IMG/VR virus record: IMGVR_UViG_3300043436_004687
Location: 62,001-126,000 of that record
Direction: 5' to 3' (one strand)
Length of the DNA: 64,000 nt
The translations under genes were made by a program, and so were the position numbers. Shown piece by piece: positions 1 through 64,000 of the stretch (positions are counted from its first letter, which is position 1; each line of letters opens with the position of its first letter). The notes beneath the pieces are model-generated. The model ran no database searches, was not told the origin of the DNA, and worked only from the letters and a program-made list of their open reading frames with translations.

Positions 1-894
1 TTGTATAGATTTAGCTAATTTATGATTCTTCATCATACCACTTACATTTAAATTTTCAATTACTATAACTTGGTTATCATTTAGTAATTTATTTGCTACT
101 TCATGTAAATAATTTTCTTTTTTATTAGTTAATTTTTCATTAAATTTAGCTAATTTTATTCTAGCTTTTTCTTTATTTTTACTACCATTTTCTTTTTTAC
201 TTAAATTCTTATGTAATTTAGCTAACTTGTTTTTGTTATTTCTAATTATTTTTAAGTTATCATATTCTACACCATTTGAATCAACTATAAATGTTTTTAT
301 TCCTAAATCAATTCCTACTATATTATTTTTAGGCGTATCTAATTCTAATAATTCATTTGAATCAACTAATATACTTAAAAAATATTTGTTTGATTTAGTT
401 TTAGATAGTGTAGCTGATTTAATTCCTTCTTTATATTTGTTAAGATAATTAACATACTTATCTGACGTTCTAAATTTAATATCTTTTAATTGACTTGTAA
501 GTGTTAACTTATTTGATAAATAATTATTTTTCTTAGATATTGCTTCTAATGGAAATCTACAACTTTGTATATTATCATGTTTTGATTTAAAATTAGGAAA
601 CCCACTTCCATTTATAAAAAATCGTTTATAGCTATCTAACAAATTAATTACAGATTGTTTCAATACTTTGGTATTATGATTAGTTAACCAAATATAATCT
701 GAATTTTTAGTTAGAGTTTGATGAAAATAGTTACCCAATTCTTTCAACCCCAAATTGCTTTTATCTTTTAAATAAGATTCTTTTTTAAGGGATAAGCAAT
801 TATTAAATACGAATCGATAGCTACCAAACAAATCATTTAAATATGATTGTTGTGTAGTATTAGGGTATATACGTATTTTAATTGATTTTAACAT
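1..894 (-). CDS. tnpB: TnpB-family RNA-guided endonuclease, N-terminal part (runs off the window start; absent from the ORF track)
   Basis: ATG at 894 reads MLKSIKIRIYPNTTQQSYLNDLFGSYRFVFNNCL, the typical HTH_OrfB_IS605 N-terminus. Confidence 0.85.
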   Translation of the reverse strand, partial: MLKSIKIRIYPNTTQQSYLNDLFGSYRFVFNNCLSLKKESYLKDKSNLGLKELGNYFHQTLTKNSDYIWLTNHNTKVLKQSVINLLDSYKRFFINGSGFPNFKSKHDNIQSCRFPLEAISKKNNYLSNKLTLTSQLKDIKFRTSDKYVNYLNKYKEGIKSATLSKTKSNKYFLSILVDSNELLELDTPKNNIVGIDLGIKTFIVDSNGVEYDNLKIIRNNKNKLAKLHKNLSKKENGSKNKEKARIKLAKFNEKLTNKKENYLHEVANKLLNDNQVIVIENLNVSGMMKNHKLAKSIQ

Positions 895-1095
895 AAAATT
901 TTATGGGTATATTAATACCCTGTTATTATAAATATAAGAATAAATTTAAAAAGTTCAATATTATTATGTTAAATTTAGTTAAAATTATACATTATGGTTT
1001 TAAATCTATTTAATTGTTTATGTTTGTATAAGATTGTTTAGATAATTAGTTTCTGTTACTAACCCTTCGTTTTAATAGCACTTCACCATATTTTG

Positions 1096-1179
1096 TAACC
1101 CTGACAAGATTCGAACTTGCAACCCATTGAGGGACAGCATTCTAAGTGCTGCGTGTATAGCCATTTCCACCACAGAGCC
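1096..1179 (-). tRNA. tRNA-Leu(UAG)
   Basis: Acceptor GGCTCTG/CAGGGTT, anticodon arm CAGCA-CTTAGAA-TGCTG, long variable arm, T loop GTTCGAATC; CCA not encoded. Confidence 0.9.
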
Positions 1180-1185
1180 TTCCTT

Positions 1186-1485
1186 TTATTTTAACTTAAT
1201 AAAATCTTCTTTTTCAATTGCTTTAGTAATCCATCTTATGAGTTCACTTCCTTTAATTTCACTATGAAACTCAGTTAAACCCAAATCCTCACTTAAAACA
1301 AGTGTATTGAAAGTTTCGGTTTGAAATGAATTGGAAACTTTTTTATGTTCAACTGTTGATATAGGAAATTGGAATGTTCCGTTAGATAAATCTATATTAT
1401 AAAATAACTTTCCATTATAATAATGAGAAAATTTAGCTAATGTTTTTAATTTGTATAATTCTTTTTTTATTTCTGTTGCATTCAT
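1186..1485 (-). CDS. hypothetical protein
   Basis: 99-aa ORF between two tRNAs; no motif recognised. Confidence 0.7.
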   Translation of the reverse strand: MNATEIKKELYKLKTLAKFSHYYNGKLFYNIDLSNGTFQFPISTVEHKKVSNSFQTETFNTLVLSEDLGLTEFHSEIKGSELIRWITKAIEKEDFIKLK

Positions 1486-1515
1486 TTTTTTTTATGTATT
1501 TAATTTATTAATTAG

Positions 1516-1601
1516 AACTGGAAGTAGGATTCGAACCTACGGTGCACTTTTCAGTAATTAGGGTTGCAATCTAATGAATTCGACCACTTTTCTATTCCAG
1601 C
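1516..1601 (-). tRNA. tRNA-Cys(GCA) with long variable arm
   Basis: Acceptor GCTGGAA/TTCCAGT, U73 discriminator, anticodon loop TTGCAAC, T arm GTAGG-TTCGAAT-CCTAC. Confidence 0.85.
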
Positions 1602-1614
1602 ATTTGTTTAAAAT

Positions 1615-1648
1615 AAAAAATCCGATTAAGTTTTAATTAATCGGATTT
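1615..1648 (-). terminator. Rho-independent terminator-like hairpin
   Basis: 12-bp inverted repeat AAATCCGATTAA/TTAATCGGATTT followed by a T-run on the minus strand. Confidence 0.7.
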
Positions 1649-1670
1649 AAAATTGTTTTATAATTATTTC

Positions 1671-1775
1671 TTAATGAAAATAATTTATTTCAAATTCCGA
1701 TTCTTCCAACCCTAATAGGATCAGTGAAGTTAAACATAAGTTAAGCGCCAATTTGAATTTATTTACTACTTTCAT
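1671..1775 (-). CDS. 34-aa Leu-rich small ORF, candidate leader peptide
   Basis: MKVVNKFKLALNLCLTSLILLGLEESEFEINYFH; below the ORF-track cutoff. Confidence 0.5.
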   Translation of the reverse strand: MKVVNKFKLALNLCLTSLILLGLEESEFEINYFH

Positions 1776-1830
1776 ATTTTTAATATTAGTTCTTTATTAA
1801 TATATAGTTTATTTTTCAAAAAAATAAATA

Positions 1831-2244
1831 TTATTTATTAATTTTATTTAAAATTTGTATTGAATTTGATATTGTTGCTTCATTGGTGCTGTTTTCTAAC
1901 AACCAATTAACATAATTTATTAAATCAAATTTATTTATCTCATCAATTTTTTTATAATTATATTTACCACTAATGACATAAAATGTGTTGTTAGCCTTTC
2001 TAAAAATATCACATCTTTTATTTTTGTAAACCAACTTAATTGAACATATTCTTTTCAAATTATCTACTTCGAATAAGTATCTATTCCCATAGACAAACTT
2101 AAATTGATTTTTGATGATAGTGAATTTTAAATTTTTGTTTACCTTAGCACCATATTCATTACATAAATCATGCCAAATTGATTGATCCTCACCCTCTAAA
2201 TTCTTATAACCATTATAAGTTCCAAAATATTTCTTATTTCCCAT
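1831..2244 (-). CDS. hypothetical protein
   Basis: 137-aa ORF in a packed minus-strand run. Confidence 0.7.
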   Translation of the reverse strand: MGNKKYFGTYNGYKNLEGEDQSIWHDLCNEYGAKVNKNLKFTIIKNQFKFVYGNRYLFEVDNLKRICSIKLVYKNKRCDIFRKANNTFYVISGKYNYKKIDEINKFDLINYVNWLLENSTNEATISNSIQILNKINK

Positions 2245-2589
2245 TTAATTAATAAATTCCAAAGCTTTGTTATAATCTTCTTCAGTAATGATGTGTTTTG
2301 ATATTGGTTCATAATATTTAATGTTTTTAATTTTATCAACAACATCGATTATTGAGTTTGAAAAATACTGATTTTCATCATCATAGTTTTCTAATTCAGG
2401 AAATAAAATATCTTCAACCTTTGAAACCATTTGATCATTGTAAACTCTAGATTCAACACATTCATCAACAACCATACCAACTATAACATCTCTATCTAAC
2501 CCATCAATCTCAATTAAATGGGCTATCAACTCATCTAATGTAGATTCGTAAGTATCGTAATGACAATACTGAGCGATTTTATTTTCCAT
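2245..2589 (-). CDS. hypothetical protein
   Basis: 114-aa acidic ORF abutting its neighbour. Confidence 0.7.
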   Translation of the reverse strand: MENKIAQYCHYDTYESTLDELIAHLIEIDGLDRDVIVGMVVDECVESRVYNDQMVSKVEDILFPELENYDDENQYFSNSIIDVVDKIKNIKYYEPISKHIITEEDYNKALEFIN

Positions 2590-2617
2590 TATTTTTAATT
2601 TATTATTCTAATATAAC

Positions 2618-2836
2618 TTAACAACAATTTTCACAATACCCATCACTTTCTTCAACCATTTTAAAAGATGGTTGAAATACTTGACAATTCTGACAATGTT
2701 CATATCCATTGGTGGACATTAAATCAATAATTTTATCGAAAGGTAAATCCACTCCCAATTTAATATTAATAAATTTTGAAACATTATCAAAATAAATTTC
2801 TTTATTTTTTAATAAATCAACTATATTATTTTCCAT
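2618..2836 (-). CDS. hypothetical protein with C-terminal Cys cluster
   Basis: CQNC...CENCC. Confidence 0.65.
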   Translation of the reverse strand: MENNIVDLLKNKEIYFDNVSKFINIKLGVDLPFDKIIDLMSTNGYEHCQNCQVFQPSFKMVEESDGYCENCC

Positions 2837-3082
2837 TATAATTTTTTTTGTAAATATATAAATTATTATTTATTAAACCAAATTTATTATTATATTTATT
2901 TTGATGACAAAGGGATACGTTTATTTAATATCAGAATAACTAATACTATTTATATTTGCAAATATACTACTTTATTTTAAACTACCAAAACAATATAAAA
3001 CTTTAACAGTTTATTTTTAATAATATTGAACTTTTTAAATTTATTAATATATTTATAAATATATAATGCCATACGATATTTA

Positions 3083-4360
3083 ATGATAACAATCAAATTA
3101 CCATATAAAGCTAATCAAAATGATATTGAAATAATAAATCAATATCAAAAAGACTATTCTAGTCTTGTGCGTAGCATATATAACCAAAAACTAAATGGTA
3201 AATCCGATATTGAAACTCGTTTATATTCTAAATCAATAAAACAACTTAACTGTTGGTTTGCTGAATCCGCATTATATGATGTAAAAACTCTAATTAAAAA
3301 TAATAAAGAAAATATTATTTTCGGTGGTAAAAAACAATTTATTCGTAGATGTAAAGGTTTAATAACCAACGAACAATATAGAGAAAGTAGAATACTACCC
3401 ATATATTCTGTAGGTCAAACCAATCAATTTGGAAATAGATTGTTTAAATTAAATATATTGGAAGACAATCAAATAATATTTAAACCAAATGCTAAAACTA
3501 AAATAGAGTTAAAATTACCTCAATTAAAACCAAATATTAAAAAACAATTATCACAAATTGAAACTTTATCCAAAAATAAAGAAATACCATTTACAATTAG
3601 ATTAAACAAAACACATGTTTATATTATATTTGAACCAATTGTAAATACAATTCCTAAATTAGATTTAAAAGAAAGATATTTAAGTATTGATTTAAATCCA
3701 AATCATATTGGGCTAAATATAAGTGAATATAAAGATAACAAACATGAAATAAAATATACAAAGCATATTGATTTAACTGTGTTAGTTAAAAATAATAACT
3801 CAAATAAAATAAAATTTGAGAGTATAGAAATATGCAAATCAATTATAAATTTAGCTAAGCATTTCAAATGTAAATATGTATTTATTGAAGATTTGAATAT
3901 TGCAGGAAAAAATCATGATAAGGGTAAAAATTTAAATAAATTAATAAATAATAGTTGGTTTAGAAATTTAGTTTCAAATAATTTAGAAAAAAGATGTAAA
4001 TTAGACAACATATTATTTTATAAGGTAAATCCAGCTTATAGTAGTATAATAGGTAATTTAAGTTATGAATATTCAGATCCAGTAAATGCTAGTCTTGAAA
4101 TAGGCAGAAGAGGATATGAATATAATATATTAAAAAATAAAGATGGTTTTTACCCAGAATTTAAATTAAAAGAGTCATTGCAACACCTATGGAAGGAAAT
4201 GGGTAATGATTTGTTTAAAGAATGGAAAGAATTATTTTTGTTTATTAAAAACTCTAAAATGAGATATAGAGTTCCAATAGATGATGTTAACAAACATCAT
4301 TTGGTTTATAGATATGAATACAGCAAACCACGTGGGTTATTTGAATATATTTTCAAATGA
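3083..4360 (+). CDS. tnpB: TnpB-like RuvC nuclease lacking the zinc finger
   Basis: RuvC-I YLSIDLNP, RuvC-II FIEDL, VNPAYSS followed by DPVNAS (RuvC-III); no CxxC. Confidence 0.8.
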   Translation: MITIKLPYKANQNDIEIINQYQKDYSSLVRSIYNQKLNGKSDIETRLYSKSIKQLNCWFAESALYDVKTLIKNNKENIIFGGKKQFIRRCKGLITNEQYRESRILPIYSVGQTNQFGNRLFKLNILEDNQIIFKPNAKTKIELKLPQLKPNIKKQLSQIETLSKNKEIPFTIRLNKTHVYIIFEPIVNTIPKLDLKERYLSIDLNPNHIGLNISEYKDNKHEIKYTKHIDLTVLVKNNNSNKIKFESIEICKSIINLAKHFKCKYVFIEDLNIAGKNHDKGKNLNKLINNSWFRNLVSNNLEKRCKLDNILFYKVNPAYSSIIGNLSYEYSDPVNASLEIGRRGYEYNILKNKDGFYPEFKLKESLQHLWKEMGNDLFKEWKELFLFIKNSKMRYRVPIDDVNKHHLVYRYEYSKPRGLFEYIFK

Positions 4361-4671
4361 TTGGTTATGTTTATATTATCTCAGAATATGGTGATGAAAT
4401 GCTATACAAAATAGGTTTCACAAAAAATCACCCATCCATTAGATTAAAAAAACTTTCCACTGGCAATTCCAATGAAATTAGACTCTTAAATTTTTATCAG
4501 AGCAAAAACTATGTAAAAATAGAAAAGATGCTTCATTTAAAATTTAATAAATCCAGATATAGAGGTGAATGGTTCAACTTAACTAAAAAAGAAGTTAATT
4601 CATTCACATACGAAGCCGAACTAGCTGACGCTCTAATAAACTTTTTAACTGAGAATAATTCCTTATATTAA
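4357..4671 (+). CDS. GIY-YIG nuclease (T5orf172/MUG113-like)
   Basis: GYVYII..YKIGFT...RL..L.TGN...E..LH....RGEWF. Confidence 0.85.
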   Translation: MIGYVYIISEYGDEMLYKIGFTKNHPSIRLKKLSTGNSNEIRLLNFYQSKNYVKIEKMLHLKFNKSRYRGEWFNLTKKEVNSFTYEAELADALINFLTENNSLY

Positions 4672-5370
4672 ATAAGGGATAAAATCGGATTGAATGCAAC
4701 CAGGAACTGGGGTTAAATTATCACCATTCATCATAATTGTAAATCTATCATCTTTTAATTGAGAAAAATTCTTAAACCAACTCTTTTCAAATTCCTTAGA
4801 TATTTTATCCAATTCAACTAAAATATGATAACCACCTCTAGTCTTAATAATATTACTAGCAATAGCATCCTCATTAATTAATTTATCTACGGTTAAATCC
4901 AACAATTCTAAATTAGATAATGAACAATTTTCTTTTAAATCAAGATCAATGTCAAAATATTTCTTAATACCAGTAACTTGAATTTGATTTAAGGCAACCG
5001 ATTGTGGATTATATATTTTTCTACCATCAGCCATCATTGAAACCAACTCTTTGGCTGTCTTCAAACCAGCTTTATGCATATCACGAGGATTGACCGTAAC
5101 ATACAAAACAAGACTTTCTTCGTTGATAGGAACCCCATCAATTTCATAAGAACCTAACTCAACTTCTAGTTTCTTAATCTTGTTATAAGCTTGTTCTTTA
5201 GTCGCAGTAAAACGTTTTAATTGACCTCTATCAGCTTTAAGCCCTTCAGTCTTATTAAATTTTTTCCTAGCAAATAAACAAAAATAAAATTTCTGACCAT
5301 CTTCCAAATCTGGTAACCAATTTAAAAATTTATTAAAAGACTCTTCGGATTTAATTATTTTATAATTCAT
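4663..5370 (-). CDS. archaeo-eukaryotic primase (AEP)-fold-like protein
   Basis: YFDIDLD (DxD motif I) and KTRGGYH (motif II). Confidence 0.55.
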   Translation of the reverse strand: MNYKIIKSEESFNKFLNWLPDLEDGQKFYFCLFARKKFNKTEGLKADRGQLKRFTATKEQAYNKIKKLEVELGSYEIDGVPINEESLVLYVTVNPRDMHKAGLKTAKELVSMMADGRKIYNPQSVALNQIQVTGIKKYFDIDLDLKENCSLSNLELLDLTVDKLINEDAIASNIIKTRGGYHILVELDKISKEFEKSWFKNFSQLKDDRFTIMMNGDNLTPVPGCIQSDFIPYLI

Positions 5371-6460
5371 TTTTTCTAATTTTAAGTTCTAAATCTTTGA
5401 TATACTCTAAAGAAACTTCTTCTTTTAAATCAGATTCTTCATATAACTTTTTAAGTTGATCAACTCTTATTGAAAAATAATCAATAATTTGTTTTAAGTT
5501 GGTTTCACCCTTCTTGATTGACAATAAAAAATCTCTATTTCCCGTTCTATCAACATTAATCTTTTTTTGCAATGGAATTTCTTCAGCTGTCATTATCAAT
5601 CTAACTGTGTGCATAATATTTTTCGAATCATATTGTTGACCATGTGCTTTATTAGTTGCAACTCTATGTTCATTTCTATTCTCCAACCATTTAGAATACT
5701 CTTGGAATTCTTTGCAACTAGTTGAATAGGATTCACGATTCCAATATATTACACCAACCCAACTATCAATACATTTTTTTGGTATTTCAGATAACCTTGG
5801 TTCATTAGTGTTATTTGATTCAACCCCTCTATATGGAAGTGAGTTTAAAGCTGGTATTAAATTACCGTCAAATAAAATAGTTGCATTATGATAAACTCTA
5901 TAAGTATCTCTAAAACCATCTAACTTAACTAACCCTAAATCTTCTTGTTTCCAATTCTTAGTTGATAACCATTCAGTTAAATTATGTGTTTTACCATCTT
6001 GTTTATCTATCACCTTACAAAAATCAACAATAGTTTTTCTTTCAATTCTTTTTTCTTCCCAATTGAATTTTTTATTTATACCTTGAGATTTAAGTAATTG
6101 AGTTTTAGCATAACCACTAAATGTGTTGTAACAATTTTTAGATAGAAATTCAAATCTATGTTTTCTAATGAATTCAAATTCTGGTGATGTTTCTATTATA
6201 CATCTTTCGGGTAAATAAAGTAACTCCAACACATTTGGATTACCTACTGAGAGTAATTCCAAAAAGCGTCTAAGTTCATATGCTACATCATCCTTATTTA
6301 TATCTACTTGTGGTAAATAATTGTTTGATAAGATATCATCATTACTTTGCAAATAAACTGATTTATAGTCAGTATCCGAAGTTTCTGTTGCTAAACCATA
6401 GGATTGAGAACCCACAATACCTCTAAATAATAACCTATCTGTATTTTTTAATTCTTTCAT
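5360..6460 (-). CDS. Pol-beta-superfamily nucleotidyltransferase (RlaP / T4 NrdC.11-like)
   Basis: GSQSYGLATETSDTDY (GS..DxD), GNPNVLELL, KNIMHTVRL. Confidence 0.85.
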   Translation of the reverse strand: MKELKNTDRLLFRGIVGSQSYGLATETSDTDYKSVYLQSNDDILSNNYLPQVDINKDDVAYELRRFLELLSVGNPNVLELLYLPERCIIETSPEFEFIRKHRFEFLSKNCYNTFSGYAKTQLLKSQGINKKFNWEEKRIERKTIVDFCKVIDKQDGKTHNLTEWLSTKNWKQEDLGLVKLDGFRDTYRVYHNATILFDGNLIPALNSLPYRGVESNNTNEPRLSEIPKKCIDSWVGVIYWNRESYSTSCKEFQEYSKWLENRNEHRVATNKAHGQQYDSKNIMHTVRLIMTAEEIPLQKKINVDRTGNRDFLLSIKKGETNLKQIIDYFSIRVDQLKKLYEESDLKEEVSLEYIKDLELKIRKNEL

Positions 6461-6464
6461 ATTT

Positions 6465-7262
6465 TTATATTAATTCATTTAACGATTTTATTCTTTTGAA
6501 ACCAACATCATACCTTCTATTATGCGGTGCATCAAAAAGAAAACAACATATATTAGCATTATTTAATTCAACAAAGTTTTCAAATCTATCATCCACATAA
6601 ATATCAACACCACTATTCCTCACTGCCTCTACTTTACTCATACCATGACCTATACTATACACTGGTAATGTTGGAAAACCATTCTTATCTAACCATTCTT
6701 CAGTCCATTCTTTAGGTATAGATCTAGAAGTTATGTAACAATGGGGTTCAAATGGGATTTCAGATGGTGGCGTTTTTACTGGTATTGATAACCAAAATTC
6801 TTTGTTGTTTTTTAATGATTCAAATTTATCTGCAATATCCCGATCAAAATTCCAATTTTCTGGTATTGTTTGTTTATGATGTTTAGTCCAATGTCCCACC
6901 CAATCAGCTAATACTTCATCAATATCTAAACCTATTTTAGCTCTTTTCAAATAATTATGGGGTCTATCATCACCTTGTGGATAAATTTTATAATACTCGG
7001 TTAAAAAAGCTGCATTACACATAATATGAGCTGAATGTAAAAGACCAGTTTCCTTATCATAATCCTCACCTCTCTCAAAAGCTAAAGTATGTCTTTTTAA
7101 AGAAGCCAATACTTTACTCCATTTCATACCTAATTCCCAATTCCTTTCAGCATATTTTTCACTACCTTTGGTTAAAACTTGTGCATATTGTTCTTGCGCA
7201 AATATTGGTACTAGATCATGTCTAGTCTTACCCTCATTAAATCTTAAACCTTCATTTTTCAT
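6465..7262 (-). CDS. fusion of a dATP/dGTP diphosphohydrolase domain (DUF5664-like) and a HAD-type deoxyribonucleotidase domain
   Basis: N-terminal GKTRHDL..GSEKY..NW..G..W..RH..GE..D.ETGL.H.AH; C-terminal IGLDIDEVLAD and YVDD. Confidence 0.8.
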   Translation of the reverse strand: MKNEGLRFNEGKTRHDLVPIFAQEQYAQVLTKGSEKYAERNWELGMKWSKVLASLKRHTLAFERGEDYDKETGLLHSAHIMCNAAFLTEYYKIYPQGDDRPHNYLKRAKIGLDIDEVLADWVGHWTKHHKQTIPENWNFDRDIADKFESLKNNKEFWLSIPVKTPPSEIPFEPHCYITSRSIPKEWTEEWLDKNGFPTLPVYSIGHGMSKVEAVRNSGVDIYVDDRFENFVELNNANICCFLFDAPHNRRYDVGFKRIKSLNELI

Positions 7263-7281
7263 TTATTATATTTTTATTATG

Positions 7282-7312
7282 CAAATATAATAAAAATTAT
7301 TTAATTTACAAA
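7282..7312 (-). promoter_or_regulatory. Bacteroidota-type sigma-A promoter (-33 TTTG / -7 TATATTTG)
   Basis: TTTG-19 nt-TATATTTG, 20 nt upstream of the 7262 start. Confidence 0.7.
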
Positions 7313-7332
7313 TTTTTTTAATATATTTAATT

Positions 7333-8046
7333 ATGATTACATATATTTACACATTATCAGACCCTATAACTAATCAAATTAAATATGTTGGTAAAACTAA
7401 TAATTTAAAACAAAGACTAGCTAACCATATTAGTGATGGGAGAATAAATAAAAAAAATAATTTATTAACTAATTGGATAAAATCACTTTTAAATCAAAAT
7501 TTAAAACCTAAAATAGAAATTATTGATGAAACAGTAGAAAATTGGGGTGATTTAGAACAATATTGGATATCACAACTTAAAACCTGGGGTTTTACATTAA
7601 AAAATATAACTTTAGGCGGTGAAGGAACTTATGGGCGCATTTGGTCACAAATTTCTATTAATAAAATTAGAGATACAAGATTAGCGAAGATTAAAAGTGG
7701 TGAAATTATACCAACTAAGCATAGCGAAGAATGGAAAGAAATATTAAGAAATAAATATTCAATTAACGACCCAATAATTAAAAAATTATTTAAAGAAAAT
7801 AAGGCTACTAAAGAAATAGCTGAAGAATTAGGTGTTACTACTAAAACAATATGTAGTAGATTAAAAAAAATTAATTTAACTTATAAATATAATATTGACA
7901 ATAGAATTATTCATGAAATGATTGAATCTGGTTTTAATTATTCACAAATTGCTAAAAAATTAAATGTATCTACCAGTACTATTAGTAGGAAATATAGGAA
8001 TTCAGAATTTTATACTGGAAAAAGAAGTAAATGGGATTATACTTAG
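7333..8046 (+). CDS. free-standing GIY-YIG homing endonuclease with C-terminal HTH domains
   Basis: YIYTL.DP....KYVGKT; NITLGGEG; two HTH-like segments; opposite strand to its neighbours. Confidence 0.85.
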   Translation: MITYIYTLSDPITNQIKYVGKTNNLKQRLANHISDGRINKKNNLLTNWIKSLLNQNLKPKIEIIDETVENWGDLEQYWISQLKTWGFTLKNITLGGEGTYGRIWSQISINKIRDTRLAKIKSGEIIPTKHSEEWKEILRNKYSINDPIIKKLFKENKATKEIAEELGVTTKTICSRLKKINLTYKYNIDNRIIHEMIESGFNYSQIAKKLNVSTSTISRKYRNSEFYTGKRSKWDYT

Positions 8047-8059
8047 TATTTTTCTAATT

Positions 8060-8506
8060 TTATTTTTCATTTATATATTTAATTATTTCGTTGTAATCTT
8101 CATTTTTTATCTTTTTATAACAACAACTATATAAGTCGTTGTTAGTATTTTTAGTTAAAGCTGGACAACCACTCCCTAACATAACTTTACAATATGTTTT
8201 AACATCAAAATTCCAATCAGCATTTTTAGGTACATTAATCAAACCTAACTCTTCATCTATTTTACAAGGTAATTTTCTCTCTTTTTTAATAGATTGCCAG
8301 GATTTTTTAAATTCTGTCTCAACAACCATTCTATGAGGTACTTTTAATTCTAAATTAGGATTTAATTTAGTGGTTAGAAAATAATAACCACTAAAATACA
8401 TATTTAAAATTATTTTATCCACTAAACAAGGTTGCATTAAATCAGTAATGATTATCTCTTCTTTAGAACCTCTAATTTTATACGTTCCATTTTTTAATCT
8501 ATCCAT
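8060..8506 (-). CDS. hypothetical protein
   Basis: 148-aa ORF overlapping the upstream gene end. Confidence 0.65.
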   Translation of the reverse strand: MDRLKNGTYKIRGSKEEIIITDLMQPCLVDKIILNMYFSGYYFLTTKLNPNLELKVPHRMVVETEFKKSWQSIKKERKLPCKIDEELGLINVPKNADWNFDVKTYCKVMLGSGCPALTKNTNNDLYSCCYKKIKNEDYNEIIKYINEK

Positions 8507-9305
8507 TATATTGATTGTATAAATAATTCTTTGTGTTAACCCAAGATTTTAATTCAAAATCATAAACTTCATTAGAAAGTTCCATAAATATAGGGCTATG
8601 AGTAACAATTATTAATTGATTATTTTTACTAATCGTATTTAATAATTTTCTCATTTTTAATTGAGTTTTAATTGAAAGGCTTGTTTCTGGTTCATCTAAA
8701 ACAATAAAACTATCCTTAATGTCTTTCAAGCTATTTAAAAAATCAATAGTGCTTTCACCATTAGAATCCGTTTGCATGTCCCACATATTTATAATATTTT
8801 GTGGTTTCATATAACCAGAATTATCAGTATGATTTTTTTTATAATCATTGATAAAACTATTTTTATGCACATTCTGCTCAATAACAAAGTATTGTGGGTT
8901 TGCTTTAAACTTTAAAGAATATTCTTTATTAGAAACCCATTTTGCAATTCTTTCTTTAATTATTTCATCATCAGATTTGTTACTAAAATTTAAACCAACT
9001 TCTAATTTTGGTGGTTTGAAATATTTTAATAATGACGATTTTCCACATCCATTATCACCAACAATAATAGTTAATGGTTTAAAATCAATTGATAATTCTT
9101 TATTAAAAATAATAAAAGATTTTTCAACAACTTTCATTTTTTCATAACCAATTTGCCTACCAAATCTAGCATTTTTATCATAAATTGGTTTCCTCCTATT
9201 GTCCGTTGTATATCTTTTAGTTTTAACCTTAAACTTTTTCTTATGATCTTCTCTCGTAGATTCAAAAGTAACGTCAGAATTAAATGTAATATTATTTAAA
9301 AACAT
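8499..9305 (-). CDS. ABC/AAA_21-type ATPase
   Basis: Walker A GDNGCGKS, signature SNGE, Walker B VLDEPE, H-loop VTHS. Confidence 0.85.
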   Translation of the reverse strand: MFLNNITFNSDVTFESTREDHKKKFKVKTKRYTTDNRRKPIYDKNARFGRQIGYEKMKVVEKSFIIFNKELSIDFKPLTIIVGDNGCGKSSLLKYFKPPKLEVGLNFSNKSDDEIIKERIAKWVSNKEYSLKFKANPQYFVIEQNVHKNSFINDYKKNHTDNSGYMKPQNIINMWDMQTDSNGESTIDFLNSLKDIKDSFIVLDEPETSLSIKTQLKMRKLLNTISKNNQLIIVTHSPIFMELSNEVYDFELKSWVNTKNYLYNQYNG

Positions 9306-9488
9306 ATCTTATTATTTTTCAATTAATACAGCAAAGATAAAACAAAATATTCAATTAAAAAAATTATTTATCATTTTTTAATTCCCTTAAAACATCTTTC
9401 AAAATTAAAATTCTAATTTTAAAAGAATCAATTTCATATTTTTCTAATTCAAGAATTTTATCTTCAATTATTTTTATTGCTTTTTCCA

Positions 9489-9995
9489 TTATTTAATATA
9501 ATTATTTTTTATTGAATCTACAATATATTGACTATGCTCTAAATGAAAATGGGTTGCATAACCAATAGAAACATGAAAACCATAATAAGGATCACCCAAA
9601 CCAATTTCCTTTCTTAAATCCATTAAAAAAGCGTTTTCAAGTAATTTAAAATACCAATGTTTACCATCACTCCTACAATCTAAATTTAATTCGACTTCAA
9701 CCTCAACATTTTCGTATTTTTCTTTTATTTCTTCCCAGTTATTACGTTTAATTTCGTCATTTTCACCCATTAAATCATCTATTCTATCATTGATGAATGT
9801 GATGTGAGTATTTCTAAGTGGTTTGTTTAAAACAATGTTATATCTTTTTTTGATAAACCAACTATAATAAGAACAAAAATCATCATTATCAAATAAAACC
9901 ATAGCAATAACTTTCCAAGAAGATTGTAAAATATGTTTATTAGTCTTATCTTCTGGGTTAAAATGAATTTTACCTTTTAATTTTAATGTACTCAT
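9489..9995 (-). CDS. 2H phosphodiesterase-like protein
   Basis: Two HxT/S motifs: THITF and FHVSI. Confidence 0.65.
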   Translation of the reverse strand: MSTLKLKGKIHFNPEDKTNKHILQSSWKVIAMVLFDNDDFCSYYSWFIKKRYNIVLNKPLRNTHITFINDRIDDLMGENDEIKRNNWEEIKEKYENVEVEVELNLDCRSDGKHWYFKLLENAFLMDLRKEIGLGDPYYGFHVSIGYATHFHLEHSQYIVDSIKNNYIK

Positions 9996-10003
9996 AATTA
10001 ATG

Positions 10004-10034
10004 CAAATATAATATTTTTTATTTAATAAACAAA
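10004..10034 (-). promoter_or_regulatory. Bacteroidota-type promoter
   Basis: TTTG-19 nt-TATATTTG upstream of the 9995 start. Confidence 0.7.
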
Positions 10035-10036
10035 AA

Positions 10037-10061
10037 AAATCCAATATTAAATACTGGATTT
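10037..10061 (-). terminator. terminator-like hairpin
   Basis: AAATCCA...TGGATTT followed by a T-run, just after the 10067 stop. Confidence 0.55.
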
Positions 10062-10066
10062 CTATT

Positions 10067-11656
10067 TTAAATAAATGTGGTGAATTTACCCTTGATTATA
10101 TTAACATGTGAAGCCTTACCATTTTTGTAGATAACAACATTTGAATGTAACCAACCAGAAGCACCTTTATTGTACCCCACTCTAAGATGGGTTAAAGTAC
10201 CAACACATAATGCACCATCTAATCTATTGGGTACGTGTGAATGACCAGTAATATTTTTAACTGGTAGATTCTTTAATTGTGTAGGGCTAGATCTAGAACC
10301 GTGCACCCCGATATGACCATGTATTGAAATTTCAAAATCTTTTATTTTACAGCCCTCATCAATACCCAAAGCTTTAACGTTAGTTAACTCGGTTTCAAAA
10401 ATATAGGGCACTATACCTTTGGGGGCTTTTCCATCCGCCAATAAACTAGCAAATTTTAAATATAAGAATTTATTATTACTTTTTCTCCAATCATCATTAC
10501 AAAGCCACCTATCAATAAATTCACAATGGTTTGATCTTACGGCAATAAATCTGTAAGTGGGGTAAGATTTAAACCAATTTAAAACAGTGTCTATCTCTTT
10601 CTTCAAAGACCAAGAACCATCCTCTTCTCTTTTTAATAATTGAAAAGGATCTTTCTTCTCATGGTGACTAATTGAATGTGAATTAATTGGGTCGTGCACC
10701 ACTATTTTTTTTGTATTTACTATTTCAGCTAATTTAAAAGAAGCATCAACAGCATTTTCATCATGCTCTGTTATATGCAGATCACCAAAGACAATAGCTT
10801 CAGCGGTTTTATTTGGGCGAGTGACTTTACCATCCTCAACAAGATACATTAAATCATAAAAATTACCTCTTTTATCTGCTGTAATTTGACGTATGTGAAA
10901 TATTTCTTCGTCTAATTCAACTATAACACACCCTATTTGATGATGAAAAGCTGATTTTGCCCCAATTGCTGTGTCGGTGTAATTTTCAACAGATACAGAA
11001 CCAGTCGTAACTAATAATTTATTAGGGTAACCCTCCACAACTGGCAGAGATTTTAATTGTACTCTTGGGTGGCCTATAATACAACTTTCCAGCCCAGTAA
11101 TGCCATTTAACCCAGTGGTTGGTATTGAAGCAGTTGGTTGAATTTTTACGTCAGAGAGAACTACTAAATGTTCATGTAAGTTATGTCTATTTGCATCTAA
11201 ATACGGTAACACTGATTTATCCCAACTATTTTTTAAGTTTTTTTCTTTATTTTTAATGGAATTACTAGAAGATAAAGATGTTGGGTTTTTATATCGGCCA
11301 GCAATAATAAGAATGTCTGCATCTATTTCTTTAGCATAAACCTCCATATTTTTAAGAAATTTACTATGGACAGCAGTTTCGCTTTGACACCAAGATATTA
11401 AAAACCTTTTCTTAGATGTATCGTGTTGTTTGTTTTGAGCTTCTTTGAATACATCAGTATCTTCGACTTTAGCAACATTGTTAGTAACCCCTAAAGTTTG
11501 CATTTTTTTCCTCATACCCCTCCCAAAGGTATCATCATCAAATTCTAATTTAAAATGTTTACACATTTTTCTAGTTGCTTTGGTAACTTTTTCACCATCT
11601 TCAACTAATTTTTTAACGTATTCTACCCACTCTGGTAAATATTTCTTTTTACTCAT
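10067..11656 (-). CDS. calcineurin-like metallophosphoesterase (large phage family)
   Basis: GDLH, HD, SNH, HGH and GHSH motifs in the C-terminal half. Confidence 0.75.
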   Translation of the reverse strand: MSKKKYLPEWVEYVKKLVEDGEKVTKATRKMCKHFKLEFDDDTFGRGMRKKMQTLGVTNNVAKVEDTDVFKEAQNKQHDTSKKRFLISWCQSETAVHSKFLKNMEVYAKEIDADILIIAGRYKNPTSLSSSNSIKNKEKNLKNSWDKSVLPYLDANRHNLHEHLVVLSDVKIQPTASIPTTGLNGITGLESCIIGHPRVQLKSLPVVEGYPNKLLVTTGSVSVENYTDTAIGAKSAFHHQIGCVIVELDEEIFHIRQITADKRGNFYDLMYLVEDGKVTRPNKTAEAIVFGDLHITEHDENAVDASFKLAEIVNTKKIVVHDPINSHSISHHEKKDPFQLLKREEDGSWSLKKEIDTVLNWFKSYPTYRFIAVRSNHCEFIDRWLCNDDWRKSNNKFLYLKFASLLADGKAPKGIVPYIFETELTNVKALGIDEGCKIKDFEISIHGHIGVHGSRSSPTQLKNLPVKNITGHSHVPNRLDGALCVGTLTHLRVGYNKGASGWLHSNVVIYKNGKASHVNIIKGKFTTFI

Positions 11657-11660
11657 TTAT

Positions 11661-11996
11661 TTATTTTATTAATTCCATATAAGTTGGGGCTGGACAAATC
11701 CCCAGTGTGAATTCATCAAAATGGTCATATTCATTCCCAACTTCAATAGCACCATTATCTAAAGCAGATTGTAAATCAACAAATTCTTCTAAGACCTTTT
11801 CCAAATAAAATTCCTCATCGGATAAAACATAATCTTCATTATCATCATACATTTCCCTATTAATACAATACCACTCTCTAGTTTCACCCTTAACAAATTT
11901 TTCGTTAGATTTATTTAATTCCAACGATTCTAAAAGAGGTAAATGATTTAATTTTTCATTTAAACACTTTTCAGCAAATTTTTCTCTTAATCCCAT
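11661..11996 (-). CDS. hypothetical protein
   Basis: 111-aa acidic ORF. Confidence 0.7.
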   Translation of the reverse strand: MGLREKFAEKCLNEKLNHLPLLESLELNKSNEKFVKGETREWYCINREMYDDNEDYVLSDEEFYLEKVLEEFVDLQSALDNGAIEVGNEYDHFDEFTLGICPAPTYMELIK

Positions 11997-12277
11997 ATAT
12001 TTAATTTATTTATTTCTATTGTATCATTTATTTCATATTTTTCACCAATTTTATTGGCTAAATCACTAGAATTGCCAAATTTATGAATATTGTTGTCCCC
12101 ATCCATAACAATAATAGAATACCTAAATGTCATTTTTGTTTTATCCTTTAAAAGCAAAGGTTTTTTTAGATTTTTTATCTTTATTATTGTTTGATCAGTA
12201 TATAGATTATTCATTTGAATAAAAAATAATACTGAAATTACAATATAGATAACCATTATTAATTTTAAACCTTTCAT
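11987..12277 (-). CDS. hypothetical membrane-anchored protein
   Basis: N-terminal hydrophobic helix. Confidence 0.65.
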   Translation of the reverse strand: MKGLKLIMVIYIVISVLFFIQMNNLYTDQTIIKIKNLKKPLLLKDKTKMTFRYSIIVMDGDNNIHKFGNSSDLANKIGEKYEINDTIEINKLNIWD

Positions 12278-12287
12278 ATTTCTTTTT

Positions 12288-12431
12288 TTAATTTAACTTG
12301 TTTAAATTTTCATTGAATTTAAACTGTGGTATAATGTGATCAACTTGCCAATCATCGTCTAAAGGGGTTCCAGTATAAGCACATAACCCATTATATTTAT
12401 TATACACTTGAAAACGTAATTTTTTATTCAT
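12288..12431 (-). pseudogene. truncated HNH endonuclease (47 aa)
   Basis: MNKKLRFQVYNKYNGLCAYTGTPLDDDWQVDHIIP then an early stop; the second half of the HNH motif is missing. Confidence 0.7.
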
Positions 12432-12777
12432 TAATTAAAAAATCATATAATTTTTCTGAAGTAGATAAATCTATATTTGACCCATCTTTATTAGTAACAC
12501 ATCCATTTTTATATTTAGAACCAAAATCTAATTCATAAATAAAATAATCTATCCAACTATCTTTATGATTATCATTAAATGCTATTTTTAATAAGTATAA
12601 TAAAGAGGAGTGTAAGAAACTGTTATTGTAATACCCACCAAAAGTATCTGGAAGTATTATTTTAAAAGCTTCATTGCATTTATCATCATGATTTGATTGA
12701 TTTTGGATATTCAATAAAATTTCAATGAATATTTCTTTGGTGATAATTAATTCACCCTTATTTTTATTATTTGACAT
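12424..12777 (-). CDS. hypothetical protein
   Basis: 117-aa ORF. Confidence 0.7.
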   Translation of the reverse strand: MSNNKNKGELIITKEIFIEILLNIQNQSNHDDKCNEAFKIILPDTFGGYYNNSFLHSSLLYLLKIAFNDNHKDSWIDYFIYELDFGSKYKNGCVTNKDGSNIDLSTSEKLYDFLINE

Positions 12778-12782
12778 ATAAA

Positions 12783-13505
12783 TTAAGCTAATCTTTTATC
12801 TTTTAATAATCCCCTTAAAAACACATTTTTCTCACCACCAATTTTTGTAACCCATTTACCATATAGTTTTTTATTTTCAATTTCTAATTCAATTTCATCT
12901 TCCCAAGTTGGTGTATATCCATTATAATGTTTTTCATTAGAAAATTCTTCTATTGTGATTGGGGTGAAATCTGCATATAAATCACGATTCCAAACCCTTT
13001 CGTCAACTAAGAAAACTACTGAAGTTAGCATATTATTTAAATCTGGCTCTCTAAAAGTAGCACATTTTACCCCATTATCATATAATTGTTGAGTAATAGT
13101 GTTAAGACTACCTTCATAAAATGCATCCCTAAAACCTTGTCTAATCAAAGAACCATCATTTGAAGTTCCACCATTAAGTATAATAAATGTTTTCCACTCA
13201 TTAGCAAAATATTGATATTCTGGGGTGTTCATATATTTCATCCCATATTCAACAACCGCATGACCAAATTGGATTCCTTTCTGAATTTCGCTAATATTAT
13301 AGGGTACAAAACCATACATCCTCAATTCTAAGAATTTCTCTGGTTTTATTGGTTCGATATCTTTTATCACATCATTTAAAGATAAAAATAAATCAAACTC
13401 TAATTGACTAATTGGTTTTAAAAAATATTCATCTTCATTATTAATTTCTTTTAATCTAATGTTATTTTCTAAACACCAATTATATAAACTTTGTTTTTTA
13501 CTCAT
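12783..13505 (-). CDS. peptidyl-tRNA hydrolase 2 (Pth2)-like protein; start reassigned to MSKKQ
   Basis: QKGIQFGHA, IILNGG, FREPDLNNMLTS; a promoter -7 box lies inside the longer ORF-track extension to 13553. Confidence 0.6.
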   Translation of the reverse strand: MSKKQSLYNWCLENNIRLKEINNEDEYFLKPISQLEFDLFLSLNDVIKDIEPIKPEKFLELRMYGFVPYNISEIQKGIQFGHAVVEYGMKYMNTPEYQYFANEWKTFIILNGGTSNDGSLIRQGFRDAFYEGSLNTITQQLYDNGVKCATFREPDLNNMLTSVVFLVDERVWNRDLYADFTPITIEEFSNEKHYNGYTPTWEDEIELEIENKKLYGKWVTKIGGEKNVFLRGLLKDKRLA

Positions 13506-13575
13506 TACTAAAATTTTAATTATAAGGCAAATATAAATGAAAAAACCACTCATTACAAGTAGTTTTTAAATTATT

Positions 13576-13914
13576 TTATAAATTTTTACAATATTCACTA
13601 TTCAAAAATTGAATGAAAGAGCAGTCTAAGGCATCTCTAAGTCTAAGATACTCCTTATACCTTAACTTAGCTTTTCTTTTTGAATTACTAATTAATTTTT
13701 CCTTAAAATATTCTTTTGATAGATGGGTTATACAAACAGCACCAGAAACATTATCCAAATGAACCATTAATTGATTTGAAATTAAATGTGGTGGGTAAAC
13801 AACAATTGATTTAATTGGTTCAGAATTTTCATTCGTTTCACAATCATAAAATGAATAATAATATACTTCATCACGAACTTTTATTTCATTCTCATTTAAT
13901 CCTATTAATCCCAT
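13576..13914 (-). CDS. hypothetical protein
   Basis: 112-aa ORF. Confidence 0.65.
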   Translation of the reverse strand: MGLIGLNENEIKVRDEVYYYSFYDCETNENSEPIKSIVVYPPHLISNQLMVHLDNVSGAVCITHLSKEYFKEKLISNSKRKAKLRYKEYLRLRDALDCSFIQFLNSEYCKNL

Positions 13915-14099
13915 TTTAAATTGTATTTTTCTAAAACATTATCACAATCATCACCTAATTCATTTTGAATATTAGCTCTTATATCAGCAATAAGTTTACC
14001 ACTTTCTTTAGTGGCACCCTTTAATTCATAAGAACCGCTATCATCAGCTATTGCTAACAATAATTTTAAATAACCTTTAGTTGTTTTTGGTAACTCCAT
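13905..14099 (-). CDS. hypothetical protein
   Basis: 64-aa ORF, overlaps its neighbour. Confidence 0.6.
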   Translation of the reverse strand: MELPKTTKGYLKLLLAIADDSGSYELKGATKESGKLIADIRANIQNELGDDCDNVLEKYNLKWD

Positions 14100-14100
14100 T

Positions 14101-14466
14101 TTATTTTTTTAAAAATTTAACAAAACCAAAAGATAGTTTAATACAATCTTTTCTATTATAGATATCCAACCCATGTTCTTGAATATCTGGTCTGAATAAT
14201 ATAAACCTTTTTCTAATATATTTTTTAGTGTTATTGTCTATAACATAAAAGGTACTATCACCAAATATTTGTATATTTAACCTCCAATGTTTCCCATTTT
14301 CTACTTTATCAAAATGCTTAGGTAATGATATAGAAATCCAATTTGATTTAGGGTATTTTAATACATAACAATCAAACCCAAAATTAAATAGTTTAAATTT
14401 ATATATTGGTAATTTATAATATTCCAATTCTTTTATTCTACCTGGTAACCATTTAAATAATTTCAT
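14101..14466 (-). CDS. 2OG-Fe(II) oxygenase/cupin-like protein
   Basis: LPKHFD (HxD) and distal FRPD..EH. Confidence 0.55.
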   Translation of the reverse strand: MKLFKWLPGRIKELEYYKLPIYKFKLFNFGFDCYVLKYPKSNWISISLPKHFDKVENGKHWRLNIQIFGDSTFYVIDNNTKKYIRKRFILFRPDIQEHGLDIYNRKDCIKLSFGFVKFLKK

Positions 14467-14753
14467 ATTAAAAATCTAACTCTTTTTTCAATAATTAATA
14501 ATTCTAATTCATTTTTTAATATTTCAAAATAATGTTTGGTAGTTTTATGATAATCAAAAGCATCTTGATTGTGAAATGCTTCATTTACTATAAACCATGT
14601 ATTATCTTTAGAATCTTGTTTGACATCATAAATTAAACAATCTGGTTCTTTTAAACTAAATTTAGCTAATTCATTAAATAATTCTTTAGCTTCATCTACC
14701 TTATGATCAGAAACTTTAAATTCCGCTAATATTTGTATTTTATTATTTTTCAT
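14463..14753 (-). CDS. antibiotic-biosynthesis monooxygenase (ABM/YgiN-like)
   Basis: S.KEP.CL.Y.V.QD...F.V.E.F....AF..H..T.H. Confidence 0.85.
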   Translation of the reverse strand: MKNNKIQILAEFKVSDHKVDEAKELFNELAKFSLKEPDCLIYDVKQDSKDNTWFIVNEAFHNQDAFDYHKTTKHYFEILKNELELLIIEKRVRFLI

Positions 14754-15037
14754 TTTTTTACATGAATTACTATTGAAGTGAATGTTTTTGAATTTAATTC
14801 AATTTTTTCGGAAAATATTTGTTGTTTACATTTAGAACAATTTCTACAACCCGTTCCTAATAAAATTGATCCTTTACAAACCTTATTAGGGTGTATAATA
14901 GCACTGTGCGAATTTTTCTCAATAAAATATTTATCAGAAAAAGTTTTAAACATTTCTAATAATCTAATTTCATTAGCACCAGAGTCGCATATATGACTAA
15001 TTTCCAGTTTTAATTTTTCTTCTAAATCTTTATTCAT
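14750..15037 (-). CDS. hypothetical protein
   Basis: 95-aa ORF with C..GC..C..C. Confidence 0.6.
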   Translation of the reverse strand: MNKDLEEKLKLEISHICDSGANEIRLLEMFKTFSDKYFIEKNSHSAIIHPNKVCKGSILLGTGCRNCSKCKQQIFSEKIELNSKTFTSIVIHVKK

Positions 15038-15167
15038 AATTAATTATTTTTCTTTAACCCCAAACAACAAGGTGGTTTTAATATTTTATTCAACCCCTTA
15101 ATCATTTTCTTTCTAGATGGTTTTATTTCAAAATATAAATCTAATTTTAATTGAACTTCATTCATAA

Positions 15168-16562
15168 TTATTTTAAACCCATTGCTGCATTATATATTTC
15201 AACACATTCTTCAAAAGAATTAGCCTCTGTTTTATCAGTTCTAAATTCTTTAAATGCTGGAAAAAATACTGAATTACCACCATTGGAATTAGATGAAAGA
15301 CCATTACATTTTATTTCAACTATTGTGTTTAATAAAGAATCTTGGTTTTCAGTTACATAAACCATCATATTTTCTTTCAAACCTTGAGCCTTAGCCGATA
15401 ATTTGCCGCAAGAACTCTCACAATATATTGTAGATATTACATGCTCATTTTTAGTACCCCTTTTGCCATAATTAAATGCTTTCGCTACTAAATCTAAACT
15501 AATTTCAATTTTTAATTTAATTTGGTAATTATGTTTACCATTCTTCCAAACACCATCAAGACTTTTTAAAACAGTACCCTCCTCACCCCTTTCCAAGGCT
15601 TCAGAAAAATGTTGCATAGCTTCTTCGTAGGTTTTAACAAATCTATGTTCAACTATTGATATTGAAATTGAATTTGAAAGAATTGATTTTAATCTATTTA
15701 ACCTATCTATTCTAATAGTGGGGGAGTACCCTAAGTAATATTCTTCGACATCAATTATATCCCAAACTTTTAACTCAACTAAAGATAGGGCTTCCTCAAT
15801 AGTCATACCCTTTTCTTTAATGAATTTGTTTATTTTTTTATTTGTCTCTTCTTGCGTTCTATCGGCTTTTTTATTTTCAATATCTATAATAGATGCAATT
15901 ATACCATTGCTTTCTAATCTAGATATCCCCTTCATAACTATTTCACAATTTAAAACACAATCATCTAACTTAGATAATTCTTCAACTAAATCACAATTAC
16001 CAATAAAAGAATTCTCACCAGATCTACCTTCCATTTCAACCTCATGATTAAAAATAATGATATTTAAATATTTACCATCCGCTTTTAATTCACTAATACA
16101 AGTAGCGTTATTTTCAAATAAAGCATTAGCTTTTTTTACATCAAATGGGATACAACCCATATAATTAGTTTTTTCAACCAATGATGGAAATACTTTATTA
16201 ATTAATGTGGTCCCCAAATTTATTTTACAATTCTTTTCAATTATTCGCTCTATAATGTAAGCATCATCAACATCAAGACTATTTAAAATAGATGTTAACC
16301 ACTCTATAGCTTGATGACCAGTAAAAGTTCTATCAATCAATTTATCTAAATTGCTTAAAGCATCCTCTAATGAAATATGTTCAAAATTAGAATCAAATTC
16401 ATATTCTGGTATTTGCTTTATATAAAACTTAACCCTTTTGGAGTTAGCAAGATATAATACTCTTTCAAGCAACTTATTATCTTTATATTCATTAAGAATT
16501 TCTATTTTCTTATTGGTTGATGATTCATTTGCAATCTCATCAAAGATTTGTTTTATTTTCAT
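15168..16562 (-). CDS. ATP-dependent DNA ligase (T4 gp30-like)
   Basis: Motif I ELKADG, EGTVLK, QIKLK, C-terminal OB fold FFP.F..FR.DK. Confidence 0.92.
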   Translation of the reverse strand: MKIKQIFDEIANESSTNKKIEILNEYKDNKLLERVLYLANSKRVKFYIKQIPEYEFDSNFEHISLEDALSNLDKLIDRTFTGHQAIEWLTSILNSLDVDDAYIIERIIEKNCKINLGTTLINKVFPSLVEKTNYMGCIPFDVKKANALFENNATCISELKADGKYLNIIIFNHEVEMEGRSGENSFIGNCDLVEELSKLDDCVLNCEIVMKGISRLESNGIIASIIDIENKKADRTQEETNKKINKFIKEKGMTIEEALSLVELKVWDIIDVEEYYLGYSPTIRIDRLNRLKSILSNSISISIVEHRFVKTYEEAMQHFSEALERGEEGTVLKSLDGVWKNGKHNYQIKLKIEISLDLVAKAFNYGKRGTKNEHVISTIYCESSCGKLSAKAQGLKENMMVYVTENQDSLLNTIVEIKCNGLSSNSNGGNSVFFPAFKEFRTDKTEANSFEECVEIYNAAMGLK

Positions 16563-17393
16563 TTATATTAAATTTAAAATTGAATTTCTATCTTTGCCAA
16601 ACATGGGAGTTTCAACAACCTCCCATTTACTTCTTATTGGTTTATTACATTCATCGCAAATATTAGTACAAATTTCAGTTTGGAAATTTAAACAATTTTC
16701 ACCTAAACCACCATAGGTATTCTTAACAATAAATGAACCTCTTTTCTTACTCCAATGTAAATCATTCCAATTGTGTCCTTTTTTAAAACACATTTCTTGC
16801 ATATCAGAAGTATTTTTCTTATGTAATTCAGTATGGGAATATAAAGATTGTGCAAGCATTGCAACAGAATTCTTTTCAGCATCTCTTTGTCGCCAAATGA
16901 GCATATTTACAACCTCTTCTTTTTCAGGAATTTGAAATACTCGGCTATCAAAGAAAGCTAATTTAGAATCAGTCATTATTTCTTCATAACTAATTGCACC
17001 ACCATATTCAACATCTTCAACTTGCCTACTCAATCTCAATTGATTAAACTTAGCCGTAGCTAAAGAAGCTGAAATACTTGTCATCTTCTGTACATTATAA
17101 TCAAACCAAGCTGATGTTTCTAATTTATCATAATCAGTTAAAACAAGTGTTATTTCATCACTTTGGGAAAATCCAAATTTACAACCTTGAATATTCTCAC
17201 ACAAGAACTTAGTAGTTTCTTGCATATCTTCAATAAGTCCTTCATCAAATGGTCTATTCAACCCCTTAGTATAAGTGTGAAATGCTTTCCCATCCAATCT
17301 AATGATAGTTGGCATTCTTCTGGTTAGAAATTGCTTATTTCTATTTTCATAATTTTCTTTAATTCTTTTTGAAAGAGCTGTATTATCTGGCAT
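16563..17393 (-). CDS. thg1: tRNA(His) guanylyltransferase Thg1-like protein
   Basis: IIRLDGKAFH, QSDEI, FDSR, WRQ.DA..NS. Confidence 0.93.
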   Translation of the reverse strand: MPDNTALSKRIKENYENRNKQFLTRRMPTIIRLDGKAFHTYTKGLNRPFDEGLIEDMQETTKFLCENIQGCKFGFSQSDEITLVLTDYDKLETSAWFDYNVQKMTSISASLATAKFNQLRLSRQVEDVEYGGAISYEEIMTDSKLAFFDSRVFQIPEKEEVVNMLIWRQRDAEKNSVAMLAQSLYSHTELHKKNTSDMQEMCFKKGHNWNDLHWSKKRGSFIVKNTYGGLGENCLNFQTEICTNICDECNKPIRSKWEVVETPMFGKDRNSILNLI

Positions 17394-17399
17394 AATATT

Positions 17400-17729
17400 T
17401 TATTTTTTATAATTAATATATCTTAAAAATTCATCAGTGGGTTTAACTTTATGTTCCAAAACATAATGCTTTGCAAAGTCTCCTGGCCAAATCCATTCTT
17501 CAGTTTCAAATTCTTTATTACCCAGATTTTCACCAGTAATTCTAGAACAAGAAAACCCTCTATAGGCTGTAATTTTAGCTGTTTTTTCTTTATCAATAAT
17601 TAAATCATAAATAACCTTAGCTTCATTATCATTTAATACATTTGCTACGGGCATTGGGAATTCACTAATTTTAGAATAATTAGAAAATGGTTTTTCAAAC
17701 CAATAACCCTCAATGTTTTTATCTGACAT
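17400..17729 (-). CDS. hypothetical protein
   Basis: 109-aa ORF. Confidence 0.7.
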   Translation of the reverse strand: MSDKNIEGYWFEKPFSNYSKISEFPMPVANVLNDNEAKVIYDLIIDKEKTAKITAYRGFSCSRITGENLGNKEFETEEWIWPGDFAKHYVLEHKVKPTDEFLRYINYKK

Positions 17730-17740
17730 AATTTTATATT

Positions 17741-18496
17741 TTAATAATTAAACAAATCTTCTTTATATGCAAATTCAGTCCATTCCTCGCCTAATTTAGA
17801 AACCCTAAAACCTAAACCCCTATTAGGTGATTCTGCAATAGATTCAACTGTTACAACACCATTCCTTTTAGGGTTATTAACAGTTTTCCAATAATAAGTT
17901 TCACCAATTACTATTTCTTCTGGTCTTCCAATACATACATATCCAGTCATTCGATATAATTCATCAAACATATCCTTGAATCTAATATCAAATAATTGTT
18001 TTCTAAATTCATGCATTTCTTTAGCATAACCAGAAGCCATACCACTACCTTTTGATGTTGAATATTTTACGTTAGCTAATCTATCACAAATTTTATCAAA
18101 TGTTGCCAAACCAATGGTTTCATAACAATCTCTAATACCTTGATAGTATTTATCGTTTGCACGTTCTTTTCTAGTTTTACCTTTTTCATTTGTCAACGCA
18201 TAAGTAATTTCTGCCACCACTTCACCACAAGCATCTTTAACGTTGTTGTATGTTTGCATTGTATCCTCAATAGTATCATGAGTATATGCTCCAGCAATAG
18301 CATACCCAACATATTCTTGTGGCAATAAATAAGCGTATTTAACAGCGTATTCTTTAACCATTTCAATATGTGTATAAACATATGGTTTACCATCGTATTT
18401 ATGGTTTACAGCTTCGTGACATTTAATTGCATAATCTCTAGATTTATCAATCAATTCTAAAGACTCAATAAGTGTAAGTGGTTTAATATTTTCCAT
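17741..18496 (-). CDS. HD-domain hydrolase of the RelA/SpoT/Mesh1 type
   Basis: H..Q/K.YDG.PY..H, HDTIED, K..DR..N. Confidence 0.85.
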   Translation of the reverse strand: MENIKPLTLIESLELIDKSRDYAIKCHEAVNHKYDGKPYVYTHIEMVKEYAVKYAYLLPQEYVGYAIAGAYTHDTIEDTMQTYNNVKDACGEVVAEITYALTNEKGKTRKERANDKYYQGIRDCYETIGLATFDKICDRLANVKYSTSKGSGMASGYAKEMHEFRKQLFDIRFKDMFDELYRMTGYVCIGRPEEIVIGETYYWKTVNNPKRNGVVTVESIAESPNRGLGFRVSKLGEEWTEFAYKEDLFNY

Positions 18497-18515
18497 GATT
18501 TATTATTTTAAAATA

Positions 18516-18547
18516 CAAAATTACAAAAATAATTTAAATAAAACAAA
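18516..18547 (-). promoter_or_regulatory. Bacteroidota-type promoter
   Basis: TTTG-20 nt-TAATTTTG upstream of the 18496 start. Confidence 0.6.
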
Positions 18548-18548
18548 T

Positions 18549-18869
18549 TTATTTTTGATTAATTAATATTTCCATTAAATCTACTCTAACTTTTAACCAA
18601 AGAAATAATTCAACACGCTTTTCATTTAAATCTTCGGTTCTAAACCCAACATCATAATATTTTTCTTTTGTAAAATAATCTTCTTTAACACCACAAAAGA
18701 AAATGGATTTATTGTTAAAGTGTTTCATAATTTCAGAAAAAGTTAATTGAATACTTTGTCTTGCTATGCTAATAGAACAATCTAATTTATCTGTATGAAA
18801 TTCATGACAATTAACATAAGCATATTCTAAATATTCTAATTTCTCTTTTAGAGTTAATTTATTTACCAT
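18549..18869 (-). CDS. hypothetical protein
   Basis: 106-aa ORF. Confidence 0.65.
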   Translation of the reverse strand: MVNKLTLKEKLEYLEYAYVNCHEFHTDKLDCSISIARQSIQLTFSEIMKHFNNKSIFFCGVKEDYFTKEKYYDVGFRTEDLNEKRVELFLWLKVRVDLMEILINQK

Positions 18870-18880
18870 ATTAAAATTTA

Positions 18881-19132
18881 TTATTTAAAATGAATTGTTA
18901 TTTCAGTATCACCAGATATATATCTGCCATATCTTGTTGATTTATTTTGACTATAAACCGTAACATGACCTGAACTGTGCCAAATCATTTCCCAATATAA
19001 TTGTTTCCCATTACCAATAGTGAAACCCTCATGTATATTTGAATCTAAATCCCCATTTGTCAATGTCAAATCACCAATAAAACATATTTTACCAGTAATT
19101 TTTTTATTATGCGGTATTAAAATATTTTCCAT
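18881..19132 (-). CDS. hypothetical protein
   Basis: 83-aa ORF. Confidence 0.65.
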   Translation of the reverse strand: MENILIPHNKKITGKICFIGDLTLTNGDLDSNIHEGFTIGNGKQLYWEMIWHSSGHVTVYSQNKSTRYGRYISGDTEITIHFK

Positions 19133-19134
19133 AA

Positions 19135-19296
19135 TTATTTATATTTATTAGTCATATCATTACCACATTTATGACAAACATATTTGTCAAACTCTTCTGT
19201 TTCAGATTCTTTCCAAGTCCAATTACATTTATCACAAATAATTTTGACATCTTTTTTTACAACCTCAAAAATTTTACGTAAAGATATTTTAACCAT
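19135..19296 (-). CDS. 53-aa zinc-ribbon protein
   Basis: MVKISL...CDKCNWTW...YVCHKCG; below the ORF-track cutoff; promoter at 19320..19352. Confidence 0.65.
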   Translation of the reverse strand: MVKISLRKIFEVVKKDVKIICDKCNWTWKESETEEFDKYVCHKCGNDMTNKYK

Positions 19297-19349
19297 ATTT
19301 TATTATTTAATATTTTTAGCAAATATACAATAAAATTTTCATATAAAAC

Positions 19350-19379
19350 AAAAATCCAGATAAAATTATCTGGATTTTT
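19350..19379. terminator. bidirectional terminator-like hairpin
   Basis: 14-bp perfect inverted repeat AAAAATCCAGATAA/TTATCTGGATTTTT. Confidence 0.7.
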
Positions 19380-19677
19380 GTATTTTGGGTAAAAGAGTTA
19401 AATAATGTGTACTACCTTTATTGGACACTGTTGTGAAATATTCATTAGATACTAGGGCCACATCTAATTTATTACAAGTTTTTATTTCTACTTCTATATC
19501 TCTTTCCCTATATTCAATTATCTTCTTTATTAAAGAAAATTTTGACATAATAAATGAAGTTTCATTATCTAAACCTTCCAATTCAATTATCTCACCCTCA
19601 CTATTTTTTTCTATTGCATTTATGGTTATTATTCTTTTATTTGTTATTTTTAACCAAAGTTTTAATAAACAATTCAT
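19366..19677 (-). CDS. hypothetical protein
   Basis: 103-aa ORF. Confidence 0.6.
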   Translation of the reverse strand: MNCLLKLWLKITNKRIITINAIEKNSEGEIIELEGLDNETSFIMSKFSLIKKIIEYRERDIEVEIKTCNKLDVALVSNEYFTTVSNKGSTHYLTLLPKIQKSR

Positions 19678-19718
19678 CGAGTTATTTTAAGAATAAATAT
19701 AACTAAAATATTTTAAAA

Positions 19719-20153
19719 TTATGATTTACATTTACAATTCACACAAGTGCCACATTCACTTTCAGTTAACTTAACAAATATATTTAAATTTATTAAAGAT
19801 TGGTAAACTTCTTTATTCCATTTACCAAAACTACCCTTAATTAATTCATCAAATGTTGTGAATTTAACTACATGTGGTTCTTTTTCAAAATCAAAATTAA
19901 TTTCACCAGAATAATCAGCTAAATAAGTGTAACCCATTCTACCACCCTTAGATTTTGCATAAACCAATCTCAAATTATCTATTTTTAAACCAGTTTCTTC
20001 AAATGTTTCTCTAATGGCACCTTCCTCTGGTGAATTATCAAAATCTTCTAAAGACCCACCTGGTAAACCAAAATCATTATGGTCATTTTTTCTTGAAACA
20101 CCTAAAACATAACCCCCTGGGTTAATTAAAACTACTTGTACCGTACCTATCAT
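19719..20153 (-). CDS. Nudix hydrolase
   Basis: Nudix box GGSLEDFDNSPEEGAIRETFEETGL. Confidence 0.9.
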   Translation of the reverse strand: MIGTVQVVLINPGGYVLGVSRKNDHNDFGLPGGSLEDFDNSPEEGAIRETFEETGLKIDNLRLVYAKSKGGRMGYTYLADYSGEINFDFEKEPHVVKFTTFDELIKGSFGKWNKEVYQSLINLNIFVKLTESECGTCVNCKCKS

Positions 20154-20202
20154 TTTATCTCATTTATTAATTTACGTTATTTATTACCATATTCATTTTT
20201 TT

Positions 20203-21033
20203 CTAATTTGAATCTAATATAATATGTTTCCAAATTTTACCAAGTTTTATTTTATTTATTGTAGCTGGGTCCACATTGTATTTCTTAGCTAATGAAACAC
20301 CAGATTCATTATTTTTTAAACGTTTTTTAATCTCAATAACTTTAAAATCGGTTAATTTAGCTAAATGACATTGTTCACCATGATATGAATCCCTACATTT
20401 TTGTTTAACAATATCGCTAGTCTTTTTACCATAATTATGATTTTTATCACCAATTTGAGCTAAACTAATTTTTAATTTTCTTTCTTCGGTGGCTGGTTTA
20501 GTTTTATAACCAGATTTACCTTTATTCCAAGCTGGATAATTTTTTGCTTTACCTTTACTTGCTTTAGACATTTTTTCTTTAGTTTCAATGGACTTTAAAA
20601 CACCTTTAAACCTTTGACTGGTTTTTATTCTACATAATTCAGAAGGAACTTGACCTTTATGAGAATCGCTTAATCTTTGCTTAGTTAAATCTGAGACAAC
20701 ATAATTATCCCCACCTGTTGTTAAATTATAACCATCAATAAATGTTTTATGTTCATTTATTAATTCTTTCTCTTTCTCGTTTAAAATTTTAACTATTTGA
20801 TGTTTATCTGTTTCATTTTCTATTAAATAAATCACTTCAAATTTAAAAAATTCCTTACCATTTTTTTTATAACTTGCTTGTAAATATTTATTTGTATGTA
20901 TTCCTTTATTTAAAGCATATTTATGTTTGGCGATCCTCTCCTTAACATTTATTGATTGACCTATATAACCAGCCATTGTTTTAATATTTGTTATTTTATA
21001 AATCCCAGCTTTATTCCCTTCTAACTTATTCAT
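20203..21033 (-). CDS. GIY-YIG homing endonuclease with NUMOD3 repeats
   Basis: GIYKI...YIGQS, YNLTTGG, repeated S.ETK.KMS-type motifs. Confidence 0.9.
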   Translation of the reverse strand: MNKLEGNKAGIYKITNIKTMAGYIGQSINVKERIAKHKYALNKGIHTNKYLQASYKKNGKEFFKFEVIYLIENETDKHQIVKILNEKEKELINEHKTFIDGYNLTTGGDNYVVSDLTKQRLSDSHKGQVPSELCRIKTSQRFKGVLKSIETKEKMSKASKGKAKNYPAWNKGKSGYKTKPATEERKLKISLAQIGDKNHNYGKKTSDIVKQKCRDSYHGEQCHLAKLTDFKVIEIKKRLKNNESGVSLAKKYNVDPATINKIKLGKIWKHIILDSN

Positions 21034-21096
21034 AATTTTAATTTATATATAAATATGGAAATTTAATTTAAAAAACGGTACTTTATCAATATTTTA

Positions 21097-21846
21097 TTAT
21101 AATTTATTAATAAGTACAATATTAGTTGCTATATTAGTTCCAGAATTTTTAAAAACACCTTTTTCTATTGGTAATATAGTTGCATTGACTTTGTTCAACC
21201 AAATTCTAAAATCAACACATTTCTTCTCCATTGAGAACTCCCAATGCGTTGACATTAGAGAAACTAAACGCCCACCCTCACTTAGAACTTCGTACATTTT
21301 AAGTACATGAGAAATATCAGAATTCTTACTGAATGGTGGATTCCCTATTATTTTATTCCAACCAGTTGAATTATTTTTCCCAACGTCAACTAAAAAATCT
21401 TTTCCAAACATAGATATTGCCGTTGGAATTTTATTTAAGAAGGTCCTATTAACATCCATTAACTCAAAATAATCTACCTCTAATTCTGGGAATTTTCTAT
21501 TTATTGCTTTGATAATGGCACCTTGACCAGCTGATGGTTCCAAAACCCAATCATTTTCTTTTAAATCAGCCAACTCAACCAGATAATCAGCAAGATCATC
21601 TGGAGTTGCAAAGAACTGAAATTCTTTCTTTAAATTTCTAGATTCACCATTTGCTATTTGTTCTAATAATTCAGTAGGATCTTCATTGAAGACAAACCCC
21701 ATAACTTTATTACCTTTCCATTTACCACCGATCAATTCTAATGCCTTGGCAACTTCCTGATAAAGTTTTCTATCTAATTTTACATCTGGTAATTTAACCA
21801 CTAACCCCTCGACAACACATTGCTGTAATATTTCTTCTTTATTCAT
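21097..21846 (-). CDS. N6-adenine-type DNA methyltransferase
   Basis: FFATP, VLEPSAGQG, GNPPF. Confidence 0.85.
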   Translation of the reverse strand: MNKEEILQQCVVEGLVVKLPDVKLDRKLYQEVAKALELIGGKWKGNKVMGFVFNEDPTELLEQIANGESRNLKKEFQFFATPDDLADYLVELADLKENDWVLEPSAGQGAIIKAINRKFPELEVDYFELMDVNRTFLNKIPTAISMFGKDFLVDVGKNNSTGWNKIIGNPPFSKNSDISHVLKMYEVLSEGGRLVSLMSTHWEFSMEKKCVDFRIWLNKVNATILPIEKGVFKNSGTNIATNIVLINKL

Positions 21847-21869
21847 TTATTAAATTTTTTTATTTTTCA

Positions 21870-22184
21870 TTATATTATTTTAATTAAATCACCTTCAATT
21901 AATGAATTATCTTGAAGATTATCGATATGAATCATATTATCTTTTTTAAACACAACTACTTTACCACTTTCTTTATTGGTCGGATTGAACATATCACCCT
22001 TCAATTCTATTACCACACCTGAATTATCATCCAATAATAATGATATGGTTCTTGCAAATATTAATGAACTGTTAAGCCAATCTTTTGATTCATCTTTATG
22101 AGTTTTATCATTTGGTTTGGTATAATTAACATTAGAACGATTTTCTAATTCATTTTTTAATTTCTTTTCAATCATTTTTCTCAT
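21870..22184 (-). CDS. hypothetical protein
   Basis: 104-aa ORF. Confidence 0.65.
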   Translation of the reverse strand: MRKMIEKKLKNELENRSNVNYTKPNDKTHKDESKDWLNSSLIFARTISLLLDDNSGVVIELKGDMFNPTNKESGKVVVFKKDNMIHIDNLQDNSLIEGDLIKII

Positions 22185-22614
22185 TTATTAAATATTTTTT
22201 AATTTCTTCCCAATTATCAAATTTATTACCAACCCCAAAATGTAACAATTCACCCTCAAATTCAGTTTGCCCATCATTAAGACAATCGTCAATTAGGTAA
22301 TCACCCTTAACAAGGCTCTTATCACTACATATTATCAACTTTTGACAGAAATCTAAACCAAAGTACTTCTCAACCCAAATTCGCTTCTCTGTGTAACATA
22401 ATGGATTAATATATGAAGCTCTGGTTAAAATCCAAACATCATAATAATTCATCAACTCTTTAACACTTTCTATGGCATTCTCAATAGGTTCAAGATTAGC
22501 AAAAAAACCCCAATTTGATTGGGGAAATTTATTTGTTTCTTCATTATAATATTTTCTATAAGAACCAATGAAATCGGCTAATGTACCATCAATATCTATA
22601 AAAAGTCTTTTCAT
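22168..22614 (-). CDS. 5'(3')-deoxyribonucleotidase (HAD family)
   Basis: FIDIDGTLADF, EKR.WV, GDYLIDD. Confidence 0.9.
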   Translation of the reverse strand: MKRLFIDIDGTLADFIGSYRKYYNEETNKFPQSNWGFFANLEPIENAIESVKELMNYYDVWILTRASYINPLCYTEKRIWVEKYFGLDFCQKLIICSDKSLVKGDYLIDDCLNDGQTEFEGELLHFGVGNKFDNWEEIKKYLINEKND

Positions 22615-23202
22615 TTAATTAAACCATTTTAACTCAGTACTGCCTTTATAACCATTTTCCCATATATACCAACAATATGCTACAGCTGAACTATCGGTAA
22701 AATTACCATCTTTTGAACATAATAACCTAGAACTAGATACATATACGGTTTTAGGTGGGTATTTTAAAAATAATTTCTTTCTACCTTTACCCTCTAAAAA
22801 CTGCAATTTTAAAAACATAACAACTTTACTACCAATTGGTACCGAATTTATTGATTTTTCAACCCATTCAGCGGCCATATTATAAGGTGGGTTAGTAATA
22901 ATAGAACCATTAAATTTTAAATCCGTTTTTAAAAAATCTATAATTTCCATATTATCATGTCTCTTTATTAAATCAGAGCATTTTACATTATAACCAGCAT
23001 CAATTAAAACATTGGCGATATGATTTTCACCGCATGCATTTTCCCAAATATTATTTTCAAAAGTTTCTAATTCCAGTAGCAGTTAAACTGCTACTGGGTT
23101 TGTTCGATAAAAATCATTATCTTCTCTATCATTATCTGTATGAGAACTAGCTCCAAGTGTTTTAAATACACTATTTTTATCTCCAACCCAATCTTTACCC
23201 AT
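22615..23202 (-). pseudogene. adenine DNA methyltransferase interrupted by an in-frame TAA at 23083..23085
   Basis: From ATG 23202: MGKDWVGD...DFYRTNPVAV*LLLELETF..IWENACG, then in frame into IITNPPY of the ORF-track 22615..22950. Confidence 0.85.
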
Positions 23203-23209
23203 ATTTTAC

Positions 23210-24112
23210 TTAATTAGTTATTTCGGTTGCAACACCATTTAATTTTATTTCTTTATCTAATTTAACCCAATTAGTTATTTTATTACTATCAAATGGTTTC
23301 CCACCCTCTTTTCTATTTACTGCTAATGTTATATGTGGTATTTTATTTTCAACTGGGAACCCATTTACCATTACAGCAATAGCTAAATCTGAAGTGCCAA
23401 AATGTGTTGCATTTAATTCAACATTACCACCCAACCTTTCTTTTAAATCTTCTGGAAACCCCTTACCAAAAGCAACAGTTAAATGATGCGCAATAACTTC
23501 CCAACCTTCAGGTATATTATCACCTAATTTAATTAAAAGATTGCTTCTAGATGGGTTATCTAAAACTATCGCAGAATACAATATCTTTTTTTGTTTTTCG
23601 CCAGCGGTTTCCACAATTCTTTTAACTGTTAATTCACCACTATTTTTATAAGTTTTAAACATTTTTATAATAGTATCTAAATCAACACCATGAGTATTTC
23701 TATCAGCTAATTCATGTAGAGTTTTACCACCAGTCCCAATGTCAATAATTTTTATATTATCTTCATTAAATCCCATATTTAAAGCAGCTTCTATATATGG
23801 TCTAGCATCACCAATTTTTATATTGGTGATGTCGATTATTATTGGGCTTACACCTTGTTTCATTGAAGTGATAGCATTATTTAAATTGATTGAATGCATT
23901 TTCCCATGATTGGACCAATCATTAGTTTCTTTCATCAATCTAAAATGTTTAGCATAATCACCACGTTCTGAAATAACGTCATCTGTTGAGTGAATAATCC
24001 CCTCACCAACTAATTGTTTAGCTTGTGTTGATTTAGATGAACCTGGGAGACCACGCATTATGATAAGTTTTTGATCAGGTTTTGTAATTTCTATATTAAG
24101 TATGTTTTTCAT
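23210..24112 (-). CDS. polynucleotide kinase fused to a 2H cyclic phosphodiesterase (RNA end-healing, Trl1/CNPase-like)
   Basis: P-loop GLPGSSKST; C-terminal HHLT and HITL 2H motifs. Confidence 0.8.
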   Translation of the reverse strand: MKNILNIEITKPDQKLIIMRGLPGSSKSTQAKQLVGEGIIHSTDDVISERGDYAKHFRLMKETNDWSNHGKMHSINLNNAITSMKQGVSPIIIDITNIKIGDARPYIEAALNMGFNEDNIKIIDIGTGGKTLHELADRNTHGVDLDTIIKMFKTYKNSGELTVKRIVETAGEKQKKILYSAIVLDNPSRSNLLIKLGDNIPEGWEVIAHHLTVAFGKGFPEDLKERLGGNVELNATHFGTSDLAIAVMVNGFPVENKIPHITLAVNRKEGGKPFDSNKITNWVKLDKEIKLNGVATEITN

Positions 24113-24130
24113 ATTGCAAATATAATATTT

Positions 24131-24375
24131 TTATTTTAAACTTTTAAATATTTTAGTTAAATAATTAATTTCTTTTTCAACTAAATCCATCACTTCATTT
24201 GGACTTTCGGCACTAATTAATTTTTTACTAAACCCAATATTAGCATCATAAATAGTTTGTAAACTACAATGAAAACCACAATTTTTATCATATTGTATTA
24301 CGGCTATTGGTATATGAATAGTTTTTCCTAATTTTTCATAACCATCCAATAATTTAGTTTTAACTTCAATCTTAC
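24131..24375 (-). pseudogene. 3' part of a gene interrupted by IS607 (5' part at 26314..26422)
   Basis: Joining the two flanks at G|G gives an open 117-aa frame ...GRWQLR-G-KIEVKTKLLDGYEK... Confidence 0.7.
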
Positions 24376-24446
24376 CTGTTCTTAAAATGACAATTAAATG
24401 TCATTAAATATTAATAACATCAGTTATTAACGAATCTAACGTAAAG

Positions 24447-25604
24447 TTAGATTGCTCGAACCGAGCAATTTTTTAATTTAGTTAAATTTACCCCAATTGG
24501 TTTAAATTCATCAAAATATATTTTTCTTATATTAATAGCACCATTTATATCTCTATCAATATTTAATTCACAATAAGTACAGTTATATTCCCTATCAGTT
24601 ACCTTCAATTCATATTTAACTCTACCACAACAACTACATGTTTTACTTGTGTATTCTTCATCAACTATTTTTACTTCTTTACCATATTTTGTAGCCTTAT
24701 AATTTAATAAATTAACAAATGTTGTTATACTAGATTTAGTATAACTTTTTGATATATTATTTTGCTTTTTACTACCATCTTTCTTAATTAAATTACTTAC
24801 TTCTAATTTACCTATAACTAATATATCTTCATTTAAATTTTTAATATATTTTATTGACTCTTTATGTAAATAATCATTACAACTATTTTTTAATTTAGTG
24901 TAGGCTTTATTTAATTGTTTTTTAGTTTTATTTCTGTTTTTAGAACCCTTCTTTTTCTTACTTAAACTAATATTTAGTTTATTTATTCTATTATTATAAC
25001 TATTAATTAAATTAACACTAAATCGTTTTATTTTAACACCGTTGCTGTCAGTTAAAAGTGTTTTTAAACCTAAATCACAACCTATAACATTAGTATTTTT
25101 ATTTTCTTTTACTCCAATTTCATAATCACAAATAAATGTTAAATAATAACTATTATTTTCTCTAATTAATTTAACCGTTTTATATTTAGTAGGAAATAGT
25201 TCTGTTCCTTTAAACCCTTTTTTTAATTTAGGCAAATAAACTAAATTATTTTTAACTCTAACATCAGTCTCAACAAATTCTATACTATTAAAATTATCTT
25301 TGCCTTTAAATTTAGGAAACCCCTCACCTCTAAAGAAATTATTAAATGATTTATCTACTCTAAATATTATTTCAGATAATGATTTGTTAGGCACATCTTT
25401 CCAAGATGTATCATAATTTTTAATATCAACTAATTCTTTCTTTTGTTCAAATTTATTTAAATATTTACCAGTTGCTTGATAATACCATATTTTTTCTTGT
25501 AAAGCTACATTATAAAGATAATTACATTTTCTTAACCAAAAATCAAATTTTTCTTTATCTGTTTTAGTTATAATTAATTTAATTTTCTTTACTAGATTCA
25601 TCAA
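24447..25604 (-). CDS. tnpB: IS607 TnpB
   Basis: GCDLG, DEEYTSKTCSCC, CTYC, DRDINGA. Confidence 0.92.
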   Translation of the reverse strand: MMNLVKKIKLIITKTDKEKFDFWLRKCNYLYNVALQEKIWYYQATGKYLNKFEQKKELVDIKNYDTSWKDVPNKSLSEIIFRVDKSFNNFFRGEGFPKFKGKDNFNSIEFVETDVRVKNNLVYLPKLKKGFKGTELFPTKYKTVKLIRENNSYYLTFICDYEIGVKENKNTNVIGCDLGLKTLLTDSNGVKIKRFSVNLINSYNNRINKLNISLSKKKKGSKNRNKTKKQLNKAYTKLKNSCNDYLHKESIKYIKNLNEDILVIGKLEVSNLIKKDGSKKQNNISKSYTKSSITTFVNLLNYKATKYGKEVKIVDEEYTSKTCSCCGRVKYELKVTDREYNCTYCELNIDRDINGAINIRKIYFDEFKPIGVNLTKLKNCSVRAI

Positions 25605-26199
25605 TTATATTTTTTAATTTTTCTTTATTTTTATAGCTTCTTAAACCATAAAGTCTTGACGAAAATACGTGTATAATTGACATAAGGTCATTTATCATTT
25701 CTTCTTGTGGTGATAATTTTTCTTCATCGATTATAATTAATTCTACATTATTTTCTTTACATAAATTTTCAATTAATTCAAATCCAAATCTAACTAATCT
25801 ATCTTTATGAGCAATTATTAATTTATTTATTTTTTGTGTTGTAATTTCATTTATTAATTTTAAAAAGTATTTTCGTTTATAATTTAGTCCAGAACCAATA
25901 TCTGAATATAGTTCTGATATATTGATTTGGTTTATTGTACAATAGTTTTCAACAAATTCTATTTGTGTTTTCAAATCATTTTTTTGTGAATGTGATGAAA
26001 CTCTACAATAGCATATTGTTTTTAATTCAATTAGTTCGTTTAATGGTTTATTAATATAATTTAGATATTGTTTATGCGAATATATTTTTCTCCCTTTAGG
26101 TGTAGTTATATCAGGTTTAAGAATATTTAAATTATCCCATCTTTGTATTGTTCTAATGTGAACATTTAATAGTTTAGCAAATTTACCACTTGAATACAT
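25579..26199 (-). CDS. tnpA: IS607 TnpA serine recombinase with MerR-type HTH
   Basis: N-terminal HTH, YCRVSS, DIGSGLN..R, DRLVRFGF. Confidence 0.95.
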   Translation of the reverse strand: MYSSGKFAKLLNVHIRTIQRWDNLNILKPDITTPKGRKIYSHKQYLNYINKPLNELIELKTICYCRVSSHSQKNDLKTQIEFVENYCTINQINISELYSDIGSGLNYKRKYFLKLINEITTQKINKLIIAHKDRLVRFGFELIENLCKENNVELIIIDEEKLSPQEEMINDLMSIIHVFSSRLYGLRSYKNKEKLKNIIDESSKEN

Positions 26200-26414
26200 A
26201 TATTGTTACTTGTTTATTATAAATATAAGGTAAAATAATAAAAGTTAAATAAAATGTAATTAATTTGTTATTTATTTTTACTTTTAGTTATGTTTTAACT
26301 AATAGTTAACTACCTCTTAATTGCCATCTACCAAATTTATCTGGTTTTATATTAATATTATCAATTGAATTGACTTCATTACATTTTTCTATGTAATGAT
26401 AATACCATTTTATT

Positions 26415-26648
26415 TTATTCATCTTTTTTAAATGTGTTAGTAAATAAAAATGAATTTACCACCAAAAGAAATATTGTCCCTAACATCACCACAATTAATT
26501 TCAATAATATTATAAATGGTAATAAAATTGAAGATAGAAACGTAAATTTATAATTAACTATTGTTTCATAAAAACCCCATTTAAGGGCTATAAAAACCCC
26601 AATAACATATATAAAATATAGTAAATATTCTGCTATAATTTTTCTCAT
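26415..26648 (-). CDS. hypothetical membrane protein
   Basis: Two hydrophobic helices. Confidence 0.65.
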   Translation of the reverse strand: MRKIIAEYLLYFIYVIGVFIALKWGFYETIVNYKFTFLSSILLPFIILLKLIVVMLGTIFLLVVNSFLFTNTFKKDE

Positions 26649-27397
26649 TTAATTTTATTTTCTCTTATTATTTCTTTCATTCTTCTAGCACAAGCCAATA
26701 CATAATCCTTAGAATTAAATCCATAGCTACCTATCGCCCACATGTCATTAACTTCAACTAAATATGTTTTACCATCATTTGAAACACCAACATCTAAAGT
26801 ATATGCAGACGGACAATCATTATAACTTGCTATCATCCTAGCAATTCTATTAACATCTGGAAAAACAGTAAAATCACCCAAATAATATTGAATACCTTTT
26901 AATTCACCACTCAACACGAAACATCTAAATTCAGAAACAAATTCCATCACTTCTGATTTAAAAACTTTAGTATCTGCTTTACATTTATCAAAAGTTTCAA
27001 GATAACCTAAGTGAGTTTTACTTTCAATTACACCACCAGTAAACAATTTAACTTGACCCGATGGTTTAACAAAATAAGGAAAATTATTATCTAATTCACC
27101 AAAAGTAGTTTCAACTATATCTCTACCCAAATATTTTTTAAGAGATTTGGGGTATGATAATGATTTTGGTATTGATATATTATTGATTCTAAAATACGCT
27201 TCTGTTGCTTGAACAGAACCTATTATTAAATCTTCATCAACGTTAAATGATTTATTAAGTAGTGTATTTTCCATATCACTACCATCAAATGGGATTACTT
27301 TATACCCACGTTCTATTAAAGCTTGTTTGGAAATGTAAACAAAATCATCCAACCACTCATCACCAGCTTTTTCTAAATATGCGTTAGGTTTTGCCAT
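26645..27397 (-). CDS. ATP-grasp protein (R2K-like clade)
   Basis: FVKP..K.FTG, SEFRCFV, LDVG, VEVND. Confidence 0.8.
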   Translation of the reverse strand: MAKPNAYLEKAGDEWLDDFVYISKQALIERGYKVIPFDGSDMENTLLNKSFNVDEDLIIGSVQATEAYFRINNISIPKSLSYPKSLKKYLGRDIVETTFGELDNNFPYFVKPSGQVKLFTGGVIESKTHLGYLETFDKCKADTKVFKSEVMEFVSEFRCFVLSGELKGIQYYLGDFTVFPDVNRIARMIASYNDCPSAYTLDVGVSNDGKTYLVEVNDMWAIGSYGFNSKDYVLACARRMKEIIRENKIK

Positions 27398-27744
27398 TAC
27401 ATATCGAGAATAAAATTGCTATTTATTTCAAAGTTCTTATCTGTTAAAATCATTGCTTTAGATTCCACACCACCAATGACACTAGGTTCAAGATTAAATA
27501 AAAATGGGAATATTTTACCTAAGAAATATTCTGGTTCATGTTTTTCTCCTAAGTTAGTAACCACATTAATCTCAGGAAATTCATTTTTAAATGATACATT
27601 TAATAACAACAATTTATCTTTTTTAGGTATTCTAGAAGCTGAAGTTATTAAACCTAGTCTAATATCTAATTTTTTTTCTATTTCCAAGAATTCGGAAAAT
27701 GAAATTAATTCTTTTGTTTGCATATATTCTATATTTTTATGCAA
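27397..27744 (-). CDS. stand-alone tRNA-binding OB-fold protein (Trbp111/CsaA-like)
   Basis: LDIRLG.I..A..IP..DKLL.L.V, NL.P..I.GVES.AMIL. Confidence 0.85.
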   Translation of the reverse strand: MHKNIEYMQTKELISFSEFLEIEKKLDIRLGLITSASRIPKKDKLLLLNVSFKNEFPEINVVTNLGEKHEPEYFLGKIFPFLFNLEPSVIGGVESKAMILTDKNFEINSNFILDM

Positions 27745-27773
27745 ATATAAGATAAGTTTTTTAATTAAACAAA
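27742..27773 (-). promoter_or_regulatory. Bacteroidota-type promoter
   Basis: TTTG-20 nt-TATATTTG; the -7 box overlaps the annotated 27744 start, so the true start may be slightly downstream. Confidence 0.55.
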
Positions 27774-27774
27774 T

Positions 27775-28605
27775 TTATTTGAATTTTTCTAAATTAGAAT
27801 GATAATATTGTGAAGCTCTCCTAATTAAATTCTTTTGGACTTTATCGGTCATACTTTCCCAACCAAGAAAATTACCTTTGAAGTCATTTATATAGTCATT
27901 TAAAGAAACGAATTTATTATCTTTCCTAGTATCAGTAAAATTATGAATGCTTGTTTTAGCCATTGCTTGGGTAAACCTAGTATTTATTTCGTGTTGTAAT
28001 TTTAAATATTTTTTATAATATTCTTGTTTGTCAAGATGTTTCACTTCATCACCATTTAACAAGCCACTTAACCCCGTTGGTGTAGTTTGTTTTATATAAT
28101 TTTTAGTACTCTTGGATGAATTAAATTTACCATCACTCCTATAAAAATCATAAGCATGTTGTAATTCATGAATTAAAGTAGAAAATAAATTATCTGAATA
28201 AATTCCAAAATAAATGTCTTTAATATACTCATTTTTATCTTTATTTTTAATAAAATCCTCATTATTTTCAATAAAATGTTCCCAAAATAAATTTTCATCC
28301 TCACGTAAATTTATTTCCCCAGACAATTTATTTTGATAACCCCCGAAATTACCTTTGACCTTTAAATTCTTATCAAATCTTAAAAATAAAGTAAAATCAG
28401 AAACAAATTTATTCAAATTTAAATATTCGAATTTTAAACCCTTAAAAACATTGAAAGAAACATTTGTAGGTTGACTTTGTAAATAATAGCATTTGTCAAT
28501 GAATTGTGAAATGTAATTTTTTAAACAATTATTTGCTAATTTTTCTAACTCTTGTTGAGTTGCATAATCTTCTTTTAATAGAATGTTTTTAACTTTAATT
28601 TTCAT
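27775..28605 (-). CDS. hypothetical protein with HExxH zincin-like motif
   Basis: TLIHELQHAYD. Confidence 0.65.
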   Translation of the reverse strand: MKIKVKNILLKEDYATQQELEKLANNCLKNYISQFIDKCYYLQSQPTNVSFNVFKGLKFEYLNLNKFVSDFTLFLRFDKNLKVKGNFGGYQNKLSGEINLREDENLFWEHFIENNEDFIKNKDKNEYIKDIYFGIYSDNLFSTLIHELQHAYDFYRSDGKFNSSKSTKNYIKQTTPTGLSGLLNGDEVKHLDKQEYYKKYLKLQHEINTRFTQAMAKTSIHNFTDTRKDNKFVSLNDYINDFKGNFLGWESMTDKVQKNLIRRASQYYHSNLEKFK

Positions 28606-28629
28606 AATAATAAATATCTTAAAATAAGA

Positions 28630-28657
28630 AAACCTACTACCAATTGATAATAGGTTT
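28630..28657 (-). terminator. terminator-like hairpin downstream of the tRNA cluster
   Basis: AAACCTATTATC...GTAGTAGGTTT followed by a T-run. Confidence 0.55.
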
Positions 28658-28736
28658 AACTGTCTAGGTAACTGTACACATTCCTAGCAAGACTACCAAT
28701 TTGAAAATAAATTCAGGGAATGGCAACATAATGATG

Positions 28737-28820
28737 AAGAGAGAGGTGGTCGTGACCCACATTCAGTTTCCCGAACCAACAACTTAGCAGGTTGTGCCTA
28801 CCCTGGTAGATTCACTCTCC
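28737..28820 (-). tRNA. tRNA-Ser(GCU), atypical T loop
   Basis: Anticodon arm ACAAC-CTGCTAA-GTTGT, long variable arm, T arm GTGG-GTCACGA-CCAC. Confidence 0.75.
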
Positions 28821-28829
28821 ATTTATTTG

Positions 28830-28900
28830 CTCTTCCATCCAGACTCGAACTGGAAATAACTGATTAACAGTCAGACGTGATACCATTTCACTATGAAAGA
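28830..28900 (-). tRNA. tRNA-Asn(GUU)
   Basis: Acceptor TCTTTCA/TGGAAGA, anticodon loop CTGTTAA, T loop GTTCGAGT. Confidence 0.9.
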
Positions 28901-29108
28901 ATTTATTTTTTTGTTAATTTCAGAATCTTTTGTTTAGTATTTTTCTACATATCATCTTCTAAGTATTTTTCTAAATTACCTTCATTTAATTTAGAAATAA
29001 TAGTATTAATAATTTCATCTCTTTTATTTTTTAAACTAGGGTTATTAAATATAAAAATTAAATCTACAAAATCACCAATTAATAAGGTTTGATTTTCAGT
29101 TAATACCA

Positions 29109-29516
29109 TTATTTGTCTTTAAGATTTTCTCTAACTAAACGTTTAATTATGTCTTTATTTTCCTCTAAACCATTTTTAGCTTTCTTCTCCATTTTTTCTA
29201 ATCTATCATAATAATCAACAAATTCTGAAACATGATCAGTGGCTATTTCTCTAGCTTTTTCAATATCATCAGTGTGTTCTAATTCGACACCAATACCTTT
29301 ATCTATTTGTTTATTTATTACTGAAATATCAACACCATATTTCTTAGCTAAATCACTAATCGTTAAATTATCAGCATTACCACCAACCAATTTATTTTCT
29401 TCATTTATATTAGCATGCAAGGCTGCCATATATTTATTAACATCACCCTTTGTACAACCAATTTTATCATTGGTCCCTTTATGAAAAATACATTTACCCC
29501 TAATTTCGTATTGCAT
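29109..29516 (-). CDS. DUF5661-like phage protein
   Basis: GIGVELEHT..AREIA.DH...YY.RL..ME. Confidence 0.7.
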   Translation of the reverse strand: MQYEIRGKCIFHKGTNDKIGCTKGDVNKYMAALHANINEENKLVGGNADNLTISDLAKKYGVDISVINKQIDKGIGVELEHTDDIEKAREIATDHVSEFVDYYDRLEKMEKKAKNGLEENKDIIKRLVRENLKDK

Positions 29517-29535
29517 AATTTTTAATTTATTTTTG

Positions 29536-29608
29536 TGTCCCTATCAGGATTCAAACCTGAAAAATTTGGTTAGAAGCCAAATATGATATTCATTTTCATC
29601 ATAAGGAC
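29536..29608 (-). tRNA. tRNA-Arg(UCU)
   Basis: Acceptor GTCCTTA/TAGGGAC, anticodon arm TTTGG-CTTCTAA-CCAAA. Confidence 0.88.
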
Positions 29609-29613
29609 TTTTG

Positions 29614-29698
29614 AAGAGAGTGAAGGAATCGAACCCTATTCAGTTTCCCGAATGCACGGATTTCAAGTCCGCTTGACCACCGTTGGTCACCACTCTCC
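29614..29698 (-). tRNA. tRNA-Ser(UGA)
   Basis: Acceptor GGAGAGT/ACTCTCT, anticodon loop CTTGAAA, long variable arm, T loop GTTCGATT. Confidence 0.9.
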
Positions 29699-29705
29699 AA
29701 ATTTA

Positions 29706-29918
29706 TTACTTCATAATAGAACAATAAATTGCACCTATTATTACCGAGTAAAGAATAAATAAAAATATTAAATTTATAAAATTATAAAAATAATCATAAT
29801 AATTTAAATTCCTAAATTTTAAATATTCTTTTATTGTTACACCAAAAAACCTTGCTTGAGCCCAAATAGTTAAAAAAACCATTATTAAGGTAACAATAAT
29901 TAAAAAACCTAATTTCAT
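29706..29918 (-). CDS. hypothetical membrane protein
   Basis: Two hydrophobic helices; promoter -7 box at 29937..29944. Confidence 0.6.
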   Translation of the reverse strand: MKLGFLIIVTLIMVFLTIWAQARFFGVTIKEYLKFRNLNYYDYFYNFINLIFLFILYSVIIGAIYCSIMK

Positions 29919-29989
29919 ATTAATTTATTTTTTTTGCAAATATAAATTTAATTTACTTATCTAACAATAAAATTAATTTTATATTTTAG

Positions 29990-30061
29990 CACAGATAGTA
30001 AGCCAACGCACTTACAACTCAAGTTTTGGAGACTCGTATGATACTCTTTCACCATATCTGT
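29990..30061 (-). tRNA. tRNA-Trp(CCA), atypical T loop
   Basis: Acceptor ACAGATA/TATCTGT, anticodon loop CTCCAAA, T arm GTAAG-TGCGTTGG-CTTAC. Confidence 0.75.
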
Positions 30062-30065
30062 ATTT

Positions 30066-30143
30066 TGGGGTGGTATATCGGGATTGAACCGATGACCCTC
30101 GGTACCACAAACCGATGCTCTAACCAACTGAGCTAATACCACC
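30066..30143 (-). tRNA. tRNA-His(GUG) with encoded G-1, C73 and CCA
   Basis: G-GTGGTAT/ATACCAC-C-CCA, anticodon arm TCGGT-TTGTGGT-ACCGA. Confidence 0.92.
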
Positions 30144-30152
30144 ATATATTAT

Positions 30153-30376
30153 TTAATCTTCAGTTTCTACTTCGTTTATTTCAACAAATATTACCGTAAA
30201 TCCGCCCTCCTTTTTAAATTTTAATTCACCATAATAACCAGAAGCATCTGCAATTTTTCTGTATTTATCAACAATAAAATCAAAATCATTTATTAGAGTT
30301 AATTTCTTTTCAACGCCTAATTTTCTACAATGTATCATACCACCATTAATAATTATCTTTTTGTCTATTTCTAGAA
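30153..30376 (-). pseudogene. small gene whose 5' end was probably separated by the adjacent TnpB insertion
   Basis: Frame is open upstream of the annotated Met (LEIDKKIIINGG-MIHC); it joins in frame to ATG 31687 (MKIKL) if 30377..31671 is removed. Confidence 0.5.
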
Positions 30377-31671
30377 CTGTTTAAAATCACATAATAAAAT
30401 ATAATTATTTTAACCAAGTGTTACCACTTGACTTGGATAAACAGCAATACCCTCTATTCCATTAGCAAACGCATTTGGAACTGCTTTTCTTAATATGTTA
30501 TAACTACCATTTACATCAGAGTTAATAAATTTATTTTCACCTCTAACTTTATACATACCTCGTTTATATCTATATCCACTAAACCCATTTGAATATTTAT
30601 CACCGTAAACTGGTATATAATCTAAATTTAAAAAACTAGCCTTGCTTGTATAACTTTCTTCTTGAAATAATACTTTAATACCGCTTAATAACCCTTTATA
30701 TTGTAACATACTAACTAATTTATCAAATGGTATTGAAACAAAATTTTGGTTGTTTCTCTTTCCCATATTAATTTCTTGTTTCCAAAAATTATTATGTCCA
30801 ACAATAATTGTGTTTAATTCATTTTCAAGACACCAATCAATTAAATATTTACTACTTTGATGCAAATAAGTCTCAATTTTATTATTCCTAATTAAACCTA
30901 ATTTAATTATTTTAGTGGTAGCTTTTCTTGATTTTAATTCAGCTAATTTTTTATTGAAAAATTGATTTATACTTTTTAATGGTCTACCATTAATAATGAT
31001 TGGTTTAACACCATTCTTATTTGAAGTTATAGTCATTAAATTATTTACCCCTAAATCAATAGAACAATAATTATCATTATTTTCTTTTAGTAATATGTTT
31101 TCTCTTTCATATACAATATTTATTTTAAATTTATTATAATATGGTTTAACTTGTACCTCAATTATTTTTTTATCTATATTTTTAACTTTAATTTGAATAT
31201 TTAAAGTTGATAAACCAATCAAACCGTTTTTAATATGTTTAGTTAAAACACTATTATCAATAAAAATAGCTGTAAATCTACCATCTTTTTTTAAATATTT
31301 AGGTAATTTTGGTTTACCTGTGAAACTATTTTTATTTGCTTTATATACTTTAGTTGCTTCAAAAAATCCTTTCCAATTTGCATCAAGTGTTCTAATAACA
31401 CATCTACTAACTCTAGTTGGTAATGCCTTATATTCTGGCAAATCTTTACAAATATTAAACAAATATAGTTTTCTTAACCAATTACCATTAGATATAAACT
31501 CATTTCTTATAATATAGTTTACAGAATTATATAAGTTTTTAGTTTTGAATGTTAATTCATCTAATTCTTTTGTTTTATTTACAATATGTGATTCAACTAA
31601 TTTCATTGTGTATTAATATATACTCCTTTATTATAAATATAAAACATTTTTTAAAAAAATTCAATAATTAC
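30377..31671 (-). mobile_element. non-autonomous tnpB-only element
   Basis: Ends GTAATT... and ...AAACAG resemble the IS607 ends; removal restores an ORF. Confidence 0.55.
30410..31606 (-). CDS. tnpB: TnpB (no zinc finger)
   Basis: CSIDLG, EESYTSK, NSDVNG. Confidence 0.9.
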   Translation of the reverse strand: MKLVESHIVNKTKELDELTFKTKNLYNSVNYIIRNEFISNGNWLRKLYLFNICKDLPEYKALPTRVSRCVIRTLDANWKGFFEATKVYKANKNSFTGKPKLPKYLKKDGRFTAIFIDNSVLTKHIKNGLIGLSTLNIQIKVKNIDKKIIEVQVKPYYNKFKINIVYERENILLKENNDNYCSIDLGVNNLMTITSNKNGVKPIIINGRPLKSINQFFNKKLAELKSRKATTKIIKLGLIRNNKIETYLHQSSKYLIDWCLENELNTIIVGHNNFWKQEINMGKRNNQNFVSIPFDKLVSMLQYKGLLSGIKVLFQEESYTSKASFLNLDYIPVYGDKYSNGFSGYRYKRGMYKVRGENKFINSDVNGSYNILRKAVPNAFANGIEGIAVYPSQVVTLG

Positions 31672-32051
31672 GAAGTTTTATCTTCATACAAAACAACCTT
31701 AATTTTTAAACATTTTTGTTTAGCATAACTAACTAAATCCCCAATTACCTTAGATTTACCATCCCAAAAACAAATCAAAGCATCTGCATAATCAACTATT
31801 TCTTTATTTCTAATTGAAACTGCTGTTAAGTTATATTTATACCAATCTGGCGGGAAATCTTTTATTCTATAATTATTTTCTTTAGCCCAAATTTCACCAA
31901 ATTTATCAGGACCTTGAAAACATTTACATGAAATAACTTCAATTTCAGTTTTATTTTTAAGCATAAAATCACAAGTATCCTTTAATAATTTATAATCATT
32001 AAATCGTCTACCCCCAGTAATAATTACCTTAAACATATATTTTATTATCAT
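31668..32051 (-). CDS. SLOG/YspA-like (DUF2493) protein
   Basis: VIITGGR.F.DY, RN...V..AD..I.FWDGKS. Confidence 0.8.
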   Translation of the reverse strand: MIIKYMFKVIITGGRRFNDYKLLKDTCDFMLKNKTEIEVISCKCFQGPDKFGEIWAKENNYRIKDFPPDWYKYNLTAVSIRNKEIVDYADALICFWDGKSKVIGDLVSYAKQKCLKIKVVLYEDKTS

Positions 32052-32388
32052 TTGTTACCAAAGTATCAAACTTATTAAAATCAACATCAACCTCATTCAT
32101 TTCCCAATAAGGATTGTTTCGTGGGTTGTATTTTATTTCAATTAAATCTTCAACATTAATTGGTTTGGATAGGATTTCCAATTTTTCACATTCAACCCAA
32201 GCACAAACTCTTTTATTAGCACCATCGAATATTTCTTCAGAAGTTTTTTTATTATTTTTCAATAAACAATTAGTTAATCTAAATGTAACCTCATTCGGAT
32301 TATAATAAAATATTAGTTTACTAGGATATGTTACCTTCCATTTTTTAAAATTTTTACCCCTGGATAAATTAAATCTAACTTTAAACAT
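32029..32388 (-). CDS. hypothetical protein
   Basis: 119-aa ORF overlapping both neighbours. Confidence 0.7.
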   Translation of the reverse strand: MFKVRFNLSRGKNFKKWKVTYPSKLIFYYNPNEVTFRLTNCLLKNNKKTSEEIFDGANKRVCAWVECEKLEILSKPINVEDLIEIKYNPRNNPYWEMNEVDVDFNKFDTLVTNDNKIYV

Positions 32389-32830
32389 TTTGAATTATTT
32401 CCCTTATTTTCATTATTAATCTACCAAGATGGTTTTCACCTAAATTTGGGTTAGTATTCAAATCAACACCCCAAAATAAATCGTTGTGATAATTACCCTC
32501 TTGTATATTTTGGTTACCAGTTTCAATTAACTTACTCCTAAAAGGTTCTTTATTGAATTTTAATGAGAGACATTCCTCCATAACTTTCAGTTTTATATTA
32601 TCCCAATTATCTACAAATGGTTCCATATTTATTCGTTCTTGAGATAACTTTTTAATATTATATGGGGTTATTGTTTTACTAGTACAAAGTTCTTTCCAAT
32701 CAATAGAATTAAATTTTTCACTCATATAAACATGTTCAACTGATTGGAAAGTTCTACCCTTGTAAGTTATTTCAACCAGAGCCATATTAGATAACCACCT
32801 AAATTCTGGGTTTTTGAATGAATGGATCAT
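32381..32830 (-). CDS. NADAR (YbiA-like) domain protein
   Basis: WLSN, F.SVEH, KF, L..TG, D.FWG, G.N.LGRL.M..R. Confidence 0.9.
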   Translation of the reverse strand: MIHSFKNPEFRWLSNMALVEITYKGRTFQSVEHVYMSEKFNSIDWKELCTSKTITPYNIKKLSQERINMEPFVDNWDNIKLKVMEECLSLKFNKEPFRSKLIETGNQNIQEGNYHNDLFWGVDLNTNPNLGENHLGRLIMKIREIIQNV

Positions 32831-33984
32831 TAAATTAATTTTTTAAATTCTTCAATTTCTAATTTATTTACCATTTTACCAACTTCTGGACCAGATACAT
32901 TATATTTGTTAATCACATCCTGACCACTAATACTTAATTTATACTTAATAAAAGCATTTAAGAGATTATTATCTATTTCATGAACTAAATGTCCAAACCT
33001 TCTTAATTGTTCATCAGATAATCTTATGTTTGATTGTAATTTCTTAGCTAATGGTGCGTTTTCAATTGTTAAACCCAATAAAGAAACTAAAAATGAAATT
33101 GATTTTACTTCCTCACTTGAATAGGTAAGAGTATTTAACTGTTTTTTTAATAAATCAACAGAATTATTTCTCAATAAAAAAGCTAATAGAATAACATAAT
33201 CCTTTTCTTCAATAAAATCACTATCAACATTCAACCCCCTAAATATTTCTTTAAAGAGATCATATCTTTTATATAAATCCAATAAAAATTTGATTGATTG
33301 TGCTGATTGAATTGATTTTAATAATTCATCTCTAATTCTTTCATTTGAAACTCCGTTTAAACTAGAATTTTTTAATAATTGTTTATCAACATCCTCATCA
33401 ATTTTTGAGTTATATCTAGCACTAAACCTACAAAATCTTAAAATCCTTAGTGGGTCTTCTTCAAATCTATCTTCTGCTTTACCAACAGTTCTAACAATAT
33501 TATGTTTAATATCACTAATACCACCAACCAAATCAATTATTTCACCCTTATCAATGTCATAATAAAGAGCGTTGCAAGTAAGATCTCTTCTTTCAGCATC
33601 GGTGTTTATTGAAACACCTAATTTAACTTCTGGGTGTCTTCCACTAGAATCTGAACGCATAGTTGCTATTTCATATTCATCATTATCGGTGAAAACATTG
33701 ATAACACCGAACGACTTCCCAGTGGCTAATGTTTTATAACCAGATTGTTGTAACATATTTTCAACACTATCTGGTAAAGCATCGGTAACCAAATCATAAT
33801 CTTTTATTTTTTTCCCCAATAAAGAATCTCTAACGGCCCCACCAACAATAAAAATAGAATAATTATTATCTTTAAATAATTTATTCATTTTTTTTATATC
33901 TTCTGGTACATTTATAGGGAATTTTAATCTAATTTCCCCATTTAAAGCCTCATTAAGCCTTTGCTTTATAAAATTTTTAATCAT
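32830..33984 (-). CDS. cca: CCA-adding tRNA nucleotidyltransferase (class II)
   Basis: VGGAVRD, DYD, RRDLT.NAL, EDPLRILR, ERI..EL. Confidence 0.9.
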   Translation of the reverse strand: MIKNFIKQRLNEALNGEIRLKFPINVPEDIKKMNKLFKDNNYSIFIVGGAVRDSLLGKKIKDYDLVTDALPDSVENMLQQSGYKTLATGKSFGVINVFTDNDEYEIATMRSDSSGRHPEVKLGVSINTDAERRDLTCNALYYDIDKGEIIDLVGGISDIKHNIVRTVGKAEDRFEEDPLRILRFCRFSARYNSKIDEDVDKQLLKNSSLNGVSNERIRDELLKSIQSAQSIKFLLDLYKRYDLFKEIFRGLNVDSDFIEEKDYVILLAFLLRNNSVDLLKKQLNTLTYSSEEVKSISFLVSLLGLTIENAPLAKKLQSNIRLSDEQLRRFGHLVHEIDNNLLNAFIKYKLSISGQDVINKYNVSGPEVGKMVNKLEIEEFKKLI

Positions 33985-34051
33985 GTACTATATTTTTTAT
34001 TAATTTTATTTATTTTAGCTCCCCTTGAAGAATACTTTTGTAGCCAATTAC

Positions 34052-35382
34052 CGTTCATTAAAACTTATGAAAATCTAGGATTCTCACTTATCCCAATTTC
34101 TATAGATTAACTCTATATGGGTGAACGGCAACACCCTCTATTCCGTCAGCAAAAGCATTCGGAACTGCTTTTTTAAGTATATTATAACTTCCATTTACGT
34201 CAGCATTAATAAGTGTATTACTCGCAGATTGAAATAACCCTCGCTTGATTCGTTTACCTACGTAAACCTCATGTTTAGTTATTTTTTCATTATCTAAAAA
34301 TGAACACTTACTGGTATAACTCTCTTCATGTGTTATAAAATTAATTCCGTGTTTCTCACATTTATATGTAAGCATTTGAATTATTTTATAATAAGGGATC
34401 TGAACAAAGTTCTGGTTGTTGACTCTACCAATATTAATACCTTGTTTCCAATTCTCATTATAGCCAACAACAAGTGTATTTAATTCATTCTGTAAACAGA
34501 ATTTAACAAGATAATCAGTTGATTTATGTAAGTAATCATTTACTTTACAATCTCTTTTAAAAGTTAACTTCTGAATACGTTTAGATGTCTTTACATTTTT
34601 AGGTAATGCGCTTTGGTAATTAGATTTTTGTTTATTGTAAAATTGATTTATGGATTTTAATGGTCTACCGTTAACTACTACAGGTTTAGTTCCTGCCTTG
34701 TTTGATGTTATAGTCATTAAATTGTTAAGTCCTAAATCAACTGAACTATAATGTTTATTATCTTTCTTTAAAGGTTGTTCTTTATGGTCATATATTATAT
34801 TGATTTTAAATTTATTTGTTCTTGTGGGGATTACTTGCACTTCGATTAATTTACCAGTTGTTTGTAATGGTATTCTTAATTTAAGTGAAGATAATCCAAT
34901 TTTACCATTTTTAGGTTTAAGTATTGCTGTTTCATAAAACAAGGCAGTAAACTTTCCATTTTTAGGTAAATACTTGGGTAAATTAGGTTTAGCTTTAAAC
35001 AGTTGCTTATTAGCTCTCCATTTTTTAATACAAGAGAAGAATGATTGCCAGTTAGCATCTAAAGTTCTAAGAACACCACGAGCAATACGTACTGGTAGAC
35101 ACTTATATTCTTCAATATCTTTACAGATGGTAAACATATCGAATTTAGAAATGTATTTACCAGTAGAAATAAATTCGTTACGGATAATGTAATTAGCTTT
35201 ATTATAAAGGTTTTTACATTTAAACGTAATTTGGTTTAGTTCGATAGACTGATTAATGATATGTGATTCAACTAGCAGCATTTAATAAGTGTAATAATTT
35301 TCTTTACTCTACATATAAATATATAGAAAAATGTAAAAGTTTGATTTAGATAAAGAATAAATTATTAAATAATGTTAATAAC
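34052..35382 (-). mobile_element. non-autonomous tnpB-only element (ends approximate)
   Basis: Left end GTTATTAAC resembles IS607 GTAGTTAAC; right end ...TGAACG|G. Confidence 0.45.
34100..35281 (-). CDS. tnpB: TnpB, paralogue of 30410..31606
   Basis: SSVDLG, EESYTSKCS, NADVNG; shared VESHI N-terminus. Confidence 0.9.
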   Translation of the reverse strand: MLLVESHIINQSIELNQITFKCKNLYNKANYIIRNEFISTGKYISKFDMFTICKDIEEYKCLPVRIARGVLRTLDANWQSFFSCIKKWRANKQLFKAKPNLPKYLPKNGKFTALFYETAILKPKNGKIGLSSLKLRIPLQTTGKLIEVQVIPTRTNKFKINIIYDHKEQPLKKDNKHYSSVDLGLNNLMTITSNKAGTKPVVVNGRPLKSINQFYNKQKSNYQSALPKNVKTSKRIQKLTFKRDCKVNDYLHKSTDYLVKFCLQNELNTLVVGYNENWKQGINIGRVNNQNFVQIPYYKIIQMLTYKCEKHGINFITHEESYTSKCSFLDNEKITKHEVYVGKRIKRGLFQSASNTLINADVNGSYNILKKAVPNAFADGIEGVAVHPYRVNL

Positions 35383-35418
35383 TAATTTTTCGTATGAAAA
35401 CATATATTTTCTTAGAAT

Positions 35419-35682
35419 TTATTGAACAGTTAAATTACCCCATTTTTCTTTTTGTATGTCGTAATAAGTCATATCTTTAATTTTAGATGGGATATATTCA
35501 CCTGGTTTAGAGGATATGTGATATTTATTTTTGCACAAATCACATTGATAAATGGAAAGTTCATCTCTCCATGGATTTTTATCACTTCTTGATAAGATTG
35601 AGAATAATGCTTTTTTAGCTTCCCATTTTGTATTATAAGATTTTTTATTACAATTCATATTAAACATATTTTTAAAATACAA
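35419..35682 (-). CDS. hypothetical protein with CxxC/H zinc motif
   Basis: C.K.SY...Y.C..C...YHISS. Confidence 0.6.
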   Translation of the reverse strand: MYFKNMFNMNCNKKSYNTKWEAKKALFSILSRSDKNPWRDELSIYQCDLCKNKYHISSKPGEYIPSKIKDMTYYDIQKEKWGNLTVQ

Positions 35683-35756
35683 ATATACTAAAAAAAATTA
35701 TATTATAACAATAAAATTTATATTTATTATTATAACAAAGACCTAAAAAAAATATT

Positions 35757-35846
35757 ATGTGTAGTTGCAAACCAAAACCTCAAACACAAACTGTGATTTC
35801 AATTCAAAAACCAGCTCAACCAGCTCCGACAAATCAACCAAAATAA
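35757..35846 (+). CDS. 29-aa peptide MCSCKPKP...
   Basis: Clean small ORF preceded by a TATTTAT late-type motif. Confidence 0.45.
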   Translation: MCSCKPKPQTQTVISIQKPAQPAPTNQPK

Positions 35847-35853
35847 CGATACT

Positions 35854-36168
35854 TTAAAGTATCGTTATTTTTTTATCTTGAACATATTTTTTATTGTTAT
35901 AAAATATTGTAGTTACTCTAAACAAATATTCACCACTTTTTAATAAAAGTTTACCCTTTAACATACAATTATTGACTTTTTCTGTAAGAATATTTTTTTT
36001 TGTTTTAACTTCAATAAGTTCAATTACCTTAAACGAATTTTCTTTATTAAAATTAAAGCTTAACATATCACCATCAATGCTAATATTAACATTCTGATTA
36101 GTTATTGTTTGACTAATTACCTTATTAGAAACAAGAAAAATAAAAAAAATTATAAATAGATTTTTCAT
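35854..36168 (-). CDS. hypothetical secreted protein
   Basis: Signal-peptide-like N-terminus. Confidence 0.65.
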   Translation of the reverse strand: MKNLFIIFFIFLVSNKVISQTITNQNVNISIDGDMLSFNFNKENSFKVIELIEVKTKKNILTEKVNNCMLKGKLLLKSGEYLFRVTTIFYNNKKYVQDKKITIL

Positions 36169-36235
36169 ATATTAAAAATTTAATAATCAAAATTACAAAA
36201 AAAATATTAAAATACCAAATATTTTTTATTTTTTT

Positions 36236-37492
36236 TTAATTACAATTACCTTTTAAATTAAAACCAGTTTTACCAACTGGTGAATAAACACTAACTTTAG
36301 TTTCTGAATCATTAACGTCGTATTTTAAAATACCCTTTTTCATGGTATAAAATACAAATTCTCTTTGACCAGAATCCCATAGTTGTTTTAACTTAATAAC
36401 ACCATTTTTAATTTCATTTCTACTATCCTTTAAATAATCATAATTTGAGTCATTTAATAAGGTATTTAATAATTCATCAAAACTATTAAATTTTTTTAAA
36501 TCCTTTAAACCCTCCATTGCTGGTATTTTAGGGTTGGGAATATTGATTTGCGTTAATTCAGCTACATATAATGGGACTAATTTCCATTCTTTATAATTGT
36601 GTTGTTTATCCACAAAATAACCAGTATCCGCAATTATGTTTCCATTAGAAGTTATTACCATCCTATCTGGAATTGAACCTGGGGAGATGTTCATTTCTCC
36701 ACCATCATTTAATTGTTGTTCAAAACTAAGATAACCATTTTTTTCGGAACTTTGGGAACCATCGTTTTTAGAAAAAGAAATCTCACAAGGTTTAACCTCA
36801 TTCTTACCCTCTAAAAATACATCTAATCTAACATATTGATCTTTAGTGTATTTTTCATCATCCTTATTATAACCATCCCAAGGAACATCACCAATGTTGG
36901 TTACCTTATCGATTTTTATATTTAAATTATTTTGCTTTAGATATGAATTTACTAAATTAGACATTTTGTTAACCCTCATATTAGCTAACTCACCACTTTT
37001 TAAATTATTTTGATTTGGTACTTGAGATTCTGATGCTGTTATTTTTATAGAGTACTTAACATTACTATTTGAATTTAAAAACCCCTTTAGGCTATTTAAT
37101 TTGCTTAAAACACTACCCTCATCAATTTCGTAAGCACCACTTTTAAAACTATTTGTTAAATTTATTGAATATTCAGCTTTTTTATTTTCTTTTCTGATGT
37201 TTGAATTTATGTTGGTCAATTGACTTATTAAATTTTTATTTTCTTTTGTTGTATTTTGATAAGCTTGTGAAAAAGATGGGTTTGCCATAAGTGTTGATAT
37301 GACTGCGGCAGTTATAAATTTTCTTTGGTTTGATTTTAAAACTGATATCAATCTGTTGATTAATTCAGATGAATTTACTTCATCTATAGTTTCACCTAAT
37401 ATAAAATCAATTACTTTTTGATCGGTTTTATTTAAATGTTGTTTATTTTCAAATTCTAATAATGCAACCCTAACCTTATCTTTAACAAACAT
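36236..37492 (-). CDS. hypothetical protein with an OmpA-C-like central domain
   Basis: F.SG.Y.I ... I.I.ASES ... LA..R pattern. Confidence 0.5.
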   Translation of the reverse strand: MFVKDKVRVALLEFENKQHLNKTDQKVIDFILGETIDEVNSSELINRLISVLKSNQRKFITAAVISTLMANPSFSQAYQNTTKENKNLISQLTNINSNIRKENKKAEYSINLTNSFKSGAYEIDEGSVLSKLNSLKGFLNSNSNVKYSIKITASESQVPNQNNLKSGELANMRVNKMSNLVNSYLKQNNLNIKIDKVTNIGDVPWDGYNKDDEKYTKDQYVRLDVFLEGKNEVKPCEISFSKNDGSQSSEKNGYLSFEQQLNDGGEMNISPGSIPDRMVITSNGNIIADTGYFVDKQHNYKEWKLVPLYVAELTQINIPNPKIPAMEGLKDLKKFNSFDELLNTLLNDSNYDYLKDSRNEIKNGVIKLKQLWDSGQREFVFYTMKKGILKYDVNDSETKVSVYSPVGKTGFNLKGNCN

Positions 37493-37530
37493 AAATTCTT
37501 TTAATATAAATAGAAAAAAACCTTAATTAA

Positions 37531-37884
37531 TTAAGGTTTTAAAGTGTTTTTGATTAATTTTATTTCAATTAATTCTTTTATAAAATCACCATGGCAAAAT
37601 AATGGAGCACAATAACAGACCAAATTTACATTACCATTTTTAGCTTTTAAATATATTCTATTTAATTCATCACAAATTTGAGTATTTTTATTATTTATTT
37701 CATTTAATAGATATTCTTTATATTTTTCAATTGCTTCTTCACGAGAATTGCATTGAAATAAAGCTTTAGTATTAATAATGTCTTTAGAACCTGTATATGG
37801 ATTACCGAGTATTGAACCTCGACCAACATAAACATCTTCTTTGGAAGATATGAAATGTTTAGATTTATTTACTACTTTAATCAT
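37531..37884 (-). CDS. DUF4326-like protein
   Basis: VYVGRGS.LGNPY, L.CYCAP..CHGD. Confidence 0.85.
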   Translation of the reverse strand: MIKVVNKSKHFISSKEDVYVGRGSILGNPYTGSKDIINTKALFQCNSREEAIEKYKEYLLNEINNKNTQICDELNRIYLKAKNGNVNLVCYCAPLFCHGDFIKELIEIKLIKNTLKP

Positions 37885-38035
37885 TTATCTTAAAAACCAT
37901 CTTCGATATGTTCTTCGGTAATATAACCAACCCATGGGTGGTAAGGCTTTCTATCAATAAAATGGTCATTACCATATAATTCAATATCTTCTAATTCTTC
38001 TTCTGTCATATTTATATAATAAGTATTTTAAAATA

Positions 38036-38065
38036 AAAAACCATTATAATATTATAATGGTTTTT
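38036..38065. terminator. perfect 30-nt palindrome, terminator-like
   Basis: AAAAACCATTATAAT/ATTATAATGGTTTTT. Confidence 0.65.
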
Positions 38066-38073
38066 ATAGTTTA

Positions 38074-38499
38074 TTATGCCTTATCTTCACCCTCTTTCTT
38101 AGCAAATAACGTCCTAACGGATTCTTGAAAAACCTCATATTTATCATAACCATGTTTAGATAAAACACCAGAGAAAGTTTTTACGTCAGCTGTATTAGTC
38201 ACTGGTAATTCTTTATCATGAGAATAAGAAACCCCAGCTAAAACACTCTCAATTGCAATTACTTTTTGTTCAGCGGTTAATTGTTCAAAAATACCTTGAT
38301 TTACGGTTAATATCACATCTTCACCAGTTAAATGATAAGTAATGTCATTAGTCTTATGAACTTTAATCACATCTTTTTTCTGTCTTTCATCACCTAAGAC
38401 TTTAATATTCATCAAATTATCCAAATTTGTGGATAAGATAACCGAATCAAATTCGTTTTGTACATCATCATGCACTTCATCATACTTTCTTCTTGCCAT
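38074..38499 (-). CDS. hypothetical protein (possible degenerate phage metallopeptidase)
   Basis: 141-aa ORF; F..L...Q pattern without HExxH. Confidence 0.5.
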   Translation of the reverse strand: MARRKYDEVHDDVQNEFDSVILSTNLDNLMNIKVLGDERQKKDVIKVHKTNDITYHLTGEDVILTVNQGIFEQLTAEQKVIAIESVLAGVSYSHDKELPVTNTADVKTFSGVLSKHGYDKYEVFQESVRTLFAKKEGEDKA

Positions 38500-38532
38500 T
38501 TTTAATTAATTTAATTGTTAAAATTTATATTG

Positions 38533-38563
38533 CAAATATATAACTTATTTTTATTCTTGCAAA
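38533..38563 (-). promoter_or_regulatory. Bacteroidota-type promoter
   Basis: TTTG-19 nt-TATATTTG. Confidence 0.65.
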
Positions 38564-39576
38564 TTATTTTCTCTAATTTTTTCTAATAATTTTAATTCAG
38601 TTTCACTAATATCATCAAATTCTAATAATTCCAATATTATATACATATCACCCCTAGAATTGGAGTTGTAAACTTTCATACCCTTACCTTTGACCCTAAG
38701 ATTTGAGTTTATCTTACTATTTTTGGGTATTGTAATCTTAATTTTAAGACCTTCTATAGTATTAATTTCTTTTTCACACCCTAAAATTAAATCATAATAT
38801 TTTAATTTTAATTTACAAATTAAATTATCACCTTGTCTCTCAAATTCCTTATGCCTTACTTCATTAATAATAACCTCTAAATCACCGTGATTACCTGATT
38901 TTATCTTATGGCCCTTACCATTCAATATTAACCTATTACCACCATAAACACCAATTGGTATGTTTATTTCTTCCTCTATAGTTTCATCTACTTTACCCGA
39001 TTTACAATTACCACATTTAGTTTTATATGTTTTACCAGTTTGATTACAACTTTGACAAGGCTTTTGTTGGATGAATTGTTGGTTACCCATTTGGAATACT
39101 TCGCTTTTAATACCCTGACCATTACAAGACTTACAAGTTTCTTTTTCACCACCACTACCGTTACAAGTATTACAATCATTAGTGATTTTATAAGTAACTT
39201 TTTTATTCACTCCATTAAAAATATCTTCTAATGAAAGGTTGAATTGAATTCTAGCATTTTGTCCCTTTTCTACTGGTTGTCTTTGAGAATATCTATTTCC
39301 TCTATTAAACATTTGATTAAATATATCATTCATATCAAATCCATCAAATCCGTTTGAATTTTCTTGGTGGCCGAATTTATCATAATGAGCTCTTTTTTTA
39401 GGGTCCGATAAATATTCGTTAGCTTCAGCTATTTCTTTAAATTTTTCTTCAGCTTCTTTATTGTCTGGATTTAAATCTGGATGAAATTTTTTAGATAAAT
39501 TTCTATAAGCTTTTTTTATTTCTCTTTCATTAGCGGTTTTTTCTAAACCAAGAATTTCATAATAATCTCTTTTCAT
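38551..39576 (-). CDS. dnaJ: DnaJ chaperone
   Basis: J domain with HPD, four CxxCxG-like repeats, C-terminal GD.YI. Confidence 0.95.
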
Positions 39577-39611
39577 TTTATTAACTATTGTATAACATTA
39601 ATTTTTTAACT

Positions 39612-39971
39612 TTAATTATTTATATAATGTAAATAATCCTCAATTTGTTTTTTATAATAAACCGCTTCTTGACGTGCTTCTCTTAATATTTCCCAACCAT
39701 GACCATCATAATTTTTTTCATGCATTAAAATATCACTTGTTTTAATTAATTTATCCAAAACACTATCTAAAGAATAGGGTCTATTTAAACCTAAAAATGA
39801 AGTAATAAATTCATTATTAAATTCTTTTTCAAGGTGTTCAGGGTGTTCAGATTTTGAAAACACATCATCAGCTTCTTTTAATAATTGAAGGGTCTTATCG
39901 AACCCAATTACTTCCGAAACCTTACCTAAAAACAATTGTCTTATTAATTTTTTACTATTTTCTTTTGACAT
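39612..39971 (-). CDS. hypothetical protein
   Basis: 119-aa ORF. Confidence 0.7.
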   Translation of the reverse strand: MSKENSKKLIRQLFLGKVSEVIGFDKTLQLLKEADDVFSKSEHPEHLEKEFNNEFITSFLGLNRPYSLDSVLDKLIKTSDILMHEKNYDGHGWEILREARQEAVYYKKQIEDYLHYINN

Positions 39972-40237
39972 TAATTTTTATTTAACTTATTTTCCAATTC
40001 ACTAATCTTATCTTTTAATTTTCGAATAACCTGACTCACAGCATAATCATTTACCCACTTTGGGTCTGGAATGAATGATAACACAACAGATTCATTTCTA
40101 TTTAAATCATATAGAATACCATCTGCTGGTTGTTTTATAAATTCATCTAATGATGTTATTCTTAATCCTTCAAAAGTGGCAACAATAACATTACCTTTCT
40201 TATACTCTTCTAGTATTTTATCTTTTAAATTTTCCAT
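39971..40237 (-). CDS. hypothetical protein
   Basis: 88-aa ORF. Confidence 0.7.
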   Translation of the reverse strand: MENLKDKILEEYKKGNVIVATFEGLRITSLDEFIKQPADGILYDLNRNESVVLSFIPDPKWVNDYAVSQVIRKLKDKISELENKLNKN

Positions 40238-40541
40238 TTTTTATTAAGTTAAAATTTAACAATTCATTCGTTTTTATAATTGCTGATTGCATCACTTCTA
40301 ATCTAGAATTAAAACTAAAATTAGATTTATAATTTTTAATATGAAACATAAACCTCTCACACTTTTTACGGTGGCCGAATTTACTTTTTATATTAATAAA
40401 CCACCCAATAGAATCAAAATATTCTACTATATAAGCATATTGAATAATTTTTGACATACCATAAAACAATGATTTATTATCAAAAATATTAGTTTCAATT
40501 AACCAATTTTCAAAATCACTTTTTACTTTATCTGTTAACAT
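40218..40541 (-). CDS. hypothetical protein
   Basis: 107-aa ORF. Confidence 0.7.
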   Translation of the reverse strand: MLTDKVKSDFENWLIETNIFDNKSLFYGMSKIIQYAYIVEYFDSIGWFINIKSKFGHRKKCERFMFHIKNYKSNFSFNSRLEVMQSAIIKTNELLNFNLIKNGKFKR

Positions 40542-40553
40542 ATTTTTAAAAAT

Positions 40554-40775
40554 TTAAGAACTAACAACATCCGTATAATTTTTAATTGATTGGTCAACTA
40601 AAATATTATCTCTAATTGATAATTGAATGGGTCTTAAATTCATTGGAACACGAAGATAATTGTATCCATTATTTAAGTTATCCATATCATCTAAGTTTTT
40701 AAAAGAAATATAAGCAAAAGTCCCATTTTCCGTTATTTCAATGTGAAACACTTCAATATTTGTTAAATTTTTCAT
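40554..40775 (-). CDS. hypothetical protein
   Basis: 73-aa ORF. Confidence 0.6.
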   Translation of the reverse strand: MKNLTNIEVFHIEITENGTFAYISFKNLDDMDNLNNGYNYLRVPMNLRPIQLSIRDNILVDQSIKNYTDVVSS

Positions 40776-40798
40776 ATTTTAATTATTTATTTATTTAT

Positions 40799-41341
40799 TT
40801 ATTTTTTATCATTCATAATTAACCCTTCGGATATCCAACTTTGATCTTGTATTAAACGATATGTTCTAACCACAGCAAAATTAGTAATCTTAAAATATTC
40901 AAATTTTATCCCATAGTCATCTGCTTTTAATTTAGATAATACAGCAGTTTCAAGTTTCTCTGGTGTAATACCACCTAAATCGTTATTCCATATAAAATTA
41001 GCAACTTCACTCATTGCAATATTTTGAAGTGTTTTTTCTGGGTGATATAAAGTTTGATATAATTTTTCAATATTAGATATTGAATAACCAAATGAACTAT
41101 TTAAAGTTATTGTTTTCAAATCTTTGGAGGTTAAGGTTTGCATTGGCATTTCCGTAACTCTTAATCTATTTTCTTGAATGAAAATACTATCTAAATATGG
41201 TAATCTAAAATAGATACCACCCTCCAATCTTTTTATTTGTTTACCATTACGAACCCTAACACCACTTTGCCAAGGTTGTACTATAACCCATATCTTAACA
41301 GCATTAAATATATATTCAAAAAAATCTTTTACTTGATTCAT
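40799..41341 (-). CDS. SPFH/band-7 domain protein
   Basis: VQPWQSGVRVRNG..L.GG.YF..P.LD, Q.LTSKD. Confidence 0.85.
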   Translation of the reverse strand: MNQVKDFFEYIFNAVKIWVIVQPWQSGVRVRNGKQIKRLEGGIYFRLPYLDSIFIQENRLRVTEMPMQTLTSKDLKTITLNSSFGYSISNIEKLYQTLYHPEKTLQNIAMSEVANFIWNNDLGGITPEKLETAVLSKLKADDYGIKFEYFKITNFAVVRTYRLIQDQSWISEGLIMNDKK

Positions 41342-41432
41342 ATCGGTTGTTCTAACTTTAATGCAAATATATAATACAATTTTTACTTTACCAAACTATT
41401 TATTATTTATTTTTATATTTTAAATTAATAAT

Positions 41433-42095
41433 ATGGAATATAGAGTTATATTAACACAAAATGGTGAATTTAAACAAAATTTCCTAATCACCAAAAATAA
41501 AAGAACTGCTTTTGATAAATTCAAGGAAATAAAACGAAAGTCAGAAAAAGTTTTATTTGAAGTACAGCATGTGAACACAAAAAAAATATTTCCAGTTAAA
41601 CATATGCTTTATATTGTTAAAGAGTATGAATCAACTGATATTAAAAGAGCAATCCCAGATGGGAACGGTTCTTATATTGAAGAACCATTGTTATTTGATA
41701 AATGGTTCGTTATGGCCTCTGAAAAATATAAAAAAGAAGAAAAATTTGCCATTTACGGTATGGACACTAGAGCCGAAAGGCAACCTATTAGTGGGGTAAT
41801 GAAAATTTTAATGAAAGGTCTTACAGACACAAAACAAAATAAACAAGTTATTGTGGTGCATAATAAATTAGTTATTTACAATGACCAAAATTTTGATATG
41901 ATATTCTGTAAATGTATTAAGGATTGTAAAAGACTACATGACACACTTTATAAGACCGCTGTTGCAATTAAACTTAAAAACCTTATGTTTATGGGTATTG
42001 CCTCAAATGCCTCGTTATATCACATAAATAAAACAATTATTCAATGGACTGGTTGGGATTATAATAAAGTTAGAAGACAGACAACTAGACCGTAA
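41433..42095 (+). CDS. hypothetical protein
   Basis: 220-aa plus-strand ORF, divergent from the 41341 gene. Confidence 0.75.
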   Translation: MEYRVILTQNGEFKQNFLITKNKRTAFDKFKEIKRKSEKVLFEVQHVNTKKIFPVKHMLYIVKEYESTDIKRAIPDGNGSYIEEPLLFDKWFVMASEKYKKEEKFAIYGMDTRAERQPISGVMKILMKGLTDTKQNKQVIVVHNKLVIYNDQNFDMIFCKCIKDCKRLHDTLYKTAVAIKLKNLMFMGIASNASLYHINKTIIQWTGWDYNKVRRQTTRP

Positions 42096-42165
42096 ATTAT
42101 TTTCTATTTCTTTATTGTTACATCTTTAAATTCACAATAATCACATTATGACATTCTCCCAATCT

Positions 42166-43392
42166 TTAAAGAAAATTGGGTTTTTTGTTTAAAGATTTAT
42201 TCATAATATTAAAATTATGAATCACATTAGATAAATCTAATGGCTCTGCCATAAGAGCAATATGGTTATTAAAGTATCTGTTTAAAATATTAATAGCAGC
42301 ATTTAAATCTCTATCTATTTCTATATCATTACTTAATTTAACTGTTCTATCACTTAAATTAATTTTATTTTTAAATTGTTTACCAGTTAATGAATTAGTT
42401 TGTGTTGTATATTGTTCATTTTGCTTTAGAATATCTGTTTTATACTTAAAACTTTTTTGTTTCAATAATTCAATAAACATATTAAGATTACTCATCCCAA
42501 ATGATTTACTTATCTTTTTATATTTATTCTCATAATTATTCATTAATTTTTTAACGGATAAATCACCAATAACTATAGTTTTATAGTTCATGTTCAATAA
42601 TTGTTTACTCTGAACATGTAGAGTTTGTTTGACTTGCTTATTTTTCTTATTATATAATTTATTAATAGTTATTTTTAATTTTTTATATTTTCTACTACTA
42701 TTATTTTTATTACTTAATTTACTCTGAACTTTAGCAATTTGTTTTAAATAATATTTAGATATCTGTTTAGATTTATTTGTAATAATAATTTGATTACCTT
42801 TATTATCTACACCAGTACCTAATCGTTTTAATCCTAAATCAATTGCTAATATTTTATTTTCTTGTGTAATAGTATCCACATATATCAATTCTTCTTCAAT
42901 AACAATATCACACAACCATTTATTATTAACAAATTTAACCCTAATTTCTTTAATATCTAATTTAGTTAAATCCAAATGTGATTTATAATTGAGTTTAATT
43001 TTATTAATTGTGATTAATTCATTAGAATTAACAACCCAACCAGATTGATTAAATATGATAGTATGAAATTTATTAATATCCTTTATTTTATATGGCGATT
43101 TAGCTGTTTTATCTTTTTTAATTAATTCGAAAAAACCCCTATATGAAGAATAAACTTCTTTAGATATCCGCTGACATGCTTTAGAATTTAATTTACATAA
43201 ATTACTATTTTTTCTTAATACTGTTATTTCTTTATCTAAGTCATAATTATGTCTAATTGATTTATTTAATTCATAAGACTCTTGTTCAAGATCAATTAGT
43301 TTATTCCATAATTCATTTCTTAATGATGATACCTCATGAAGTTGTTCAACTTGTAATTTATTAGGAAACAATCTAATTATGTAAGTTTTCAT
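42166..43392 (-). CDS. tnpB: solo TnpB
   Basis: IRLFPN N-terminus, LAIDLG, NEQYTTQ, DRDLNAA. Confidence 0.9.
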   Translation of the reverse strand: MKTYIIRLFPNKLQVEQLHEVSSLRNELWNKLIDLEQESYELNKSIRHNYDLDKEITVLRKNSNLCKLNSKACQRISKEVYSSYRGFFELIKKDKTAKSPYKIKDINKFHTIIFNQSGWVVNSNELITINKIKLNYKSHLDLTKLDIKEIRVKFVNNKWLCDIVIEEELIYVDTITQENKILAIDLGLKRLGTGVDNKGNQIIITNKSKQISKYYLKQIAKVQSKLSNKNNSSRKYKKLKITINKLYNKKNKQVKQTLHVQSKQLLNMNYKTIVIGDLSVKKLMNNYENKYKKISKSFGMSNLNMFIELLKQKSFKYKTDILKQNEQYTTQTNSLTGKQFKNKINLSDRTVKLSNDIEIDRDLNAAINILNRYFNNHIALMAEPLDLSNVIHNFNIMNKSLNKKPNFL

Positions 43393-43493
43393 TATTTACT
43401 TAAAGTATTTATATATAAATATACAGTAATTATACAAAAGTTTAAAATAATAAATGGTTCGTAAACCATTCCAATCTATTTTAACTTCTTCCA

Positions 43494-43715
43494 TCATTTC
43501 TTTTTTATTAATTGAATAATTATCCCATCGCTTTCTAACTCAAATACGTTTGCTGGTTTAAATTCATCGTTAGAATTTCTCAAATTAAAAACATGTTCCT
43601 CTAATTCCCTATGATTATGACGATCTAACTCATAAACTAATTTTAACCCTGGTTTATAAATATTTTCATTATTTATTACCTCACTAAGCGTTCCTAATAG
43701 TTGATTATAATTCAT
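43494..43715 (-). CDS. hypothetical protein
   Basis: 73-aa ORF. Confidence 0.65.
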   Translation of the reverse strand: MNYNQLLGTLSEVINNENIYKPGLKLVYELDRHNHRELEEHVFNLRNSNDEFKPANVFELESDGIIIQLIKKK

Positions 43716-43718
43716 AGA

Positions 43719-43934
43719 TTAAAATCTTTTTAAAAAATTTATAATTTTTTCCCTAAAGCTTATTTTTTTTTGTGGTAATATTACCACTTCATTAGAAATC
43801 GCTTTTATTTCTTCACCTAAACCATTTTTTAATTCATCAATGAATTTCTTTTTAACTAATTTAGATTTTATTTCATTAGACTTTATTTCGTCTTTGAAAG
43901 AATCTATTTCTTCCTCTATAATAGTTTTTTTCAT
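43719..43934 (-). CDS. hypothetical protein
   Basis: 71-aa ORF. Confidence 0.65.
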   Translation of the reverse strand: MKKTIIEEEIDSFKDEIKSNEIKSKLVKKKFIDELKNGLGEEIKAISNEVVILPQKKISFREKIINFLKRF

Positions 43935-43935
43935 A

Positions 43936-44238
43936 TTAATTAAAATAAGCGCCCCTAAAAGCTTCTTCTAAACCAGAAAATTCTAAAAAATCATCGGTTA
44001 ATAACCTTTTATTATATCTTCTGGATTGTAATTCTTCTATTTTTTGGTCATAATCTATTTTTAACTTTTTATCAATTGTTTTTAAAACACAATTAGAAAA
44101 CTTTATATTAGGTAAATCTTTTAACCATAATACATAATTTAAATCAATAAAAATAAGATTTACAACATTTAATTTACTATTTTTATATTTACCAAATGGT
44201 ATTTTATCAAATCTACCTAATTTATATTCAAGAACCAT
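43936..44238 (-). CDS. ExoX C-terminal/DUF3820-like small protein
   Basis: IPFGKYK....D..Y..W. Confidence 0.6.
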   Translation of the reverse strand: MVLEYKLGRFDKIPFGKYKNSKLNVVNLIFIDLNYVLWLKDLPNIKFSNCVLKTIDKKLKIDYDQKIEELQSRRYNKRLLTDDFLEFSGLEEAFRGAYFN

Positions 44239-44245
44239 AATTTAA

Positions 44246-44530
44246 TCAAATTTTATAATTAATAATTTCTAATTTAATGTTATTAGGTAATTCTATAATA
44301 TGATTATCAACATCATAAAATCTAACAAAATACTCACCTATTTTACCATTTTTATAATAATTCAAAGATTTTATAAGTGGTTTTAATATTTTAGGAATTT
44401 TAAGTAAAATTAAAGATTCGTTATCTTTAATTAAATAATTAATCATGGTTACTAAAGTTTGATTCCAATCATTTTGAGAATCTTTGTCTAATTTACCCAT
44501 AGCTGAATAATTCCAAATATTTTTACCCAT
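44246..44530 (-). CDS. hypothetical protein
   Basis: 94-aa ORF. Confidence 0.6.
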   Translation of the reverse strand: MGKNIWNYSAMGKLDKDSQNDWNQTLVTMINYLIKDNESLILLKIPKILKPLIKSLNYYKNGKIGEYFVRFYDVDNHIIELPNNIKLEIINYKI

Positions 44531-44536
44531 AATTTA

Positions 44537-44966
44537 TTAATAAAATCTACTTGTTAGTGGTACATAAACATTAAATTCTATTTCACCATTAATTAATTTT
44601 TGAAGAATCCTATGATACCCATCGATAATAACATCTTTAGCAAAACTACTATCACCAATTAACCCGTAAGATGTTACTGGTATTTTTTTAAGTGTTTTAT
44701 CATCACCATTGAATTCTGAATTTATAAATTCTTTTAAATCTAAATCATTTTTTAAAAGGTCATTTATATTTATGGTACGTAATACGTAATCATTTTTAAT
44801 TATTTGATTTTTATGTTGATTTTTAATTGGATCTTCATCATCTGAATGATTTTCAGATTTTAAATTATAAAAATAATTCCAAACTAAATTACCAGGTATC
44901 ACCTCATTATTTTTATGTTCCTTTAAAATTTTTTTTTACTGCTAAAGTTATTTTATTTTTGTTCAT
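44537..44966 (-). CDS. ParB-N-like protein; probable true start at 44966 with a frameshift in an A9 tract
   Basis: IIDGYHR; removing one A gives MNKNKITLAVKKILKEH in frame with the 44902 GTG. Confidence 0.55.
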
Positions 44967-45213
44967 AATTTATTTTATTTTTATCTAAAAACCATTTAGG
45001 TGCGTTAATAAAATAACGATGCGCTAAAACTTCTTTACCGAAATGATTATAATAATATTCTTCCACTATTTCTTCACAAATAGATTTAGGGAACCATACT
45101 AATCTACTTGCACTACTCATTTCTCCTTTATCATTGTATCGCAAATCAACTAAAGCACCAATACTTTTATCCGATTCTCTTGTACCAGAAACCTGGACCT
45201 TAATTTTATCCAT
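44953..45213 (-). CDS. hypothetical protein
   Basis: 86-aa ORF; promoter at 45233..45264. Confidence 0.65.
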   Translation of the reverse strand: MDKIKVQVSGTRESDKSIGALVDLRYNDKGEMSSASRLVWFPKSICEEIVEEYYYNHFGKEVLAHRYFINAPKWFLDKNKINYEQK

Positions 45214-45268
45214 TAAAACGTTTAATTTTATGCAAATATAATTATATTGTAATTATAAAACAAATGTT

Positions 45269-45595
45269 ATGCAAAATATTTTATTCTTATTCCTAATTTA
45301 TGGTATCACAAATATAATTATATTTGGTTCGATTTTCACATCATTTAGAGACTTCTGGTTAAAATATAATCCTAATTTTTTTGGTAAACTTTTCACTTGC
45401 CCCCTATGTTTAAGTACATGGGTGGGTGGGATTATATCCTTAACTTTCAATTATTTTGGTTATAAAACACCATTTTCTAACTATGGTTTAGAAATACTAC
45501 CATTAATTATTTTTTGTGATGCTTGCCTTAGTAGTGGGGTTGTTTGGGTTATACATAATTTTGAAGAAATGTTAGAACGTGTAGGAAATAATTAG
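45269..45595 (+). CDS. DUF1360-like membrane protein
   Basis: Hydrophobic helices with LFTCPLCLSTWVG. Confidence 0.7.
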   Translation: MQNILFLFLIYGITNIIIFGSIFTSFRDFWLKYNPNFFGKLFTCPLCLSTWVGGIISLTFNYFGYKTPFSNYGLEILPLIIFCDACLSSGVVWVIHNFEEMLERVGNN

Positions 45596-46275
45596 ATATT
45601 TTCCATACAATTTATACAAAAGGTATCTGGACTATGATTACAAACCCCAGAATTAGGAATGTAAAAATCCTCAACCTCAATAATTAACTTACCATTTTTG
45701 TCTTTCTTAGGTAAATCAAGTTCTGACATACTTTTATTGAAGGCTTCAACATCATCATTAACAATTGGATGGTGACCTATTTCTATTGTGGGTTCAAACA
45801 CTTCTAAATCATTTACTAATTCTTGATTTATTACCCCAAAATCTTCATTTTGAATGGATTTTATTTCTAATGAAACATCAACTACATTTTCATTATTATC
45901 TGCCTTTAAATCTAATATTTCATCTTCAAAGACAAATCTTAAATTATTTAATTCATTAAGGCTATTTGTTCTAAATAATTTCTTTAATTCTTCAACTCTA
46001 ACTTTAAAATATTCTTTTTTTTGTTCTTTCTCAATATTAATATCAATTGTTTCTTTAATAAACTCTAATAAATCATCAATAGTTATGTTTATATCTTCAG
46101 AAAAAAACATATAATAATTTAAAGATTGGGTATCTCTTGTGGTTTCTATAAATTCTGATTTAGGTACCACCCAACCATCTTTTAAAATTACATCAACAAC
46201 TGATAAGTTATCAACAAATCTAATACCACTAACATATGGTTTTAATTGATTTATTTTTTCTTGTATGCTAATCAT
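45592..46275 (-). CDS. hypothetical protein
   Basis: 227-aa acidic ORF ending C.H...C..C. Confidence 0.7.
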   Translation of the reverse strand: MISIQEKINQLKPYVSGIRFVDNLSVVDVILKDGWVVPKSEFIETTRDTQSLNYYMFFSEDINITIDDLLEFIKETIDINIEKEQKKEYFKVRVEELKKLFRTNSLNELNNLRFVFEDEILDLKADNNENVVDVSLEIKSIQNEDFGVINQELVNDLEVFEPTIEIGHHPIVNDDVEAFNKSMSELDLPKKDKNGKLIIEVEDFYIPNSGVCNHSPDTFCINCMENI

Positions 46276-46484
46276 AATGAGAAACCAGTTATAATTAGTG
46301 TTATAAAGTAAGAAATTGACAACCCTAATAATAATAAAGAAGATTTACTAATAATATATTTTTTCGTATTATCCTCAGTTGAAGTAACGAACATTTGAAC
46401 ACAAAAAAAAGAATGTCTTATTATATTTAAAATTGATAATATAAATACTATCATAATGAATTTATTAATTATTTCTACCAGCAT
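46272..46484 (-). CDS. small membrane protein
   Basis: Two hydrophobic helices. Confidence 0.65.
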   Translation of the reverse strand: MLVEIINKFIMIVFILSILNIIRHSFFCVQMFVTSTEDNTKKYIISKSSLLLLGLSISYFITLIITGFSL

Positions 46485-46485
46485 A

Positions 46486-46713
46486 TTAATCTTTTTTATC
46501 TTCTAAATTATCATTCACTTTTGGTGTTGTGATATTCCCCCATTTTATAAACATAGTTTCAAATAAAACTATTTTTTTTAAACATTCCAAAACCATTTTA
46601 GTCTTATCTTCAATATCCATATTGGAATTTATTGTGTTTTCTAATCTTTCTTCGAAAACCATTTTTTTATTTGCTAATTCGGTGATTATTATTTGATTTA
46701 TTCTATTATCCAT
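46486..46713 (-). CDS. hypothetical protein
   Basis: 75-aa ORF. Confidence 0.65.
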   Translation of the reverse strand: MDNRINQIIITELANKKMVFEERLENTINSNMDIEDKTKMVLECLKKIVLFETMFIKWGNITTPKVNDNLEDKKD

Positions 46714-46748
46714 ATTTTATTTTAATTATAATTTTAGAAAAATAAACA

Positions 46749-47234
46749 TTATTTAATTTTATTAAGATAACTTAATTCAAAATCATTATAAATATTTATA
46801 AATGTTTTTATATCATTTAAGGATTTGTTATTATTGTAATCAAACAAATAAATAAAAATAGATTCGATTGTTGGGGGTATGTTTGAATTTTCCTTATCCG
46901 AAACACTATAAAAAGTTTTAAATAAAAAATCTTTAAAATAATCATACAACACTGGATTATCTAAAAAAAATATACCATAAATTTCAAACTCTTCACAAAC
47001 CTTAATCCAACACCAGTTAAAATGTTTTTTTTGATCTGCCTTACTCGTAAATTCATCACCCATATAAGTGTTTTGGACCAACTTATTTAATTTTAATGTG
47101 AATTTTAAATATAGGTCGACTCTTTCAAAAACTATGTTGTTTTCAACATAAATTTTTTCAACACTATTATTTGATGATGGTTCCATAACCAATTTTAAAA
47201 AATTTTTACTATTATTTAAATTTTCAATACTCAA
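46749..47234 (-). CDS. hypothetical protein
   Basis: 161-aa ORF, TTG start. Confidence 0.65.
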   Translation of the reverse strand: MSIENLNNSKNFLKLVMEPSSNNSVEKIYVENNIVFERVDLYLKFTLKLNKLVQNTYMGDEFTSKADQKKHFNWCWIKVCEEFEIYGIFFLDNPVLYDYFKDFLFKTFYSVSDKENSNIPPTIESIFIYLFDYNNNKSLNDIKTFINIYNDFELSYLNKIK

Positions 47235-47291
47235 TTCTATTAGATTATATATTTTAATTTAGACATTTTTAAGTAAAAATAAAGATAAATA

Positions 47292-47319
47292 AAAAATCCC
47301 TTATTAATAAGGGATTTTT
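47292..47319. terminator. perfect 28-nt palindrome, terminator-like
   Basis: AAAAATCCCTTATT/AATAAGGGATTTTT. Confidence 0.7.
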
Positions 47320-47334
47320 AAATTAGTTTATATT

Positions 47335-47967
47335 TTAACCTCTATAATTTGTTGAAATGAATTCTTCCAATTTTTGTTGATTTTCTCTATCTAAATTAAC
47401 GAAAAATTTAAAGAATGCCGCACCTGCACCAACATCTTTATAATATCCTAAGAACTTATTTTGTAAATGTTGCCCAATATTGTTATCCCCCCAAATTTTA
47501 GTTACAAAATCATGTGGATAATTATAACCAAAATAAATTATTTTAGCCATATCTGATTTACCACTAGAACCATCTTCACTCACGTTTTTATCAAAGTGTA
47601 TTTCGTCTGGTGGTGATTTTAATTGACCACCATCTTCATTTACCAAAGATTTAACTTTATTTAAACTCTCAAAGAATAAATTATCCTCATTTATTCTTTC
47701 ATCACCCTTTAATTTACCTAAAGTATCTTTTGAATTATAAGCGAACAAATGTTTAATCTTATTCATTGATTCGTTCATATCCTTTTTGTTGGTAGATTCA
47801 AGCATTATTGCTCTACCCTCATTTACAGTTCCTTCCCATCTAATTTTATAACTTTCATTACCATCAGACATGATAAACGTATTTTTATCTAATTTATGAT
47901 TTTCAGGAATCAAATTCAACGCATTAGCTAAACCATTGAATTGTTTGTTAAAATTTAATTGTTTCAT
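47335..47967 (-). CDS. probable virion/internal head protein, paralogous to 47983..49347
   Basis: Shares the FNGL.NA.NLIPE..IRWEGTVNEG.A domain. Confidence 0.55.
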   Translation of the reverse strand: MKQLNFNKQFNGLANALNLIPENHKLDKNTFIMSDGNESYKIRWEGTVNEGRAIMLESTNKKDMNESMNKIKHLFAYNSKDTLGKLKGDERINEDNLFFESLNKVKSLVNEDGGQLKSPPDEIHFDKNVSEDGSSGKSDMAKIIYFGYNYPHDFVTKIWGDNNIGQHLQNKFLGYYKDVGAGAAFFKFFVNLDRENQQKLEEFISTNYRG

Positions 47968-47982
47968 ATTTTTATTTATTGA

Positions 47983-49347
47983 TTAGTAACCTTGAACACT
48001 TTTAGGTCTGTTTTTATTATTTGCTATAGTTAATCCTCTAGCTGCTTCATGGTCTGTTGAATTTTTAGTTTTAGACCAATCTTTTATTTCTTTTTGTTTA
48101 GCAGCATATTCAGCATCTAAATCTTCGTTTACATTATTTTCAATTATATTAGTAATCATTTGAGTTAATTCAACAGCTAATTTAGGGTTTTGTAATTCAG
48201 TTGAATTTATAAATTCTTGAGGAGATTTATCATATCTTAACATAGTACCTCGATAATAACTATAACTACCTTTATTATTTTCAACTTCATCAACTACCTT
48301 ATAAATGCCTAATGATTTATTAGATGGGTAATAATAAAACATAAAATCACCTTTTTTAACTTGTGGAAAATGATGTTCATATTGATAGGTATTATCTTTA
48401 ATTTTAACTTTCCCAAAATCATCTTTACCTTTAATTTTAAAGACAAAATTAGTATTACCAAATTTCATTTCCTGACCTTCCTTAATTATGGCCTTAGCTT
48501 TATCCCAAACCTTCGTAAAATTAGTTTCCTCAGCCAATCTTTCAGCGCTATTTAACCTACCAGAAGTATCACTTGATTTAAACCCCATAAGATGTTTAAT
48601 CTTATCCATTGATTCATTTACAAGTTTTTTGTTTTCAGCTTTAAGAACAATAGCTTGACCTTCATTTACAGTCCCTTCCCATCTAATTCTATAAGTTTCA
48701 TTAATGTCAGCCATTTCAAAGACCTTTTTATCAACTTTATATGTTTCTGGAATAAGATTGATGGCATTTTCTAAACCATTGAATTCTTTTTTATAATTCA
48801 GTCTTTTAATACCCTCAAGAGCAACTTTTCTTTTATTAGCAATCTTTTTAGTATCTTTAGGTAAAACTTCAACATCATCACCAAATTGAACTATTGGGGT
48901 GATTGAATCATTTCTCTTTTTTGTAGATTTTTTTATTGTTTTAACCAAATTTTTAGCAAAATCTTTAGTTGATCCACCAAAAGTTGGTTCTGAATTATCT
49001 TTATTACCCATTTTACTATCCCCAACTATAGCCATTTCAGCTCTTTCTTTGAATTTTTCATCTGGTTCATTATCATATCTTGTCATTTCAAGACCATTTC
49101 TAATTTCAACCTCATCGTGAATTTCTTTATCTGATTCACTATAATTATATTTTACTGGTTCAATAGCATTCTTATCTTCTTTTTTAGAAGATTTATCATA
49201 CTCACCCATTTTTTTATCAACTTCTTTGTAATAATCTTTATTGATATTATCCTCTTCTTTTTGAGTTTTCTCAGTAGAGACTAAACCTTTTGGTTTTTCT
49301 TCTGAAATTAAATTTGTTAATTTCAATTTAATTAAATCTTTATTCAT
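47983..49347 (-). CDS. probable virion/internal head protein
   Basis: Multiple (I/L/V)xE motifs; domain duplicated in the downstream gene. Confidence 0.55.
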   Translation of the reverse strand: MNKDLIKLKLTNLISEEKPKGLVSTEKTQKEEDNINKDYYKEVDKKMGEYDKSSKKEDKNAIEPVKYNYSESDKEIHDEVEIRNGLEMTRYDNEPDEKFKERAEMAIVGDSKMGNKDNSEPTFGGSTKDFAKNLVKTIKKSTKKRNDSITPIVQFGDDVEVLPKDTKKIANKRKVALEGIKRLNYKKEFNGLENAINLIPETYKVDKKVFEMADINETYRIRWEGTVNEGQAIVLKAENKKLVNESMDKIKHLMGFKSSDTSGRLNSAERLAEETNFTKVWDKAKAIIKEGQEMKFGNTNFVFKIKGKDDFGKVKIKDNTYQYEHHFPQVKKGDFMFYYYPSNKSLGIYKVVDEVENNKGSYSYYRGTMLRYDKSPQEFINSTELQNPKLAVELTQMITNIIENNVNEDLDAEYAAKQKEIKDWSKTKNSTDHEAARGLTIANNKNRPKSVQGY

Positions 49348-50384
49348 TATAGTTTATTTGAATTTCTTTCTATTATAGTTTTAACCTCTTCAATAGTTTT
49401 ACCAGTCTTATTAGCAACTTCTAAATATAAATTTTCTTTAAGTTTAACGACATTATCAACAGCACCTTGACTACATTTACCTTCTTGAGCCTCTTTGTTG
49501 TTGTTTAATTTTGTACAATCATCGAATTCAACACCAATAAGATTATCTTCCAAGCCTTCCTTCACAACAGATTCAGTAGAAGTAGAACCAAATGCCATTT
49601 CTTTTAACTTTGTAACTCTAGCTGAAGCATCGTATTTTTTATTTATGGCTCTAGCAATATTATTAGCTTCAACATATGCTTGTTTTTCATCACTTGCATG
49701 CACATACATATCCATTTCTACAACAAATCTACTTAAAGATAATTTATCTAACTCGGTAATATTATTTTTAAGGATTTTACCCTTTTCAAATGCTGGTTTT
49801 TTACTAAACCTAGCATTGTTCTTATCTTTAGCTAAAAATGCTGGTTGTTCATAAGAACCACCCACAGAAGCTGTCGTTGTTTCTTCGGCTAAATCATTTT
49901 CCACCACATCTGGAGTTGGTTCATCTTTTGTTATGACTTTACCACCATTTTTCATATCATAACGTTTTTCAACCAATATATTGTAAAGTCTTTTTAAACC
50001 ACCATTTCTTAATTTAAGGAAAAACTCTTTTTTAGGGGCTAATTTTATTACAGCATCTGCACCTAAACCAGTAGCAGTAATTAAACCCATACTAGAAAAT
50101 AATGTTATAATATCACCCCAAGTAACACCCAACTTAACCCAAAATGGATCTAAACCTTTTTGAGATGGGTTAGTCATTATATGTTTTACTAATTCTTTAA
50201 AATGAGTTAAAAATTCAGCAGTTGATATTAAAGTATCCACATCCTCACTAATACCCTCATTGATTGGTTTAAAAAGTCTATTATATTGCTCCTCCGAAAT
50301 TTTAATAACTTTGTTAGGTTTTATTGCATCGTGTTTTCTCAACATTTCAACCTGAGTTTCAGTTAATTTTATTCTTTTACTCAT
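49347..50384 (-). CDS. probable virion/internal head protein
   Basis: TATTTATA motif upstream; many (I/L)xE segments (KLTE, LAEE, VKE). Confidence 0.5.
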   Translation of the reverse strand: MSKRIKLTETQVEMLRKHDAIKPNKVIKISEEQYNRLFKPINEGISEDVDTLISTAEFLTHFKELVKHIMTNPSQKGLDPFWVKLGVTWGDIITLFSSMGLITATGLGADAVIKLAPKKEFFLKLRNGGLKRLYNILVEKRYDMKNGGKVITKDEPTPDVVENDLAEETTTASVGGSYEQPAFLAKDKNNARFSKKPAFEKGKILKNNITELDKLSLSRFVVEMDMYVHASDEKQAYVEANNIARAINKKYDASARVTKLKEMAFGSTSTESVVKEGLEDNLIGVEFDDCTKLNNNKEAQEGKCSQGAVDNVVKLKENLYLEVANKTGKTIEEVKTIIERNSNKL

Positions 50385-50421
50385 TTAAATTATTTTATAT
50401 CTATAAATATAAAAATATAAC

Positions 50422-50447
50422 AAAAAATCCGCTATTTAGCGGATTTT
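50422..50447 (-). terminator. terminator-like hairpin
   Basis: AAAATCCGCTA/TAGCGGATTTT followed by a T-run. Confidence 0.7.
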
Positions 50448-50467
50448 AAATATTACATCATATTTTA

Positions 50468-51265
50468 TTAAAAATTGAATAGAGAATAGTTAAAACCTAC
50501 TCCAAATTGTGGGGCTAATAATACGGTACTATTATTTATATTTAAACCATAACCACCATAAAAACCAAAACCAAACCTTTTTTGTTTACTTGATTTACTA
50601 AATTTTTTTAATATTGGATTTTTATCTGGACTTATAACCATAGAATTTAAATCATTTACTTCAAATCCAGGATGGTCTGACCTAACGAACATTTCAACCT
50701 CACCATTTTTATTTTCCCTTAAACCTTGTATTATATTAAACCCTAAATCAAATTTGGTTATTTCTGTTGATAGTGGAATTATTTCATATGTTAAATTAGA
50801 AAAATTTATTTTAAATTTACTAACGCCCTCAACTTTTCTATAATTTTTATTATTAAAAATAGTGTCATACTTCCAAGCCAAACCCCTATCACCATTAGGG
50901 TAAGTAATTAACTCACTAGGTATCTTTATAGTATCATTAGGTTTAGATTTTATTGATGCTATTAAAGATGATAATTCACTAACTTTCCCCTTCTCTTTTT
51001 TAAATTCATCATATAGTTCTTTATTTAACTTTTCCAATGTGTTTTTATCAGCAATTAAAATATTTTTAGAAAACTCCAAATCACCAACCTTATTTTTACT
51101 TACCCTAACACTATCATTCAAAGCGCTTTGATTTTGCTTATAAATTTCTAAATCAACATTCTTATTTGAATTCAACTTATATAAAACCCCAACAATAATT
51201 AATAATAGGATAATCACACCTATTAATATATTTCTAAATTTATTTTCATTCATATTTTTATACAT
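50468..51265 (-). CDS. membrane-anchored coiled-coil protein (possible spanin-like lysis protein)
   Basis: N-terminal TM helix, coiled coil, C-terminal G.G..GGYG...G.G.NY strand. Confidence 0.45.
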   Translation of the reverse strand: MYKNMNENKFRNILIGVIILLLIIVGVLYKLNSNKNVDLEIYKQNQSALNDSVRVSKNKVGDLEFSKNILIADKNTLEKLNKELYDEFKKEKGKVSELSSLIASIKSKPNDTIKIPSELITYPNGDRGLAWKYDTIFNNKNYRKVEGVSKFKINFSNLTYEIIPLSTEITKFDLGFNIIQGLRENKNGEVEMFVRSDHPGFEVNDLNSMVISPDKNPILKKFSKSSKQKRFGFGFYGGYGLNINNSTVLLAPQFGVGFNYSLFNF

Positions 51266-51692
51266 TTGAATTTGAGTTAGATTTATATTCAGTAGCTAAT
51301 TTGTTTGACCACTCACTAGCCCAATTATCATAATAACCTTTTAGTTTTTGGATTCTATTTACAACATCATCCGAAACTTGCATATTATTTGAAGTGATAT
51401 AAAGACCATCGGTTTCTTCTAAAGAAAATTGCCACTCCATATTGTCCATATCTTGAAATTTACCCCCAAACACAACATTACCAGCTTGTGGATAAATATT
51501 AAAAGAAGTAAATTCGACTCTTGAGGTGATCACATCTCTAAATTTAGATTGTTCCTGGTTTAACTCTTCACCAGATAGTTGAATACTATCTTGCTCATTG
51601 TTTGAATTTTCTTTTAACAACTTTTTGCCATTACTTTGAACTTCTCTAATTGTCTTTAGCATGTTCTTAGTTATTTCATATTGATTTTCCAT
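51258..51692 (-). CDS. hypothetical protein
   Basis: 144-aa ORF. Confidence 0.7.
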   Translation of the reverse strand: MENQYEITKNMLKTIREVQSNGKKLLKENSNNEQDSIQLSGEELNQEQSKFRDVITSRVEFTSFNIYPQAGNVVFGGKFQDMDNMEWQFSLEETDGLYITSNNMQVSDDVVNRIQKLKGYYDNWASEWSNKLATEYKSNSNSNV

Positions 51693-51693
51693 A

Positions 51694-52185
51694 TTAATTT
51701 TCTATTTTTTGTTTAAATGATTCTATATCAAAGGCTGGTGAAACATCATAATAAAATTTACTATAATTACTTCTAAAAGCTATCCCCTCAAACTCATTAA
51801 TATTTACAATATATGTATTATTTGAGACAACATATGGTGGGATTTTATTTTCAACACAAATCTTTTTACATAATTTAATTAAATTATTTATTTGTTTTTT
51901 TGTATATGGTTCCCAAAATTCCCTACCCCTCCATTTTTTTTTAATTACCTTACCCTTATAAATAGTTCCAATATAATTAATGTATTCATTTTTATGGTTA
52001 GAAAGAAAACCTTGATTTTCTAAAGCTATTGAAATTGATAAAGAATCATAATCACCAATCTTTATAAACTTATTGTTTTTAAAATTTTCAATCACATCAC
52101 CATTTTTTAAAATAACAAATGATGAATTAAATTCATCATTTATATTTAATAGATTACCTATTACTATTTGTTTTTTACCCCCCAT
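51694..52185 (-). CDS. N-acetylmuramoyl-L-alanine amidase-like protein, apparently degenerate
   Basis: FVI..NG.V, SISIALEN.G, YT..Q...L..L, DVSP; the expected Zn-binding His residues are not seen. Confidence 0.6.
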   Translation of the reverse strand: MGGKKQIVIGNLLNINDEFNSSFVILKNGDVIENFKNNKFIKIGDYDSLSISIALENQGFLSNHKNEYINYIGTIYKGKVIKKKWRGREFWEPYTKKQINNLIKLCKKICVENKIPPYVVSNNTYIVNINEFEGIAFRSNYSKFYYDVSPAFDIESFKQKIEN

Positions 52186-53192
52186 TATATTTTAGTAATA
52201 CTATTATTATCTCTTTTAGGTACTCTAGTGTAACCATTTTTAGCACTTGGTATTTCAACTGAAAAACCTCTTTCACGTTCCTTTACCTTTTCAATATCAA
52301 CTCTTTCTTTTTCGATGGTATTTTGTTGTGTTTGAATAACATTGGTTTTATCATTTTGAATCGTTTGTTCTTCAATTACTTCTTTCTCATCAGTTTTAGG
52401 GTATTCCTTTATTTCAGAATCTAAACTTTCATTAAATTCTTTTTTCTTTTTTTCTTTTTCAAAAACCCATGTGGTTGCAATAATAAGGGCAATTGCTAAT
52501 GGATCAAAAACAAATATTAAAAGCAATATAAAATAATTCACAACAACATCCATTGGTTTACCCGTTAATTTAGATAAATATTTTAATGGACCCACCTCAC
52601 CAGCTACTTTGGAATTTATGGTTGATTCTGATTTAATTGAATTATATTTACCGATGGAATCTATCAATTTACTATTTTCAACATTTAAAAAATCAATATT
52701 AGAGTTAACTTCTTTAATTTCATTTCTGTTACCCCTATTTGATTTACCAGTTGAAATATCTTGGTTATTTAATTGATCAACTCTTTTATTTCTCGTCTCA
52801 ATTAAAAGCTTATTAGAATTTAATTTATTTTGAAATTGATTAATCTTACTATCTAAAATATTTATTTTACTATCATATAATTCTAAATTTGAAGCTGTTT
52901 TTTGATAAGCCGAAGATAAAAACCCATAAATACCAGCAGATGTTATAGAAACTAAAATAATAACACCAACAGTCAGATAAATCCTTAATGTTTTAGATAT
53001 GTCACCCCAATATTTATGTAGAAAACTAGCGGTTATTACTTTACTCAATTCTAAAGCAGATGCCATAATTATTACTGAAATATTCGCACCAGCAAATAAC
53101 ATAGATAAACCTATAACCGAAAAAAAACCAGAGCAAATCGCTAATATAATTGATGAAAACCCCAATAAATGACCAAAATGAATTTTAAACAT
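52185..53192 (-). CDS. multi-pass membrane protein with coiled coil
   Basis: Three N-terminal TM helices, coiled coil, IFVFDPLAI TM helix. Confidence 0.7.
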   Translation of the reverse strand: MFKIHFGHLLGFSSIILAICSGFFSVIGLSMLFAGANISVIIMASALELSKVITASFLHKYWGDISKTLRIYLTVGVIILVSITSAGIYGFLSSAYQKTASNLELYDSKINILDSKINQFQNKLNSNKLLIETRNKRVDQLNNQDISTGKSNRGNRNEIKEVNSNIDFLNVENSKLIDSIGKYNSIKSESTINSKVAGEVGPLKYLSKLTGKPMDVVVNYFILLLIFVFDPLAIALIIATTWVFEKEKKKKEFNESLDSEIKEYPKTDEKEVIEEQTIQNDKTNVIQTQQNTIEKERVDIEKVKERERGFSVEIPSAKNGYTRVPKRDNNSITKI

Positions 53193-53194
53193 TA

Positions 53195-54025
53195 TTAATT
53201 ATTTTTAAGAAAATTATATAATTCACTAGAATTTAATCGTAATTTTTTTATAGTTGAAGCATTAATTTGTCTAACCCTCTCCTTTGAGAGATTAAACTTT
53301 TCACCAATATCTTCTAAATCCATTGTTTCTGGGTAAGAATTTAAACCATAGTACATTTCAATCATATCTCTCTCCCTAGGTTGTAATAAACTTAATGTTT
53401 TTTCCAACACTTTAGCTAATTTTGTATTATCTATTTTAGATAAATCTTCTTCAATACTACTATCTAATAAATATTCTAAAGCCTCATCATTATCTTCACC
53501 AATAAAATTATTTATTGAAGTACAAATTGGTAGAACTAATTCTTCATATTCTTCACCGTCAATCATTTCACCATTTATTGGATATCTTTTATTGATGGAT
53601 TCAAATCTTTCAATTCTTTTTTTATTAAGCGTTTCTTTTATTATAACATTTACTGGTAATCTAATGGTCCTAGCGTTAAAATTAAGACTTTCTATTATAG
53701 ATTGTCTAATCCAATAAACTGCATATGATATAAATTTAAATCCTTTAGTGTAATCAAATTTTTTAGCAGCTTTGATTAAACCATAATTACCTTCACTAAT
53801 TAAATCACTAAATAACAAACCTTGACCTTGATAATCCTTAGCTATTGAAACTACAAATTTTAAATTAGCTGACACTAAGGCATCGACTGCTTTAGGATCA
53901 CCATTTTGTATTCTTTTTGCTAATTCAACCTCTTCTTCTGGGGTTAAAGATTTAGTTTTTTTAATTTCTTTGAAATAATTATTTATGGTATCTTCTGAAC
54001 TAATGGTTGCATAATTACTTTTCAT
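53195..54025 (-). CDS. RNA polymerase sigma70-family factor (no region 1.1)
   Basis: ANLKFVVSIAK.Y, DLI.EGN.GL..A..KFD...GF.F.SYAV.WIRQ, region 4 LS.ERVRQI. Confidence 0.92.
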   Translation of the reverse strand: MKSNYATISSEDTINNYFKEIKKTKSLTPEEEVELAKRIQNGDPKAVDALVSANLKFVVSIAKDYQGQGLLFSDLISEGNYGLIKAAKKFDYTKGFKFISYAVYWIRQSIIESLNFNARTIRLPVNVIIKETLNKKRIERFESINKRYPINGEMIDGEEYEELVLPICTSINNFIGEDNDEALEYLLDSSIEEDLSKIDNTKLAKVLEKTLSLLQPRERDMIEMYYGLNSYPETMDLEDIGEKFNLSKERVRQINASTIKKLRLNSSELYNFLKNN

Positions 54026-54538
54026 TTATTTGTTAATATTTCCTACTTTGTTATTGTTAAAGAGCGCATTTAATATGTTTTTTTCCTCTTCATTTATATT
54101 TTCTAACCCCTTATCTAATATTTCATCAATAAGTTTTATTTTTTCTTCTTGTGAATAAACTATGGGTTCTTGTTTAAGTATTTTAATGTCAACATCAATA
54201 TACTTAACCTTAGTTTTAGGTTGCACTAAAATTTCAACCTTATTTTTATTTTGTTTGACACAAAACTTATCGAATAAATGCCCTTTAATCCTATCTGGTA
54301 AATTATAAATTAAATTTTTTTCTTCATTTATAAACAAAAAGAAAACTAAACCATCGTGTTCACTTAATAAATTTTCAATTTCACCTAATTCAAAAGCGGA
54401 TGTAAATGTTATAAAAAAATTATTTTTTATGTAAGCATAACTTGGAGCTTCATTGGAAATTGATTTTATTTCTTCTTTGAGAATTTTGCTTAATTTTTCG
54501 TCAATAAAAGCAATCAAACAATATTTTTTTATTTGCAT
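54026..54538 (-). CDS. hypothetical protein
   Basis: 170-aa ORF ending IDEILDKG. Confidence 0.7.
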   Translation of the reverse strand: MQIKKYCLIAFIDEKLSKILKEEIKSISNEAPSYAYIKNNFFITFTSAFELGEIENLLSEHDGLVFFLFINEEKNLIYNLPDRIKGHLFDKFCVKQNKNKVEILVQPKTKVKYIDVDIKILKQEPIVYSQEEKIKLIDEILDKGLENINEEEKNILNALFNNNKVGNINK

Positions 54539-54589
54539 AGTTAATATTTAATTAAGGCAAATATAGTAATAAGATCAATACTTTACAAC

Positions 54590-56833
54590 CTATTTGAGCA
54601 TTAATTTTGAGATGTGATTTATCTTATTGATTGTTATTAAGTTATCAGCCCAATTTTTAACCTCTTCTTTGTGGGTTATAAAGAAAACAATATCAAACAT
54701 GGCCTTTATTTTCTCAAACATAGGTTTAATCAATGGTATATTTTCTTCAGCAACCGTACCACTAATAACCTCATCAAATGTTATAAAATTAGGCATTGGT
54801 AGATGTGATAATTTACCCAAAACGCATCTTAATGCAATACTAGAAACGGTCTTCTCAAAACCACTACCAGATTTTAAAGGTTGTTCAATACCATCTTTAC
54901 TGATTAAATACTCCACTTCATTTTTTGAATTAATGATAAGCTCCAATTCAAAATCACAAACATCATCCATAAGTCTAACTAATTCTGAATTTATAATAGG
55001 TAAAACAGACCTTAAAACAAGTTTACTAATACCTTTTTTCCCCATCATTTCAATATAAACTTTAAAAATCTTCTCTAATTCTTCTTCAACTTTAATTTTT
55101 TTAAGTATTAATTCATTATTTAAAATAGATTTATCTTTATCCTCTAATAACAATTCCGTTGTAGTAATGAATCGATTAGAATCATCCCTTTCTTTTTCTT
55201 TGACTAGAATATCGGTTTTTACTAAAGAAACTTCGACATCGACATTACTATTAAATGTGATTGAATTCTTATTTTGTTCATATTTTTTTAAATCACTATT
55301 TTTAGATTTTATTTTTTCCCTAAGTCCATTTAATTCAACTTCTAACCTTTCTTTTTTCAATTCAAAGTTATTCTTTTTATCAACTTTAACTTTGGTTTCA
55401 TTTAAAACATCGATCTTACCTTTTAAATCTATAATAATTTTATTAATTTTCGACAATTCTTTGTGTTTATCATCTAATAAACCATTATTTTTTTTAATAT
55501 CTTCTGAGTGATCTACATTATCTAAAGGTTTTGAACATGTTGGGCAGAACTCACCATTGACAAGTTGATCAACCAACTCATTTAATTTTAATATTTCAGA
55601 ATCTAAAATTATTTTCTTAGAATTTTGCTCATTTAATGTTTTATTTAAATTTTGATATTCATTTTCATTATACTCTACATTACCTATAAGTTGTATTTCT
55701 TTAACTAAATCATCTATCTGTTGTTTAACAGATTTCCCAGTTATTGTTATTTTATCAACATCATCTTTTAAAGTTAGTGGATTTAACTGAGTAATAACAA
55801 CATCAATAGTGTGTTTAGAAGATAATAATTCATCTTTTTTATTATTTAAATTTACTAACTCATTATTAATTAATAATAAATTATTTTTTTCATTTTTTAA
55901 TAATTCTTTATTTGTATTGATGTCTTCTTTAGCTGTTGAAATTTCTTCCAGTAAAGTTGTTTCATTATATATGTTAGTTTGTTTAGTTTTAGAAAAGGAA
56001 TTATACATTTCTCTAACAGCCTTTTCTTTTAAGTCTAAAATTTCTAAACCAATAAACCTGGTTAATAACTTACCACTTTCAGTTGGTGAACTATCAATTA
56101 AATCTTCTAGATTTTTAGCGGTTGCTAATATAGTTATGTCAAAATCTTTTTCATTACCAACTATCTTTTCTATTTCTAATGAGGTTTTTTTAGCATCCTC
56201 ATCATTCATTAAGATTTCTTCACCATCTGGAAGAATTTCAAAATAGTTAACATTATTTTTTATATTAAAGCCACCCTCCCTTTTAGAACTTCTAGTCATC
56301 TTTCTTTCGATAATAATTTCTTTATTATCGAATCCTACCATACCTCTAACACTCAATTCATTTTTATCCGAAAATAAGTTAAATATTTGCTCGTTTTTAT
56401 CTGTTTTTGTTGTTTTACCAAAAAATAAAAATTTAACAGAATCAACTGAAAATGTTGTATTATGTGAAACTATACCATTTGAATAATATTGGTGGACATC
56501 ATCTACTTGAATATCGAATAAATCATTTTTTTCAGGTAGAATTTTAATATTTTCTACTTCACTTAATCCATCTATGGTTTCTATTAAATCACCAATTTTA
56601 ATTTCATTTAAATTAATGAAATCACCATTATTATTTTTTAATTTATGTAAATCAGCACCTTCAACATACATACCATTTTTTAAATCACATCTATAAACCT
56701 CGGCATTTTTTTCAGTTATACCACACCAACTAATATTATGGTAACCATAAGGATTTTTAACTTTAAACCCCAAATCACCATACTTTTCATATATTTTATT
56801 TAAATCACCAATTTTAATTTCTTTATTCATCAT
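54590..56833 (-). CDS. sbcC: split intein C-part (aa 1-125) fused to the C-extein of an SbcC/gp46-like ATPase
   Basis: Block B GADLH, blocks F/G DLFDIQV..YYSNGIVSHN|T; then coiled coil, CPTC hook, SGSGFE signature, FDE Walker B, ITH. Confidence 0.92.
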   Translation of the reverse strand: MMNKEIKIGDLNKIYEKYGDLGFKVKNPYGYHNISWCGITEKNAEVYRCDLKNGMYVEGADLHKLKNNNGDFINLNEIKIGDLIETIDGLSEVENIKILPEKNDLFDIQVDDVHQYYSNGIVSHNTTFSVDSVKFLFFGKTTKTDKNEQIFNLFSDKNELSVRGMVGFDNKEIIIERKMTRSSKREGGFNIKNNVNYFEILPDGEEILMNDEDAKKTSLEIEKIVGNEKDFDITILATAKNLEDLIDSSPTESGKLLTRFIGLEILDLKEKAVREMYNSFSKTKQTNIYNETTLLEEISTAKEDINTNKELLKNEKNNLLLINNELVNLNNKKDELLSSKHTIDVVITQLNPLTLKDDVDKITITGKSVKQQIDDLVKEIQLIGNVEYNENEYQNLNKTLNEQNSKKIILDSEILKLNELVDQLVNGEFCPTCSKPLDNVDHSEDIKKNNGLLDDKHKELSKINKIIIDLKGKIDVLNETKVKVDKKNNFELKKERLEVELNGLREKIKSKNSDLKKYEQNKNSITFNSNVDVEVSLVKTDILVKEKERDDSNRFITTTELLLEDKDKSILNNELILKKIKVEEELEKIFKVYIEMMGKKGISKLVLRSVLPIINSELVRLMDDVCDFELELIINSKNEVEYLISKDGIEQPLKSGSGFEKTVSSIALRCVLGKLSHLPMPNFITFDEVISGTVAEENIPLIKPMFEKIKAMFDIVFFITHKEEVKNWADNLITINKINHISKLMLK

Positions 56834-57839
56834 TATTTTTTAAAAAATTAATACATTTATTTAATTCTACTTCTGGATTACTTCTATATTCCGAATCCCA
56901 TATTATTAAAACCTCAAAACCTTCTTTTTTAGCTAAGTTTATTTTTTTTTCATCTCTATCCCAAATCTCTTTAGCGGTTAATTTTTTATTAAATGGGTTT
57001 GGGAAACTGTCTGCATTATAAAGTTTAGGATTCCCATGAAATAAATCGCCATTATATTCAATAATTTTTTTATTTTTTAAATCAGTAAAATCATATCTAA
57101 AAAAACTTCTTTTATCTTTTATCATTAACTCACCACCCATTTCACTAAATTTAATATAATTTAAATCGCTCAAATTATAAATTTTAATTAATTCTCTAAA
57201 CATTTTTTGAGATATTTCAGAACAACCTACTTTTAATTTGCCATTTCTAAATAAACTTTCTTGCCATTTAATTTGTCTTTCATTCCAAACTTTTAAACCC
57301 TCTTCTTCCCCATACTTTTCTATGCATTTTGATAAATTAAATGTAGTTTGTCTTTCAGATTGTTTTATTTTAGCTTCTTCTTTATTAAACCCTTTTTTTA
57401 ACCAAAATTCGATATTAGCACTACCCATTTTACCACAAGTACTTCTTAACTTTTCCCTACTATTCCATTTTAACAATCCTTCTTTTTCACCAAATCTAGC
57501 AATACAGCCTTTTAAAGAGCACATTTTTTGGCCGTCTGTTTGATCTTTAGCTTCCTTATCAGAATAACCTCTACTAGTCCAATATTCAATATTCGTTGGT
57601 TGTAACGTCTTAACATGTTTTATTGCCTCTTCTTCATTTAAACCTCTTTGTATCCAATATTTTATAGAATAAGCCGACCCTTTTGCAATTGAAACCCCAC
57701 TATTTTTTAATCTATTAGTAATTACCTCTGGATCAACATTAAACTTATCTGCAATAAATCTTGTTGATTTTAACTCAATTAAATATAAATTAACCATTTC
57801 ATTTAATTGTTCTTCTGTAAATTTAATTTTATTCGCCAT
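56823..57839 (-). CDS. free-standing Vsr-like/PD-(D/E)XK homing endonuclease with internal repeats
   Basis: C-terminal IIEYNGDLFHGNP..W.RD..K...LIIWDSE; three YW..RG-type repeats. Confidence 0.8.
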   Translation of the reverse strand: MANKIKFTEEQLNEMVNLYLIELKSTRFIADKFNVDPEVITNRLKNSGVSIAKGSAYSIKYWIQRGLNEEEAIKHVKTLQPTNIEYWTSRGYSDKEAKDQTDGQKMCSLKGCIARFGEKEGLLKWNSREKLRSTCGKMGSANIEFWLKKGFNKEEAKIKQSERQTTFNLSKCIEKYGEEEGLKVWNERQIKWQESLFRNGKLKVGCSEISQKMFRELIKIYNLSDLNYIKFSEMGGELMIKDKRSFFRYDFTDLKNKKIIEYNGDLFHGNPKLYNADSFPNPFNKKLTAKEIWDRDEKKINLAKKEGFEVLIIWDSEYRSNPEVELNKCINFLKNNDE

Positions 57840-57897
57840 TATATCTATTTTAAAATAAATATAACCGACTAATTAAAAAGGCAAATAGATTTAAATT

Positions 57898-58473
57898 TTA
57901 TTTTAGTTCATCAGGTAAAAAACCTATTTTTTTTATTATTTCACTGGGGTCAAATTCAATATCTATAATAGTATCATATTTCACACATTTACCACCAAAA
58001 TTTGCTGGTGATGATGTGATTATATTAAGCCCACTTAACTTATCAAATGAAATAAAATTACCTTCTCCAAAACAAAGAAAATTATTTATACTCAACCATT
58101 TTAATGAATAAGATCTTTGTTTCACATCTTCACCATGAAAACTAACATCCGTATTAATTTTATCATCTAACTTTAAAAGTCTATCAAAATCAACATCTTT
58201 TTTTTCATTATCAAACCAACTTTTCATTAATTGTCTTTGATAATTCACATCCATTATATTTTCAACCCCAGCTCCAGTTATCTCAATTAGCTCACCATTT
58301 TTATCTGTTTTAACTGGTGTATAAATAACCGTAATATTTTCTTTATTTATATTATATTTTTTAGAAAAATCATTTCTAATTTTTAATTTAGCTTCTCTAG
58401 AATAATTTTCTGTTTTATCAGACCATTGTACTTTTACCTTTGCATTAGGTGGAACCATTAATTTATCTTTCAT
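57898..58473 (-). CDS. sbcC: SbcC/gp46 N-extein (162 aa) plus a 29-aa split intein N-part
   Basis: LSINNFLCFG, then NFGGK|CVKYDTII (intein block A) and a stop 29 aa later. Confidence 0.9.
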   Translation of the reverse strand: MKDKLMVPPNAKVKVQWSDKTENYSREAKLKIRNDFSKKYNINKENITVIYTPVKTDKNGELIEITGAGVENIMDVNYQRQLMKSWFDNEKKDVDFDRLLKLDDKINTDVSFHGEDVKQRSYSLKWLSINNFLCFGEGNFISFDKLSGLNIITSSPANFGGKCVKYDTIIDIEFDPSEIIKKIGFLPDELK

Positions 58474-58485
58474 TAATTTAATATT

Positions 58486-58680
58486 TTATTTATTTATCTT
58501 TTTTTCCCAAATTTTATAACCTTCATTATAACAAAAATTATGAAATTCATCACTTTGATTTACTATCCAACTCCCATTATCTAATTTAATTGAACCACCA
58601 TTTTTATTTATGTACCAACTAATAAAATCATTATTTGATGAAAATAAACGCATGCAAAAGTATTTTAAATATTTACTCAT
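58486..58680 (-). CDS. hypothetical protein
   Basis: 64-aa ORF. Confidence 0.6.
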   Translation of the reverse strand: MSKYLKYFCMRLFSSNNDFISWYINKNGGSIKLDNGSWIVNQSDEFHNFCYNEGYKIWEKKINK

Positions 58681-58858
58681 CTTTTTCTATTTTAAAACCA
58701 CAAGATTCACACTTACCATATTTTTCGGAACATTCTAAGCATATTTTATCACAAGGGATATGTGCAGTAGATACTTCTGTATCACACAATTCACATTTAC
58801 CATAAGAAAATGCATGTAATACTATTTTATTTTTACAAGAGCTGCAATAGTTACTCAT
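58673..58858 (-). CDS. small Cys-rich zinc-finger protein
   Basis: Four CxxC-type pairs. Confidence 0.65.
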   Translation of the reverse strand: MSNYCSSCKNKIVLHAFSYGKCELCDTEVSTAHIPCDKICLECSEKYGKCESCGFKIEKDE

Positions 58859-59064
58859 TATTTAATTTCATATTTAATAACATCAAATATTGGTTCGAAT
58901 TTTGATGTTTCCTTATTTAACTTTAAAGCCATATATGTACCCGCTGGACCATCATTTATATATCCAGGTATGTAATAATTAATATAATACATAGAATTAT
59001 TACTATCTTCAATAAAACAATATTTATAATAAAGTTTAGCTATGACATTCTTAATAACTTTCAT
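58858..59064 (-). CDS. hypothetical protein
   Basis: 68-aa ORF. Confidence 0.55.
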   Translation of the reverse strand: MKVIKNVIAKLYYKYCFIEDSNNSMYYINYYIPGYINDGPAGTYMALKLNKETSKFEPIFDVIKYEIK

Positions 59065-59065
59065 A

Positions 59066-59290
59066 TTATTTATTGGTTAGGATTTCTTTATTATTTTCAA
59101 TATCCTCAACAGATTTAACCTTAAAATTATAAAAACCAAAGTTTGTTTCTATATTATGTTCAGTAAATTCTCTACTTTCAACATCCCAACTTAAAAACCC
59201 ATGATTACCAACAGATTCCCCAAAATTGTTTTGTAAAAGACTACCGCTAAAACAAATAGGTGTTAATTTTTTTATTTTAATTTTTTTCAT
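59066..59290 (-). CDS. sbcD: C-terminal fragment of the SbcD/gp47-like nuclease
   Basis: ICFSGSLLQNNFGE..HGFL.WD matches the Y.GS..Q..FGE segment that follows GDIH in Mre11/SbcD. Confidence 0.85.
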   Translation of the reverse strand: MKKIKIKKLTPICFSGSLLQNNFGESVGNHGFLSWDVESREFTEHNIETNFGFYNFKVKSVEDIENNKEILTNK

Positions 59291-59294
59291 ATTT

Positions 59295-60149
59295 TTATAC
59301 TGTTAAATTATTAAACCAATTAATAACTTCTTTATTTTTATTATCATAACCCATAAAATTAATTTTATATCTAATATTTAAACTATTGAAATAAAGTAAA
59401 GAAGCCTCACATTTTAATTTAAAATTATTAATATTAATTATATAACCTTTTACTTCTTCCATTATTTTAGTACCATCTTTATTAATAATTAAAAAATCTG
59501 GTAAATATCTTTTTACTTTATTATCTTCAATATATTTAATTACATGACCATGTTTTTTTGTCCAAAAAATAACCTCATCATCTAAATCTAATTCATTCAT
59601 CCTTTTCTCTTCAAAAGATGAATGATAATATTCTTTAACATTTGTTTTTTTATTATCATAATACCCTCTTTTAAAATTATTTGAACCAATAACCCCATTT
59701 TCAGATATTCGTTTAATATTAGCTATTGAAATTTTATTTCTAAATTCATCATTTTGAAAATCAAAACTACCATCTTCAGTTCTATGCCTATCTAAGAATG
59801 CTAAATGTTTCACTAATCTTTCAGGAGTTTCCCAACTTTCTGTTATTTTTTTACTTATTAACAACCTCATATCAGCATTATGGAAACCCCATTTATTTTC
59901 TCTACCAAAATTACCATTATTTTCACCTAACTGATAATATTTTTGCCAATTTATTTGACAACTTATTGAACAAAATTTACGTTTAGCTGTGATTGTGGTT
60001 TCAAATATATTAGTACAACCAGTGTATTCACATTGTTTATTAATTCTTTCTAATTTTTTATTAGATTGCCCACAAATTCTGGAACAATATTTTTGTTTTG
60101 TTTTATAAGTTTTAAATTCTAATTTACAAGATTCACAAGTTTTTATCAT
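59295..60149 (-). CDS. free-standing endonuclease: Cys/Zn repeats plus a TnsA-like PD-(D/E)XK domain; start reassigned to MIKTC
   Basis: C..C...KYCS..C twice; S.FE, Y.PDF, EVKG; TATTTATA motif lies inside the longer ORF-track extension. Confidence 0.75.
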   Translation of the reverse strand: MIKTCESCKLEFKTYKTKQKYCSRICGQSNKKLERINKQCEYTGCTNIFETTITAKRKFCSISCQINWQKYYQLGENNGNFGRENKWGFHNADMRLLISKKITESWETPERLVKHLAFLDRHRTEDGSFDFQNDEFRNKISIANIKRISENGVIGSNNFKRGYYDNKKTNVKEYYHSSFEEKRMNELDLDDEVIFWTKKHGHVIKYIEDNKVKRYLPDFLIINKDGTKIMEEVKGYIININNFKLKCEASLLYFNSLNIRYKINFMGYDNKNKEVINWFNNLTV

Positions 60150-60195
60150 ATTTATATCTTTATTTATAAATATCACCAAAAAAAACTAAATCACA

Positions 60196-60882
60196 TTAAT
60201 TATCAATTAACCACCCATCTTTTATATATTGTTTTAACTCATTTTCATCAATTTCTTTAGTTTGTTTATAATAAAAATTTTGCCTTTTATGAATATCACC
60301 AAGCATTACGATATCACAACCCTCAAAATGTTCTAATGAAGTTGCGTGCTCAAATTCATAACCAATATCTGTTTTTGCACCTAATATTGGCCCATGAAAA
60401 AGTCCTATTGTAGTATATTCACCCTTATTATTAATTTTAAAAGCTTCAATATCTGGTCTTTCATTATCCTGAAAAATGGAATAATTTGCCCAGATAATAT
60501 TATCATCCAAATAACATTCACTATCTTTAAAATAAGAAATGTTTGGGTTGTTTAATAATTTAACCATGGGAGTGATAGAATCCATTCTATCTTTATTATT
60601 TAGATTTAAATCATGGTTACCAGCCACTATTATAAGTGGCGCAATATCAGAGAGTTTTTTTAAAAATTGAGTACATATTGTTAATTGTTCATTGGAGATT
60701 ATTGTCTTGCTATGTACCAGATCACCAACTAAAGCAATTCTAACTTCACTATATTCATACCCCACCATTAATTCTTTTAATTTAAGATATAAATCATCAA
60801 ATACTTCTTGAAACTCTTTATGTAAGACATAGGTTCTGATATGGATATCACTAATGTGAAAAATTAATTTTACTTTATTCAT
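60196..60882 (-). CDS. sbcD: N-terminal fragment of the SbcD/gp47-like nuclease
   Basis: SDIH, GDLVH, GNHD, FHG, GDIH motifs; stops before the GS..Q..FGE segment. Confidence 0.9.
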   Translation of the reverse strand: MNKVKLIFHISDIHIRTYVLHKEFQEVFDDLYLKLKELMVGYEYSEVRIALVGDLVHSKTIISNEQLTICTQFLKKLSDIAPLIIVAGNHDLNLNNKDRMDSITPMVKLLNNPNISYFKDSECYLDDNIIWANYSIFQDNERPDIEAFKINNKGEYTTIGLFHGPILGAKTDIGYEFEHATSLEHFEGCDIVMLGDIHKRQNFYYKQTKEIDENELKQYIKDGWLIDN

Positions 60883-60951
60883 TTAATATTATTTATTGCA
60901 AATATAAATTCAAAACTAATAAGTTGCAACTATTTATAGTAAAATAATAGA

Positions 60952-61443
60952 ATGAAAGAATTTATATTAAATAAACTAAGAGAGAATTTATTAAAAGAGT
61001 CTGTAGACACTAAAAAGTTGTTAGATTTAGCCTTAAAAAGTTCGTTTGAAAGTGAAAGTTTAGCTAAAAATTATATCACAAAATCAATAAAAGAATTAAA
61101 TAACTTACCTGATATAATTACATTATATAGGGTTATATTTGCTAAAGATAAAAATTCAATAAATCAAAAAGAAATTGGTAGTCATTATGTGATGAATAGA
61201 AGACAATTAGAACAAAGTCATCAATTTATTAGTCATGTGGGTGGTGGGACTCCATTTATGTTAACAGTAAAGGCACCAAAATCATTAATTGATTTGGAAA
61301 CTACGTTGGAGAACAAAGTAATGTACCCACATGAAAATGAAATAACTTTAAAGAATAAAGGTGTTGGTGCTAAGATAATTAGGATTGACTCATTTCAAGC
61401 GGAAGAAGATGGATTTGATGGATTTGATCCTTATGATTATTAA
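60952..61443 (+). CDS. hypothetical protein with ADP-ribosyltransferase-like motifs
   Basis: LYR ... GSH ... ENE spacing (R-S-ExE). Confidence 0.45.
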   Translation: MKEFILNKLRENLLKESVDTKKLLDLALKSSFESESLAKNYITKSIKELNNLPDIITLYRVIFAKDKNSINQKEIGSHYVMNRRQLEQSHQFISHVGGGTPFMLTVKAPKSLIDLETTLENKVMYPHENEITLKNKGVGAKIIRIDSFQAEEDGFDGFDPYDY

Positions 61444-62390
61444 ATTCTACTTTCTTTAAGTTTATGTGCCGTTTTTAAGACATTATAAACCCCCCTTTTT
61501 GATTGTTTTTGGTGAATTAATGATAAGTCCCAATCTTCACCTAATTTAACGATTCTAACCCTATTATATAAATTTAAAGTATTTAATTGTTTATATAATC
61601 TAACAGCATCTTTATAAGCATCACCATCAAACACAATTACAACTAAACCAGTTGCTTTATATTGTAAGTCGTAAAATAATTTTTCAGAAACCATTTTACC
61701 CAAATTTATTATTGGGTTAGGGCAAACTATCCCATCGAATGCACCCTCAACAAGATATATCGTTGCATCCCAATTAATCATTGATTCATTAAAATGAATG
61801 AGTGTTTTTTTAAATTCTGGGTTTAAATATTTAGGTTTACCCCACTTTAAAAAAGTTCTTGCAATAAAAAAATCTAATTCGTTATTTAAATTATATGATG
61901 GAATTATAATTCTATTTGCAAATTTACCTATTGTGGTAAAACCAATTTTATATTTTTCTATTATATCTGGGGTAATATTCCTAATTTTTAAATAAGTCAT
62001 AGCTTCTTTATATTTTGGAATATTGGGGTTGCAGTTAATTAATGGAGTATAACCCTCTGGTAAAGAAATTACTTCAGAAATTAGTGGTATATTATCTTCT
62101 GTTTTGTAAATTGGGTTTACTAGGGAATAATCTTTTAAGTTTTGTGATGTCCCAAATCTTTTTATTAACTTAGGTAATGAACCACCCATATTATCAGTAT
62201 CATAACAAGACCAACATCTAAATTTATTTTTAATGTAATTTACTTCTAAATTATGTTTACCATCACCTTTTGTTAGACCCTTATTAAATGCACATGCTGG
62301 GCAATCATATTGCAATTGCCCAGAATCCTCATTATGATAATGAGGTTCACCTAAAAAACTATCTAATATATTTACAATTAAATGTGACAT
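61440..62390 (-). CDS. DnaG-type DNA primase (zinc finger + TOPRIM)
   Basis: CPAC..CWSC, RIIIP, YLVEG.FD, FDGDA. Confidence 0.85.
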   Translation of the reverse strand: MSHLIVNILDSFLGEPHYHNEDSGQLQYDCPACAFNKGLTKGDGKHNLEVNYIKNKFRCWSCYDTDNMGGSLPKLIKRFGTSQNLKDYSLVNPIYKTEDNIPLISEVISLPEGYTPLINCNPNIPKYKEAMTYLKIRNITPDIIEKYKIGFTTIGKFANRIIIPSYNLNNELDFFIARTFLKWGKPKYLNPEFKKTLIHFNESMINWDATIYLVEGAFDGIVCPNPIINLGKMVSEKLFYDLQYKATGLVVIVFDGDAYKDAVRLYKQLNTLNLYNRVRIVKLGEDWDLSLIHQKQSKRGVYNVLKTAHKLKESRI

Positions 62391-62489
62391 TTTATTATAT
62401 TTTATTCGGAATGTATTACGTATATTCCGATCTTAATGGTGTTAAGTGTTTATTTTATTGGTGTTGATGAGTGTGTTTACATATAGGTG

Positions 62490-62669
62490 TTATACGTCAG
62501 TTTGCTTAATCAAGCCTTTTGGCATATAACATTTAGTGCAATACAAATCACCGAAGCGTGGATGAACAGCAAACTCGTGGTCGCAAACCGAACGTATAAC
62601 ATTGGTTTGTGGCAAGTGCGGTTTCTGAGGTTTAACCAACTTTAGTGCTTCTAATAATCTTCGTATCAT
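62490..62669 (-). CDS. 59-aa zinc-ribbon-like protein starting inside the hairpin element
   Basis: MIRRLL...VCDHEF...YCTKC...DV; below the ORF-track cutoff. Confidence 0.55.
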   Translation of the reverse strand: MIRRLLEALKLVKPQKPHLPQTNVIRSVCDHEFAVHPRFGDLYCTKCYMPKGLIKQTDV

Positions 62670-62729
62670 AATTTAAGTTTTGTACTTTTAATTCCGCACC
62701 TGACCACAAGCCAAGTGCCGTTAGCAGTC
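62593..62729 (-). repeat. attC-like / Flavo-1-like long imperfect hairpin
   Basis: CTAAC..TTGGCTTGTGG-T-CAGGTGCGG...CCGCACTTG-CCACAAACCAAT-GTTA; upstream stop codon lies within CTAAC. Confidence 0.6.
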
Positions 62730-63041
62730 ATTGCGCAACAACTTAATGTCTTTAACTAGGTTTACAACTGTTTTCATCCAATCTTCTTTAAGTATTCCTG
62801 CATCATATTTTAACACAAATTCTGCATTCTCTATCATGTTATCTAATTCTGCAATATTATAATGCAACGAACTACTAACAGCATTTTCATACAATTTCAA
62901 GGCTTGGTAGTTTTTAGCAAACTGAATTACTAAATCAATTGCTTTTGAAAGTTCTTTTGGTTCAGCCATTGTAACTTCTTCTGAACCTTTTCGCCATTTA
63001 TTATGGTTTTTTAAAATTTTTATTGCTTTTTGAATTTTCAT
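62721..63041 (-). CDS. hypothetical protein
   Basis: 106-aa ORF ending in the hairpin's TAAC. Confidence 0.7.
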   Translation of the reverse strand: MKIQKAIKILKNHNKWRKGSEEVTMAEPKELSKAIDLVIQFAKNYQALKLYENAVSSSLHYNIAELDNMIENAEFVLKYDAGILKEDWMKTVVNLVKDIKLLRNDC

Positions 63042-63087
63042 AATTTTTGTGATTTTTAGTGATTAATATTTGCAACTGTCTATAACC

Positions 63088-63279
63088 TCAATCGTTATCC
63101 CATATATCACCTATACTTTCAAATATCCATCCTAAACAATCCCCAAACCAATCTAATAGCATTAGTTCTATTAGAAAGTTTATAAATCCTGTGTATGGTG
63201 CAAACATCACCCTGATAATTCCGATTAGGATAATTATTCCAAGTATCATTAACCCTATTGTCATTAAAATTTCCATCAC
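63088..63279 (-). CDS. small membrane protein
   Basis: Hydrophobic 63-aa ORF. Confidence 0.6.
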   Translation of the reverse strand: MMEILMTIGLMILGIIILIGIIRVMFAPYTGFINFLIELMLLDWFGDCLGWIFESIGDIWDND

Positions 63280-63323
63280 TAAAATAAGTTTTTAATTTGG
63301 TTTTACATTAATAAGTTTGGATT

Positions 63324-63482
63324 TTAATTCCCTCTAATTTGCACATCTTTTAAGGAATGTAAACATTGTTCTAACCAATCTTCACCATATTTTTCACCCA
63401 TCGAGATTTCTATCCATTGTTTACCGCAAATCTTTTTATGGTTAAATAAAAAGTTAAATATTGTTTTTAAAGTATTTTTCAT
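63324..63482 (-). CDS. hypothetical protein (start reassigned to MKNTLK)
   Basis: Promoter TTTG-19 nt-TATATTTG at 63499..63529 lies inside the longer ORF-track extension. Confidence 0.55.
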   Translation of the reverse strand: MKNTLKTIFNFLFNHKKICGKQWIEISMGEKYGEDWLEQCLHSLKDVQIRGN

Positions 63483-63526
63483 AATTAAATAATTTATGCA
63501 AATATATAAAAATAATTCTAATAAAC

Positions 63527-63560
63527 AAAAAAAATCCACTAATATTACATTAGTGGATTT
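63527..63560 (-). terminator. terminator-like hairpin
   Basis: AAATCCACTAAT/ATTAGTGGATTT followed by a T-run. Confidence 0.7.
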
Positions 63561-63585
63561 AAATATAGAGTTAAATTAGATTATA

Positions 63586-64000
63586 TTACTTCCATTTTCC
63601 AATTTTTTTCATTTGACCAAGCACAACACAATAAGCATCTGATTGATCATAATTTTCTTTCTTTAATTTATTATTTTTATCATAAGACCAATTAATTAAA
63701 GGTTCCAAATCAGCAACAAGATTATATACAACTTCTTTTTTATCAACATCCCATTTATATTCACCAAACAAAGTTGGTTTCATTTTACTTCTCTCTTTAT
63801 CAGTATATAATTCATTTTTTTTATTATATTTTCTAATTTGCATAAGTTCTGGAAAGCCAAAAGCCCTAGCATCATATGAGCTAATATATTCTGGAACAAT
63901 ACCTAATAATTTATAAACTGAATTTGATACAAGTGTATTAAACCTAATTAAAATTTCAACAGTATAAACATTATTAGACCTCAATAAAGGTTCTTCTATA
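63586..64000 (-). CDS. RuvC-like Holliday junction resolvase, 5' end beyond the window
   Basis: Frame is open to the edge: IEEPLLRSNN..L.RFN; C-terminal D..DAY. Confidence 0.7.
   Translation of the reverse strand, partial: IEEPLLRSNNVYTVEILIRFNTLVSNSVYKLLGIVPEYISSYDARAFGFPELMQIRKYNKKNELYTDKERSKMKPTLFGEYKWDVDKKEVVYNLVADLEPLINWSYDKNNKLKKENYDQSDAYCVVLGQMKKIGKWK

What the first reader, a model, noticed from the sequence alone, without database searches (positions are those of the whole stretch)
59066..60882. sbcD is also fractured by an endonuclease, with no intein or intron to rejoin it
Seen: the nuclease stops 30 aa after GDIH with an acidic tail (KEIDENELKQYIKDGWLIDN). The rest of the domain (CFSGSLLQNNFGE..HGFL.WD) is a separate 74-aa ORF with a basic head (MKKIKIKK). 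Between them is a PD-(D/E)XK endonuclease, with only 46 nt and 4 nt of flanking spacer, too little for a group I core. Known: Aeh1 nrdA split by mobE assembles non-covalently. Inference: the charge-complementary tails let the two pieces dock, so this SbcCD is built from four gene pieces rescued by two different mechanisms.
Basis: partly seen in the sequence, partly recalled or inferred. Interest (0 to 1): 0.72.

Follow-up and report, generated by a model that had tools for sequence, protein, structure and literature searches.

The report
Phage sbcD split by endonuclease cassette
In this lake-water jumbo phage a mobile endonuclease cassette cuts the SbcD (Mre11-type) repair nuclease gene into two genes, and the cassette also supplies a conserved tail and head that are predicted to clip the two protein pieces together without splicing. 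One such sbcD locus was already noted in 2009, so this is a well-documented new member, not a new kind.

Summary
The three ORFs on the minus strand are sbcD-N (228 aa, all Mre11/SbcD metal motifs), a 284-aa PD-(D/E)XK (TnsA-like) endonuclease, and sbcD-C (74 aa). The spacers are 46 nt and 4 nt.

There is no sign of an intron or an intein. Contiguous relatives (86% and 80% identical) lack exactly a 995-nt cassette: a 20-aa tail, the endonuclease and a 9-aa head.

The tail and head are conserved peptides. Y219 and W224 are invariant in 47 split alleles. They lie in a confidently predicted N/C interface (ipSAE 0.92, best control 0.00). In a few uninterrupted homologues the same sequence is an in-frame strand-helix-strand-loop-strand insert, and the break falls in its loop.

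The cassette is a presence/absence polymorphism between alleles 99.5% identical upstream of the break. It carries either of two nuclease types. It also persists as a split gene after the endonuclease has decayed or been lost.

It is not new. Dassa et al. 2009 described a Lake Gatun sbcD locus split by a Vsr-like endonuclease, with 25 and 9 extra residues at the break. Crona et al. 2011 showed that such tails are essential in Aeh1 NrdA.

The parts
60196..60882 (-). sbcD-N (228 aa plus stop). It is an Mre11/SbcD phosphoesterase with motifs I-V. Residues 1-208 are homologous to contiguous SbcD.
   Evidence: Pfam Metallophos 7.3e-10 and PHROG 100. D12, H14, D54, N89, H90, H163, D196 and H198 are invariant in 47 homologues. 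dN/dS is 0.08 against contiguous relatives.
60199..60258 (-). Tail: the last 20 residues of sbcD-N (K209-N228). It is acidic (net -3) and absent from contiguous alleles.
   Evidence: Junction alignment with L181 and L179. Y219 and W224 are invariant, and E213 and G223 are at least 90% conserved. The invariant Gly uses 3 codons, and pN/pS is 0.55. Residues 209-214, 216, 219 and 222-227 lie in the predicted interface.
60150..60195 (-). 46-nt spacer between the sbcD-N stop and the endonuclease ATG. A 9-bp inverted repeat here overlaps the start codon.
   Evidence: Sequence. The stem appears in the RNA fold, but the fold is not better than shuffles (z = 0.00).
59295..60149 (-). Free-standing endonuclease (284 aa). 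It has two Cys4 zinc-ribbon modules and a helical region, followed by a TnsA-like PD-(D/E)XK nuclease domain.
   Evidence: Invariant PD...ExK and 8 conserved Cys. The AF2 model matches TnsA. Many homologues carry PF08722. The L001 homologue passes the Pfam cut-off (27.2 against 26.5).
59066..59290 (-). sbcD-C (74 aa plus stop). It supplies the remaining strands of the SbcD core and a small C-terminal part.
   Evidence: PHROG 100 positions 221-287. It is 90% identical to P0002 residues 208-274. S17, E25 and H30 are invariant in 53 sequences. dN/dS is 0.05-0.12.
59264..59290 (-). Head: the first 9 residues of sbcD-C (MKKIKIKKL). It is basic (+5) and absent from contiguous alleles.
   Evidence: Junction alignment. 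The K-I-K-I-K-K head is conserved in 13 split loci. Residues 1-19 lie in the predicted interface.
59264..60258 (-). The whole 995-nt cassette (tail, stop, spacer, endonuclease, spacer, head). It is missing from the nearest contiguous alleles.
   Evidence: DNA and codon alignment with L181 and L179. The same kind of indel separates L183 from L184, where 1007 nt replace 37 nt.
57898..58473 (-). sbcC N-piece. It ends ...GGK, followed by a 29-residue N-intein part that starts with Cys.
   Evidence: ORF. Alignment with the contiguous SbcC of L006.
56823..57839 (-). Second free-standing endonuclease (338 aa, Vsr-like), lying between the sbcC pieces.
   Evidence: ORF. Its nuclease region is homologous to the Vsr-like endonuclease that splits sbcD in L005 (E 3e-5).
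54590..56833 (-). A C-intein part of about 125 residues (ending ...SHN), followed by the sbcC C-piece starting TTF...
   Evidence: Weak matches to solved inteins gp41-1 (E 0.008), VidaL and CatC. Weak Pfam HINT and Intein_splicing hits. The junction restores GGK|TT.

Best explanation
A homing-type cassette sits in sbcD at the tip of the beta-hairpin that follows metal motif V (GDIH). The cassette encodes three things:
- the last 20 residues of the upstream piece (the end of a strand, a helix and a short strand);
- a free-standing zinc-ribbon plus TnsA-like PD-(D/E)XK endonuclease;
- the first 9 residues of the downstream piece (a basic strand).

The gene is expressed as two separate polypeptides. 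sbcD-N carries all the metal ligands, and sbcD-C supplies the remaining core strands. They reassemble non-covalently into one Mre11/SbcD domain. The tail and head come together as a small folded module at the break.

Shown here:
- the anatomy and the exact limits of the cassette;
- conservation of the tail and head as peptides;
- cassette presence/absence between near-identical alleles;
- two nuclease types at the same site;
- split alleles that have lost the endonuclease;
- purifying selection on both pieces.

Predicted by models only: that the two pieces bind, and how the insert folds.

Inferred: that the endonuclease cuts cassette-free alleles and spreads the cassette by homing, that the tail and head are needed for assembly or activity, and that the assembled enzyme works with the intein-spliced SbcC.
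For: Anatomy is.

Cassette limits:
- The nearest relatives P0002 (86% identical) and P0003 (80%) are contiguous. They read ...YKGT|PICF..., with no tail or head.
- In P0004 against P0080 the N-terminal part is 195/196 identical, yet one is split and the other contiguous.
- At the DNA level, 1007 nt in the split allele replace 37 nt in the contiguous one, between flanks 92-96% identical.

Mobility:
- On a tree of 150 N-terminal core sequences the split state changes 28 times.
- At least 14 of those changes are forced by well-supported branches.
- The mean for shuffled labels is 50.
- The window groups (100% support) with the two contiguous alleles.

The tail and head are functional peptides:
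- Tail residues are invariant across 47 alleles whose overall identity falls as low as 35%.
- Synonymous codons vary at conserved tail positions.
- Heads are conserved in 13 loci.

The split persists without the endonuclease:
- L020 has 4 nt between the stop and the next ATG.
- L052 has about 60 nt.
- L027 and L097 keep only endonuclease remnants of 100 and 86 aa.
- In L004 the endonuclease is broken by a stop.

Binding: ESMFold2 ipSAE was 0.92, 0.92 and 0.91 against a best control of 0.00. In the tool's calibration the mark was reached by 58 of 80 solved complexes and 2 of 110 mismatched pairs, and those counts hold only roughly here because I supplied my own alignments. The interface includes tail residues 209-227 and head residues 1-19.

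Fold of the insert: the contiguous homologue P0213 carries the insert in frame. Its AF2 model has pLDDT 96 and shows strand 199-206, helix 207-215, strand 219-221, loop 222-229 and strand 230-237, with the break mapping to the loop. The whole model matches Mre11/SbcD structures.

Selection: dN/dS is 0.05-0.12 for both pieces.

No splicing element:
- An Rfam scan at E up to 10 found no intron family.
- The cassette borders fold no better than shuffles (z = 0.00 and +1.18).
- The two pieces are in different frames.

Precedent: PMC3045599 and PMC2677866.
Against: - No protein, RNA or activity data exist for this phage, and no RNA run was listed.
- The complex score is a model's confidence. A split single domain would be expected to score high whether or not the tails matter.
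- In the Aeh1 precedent the tails were not required for heterodimer formation (PMC3045599).
- dN/dS against contiguous relatives cannot be assigned to the split lineage alone.
- Homing is inferred from distribution. Cleavage was not tested, and the tree cannot tell gain from loss.
- The window's cassette has no close sampled donor. The nearest endonuclease is 58% identical.
Confidence: 0.75

Rival explanations
1. The tail plus head is an ancestral in-frame insert subdomain of some SbcDs with a role of its own, for example contact with SbcC or DNA. The endonuclease simply landed in its surface loop. On this view the tails are not an antidote brought by the mobile element, and they are not there to glue the pieces.
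For: Uninterrupted SbcD-SbcC fusion proteins P0156, P0213 and P0252 carry tail-like plus head-like sequence in frame. P0141, P0181, P0185 and P0124 carry other inserts at the same loop. The insert folds confidently as a compact module. P0252 and the split L001 share the specific WPEA.F.GS junction.
Against: Among close relatives, the tail and head are present only together with a split and are absent from contiguous alleles that are 99.5% identical upstream. They therefore behave as part of the cassette. The contiguous insert-bearing forms could equally be re-fusions after endonuclease loss, and split alleles without an endonuclease exist as intermediates. The two readings are not mutually exclusive: an ancestral insert could have been captured into the cassette.
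Confidence: 0.3
2. The split sbcD is a dead gene, inactivated by the endonuclease insertion, and the pieces are decaying remnants.
For: It is the only sbcD copy and it is interrupted. No expression data exist.
Against: All catalytic motifs and the C-piece invariants are intact. dN/dS is 0.05-0.12. In the homologue searches 80 of the 150 closest protein clusters are split alleles with conserved tails. Split alleles outlive their endonuclease. The start of sbcD-C lies 4 nt after the endonuclease stop codon.
Confidence: 0.05
3. The endonuclease lies inside a self-splicing intron whose ends overlap the tail and head codons, and the mRNA is spliced to a contiguous sbcD.
For: Phage endonuclease genes often sit in group I introns, and upstream exon frames commonly read on into an intron.
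Against: No Rfam intron match at E up to 10. The borders have no structure beyond shuffles. The tail and head are conserved as amino-acid sequences with synonymous variation. L020 keeps tail, stop, 4 nt, ATG and head with no room for any ribozyme. The same tail and head are translated in frame in contiguous homologues.
Confidence: 0.03
4. The tail and head are remnants of a degenerate split intein, an origin that Crona et al. discussed for the NrdA tails.
For: The neighbouring sbcC carries a split intein with a similarly short N part (29 residues). Vsr-like endonucleases of this kind usually sit between split-intein halves (PMC2677866).
Against: There is no Cys/Ser/Thr at tail position 1 and no terminal His-Asn before the C-extein. 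The 29 residues together are far too short for a HINT fold. The in-frame version folds as strand-helix-strand-loop-strand, not as HINT. Pfam finds no intein match in either piece.
Confidence: 0.05

Closest known systems
SbcD-like fractured gene from Lake Gatun GOS data (Dassa et al. 2009, NAR 37:2560, PMC2677866)
   Same: Same host gene, and the same absence of an intein. There are extra residues at the break (25 at the C-end of the upstream ORF, 9 at the N-end of the downstream ORF) that contiguous SbcDs lack. The source is freshwater. The endonuclease 3' end and the downstream ORF are tightly packed.
   Different: That locus holds a Vsr-like endonuclease. The window holds a TnsA-like PD-(D/E)XK endonuclease with a related zinc-ribbon N-terminal region (E 3e-8). 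The Vsr-like type occurs here in L004-L006, L019, L022, L060 and L101. The paper reported one locus and did not analyse conservation, fold, mobility or endonuclease-free alleles.
Aeromonas phage Aeh1 NrdA-a / MobE / NrdA-b (Friedrich et al. 2007; Crona et al. 2011, PMC3045599)
   Same: An essential gene is split by a free-standing endonuclease, with no RNA or protein splicing. [quoted passage not shown] The pieces assemble non-covalently.
   Different: The host enzyme (ribonucleotide reductase) and the endonuclease family (HNH) differ. The charge polarity is reversed: the NrdA-a tail is basic and the NrdA-b tail acidic. It is known from a single phage. There the tails were shown experimentally to be essential for activity and for dimerisation of heterodimers, but not for heterodimer formation. 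Nothing is measured here, but here there are many natural alleles, in-frame versions and endonuclease-free versions.
Fractured genes with split inteins and an intervening endonuclease (Dassa et al. 2009)
   Same: The gene order is N-piece, free-standing endonuclease, C-piece. The endonuclease families are the same, and so is the ecological setting. The window's own sbcC is of this kind.
   Different: sbcD has no intein blocks at the break, so the pieces cannot be ligated by trans-splicing.
T4 topoisomerase genes 39 and 60 separated by mobA, and split gp43 DNA polymerases of T4-like phages
   Same: These are phage replication or repair genes in pieces, associated with free-standing endonucleases. 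Tail-like extensions were noted on gp39 and gp60 (PMC3045599).
   Different: The genes and endonucleases are different. No conserved folded tail-plus-head module or cassette polymorphism has been described for them in the papers read here.

Membership tests
Mre11/SbcD nuclease (calcineurin-like phosphoesterase) | Phosphoesterase metal-binding motifs I-V (DxH, GD, GNHD, H, GDxH) | tested here: met
   All motifs lie in sbcD-N. Pfam Metallophos is 40 bits against a cut-off of 21.5. D12, H14, D54, N89, H90, H163, D196 and H198 are invariant.
Mre11/SbcD nuclease (calcineurin-like phosphoesterase) | A complete nuclease-domain fold like solved Mre11/SbcD structures | tested here: met
   The AF2 model of the contiguous homologue P0213 residues 1-290 (pLDDT 96) matches Mre11 and SbcD structures at E 6e-11 to 1e-6. 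In the window the fold needs both pieces. sbcD-C corresponds to PHROG 100 positions 221-287.
Mre11/SbcD nuclease (calcineurin-like phosphoesterase) | Nuclease activity together with an SbcC/Rad50 partner | not testable with these tools
   sbcC is present downstream in two intein-bearing pieces.
Gene fractured by a free-standing endonuclease and reassembled through tails (Aeh1 NrdA type) | The host gene is cut into two ORFs by a free-standing endonuclease gene, and contiguous homologues exist | tested here: met
Gene fractured by a free-standing endonuclease and reassembled through tails (Aeh1 NrdA type) | Tail sequences at the break that are absent from contiguous homologues | tested here: met
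   A 20-aa tail and a 9-aa head. They are conserved across split alleles.
Gene fractured by a free-standing endonuclease and reassembled through tails (Aeh1 NrdA type) | No RNA or protein splicing | tested here: inconclusive
   The sequence evidence is all negative for splicing. No transcript or protein data could be obtained.
Gene fractured by a free-standing endonuclease and reassembled through tails (Aeh1 NrdA type) | The pieces assemble non-covalently, and the tails are needed for activity | not testable with these tools
   There is only a prediction: ipSAE 0.92 against a best control of 0.00, with tail and head in the interface.
Split-intein fractured gene | Intein blocks at the break: Cys/Ser/Thr at intein position 1, terminal His-Asn, a +1 nucleophile, and a HINT fold | tested here: not met
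   For sbcD, the tail starts with Lys, there is no His-Asn before the C-extein, the two extensions total 29 residues, and there is no Pfam intein hit. For sbcC the features are met: Cys1...SHN, +1 Thr, and weak matches to solved inteins.
Group I or group II intron carrying an endonuclease ORF | A ribozyme core flanking or surrounding the ORF | tested here: not met
   No Rfam match at E up to 10 over 54000-62000. Border folds give z = 0.00 and +1.18. The endonuclease-free split allele L020 has a 4-nt spacer.
PD-(D/E)XK nuclease, TnsA-like (for the 284-aa ORF) | PD...(D/E)xK catalytic motif on a restriction-endonuclease-like fold | tested here: met
   P217-D218 and E232-x-K234 are invariant. Foldseek matches TnsA at E 7e-5 to 1e-3. 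The window's own Pfam score is below the cut-off (19.7 against 26.5), but the L001 homologue passes.
Homing endonuclease (functional sense) | Cleaves the cassette-free allele and drives copying of its own gene into it | not testable with these tools
   The support is indirect: cassette presence/absence between 99.5%-identical alleles, changed codons next to the break, and 28 state changes on the tree. One homologue carries a NUMOD3 motif.

The most novel reading that the evidence does not exclude
The unit tail-endonuclease-head may be a self-neutralising mobile element of a third kind, alongside introns (RNA level) and inteins (covalent, protein level). On this reading it carries a small portable folding module that re-joins the host protein non-covalently. 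It has exchanged its nuclease domain (TnsA-like or Vsr-like) while keeping the same zinc-ribbon targeting region, tail and head. After the endonuclease decays it leaves either a permanently two-gene SbcD or, by re-fusion, an in-frame insert 'scar'. That would make these lake and marine jumbo-phage alleles a natural record of a whole homing cycle.
Probability: 0.4. Interest if true: 0.7.

Novelty: new member of a known kind. Interest (0 to 1): 0.45.

Why it matters
Crona et al. proposed that tails may be a general way to neutralise gene fragmentation by mobile elements, but their evidence came from a single phage. This sbcD system offers many natural alleles in every state:
- empty site;
- split with either of two endonuclease types;
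- split with a decaying endonuclease;
- split with no endonuclease;
- in-frame insert.

That makes the idea testable by comparison and by simple biochemistry. The 20 + 9 residue module could also serve as a small natural tag pair for reassembling split proteins. For annotation, short 'SbcD' ORFs of about 227 aa and about 75 aa in jumbo-phage genomes should be read as two halves of one working gene, not as pseudogenes.

Tried and rejected
- A DNA search of the phage collection with the region found nothing.
- The word-indexed protein search with the 74-aa C-piece found only itself. C-pieces were therefore taken from loci instead.
I dropped that row and also the L052 row and the partial P-protein rows, and did not resend them. 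As a result the C-piece alignment had only 13 rows.
- PDB sequence searches with both endonuclease types gave nothing useful.
- The promoter and terminator scan was uninformative in this AT-rich DNA: 28 promoter-like sites against 21 expected.
- No RNA-seq run could be listed. The DNA runs showed no cassette-free joint in the same lakes.
- A 30-nt motif from the spacer does not recur in the window.
- I rejected the intron, intein, pseudogene, read-through (the frames differ and the stop is TAA) and assembly-artefact readings, for the reasons given under the rival explanations.
Full report
**Observation**

On the minus strand the window holds three ORFs:
- a 228-aa ORF at 60882..60196;
- an endonuclease ORF at 60149..59295 from its ATG (284 aa);
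- a 74-aa ORF at 59290..59066.

The spacers are 46 nt and 4 nt. The first ORF passes Pfam Metallophos (7.3e-10) and matches PHROG 100 (SbcD-like) over profile positions 25-223. The third ORF matches the same PHROG at 221-287. GDIH is residues 195-198 and the protein ends 30 residues later. The two sbcD pieces are in different frames.

The genome is a 339,635-bp virus record with direct terminal repeats, from lake-water metagenomes. It holds only this one sbcD, in two pieces. Contigs from four independent runs reproduce the arrangement.

**What the contiguous relatives show**

A search with the N-piece returned 2286 proteins in two length classes:
- About 226-228 aa, covering the whole query and ending in a conserved tail.
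- About 270-275 aa, covering about 89% of the query and running straight from ...YKG[TI] into PIAYPSSLIQQNFGE.

The two nearest relatives, P0002 (86% identical) and P0003 (80%), are contiguous. Codon alignment places the end of homology after T208 of the N-piece and its resumption at T10 of the C-piece. So 995 nt (60258..59264) are extra: a 20-aa tail, the stop, a 46-nt spacer, the endonuclease, a 4-nt spacer and a 9-aa head.

**The tail and head are conserved peptides, not junk or intron RNA**

- In 47 split N-pieces, down to 35% overall identity, Y219 and W224 are invariant and E213 and G223 are at least 90% conserved. That is as conserved as the catalytic residues.
- In 12 loci the invariant Gly uses three codons and the invariant Ile two. 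Pooled pN/pS for the tail is 0.55.
- Heads in 13 split loci keep a K-I-K-I-K-K strand.
- An Rfam scan at E up to 10 finds no intron.
- RNA folds at both cassette borders are no better than shuffles.

**The cassette is the unit of presence or absence**

A census of 176 related loci shows mostly contiguous genes, plus the following split alleles:
- Split by a TnsA-like endonuclease: the window, L001, L007, L033, L034 and L183.
- Split by a Vsr-like endonuclease: L004 (broken by a stop), L005, L006, L019, L022, L060 and L101.
- Holding only an endonuclease remnant: L027 and L097.
- Holding no endonuclease at all: L020 (stop, 4 nt, ATG) and L052.

The two endonuclease types share their zinc-ribbon N-terminal region (E 3e-8) but have unrelated nuclease domains. 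The Vsr-like type is homologous to the 338-aa endonuclease inside the window's sbcC (E 3e-5).

On a tree of 150 N-terminal core sequences, with the tail left out, the split state needs 28 changes. At least 14 are forced by well-supported branches, and the mean for shuffled labels is 50. The window groups at 100% support with contiguous P0002 and P0003.

P0004 (split) and P0080 (contiguous) are 195/196 identical up to GDIH. At the DNA level, 1007 nt in the split allele replace 37 nt of the contiguous one, between flanks 92-96% identical. The cassette therefore brings its own version of about 10 codons upstream and about 5 downstream of the break. This is the expected footprint of homing or of recombinational loss. 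The tree cannot say which.

**How the pieces fit**

ESMFold2 scored the N/C pair at 0.92, 0.92 and 0.91 (ipSAE) against a best control of 0.00. In the tool's calibration that mark was reached by 58 of 80 solved complexes and 2 of 110 mismatched pairs. Those counts hold only roughly here, because I supplied my own alignments.

There are about 195 contacts. The interface includes N-piece residues 188-214, 216, 219 and 222-227, and C-piece residues 1-19. The interface is far larger than the tails. This is a single domain cut in two.

A few uninterrupted SbcD-SbcC fusion proteins (P0156, P0213, P0252) carry tail-like plus head-like sequence in frame. The AF2 model of P0213 residues 1-290 (pLDDT 96) shows the insert as strand 199-206, helix 207-215, strand 219-221, loop 222-229 and strand 230-237. 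The rest of the model matches Mre11 and SbcD structures. The natural break falls in the loop.

So the tail and head are two halves of a small folded module that extends the hairpin after motif V. Both pieces are under strong purifying selection against contiguous relatives (dN/dS 0.05-0.12).

**The endonuclease**

P217-D218 and E232-x-K234 are invariant, and eight Cys are conserved in two zinc-ribbon modules. The AF2 model (pLDDT 90) best matches Tn7 TnsA. Many homologues carry PF08722 and one carries NUMOD3. The PD-(D/E)XK assignment is sound. Cleavage specificity is untested.

**The neighbour sbcC**

The upstream sbcC piece ends GGK followed by a 29-residue segment that starts with Cys. The downstream piece starts with about 125 residues ending ...SHN, followed by TTF. 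Together the exteins restore the Walker A sequence GGK|TT seen in the contiguous SbcC of L006. The C-part gives weak matches to solved inteins (gp41-1 E 0.008, VidaL, CatC). So 'four pieces, two mechanisms' is a fair description at the sequence level.

**Comparison with what is known**

Dassa et al. 2009 (PMC2677866) described a Lake Gatun locus in which SbcD-like N and C ORFs are separated by a Vsr-like endonuclease, with no intein. It has 25 C-terminal and 9 N-terminal residues at the break that other SbcDs lack. This is the same system.

Crona et al. [quoted passage not shown] They predicted that such tails would be found elsewhere.

The window adds a TnsA-like endonuclease variant at the same site. 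The comparative work here adds conservation of the tail and head, the cassette limits, mobility, endonuclease-free split alleles, in-frame versions and a fold model for the tail and head.

**Verdict**

The finding is a new member of a known kind, of moderate interest.

Noticed in passing
window 57898-58473 and 54590-56833 (minus strand): The sbcC split intein is atypically divided: an N part of only about 29 residues and a C part of about 125 residues, inserted in the Walker A loop (GGK|TT). Its weak PDB matches include VidaL, along with gp41-1 and CatC.
   Followed up: partly
window 60148-60173 (minus strand): A 9-bp inverted repeat (ATATTTATA, 8 nt, TATAAATAT) ends inside the endonuclease ATG. 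It could sequester the start codon, as reported for other phage free-standing endonucleases. The fold is not better than shuffles.
   Followed up: partly
window 60140-60182: In the lake-water runs, short stretches of 35-43 nt here also lie on other contigs with unrelated flanks and different depths (up to 26.7). This suggests a sequence shared with other loci, perhaps other endonuclease leaders. It does not recur elsewhere in the window.
   Followed up: partly
window 59593-59625 (minus strand): A 13-bp stem-loop lies inside the endonuclease ORF. It scored as terminator-like and gave a chance-level CRISPR-repeat hit.
   Followed up: no
L002 5001-8201, L003 4998-8606, L001 7596-10181: In many relatives SbcD and SbcC are one fused polypeptide of about 1050-1200 aa. 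In L001 and L052 the C-piece of the split SbcD is fused to SbcC.
   Followed up: partly
L005 against L006 (downstream of sbcD): Two contigs carry the identical sbcD N-piece (P0098), yet one has the sbcC intein and endonuclease and the other a contiguous sbcC. The sbcC element is therefore also a presence/absence polymorphism.
   Followed up: partly
window 58486-59064 (minus strand): Three small ORFs (68, 61 and 64 aa) lie between sbcD-C and sbcC. The 61-aa ORF is Cys-rich and gives a sub-threshold Pfam double-zinc-ribbon match. Relatives have different small ORFs here, and L179 and L180 have a resolvase/MerR-like gene instead.
   Followed up: no
window 53195-54025 and 61440-62390: A sigma-70-like factor gene and a DnaG-like primase gene flank the sbcCD block. 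The same gene order recurs in relatives (L004-L007, L183).
   Followed up: no
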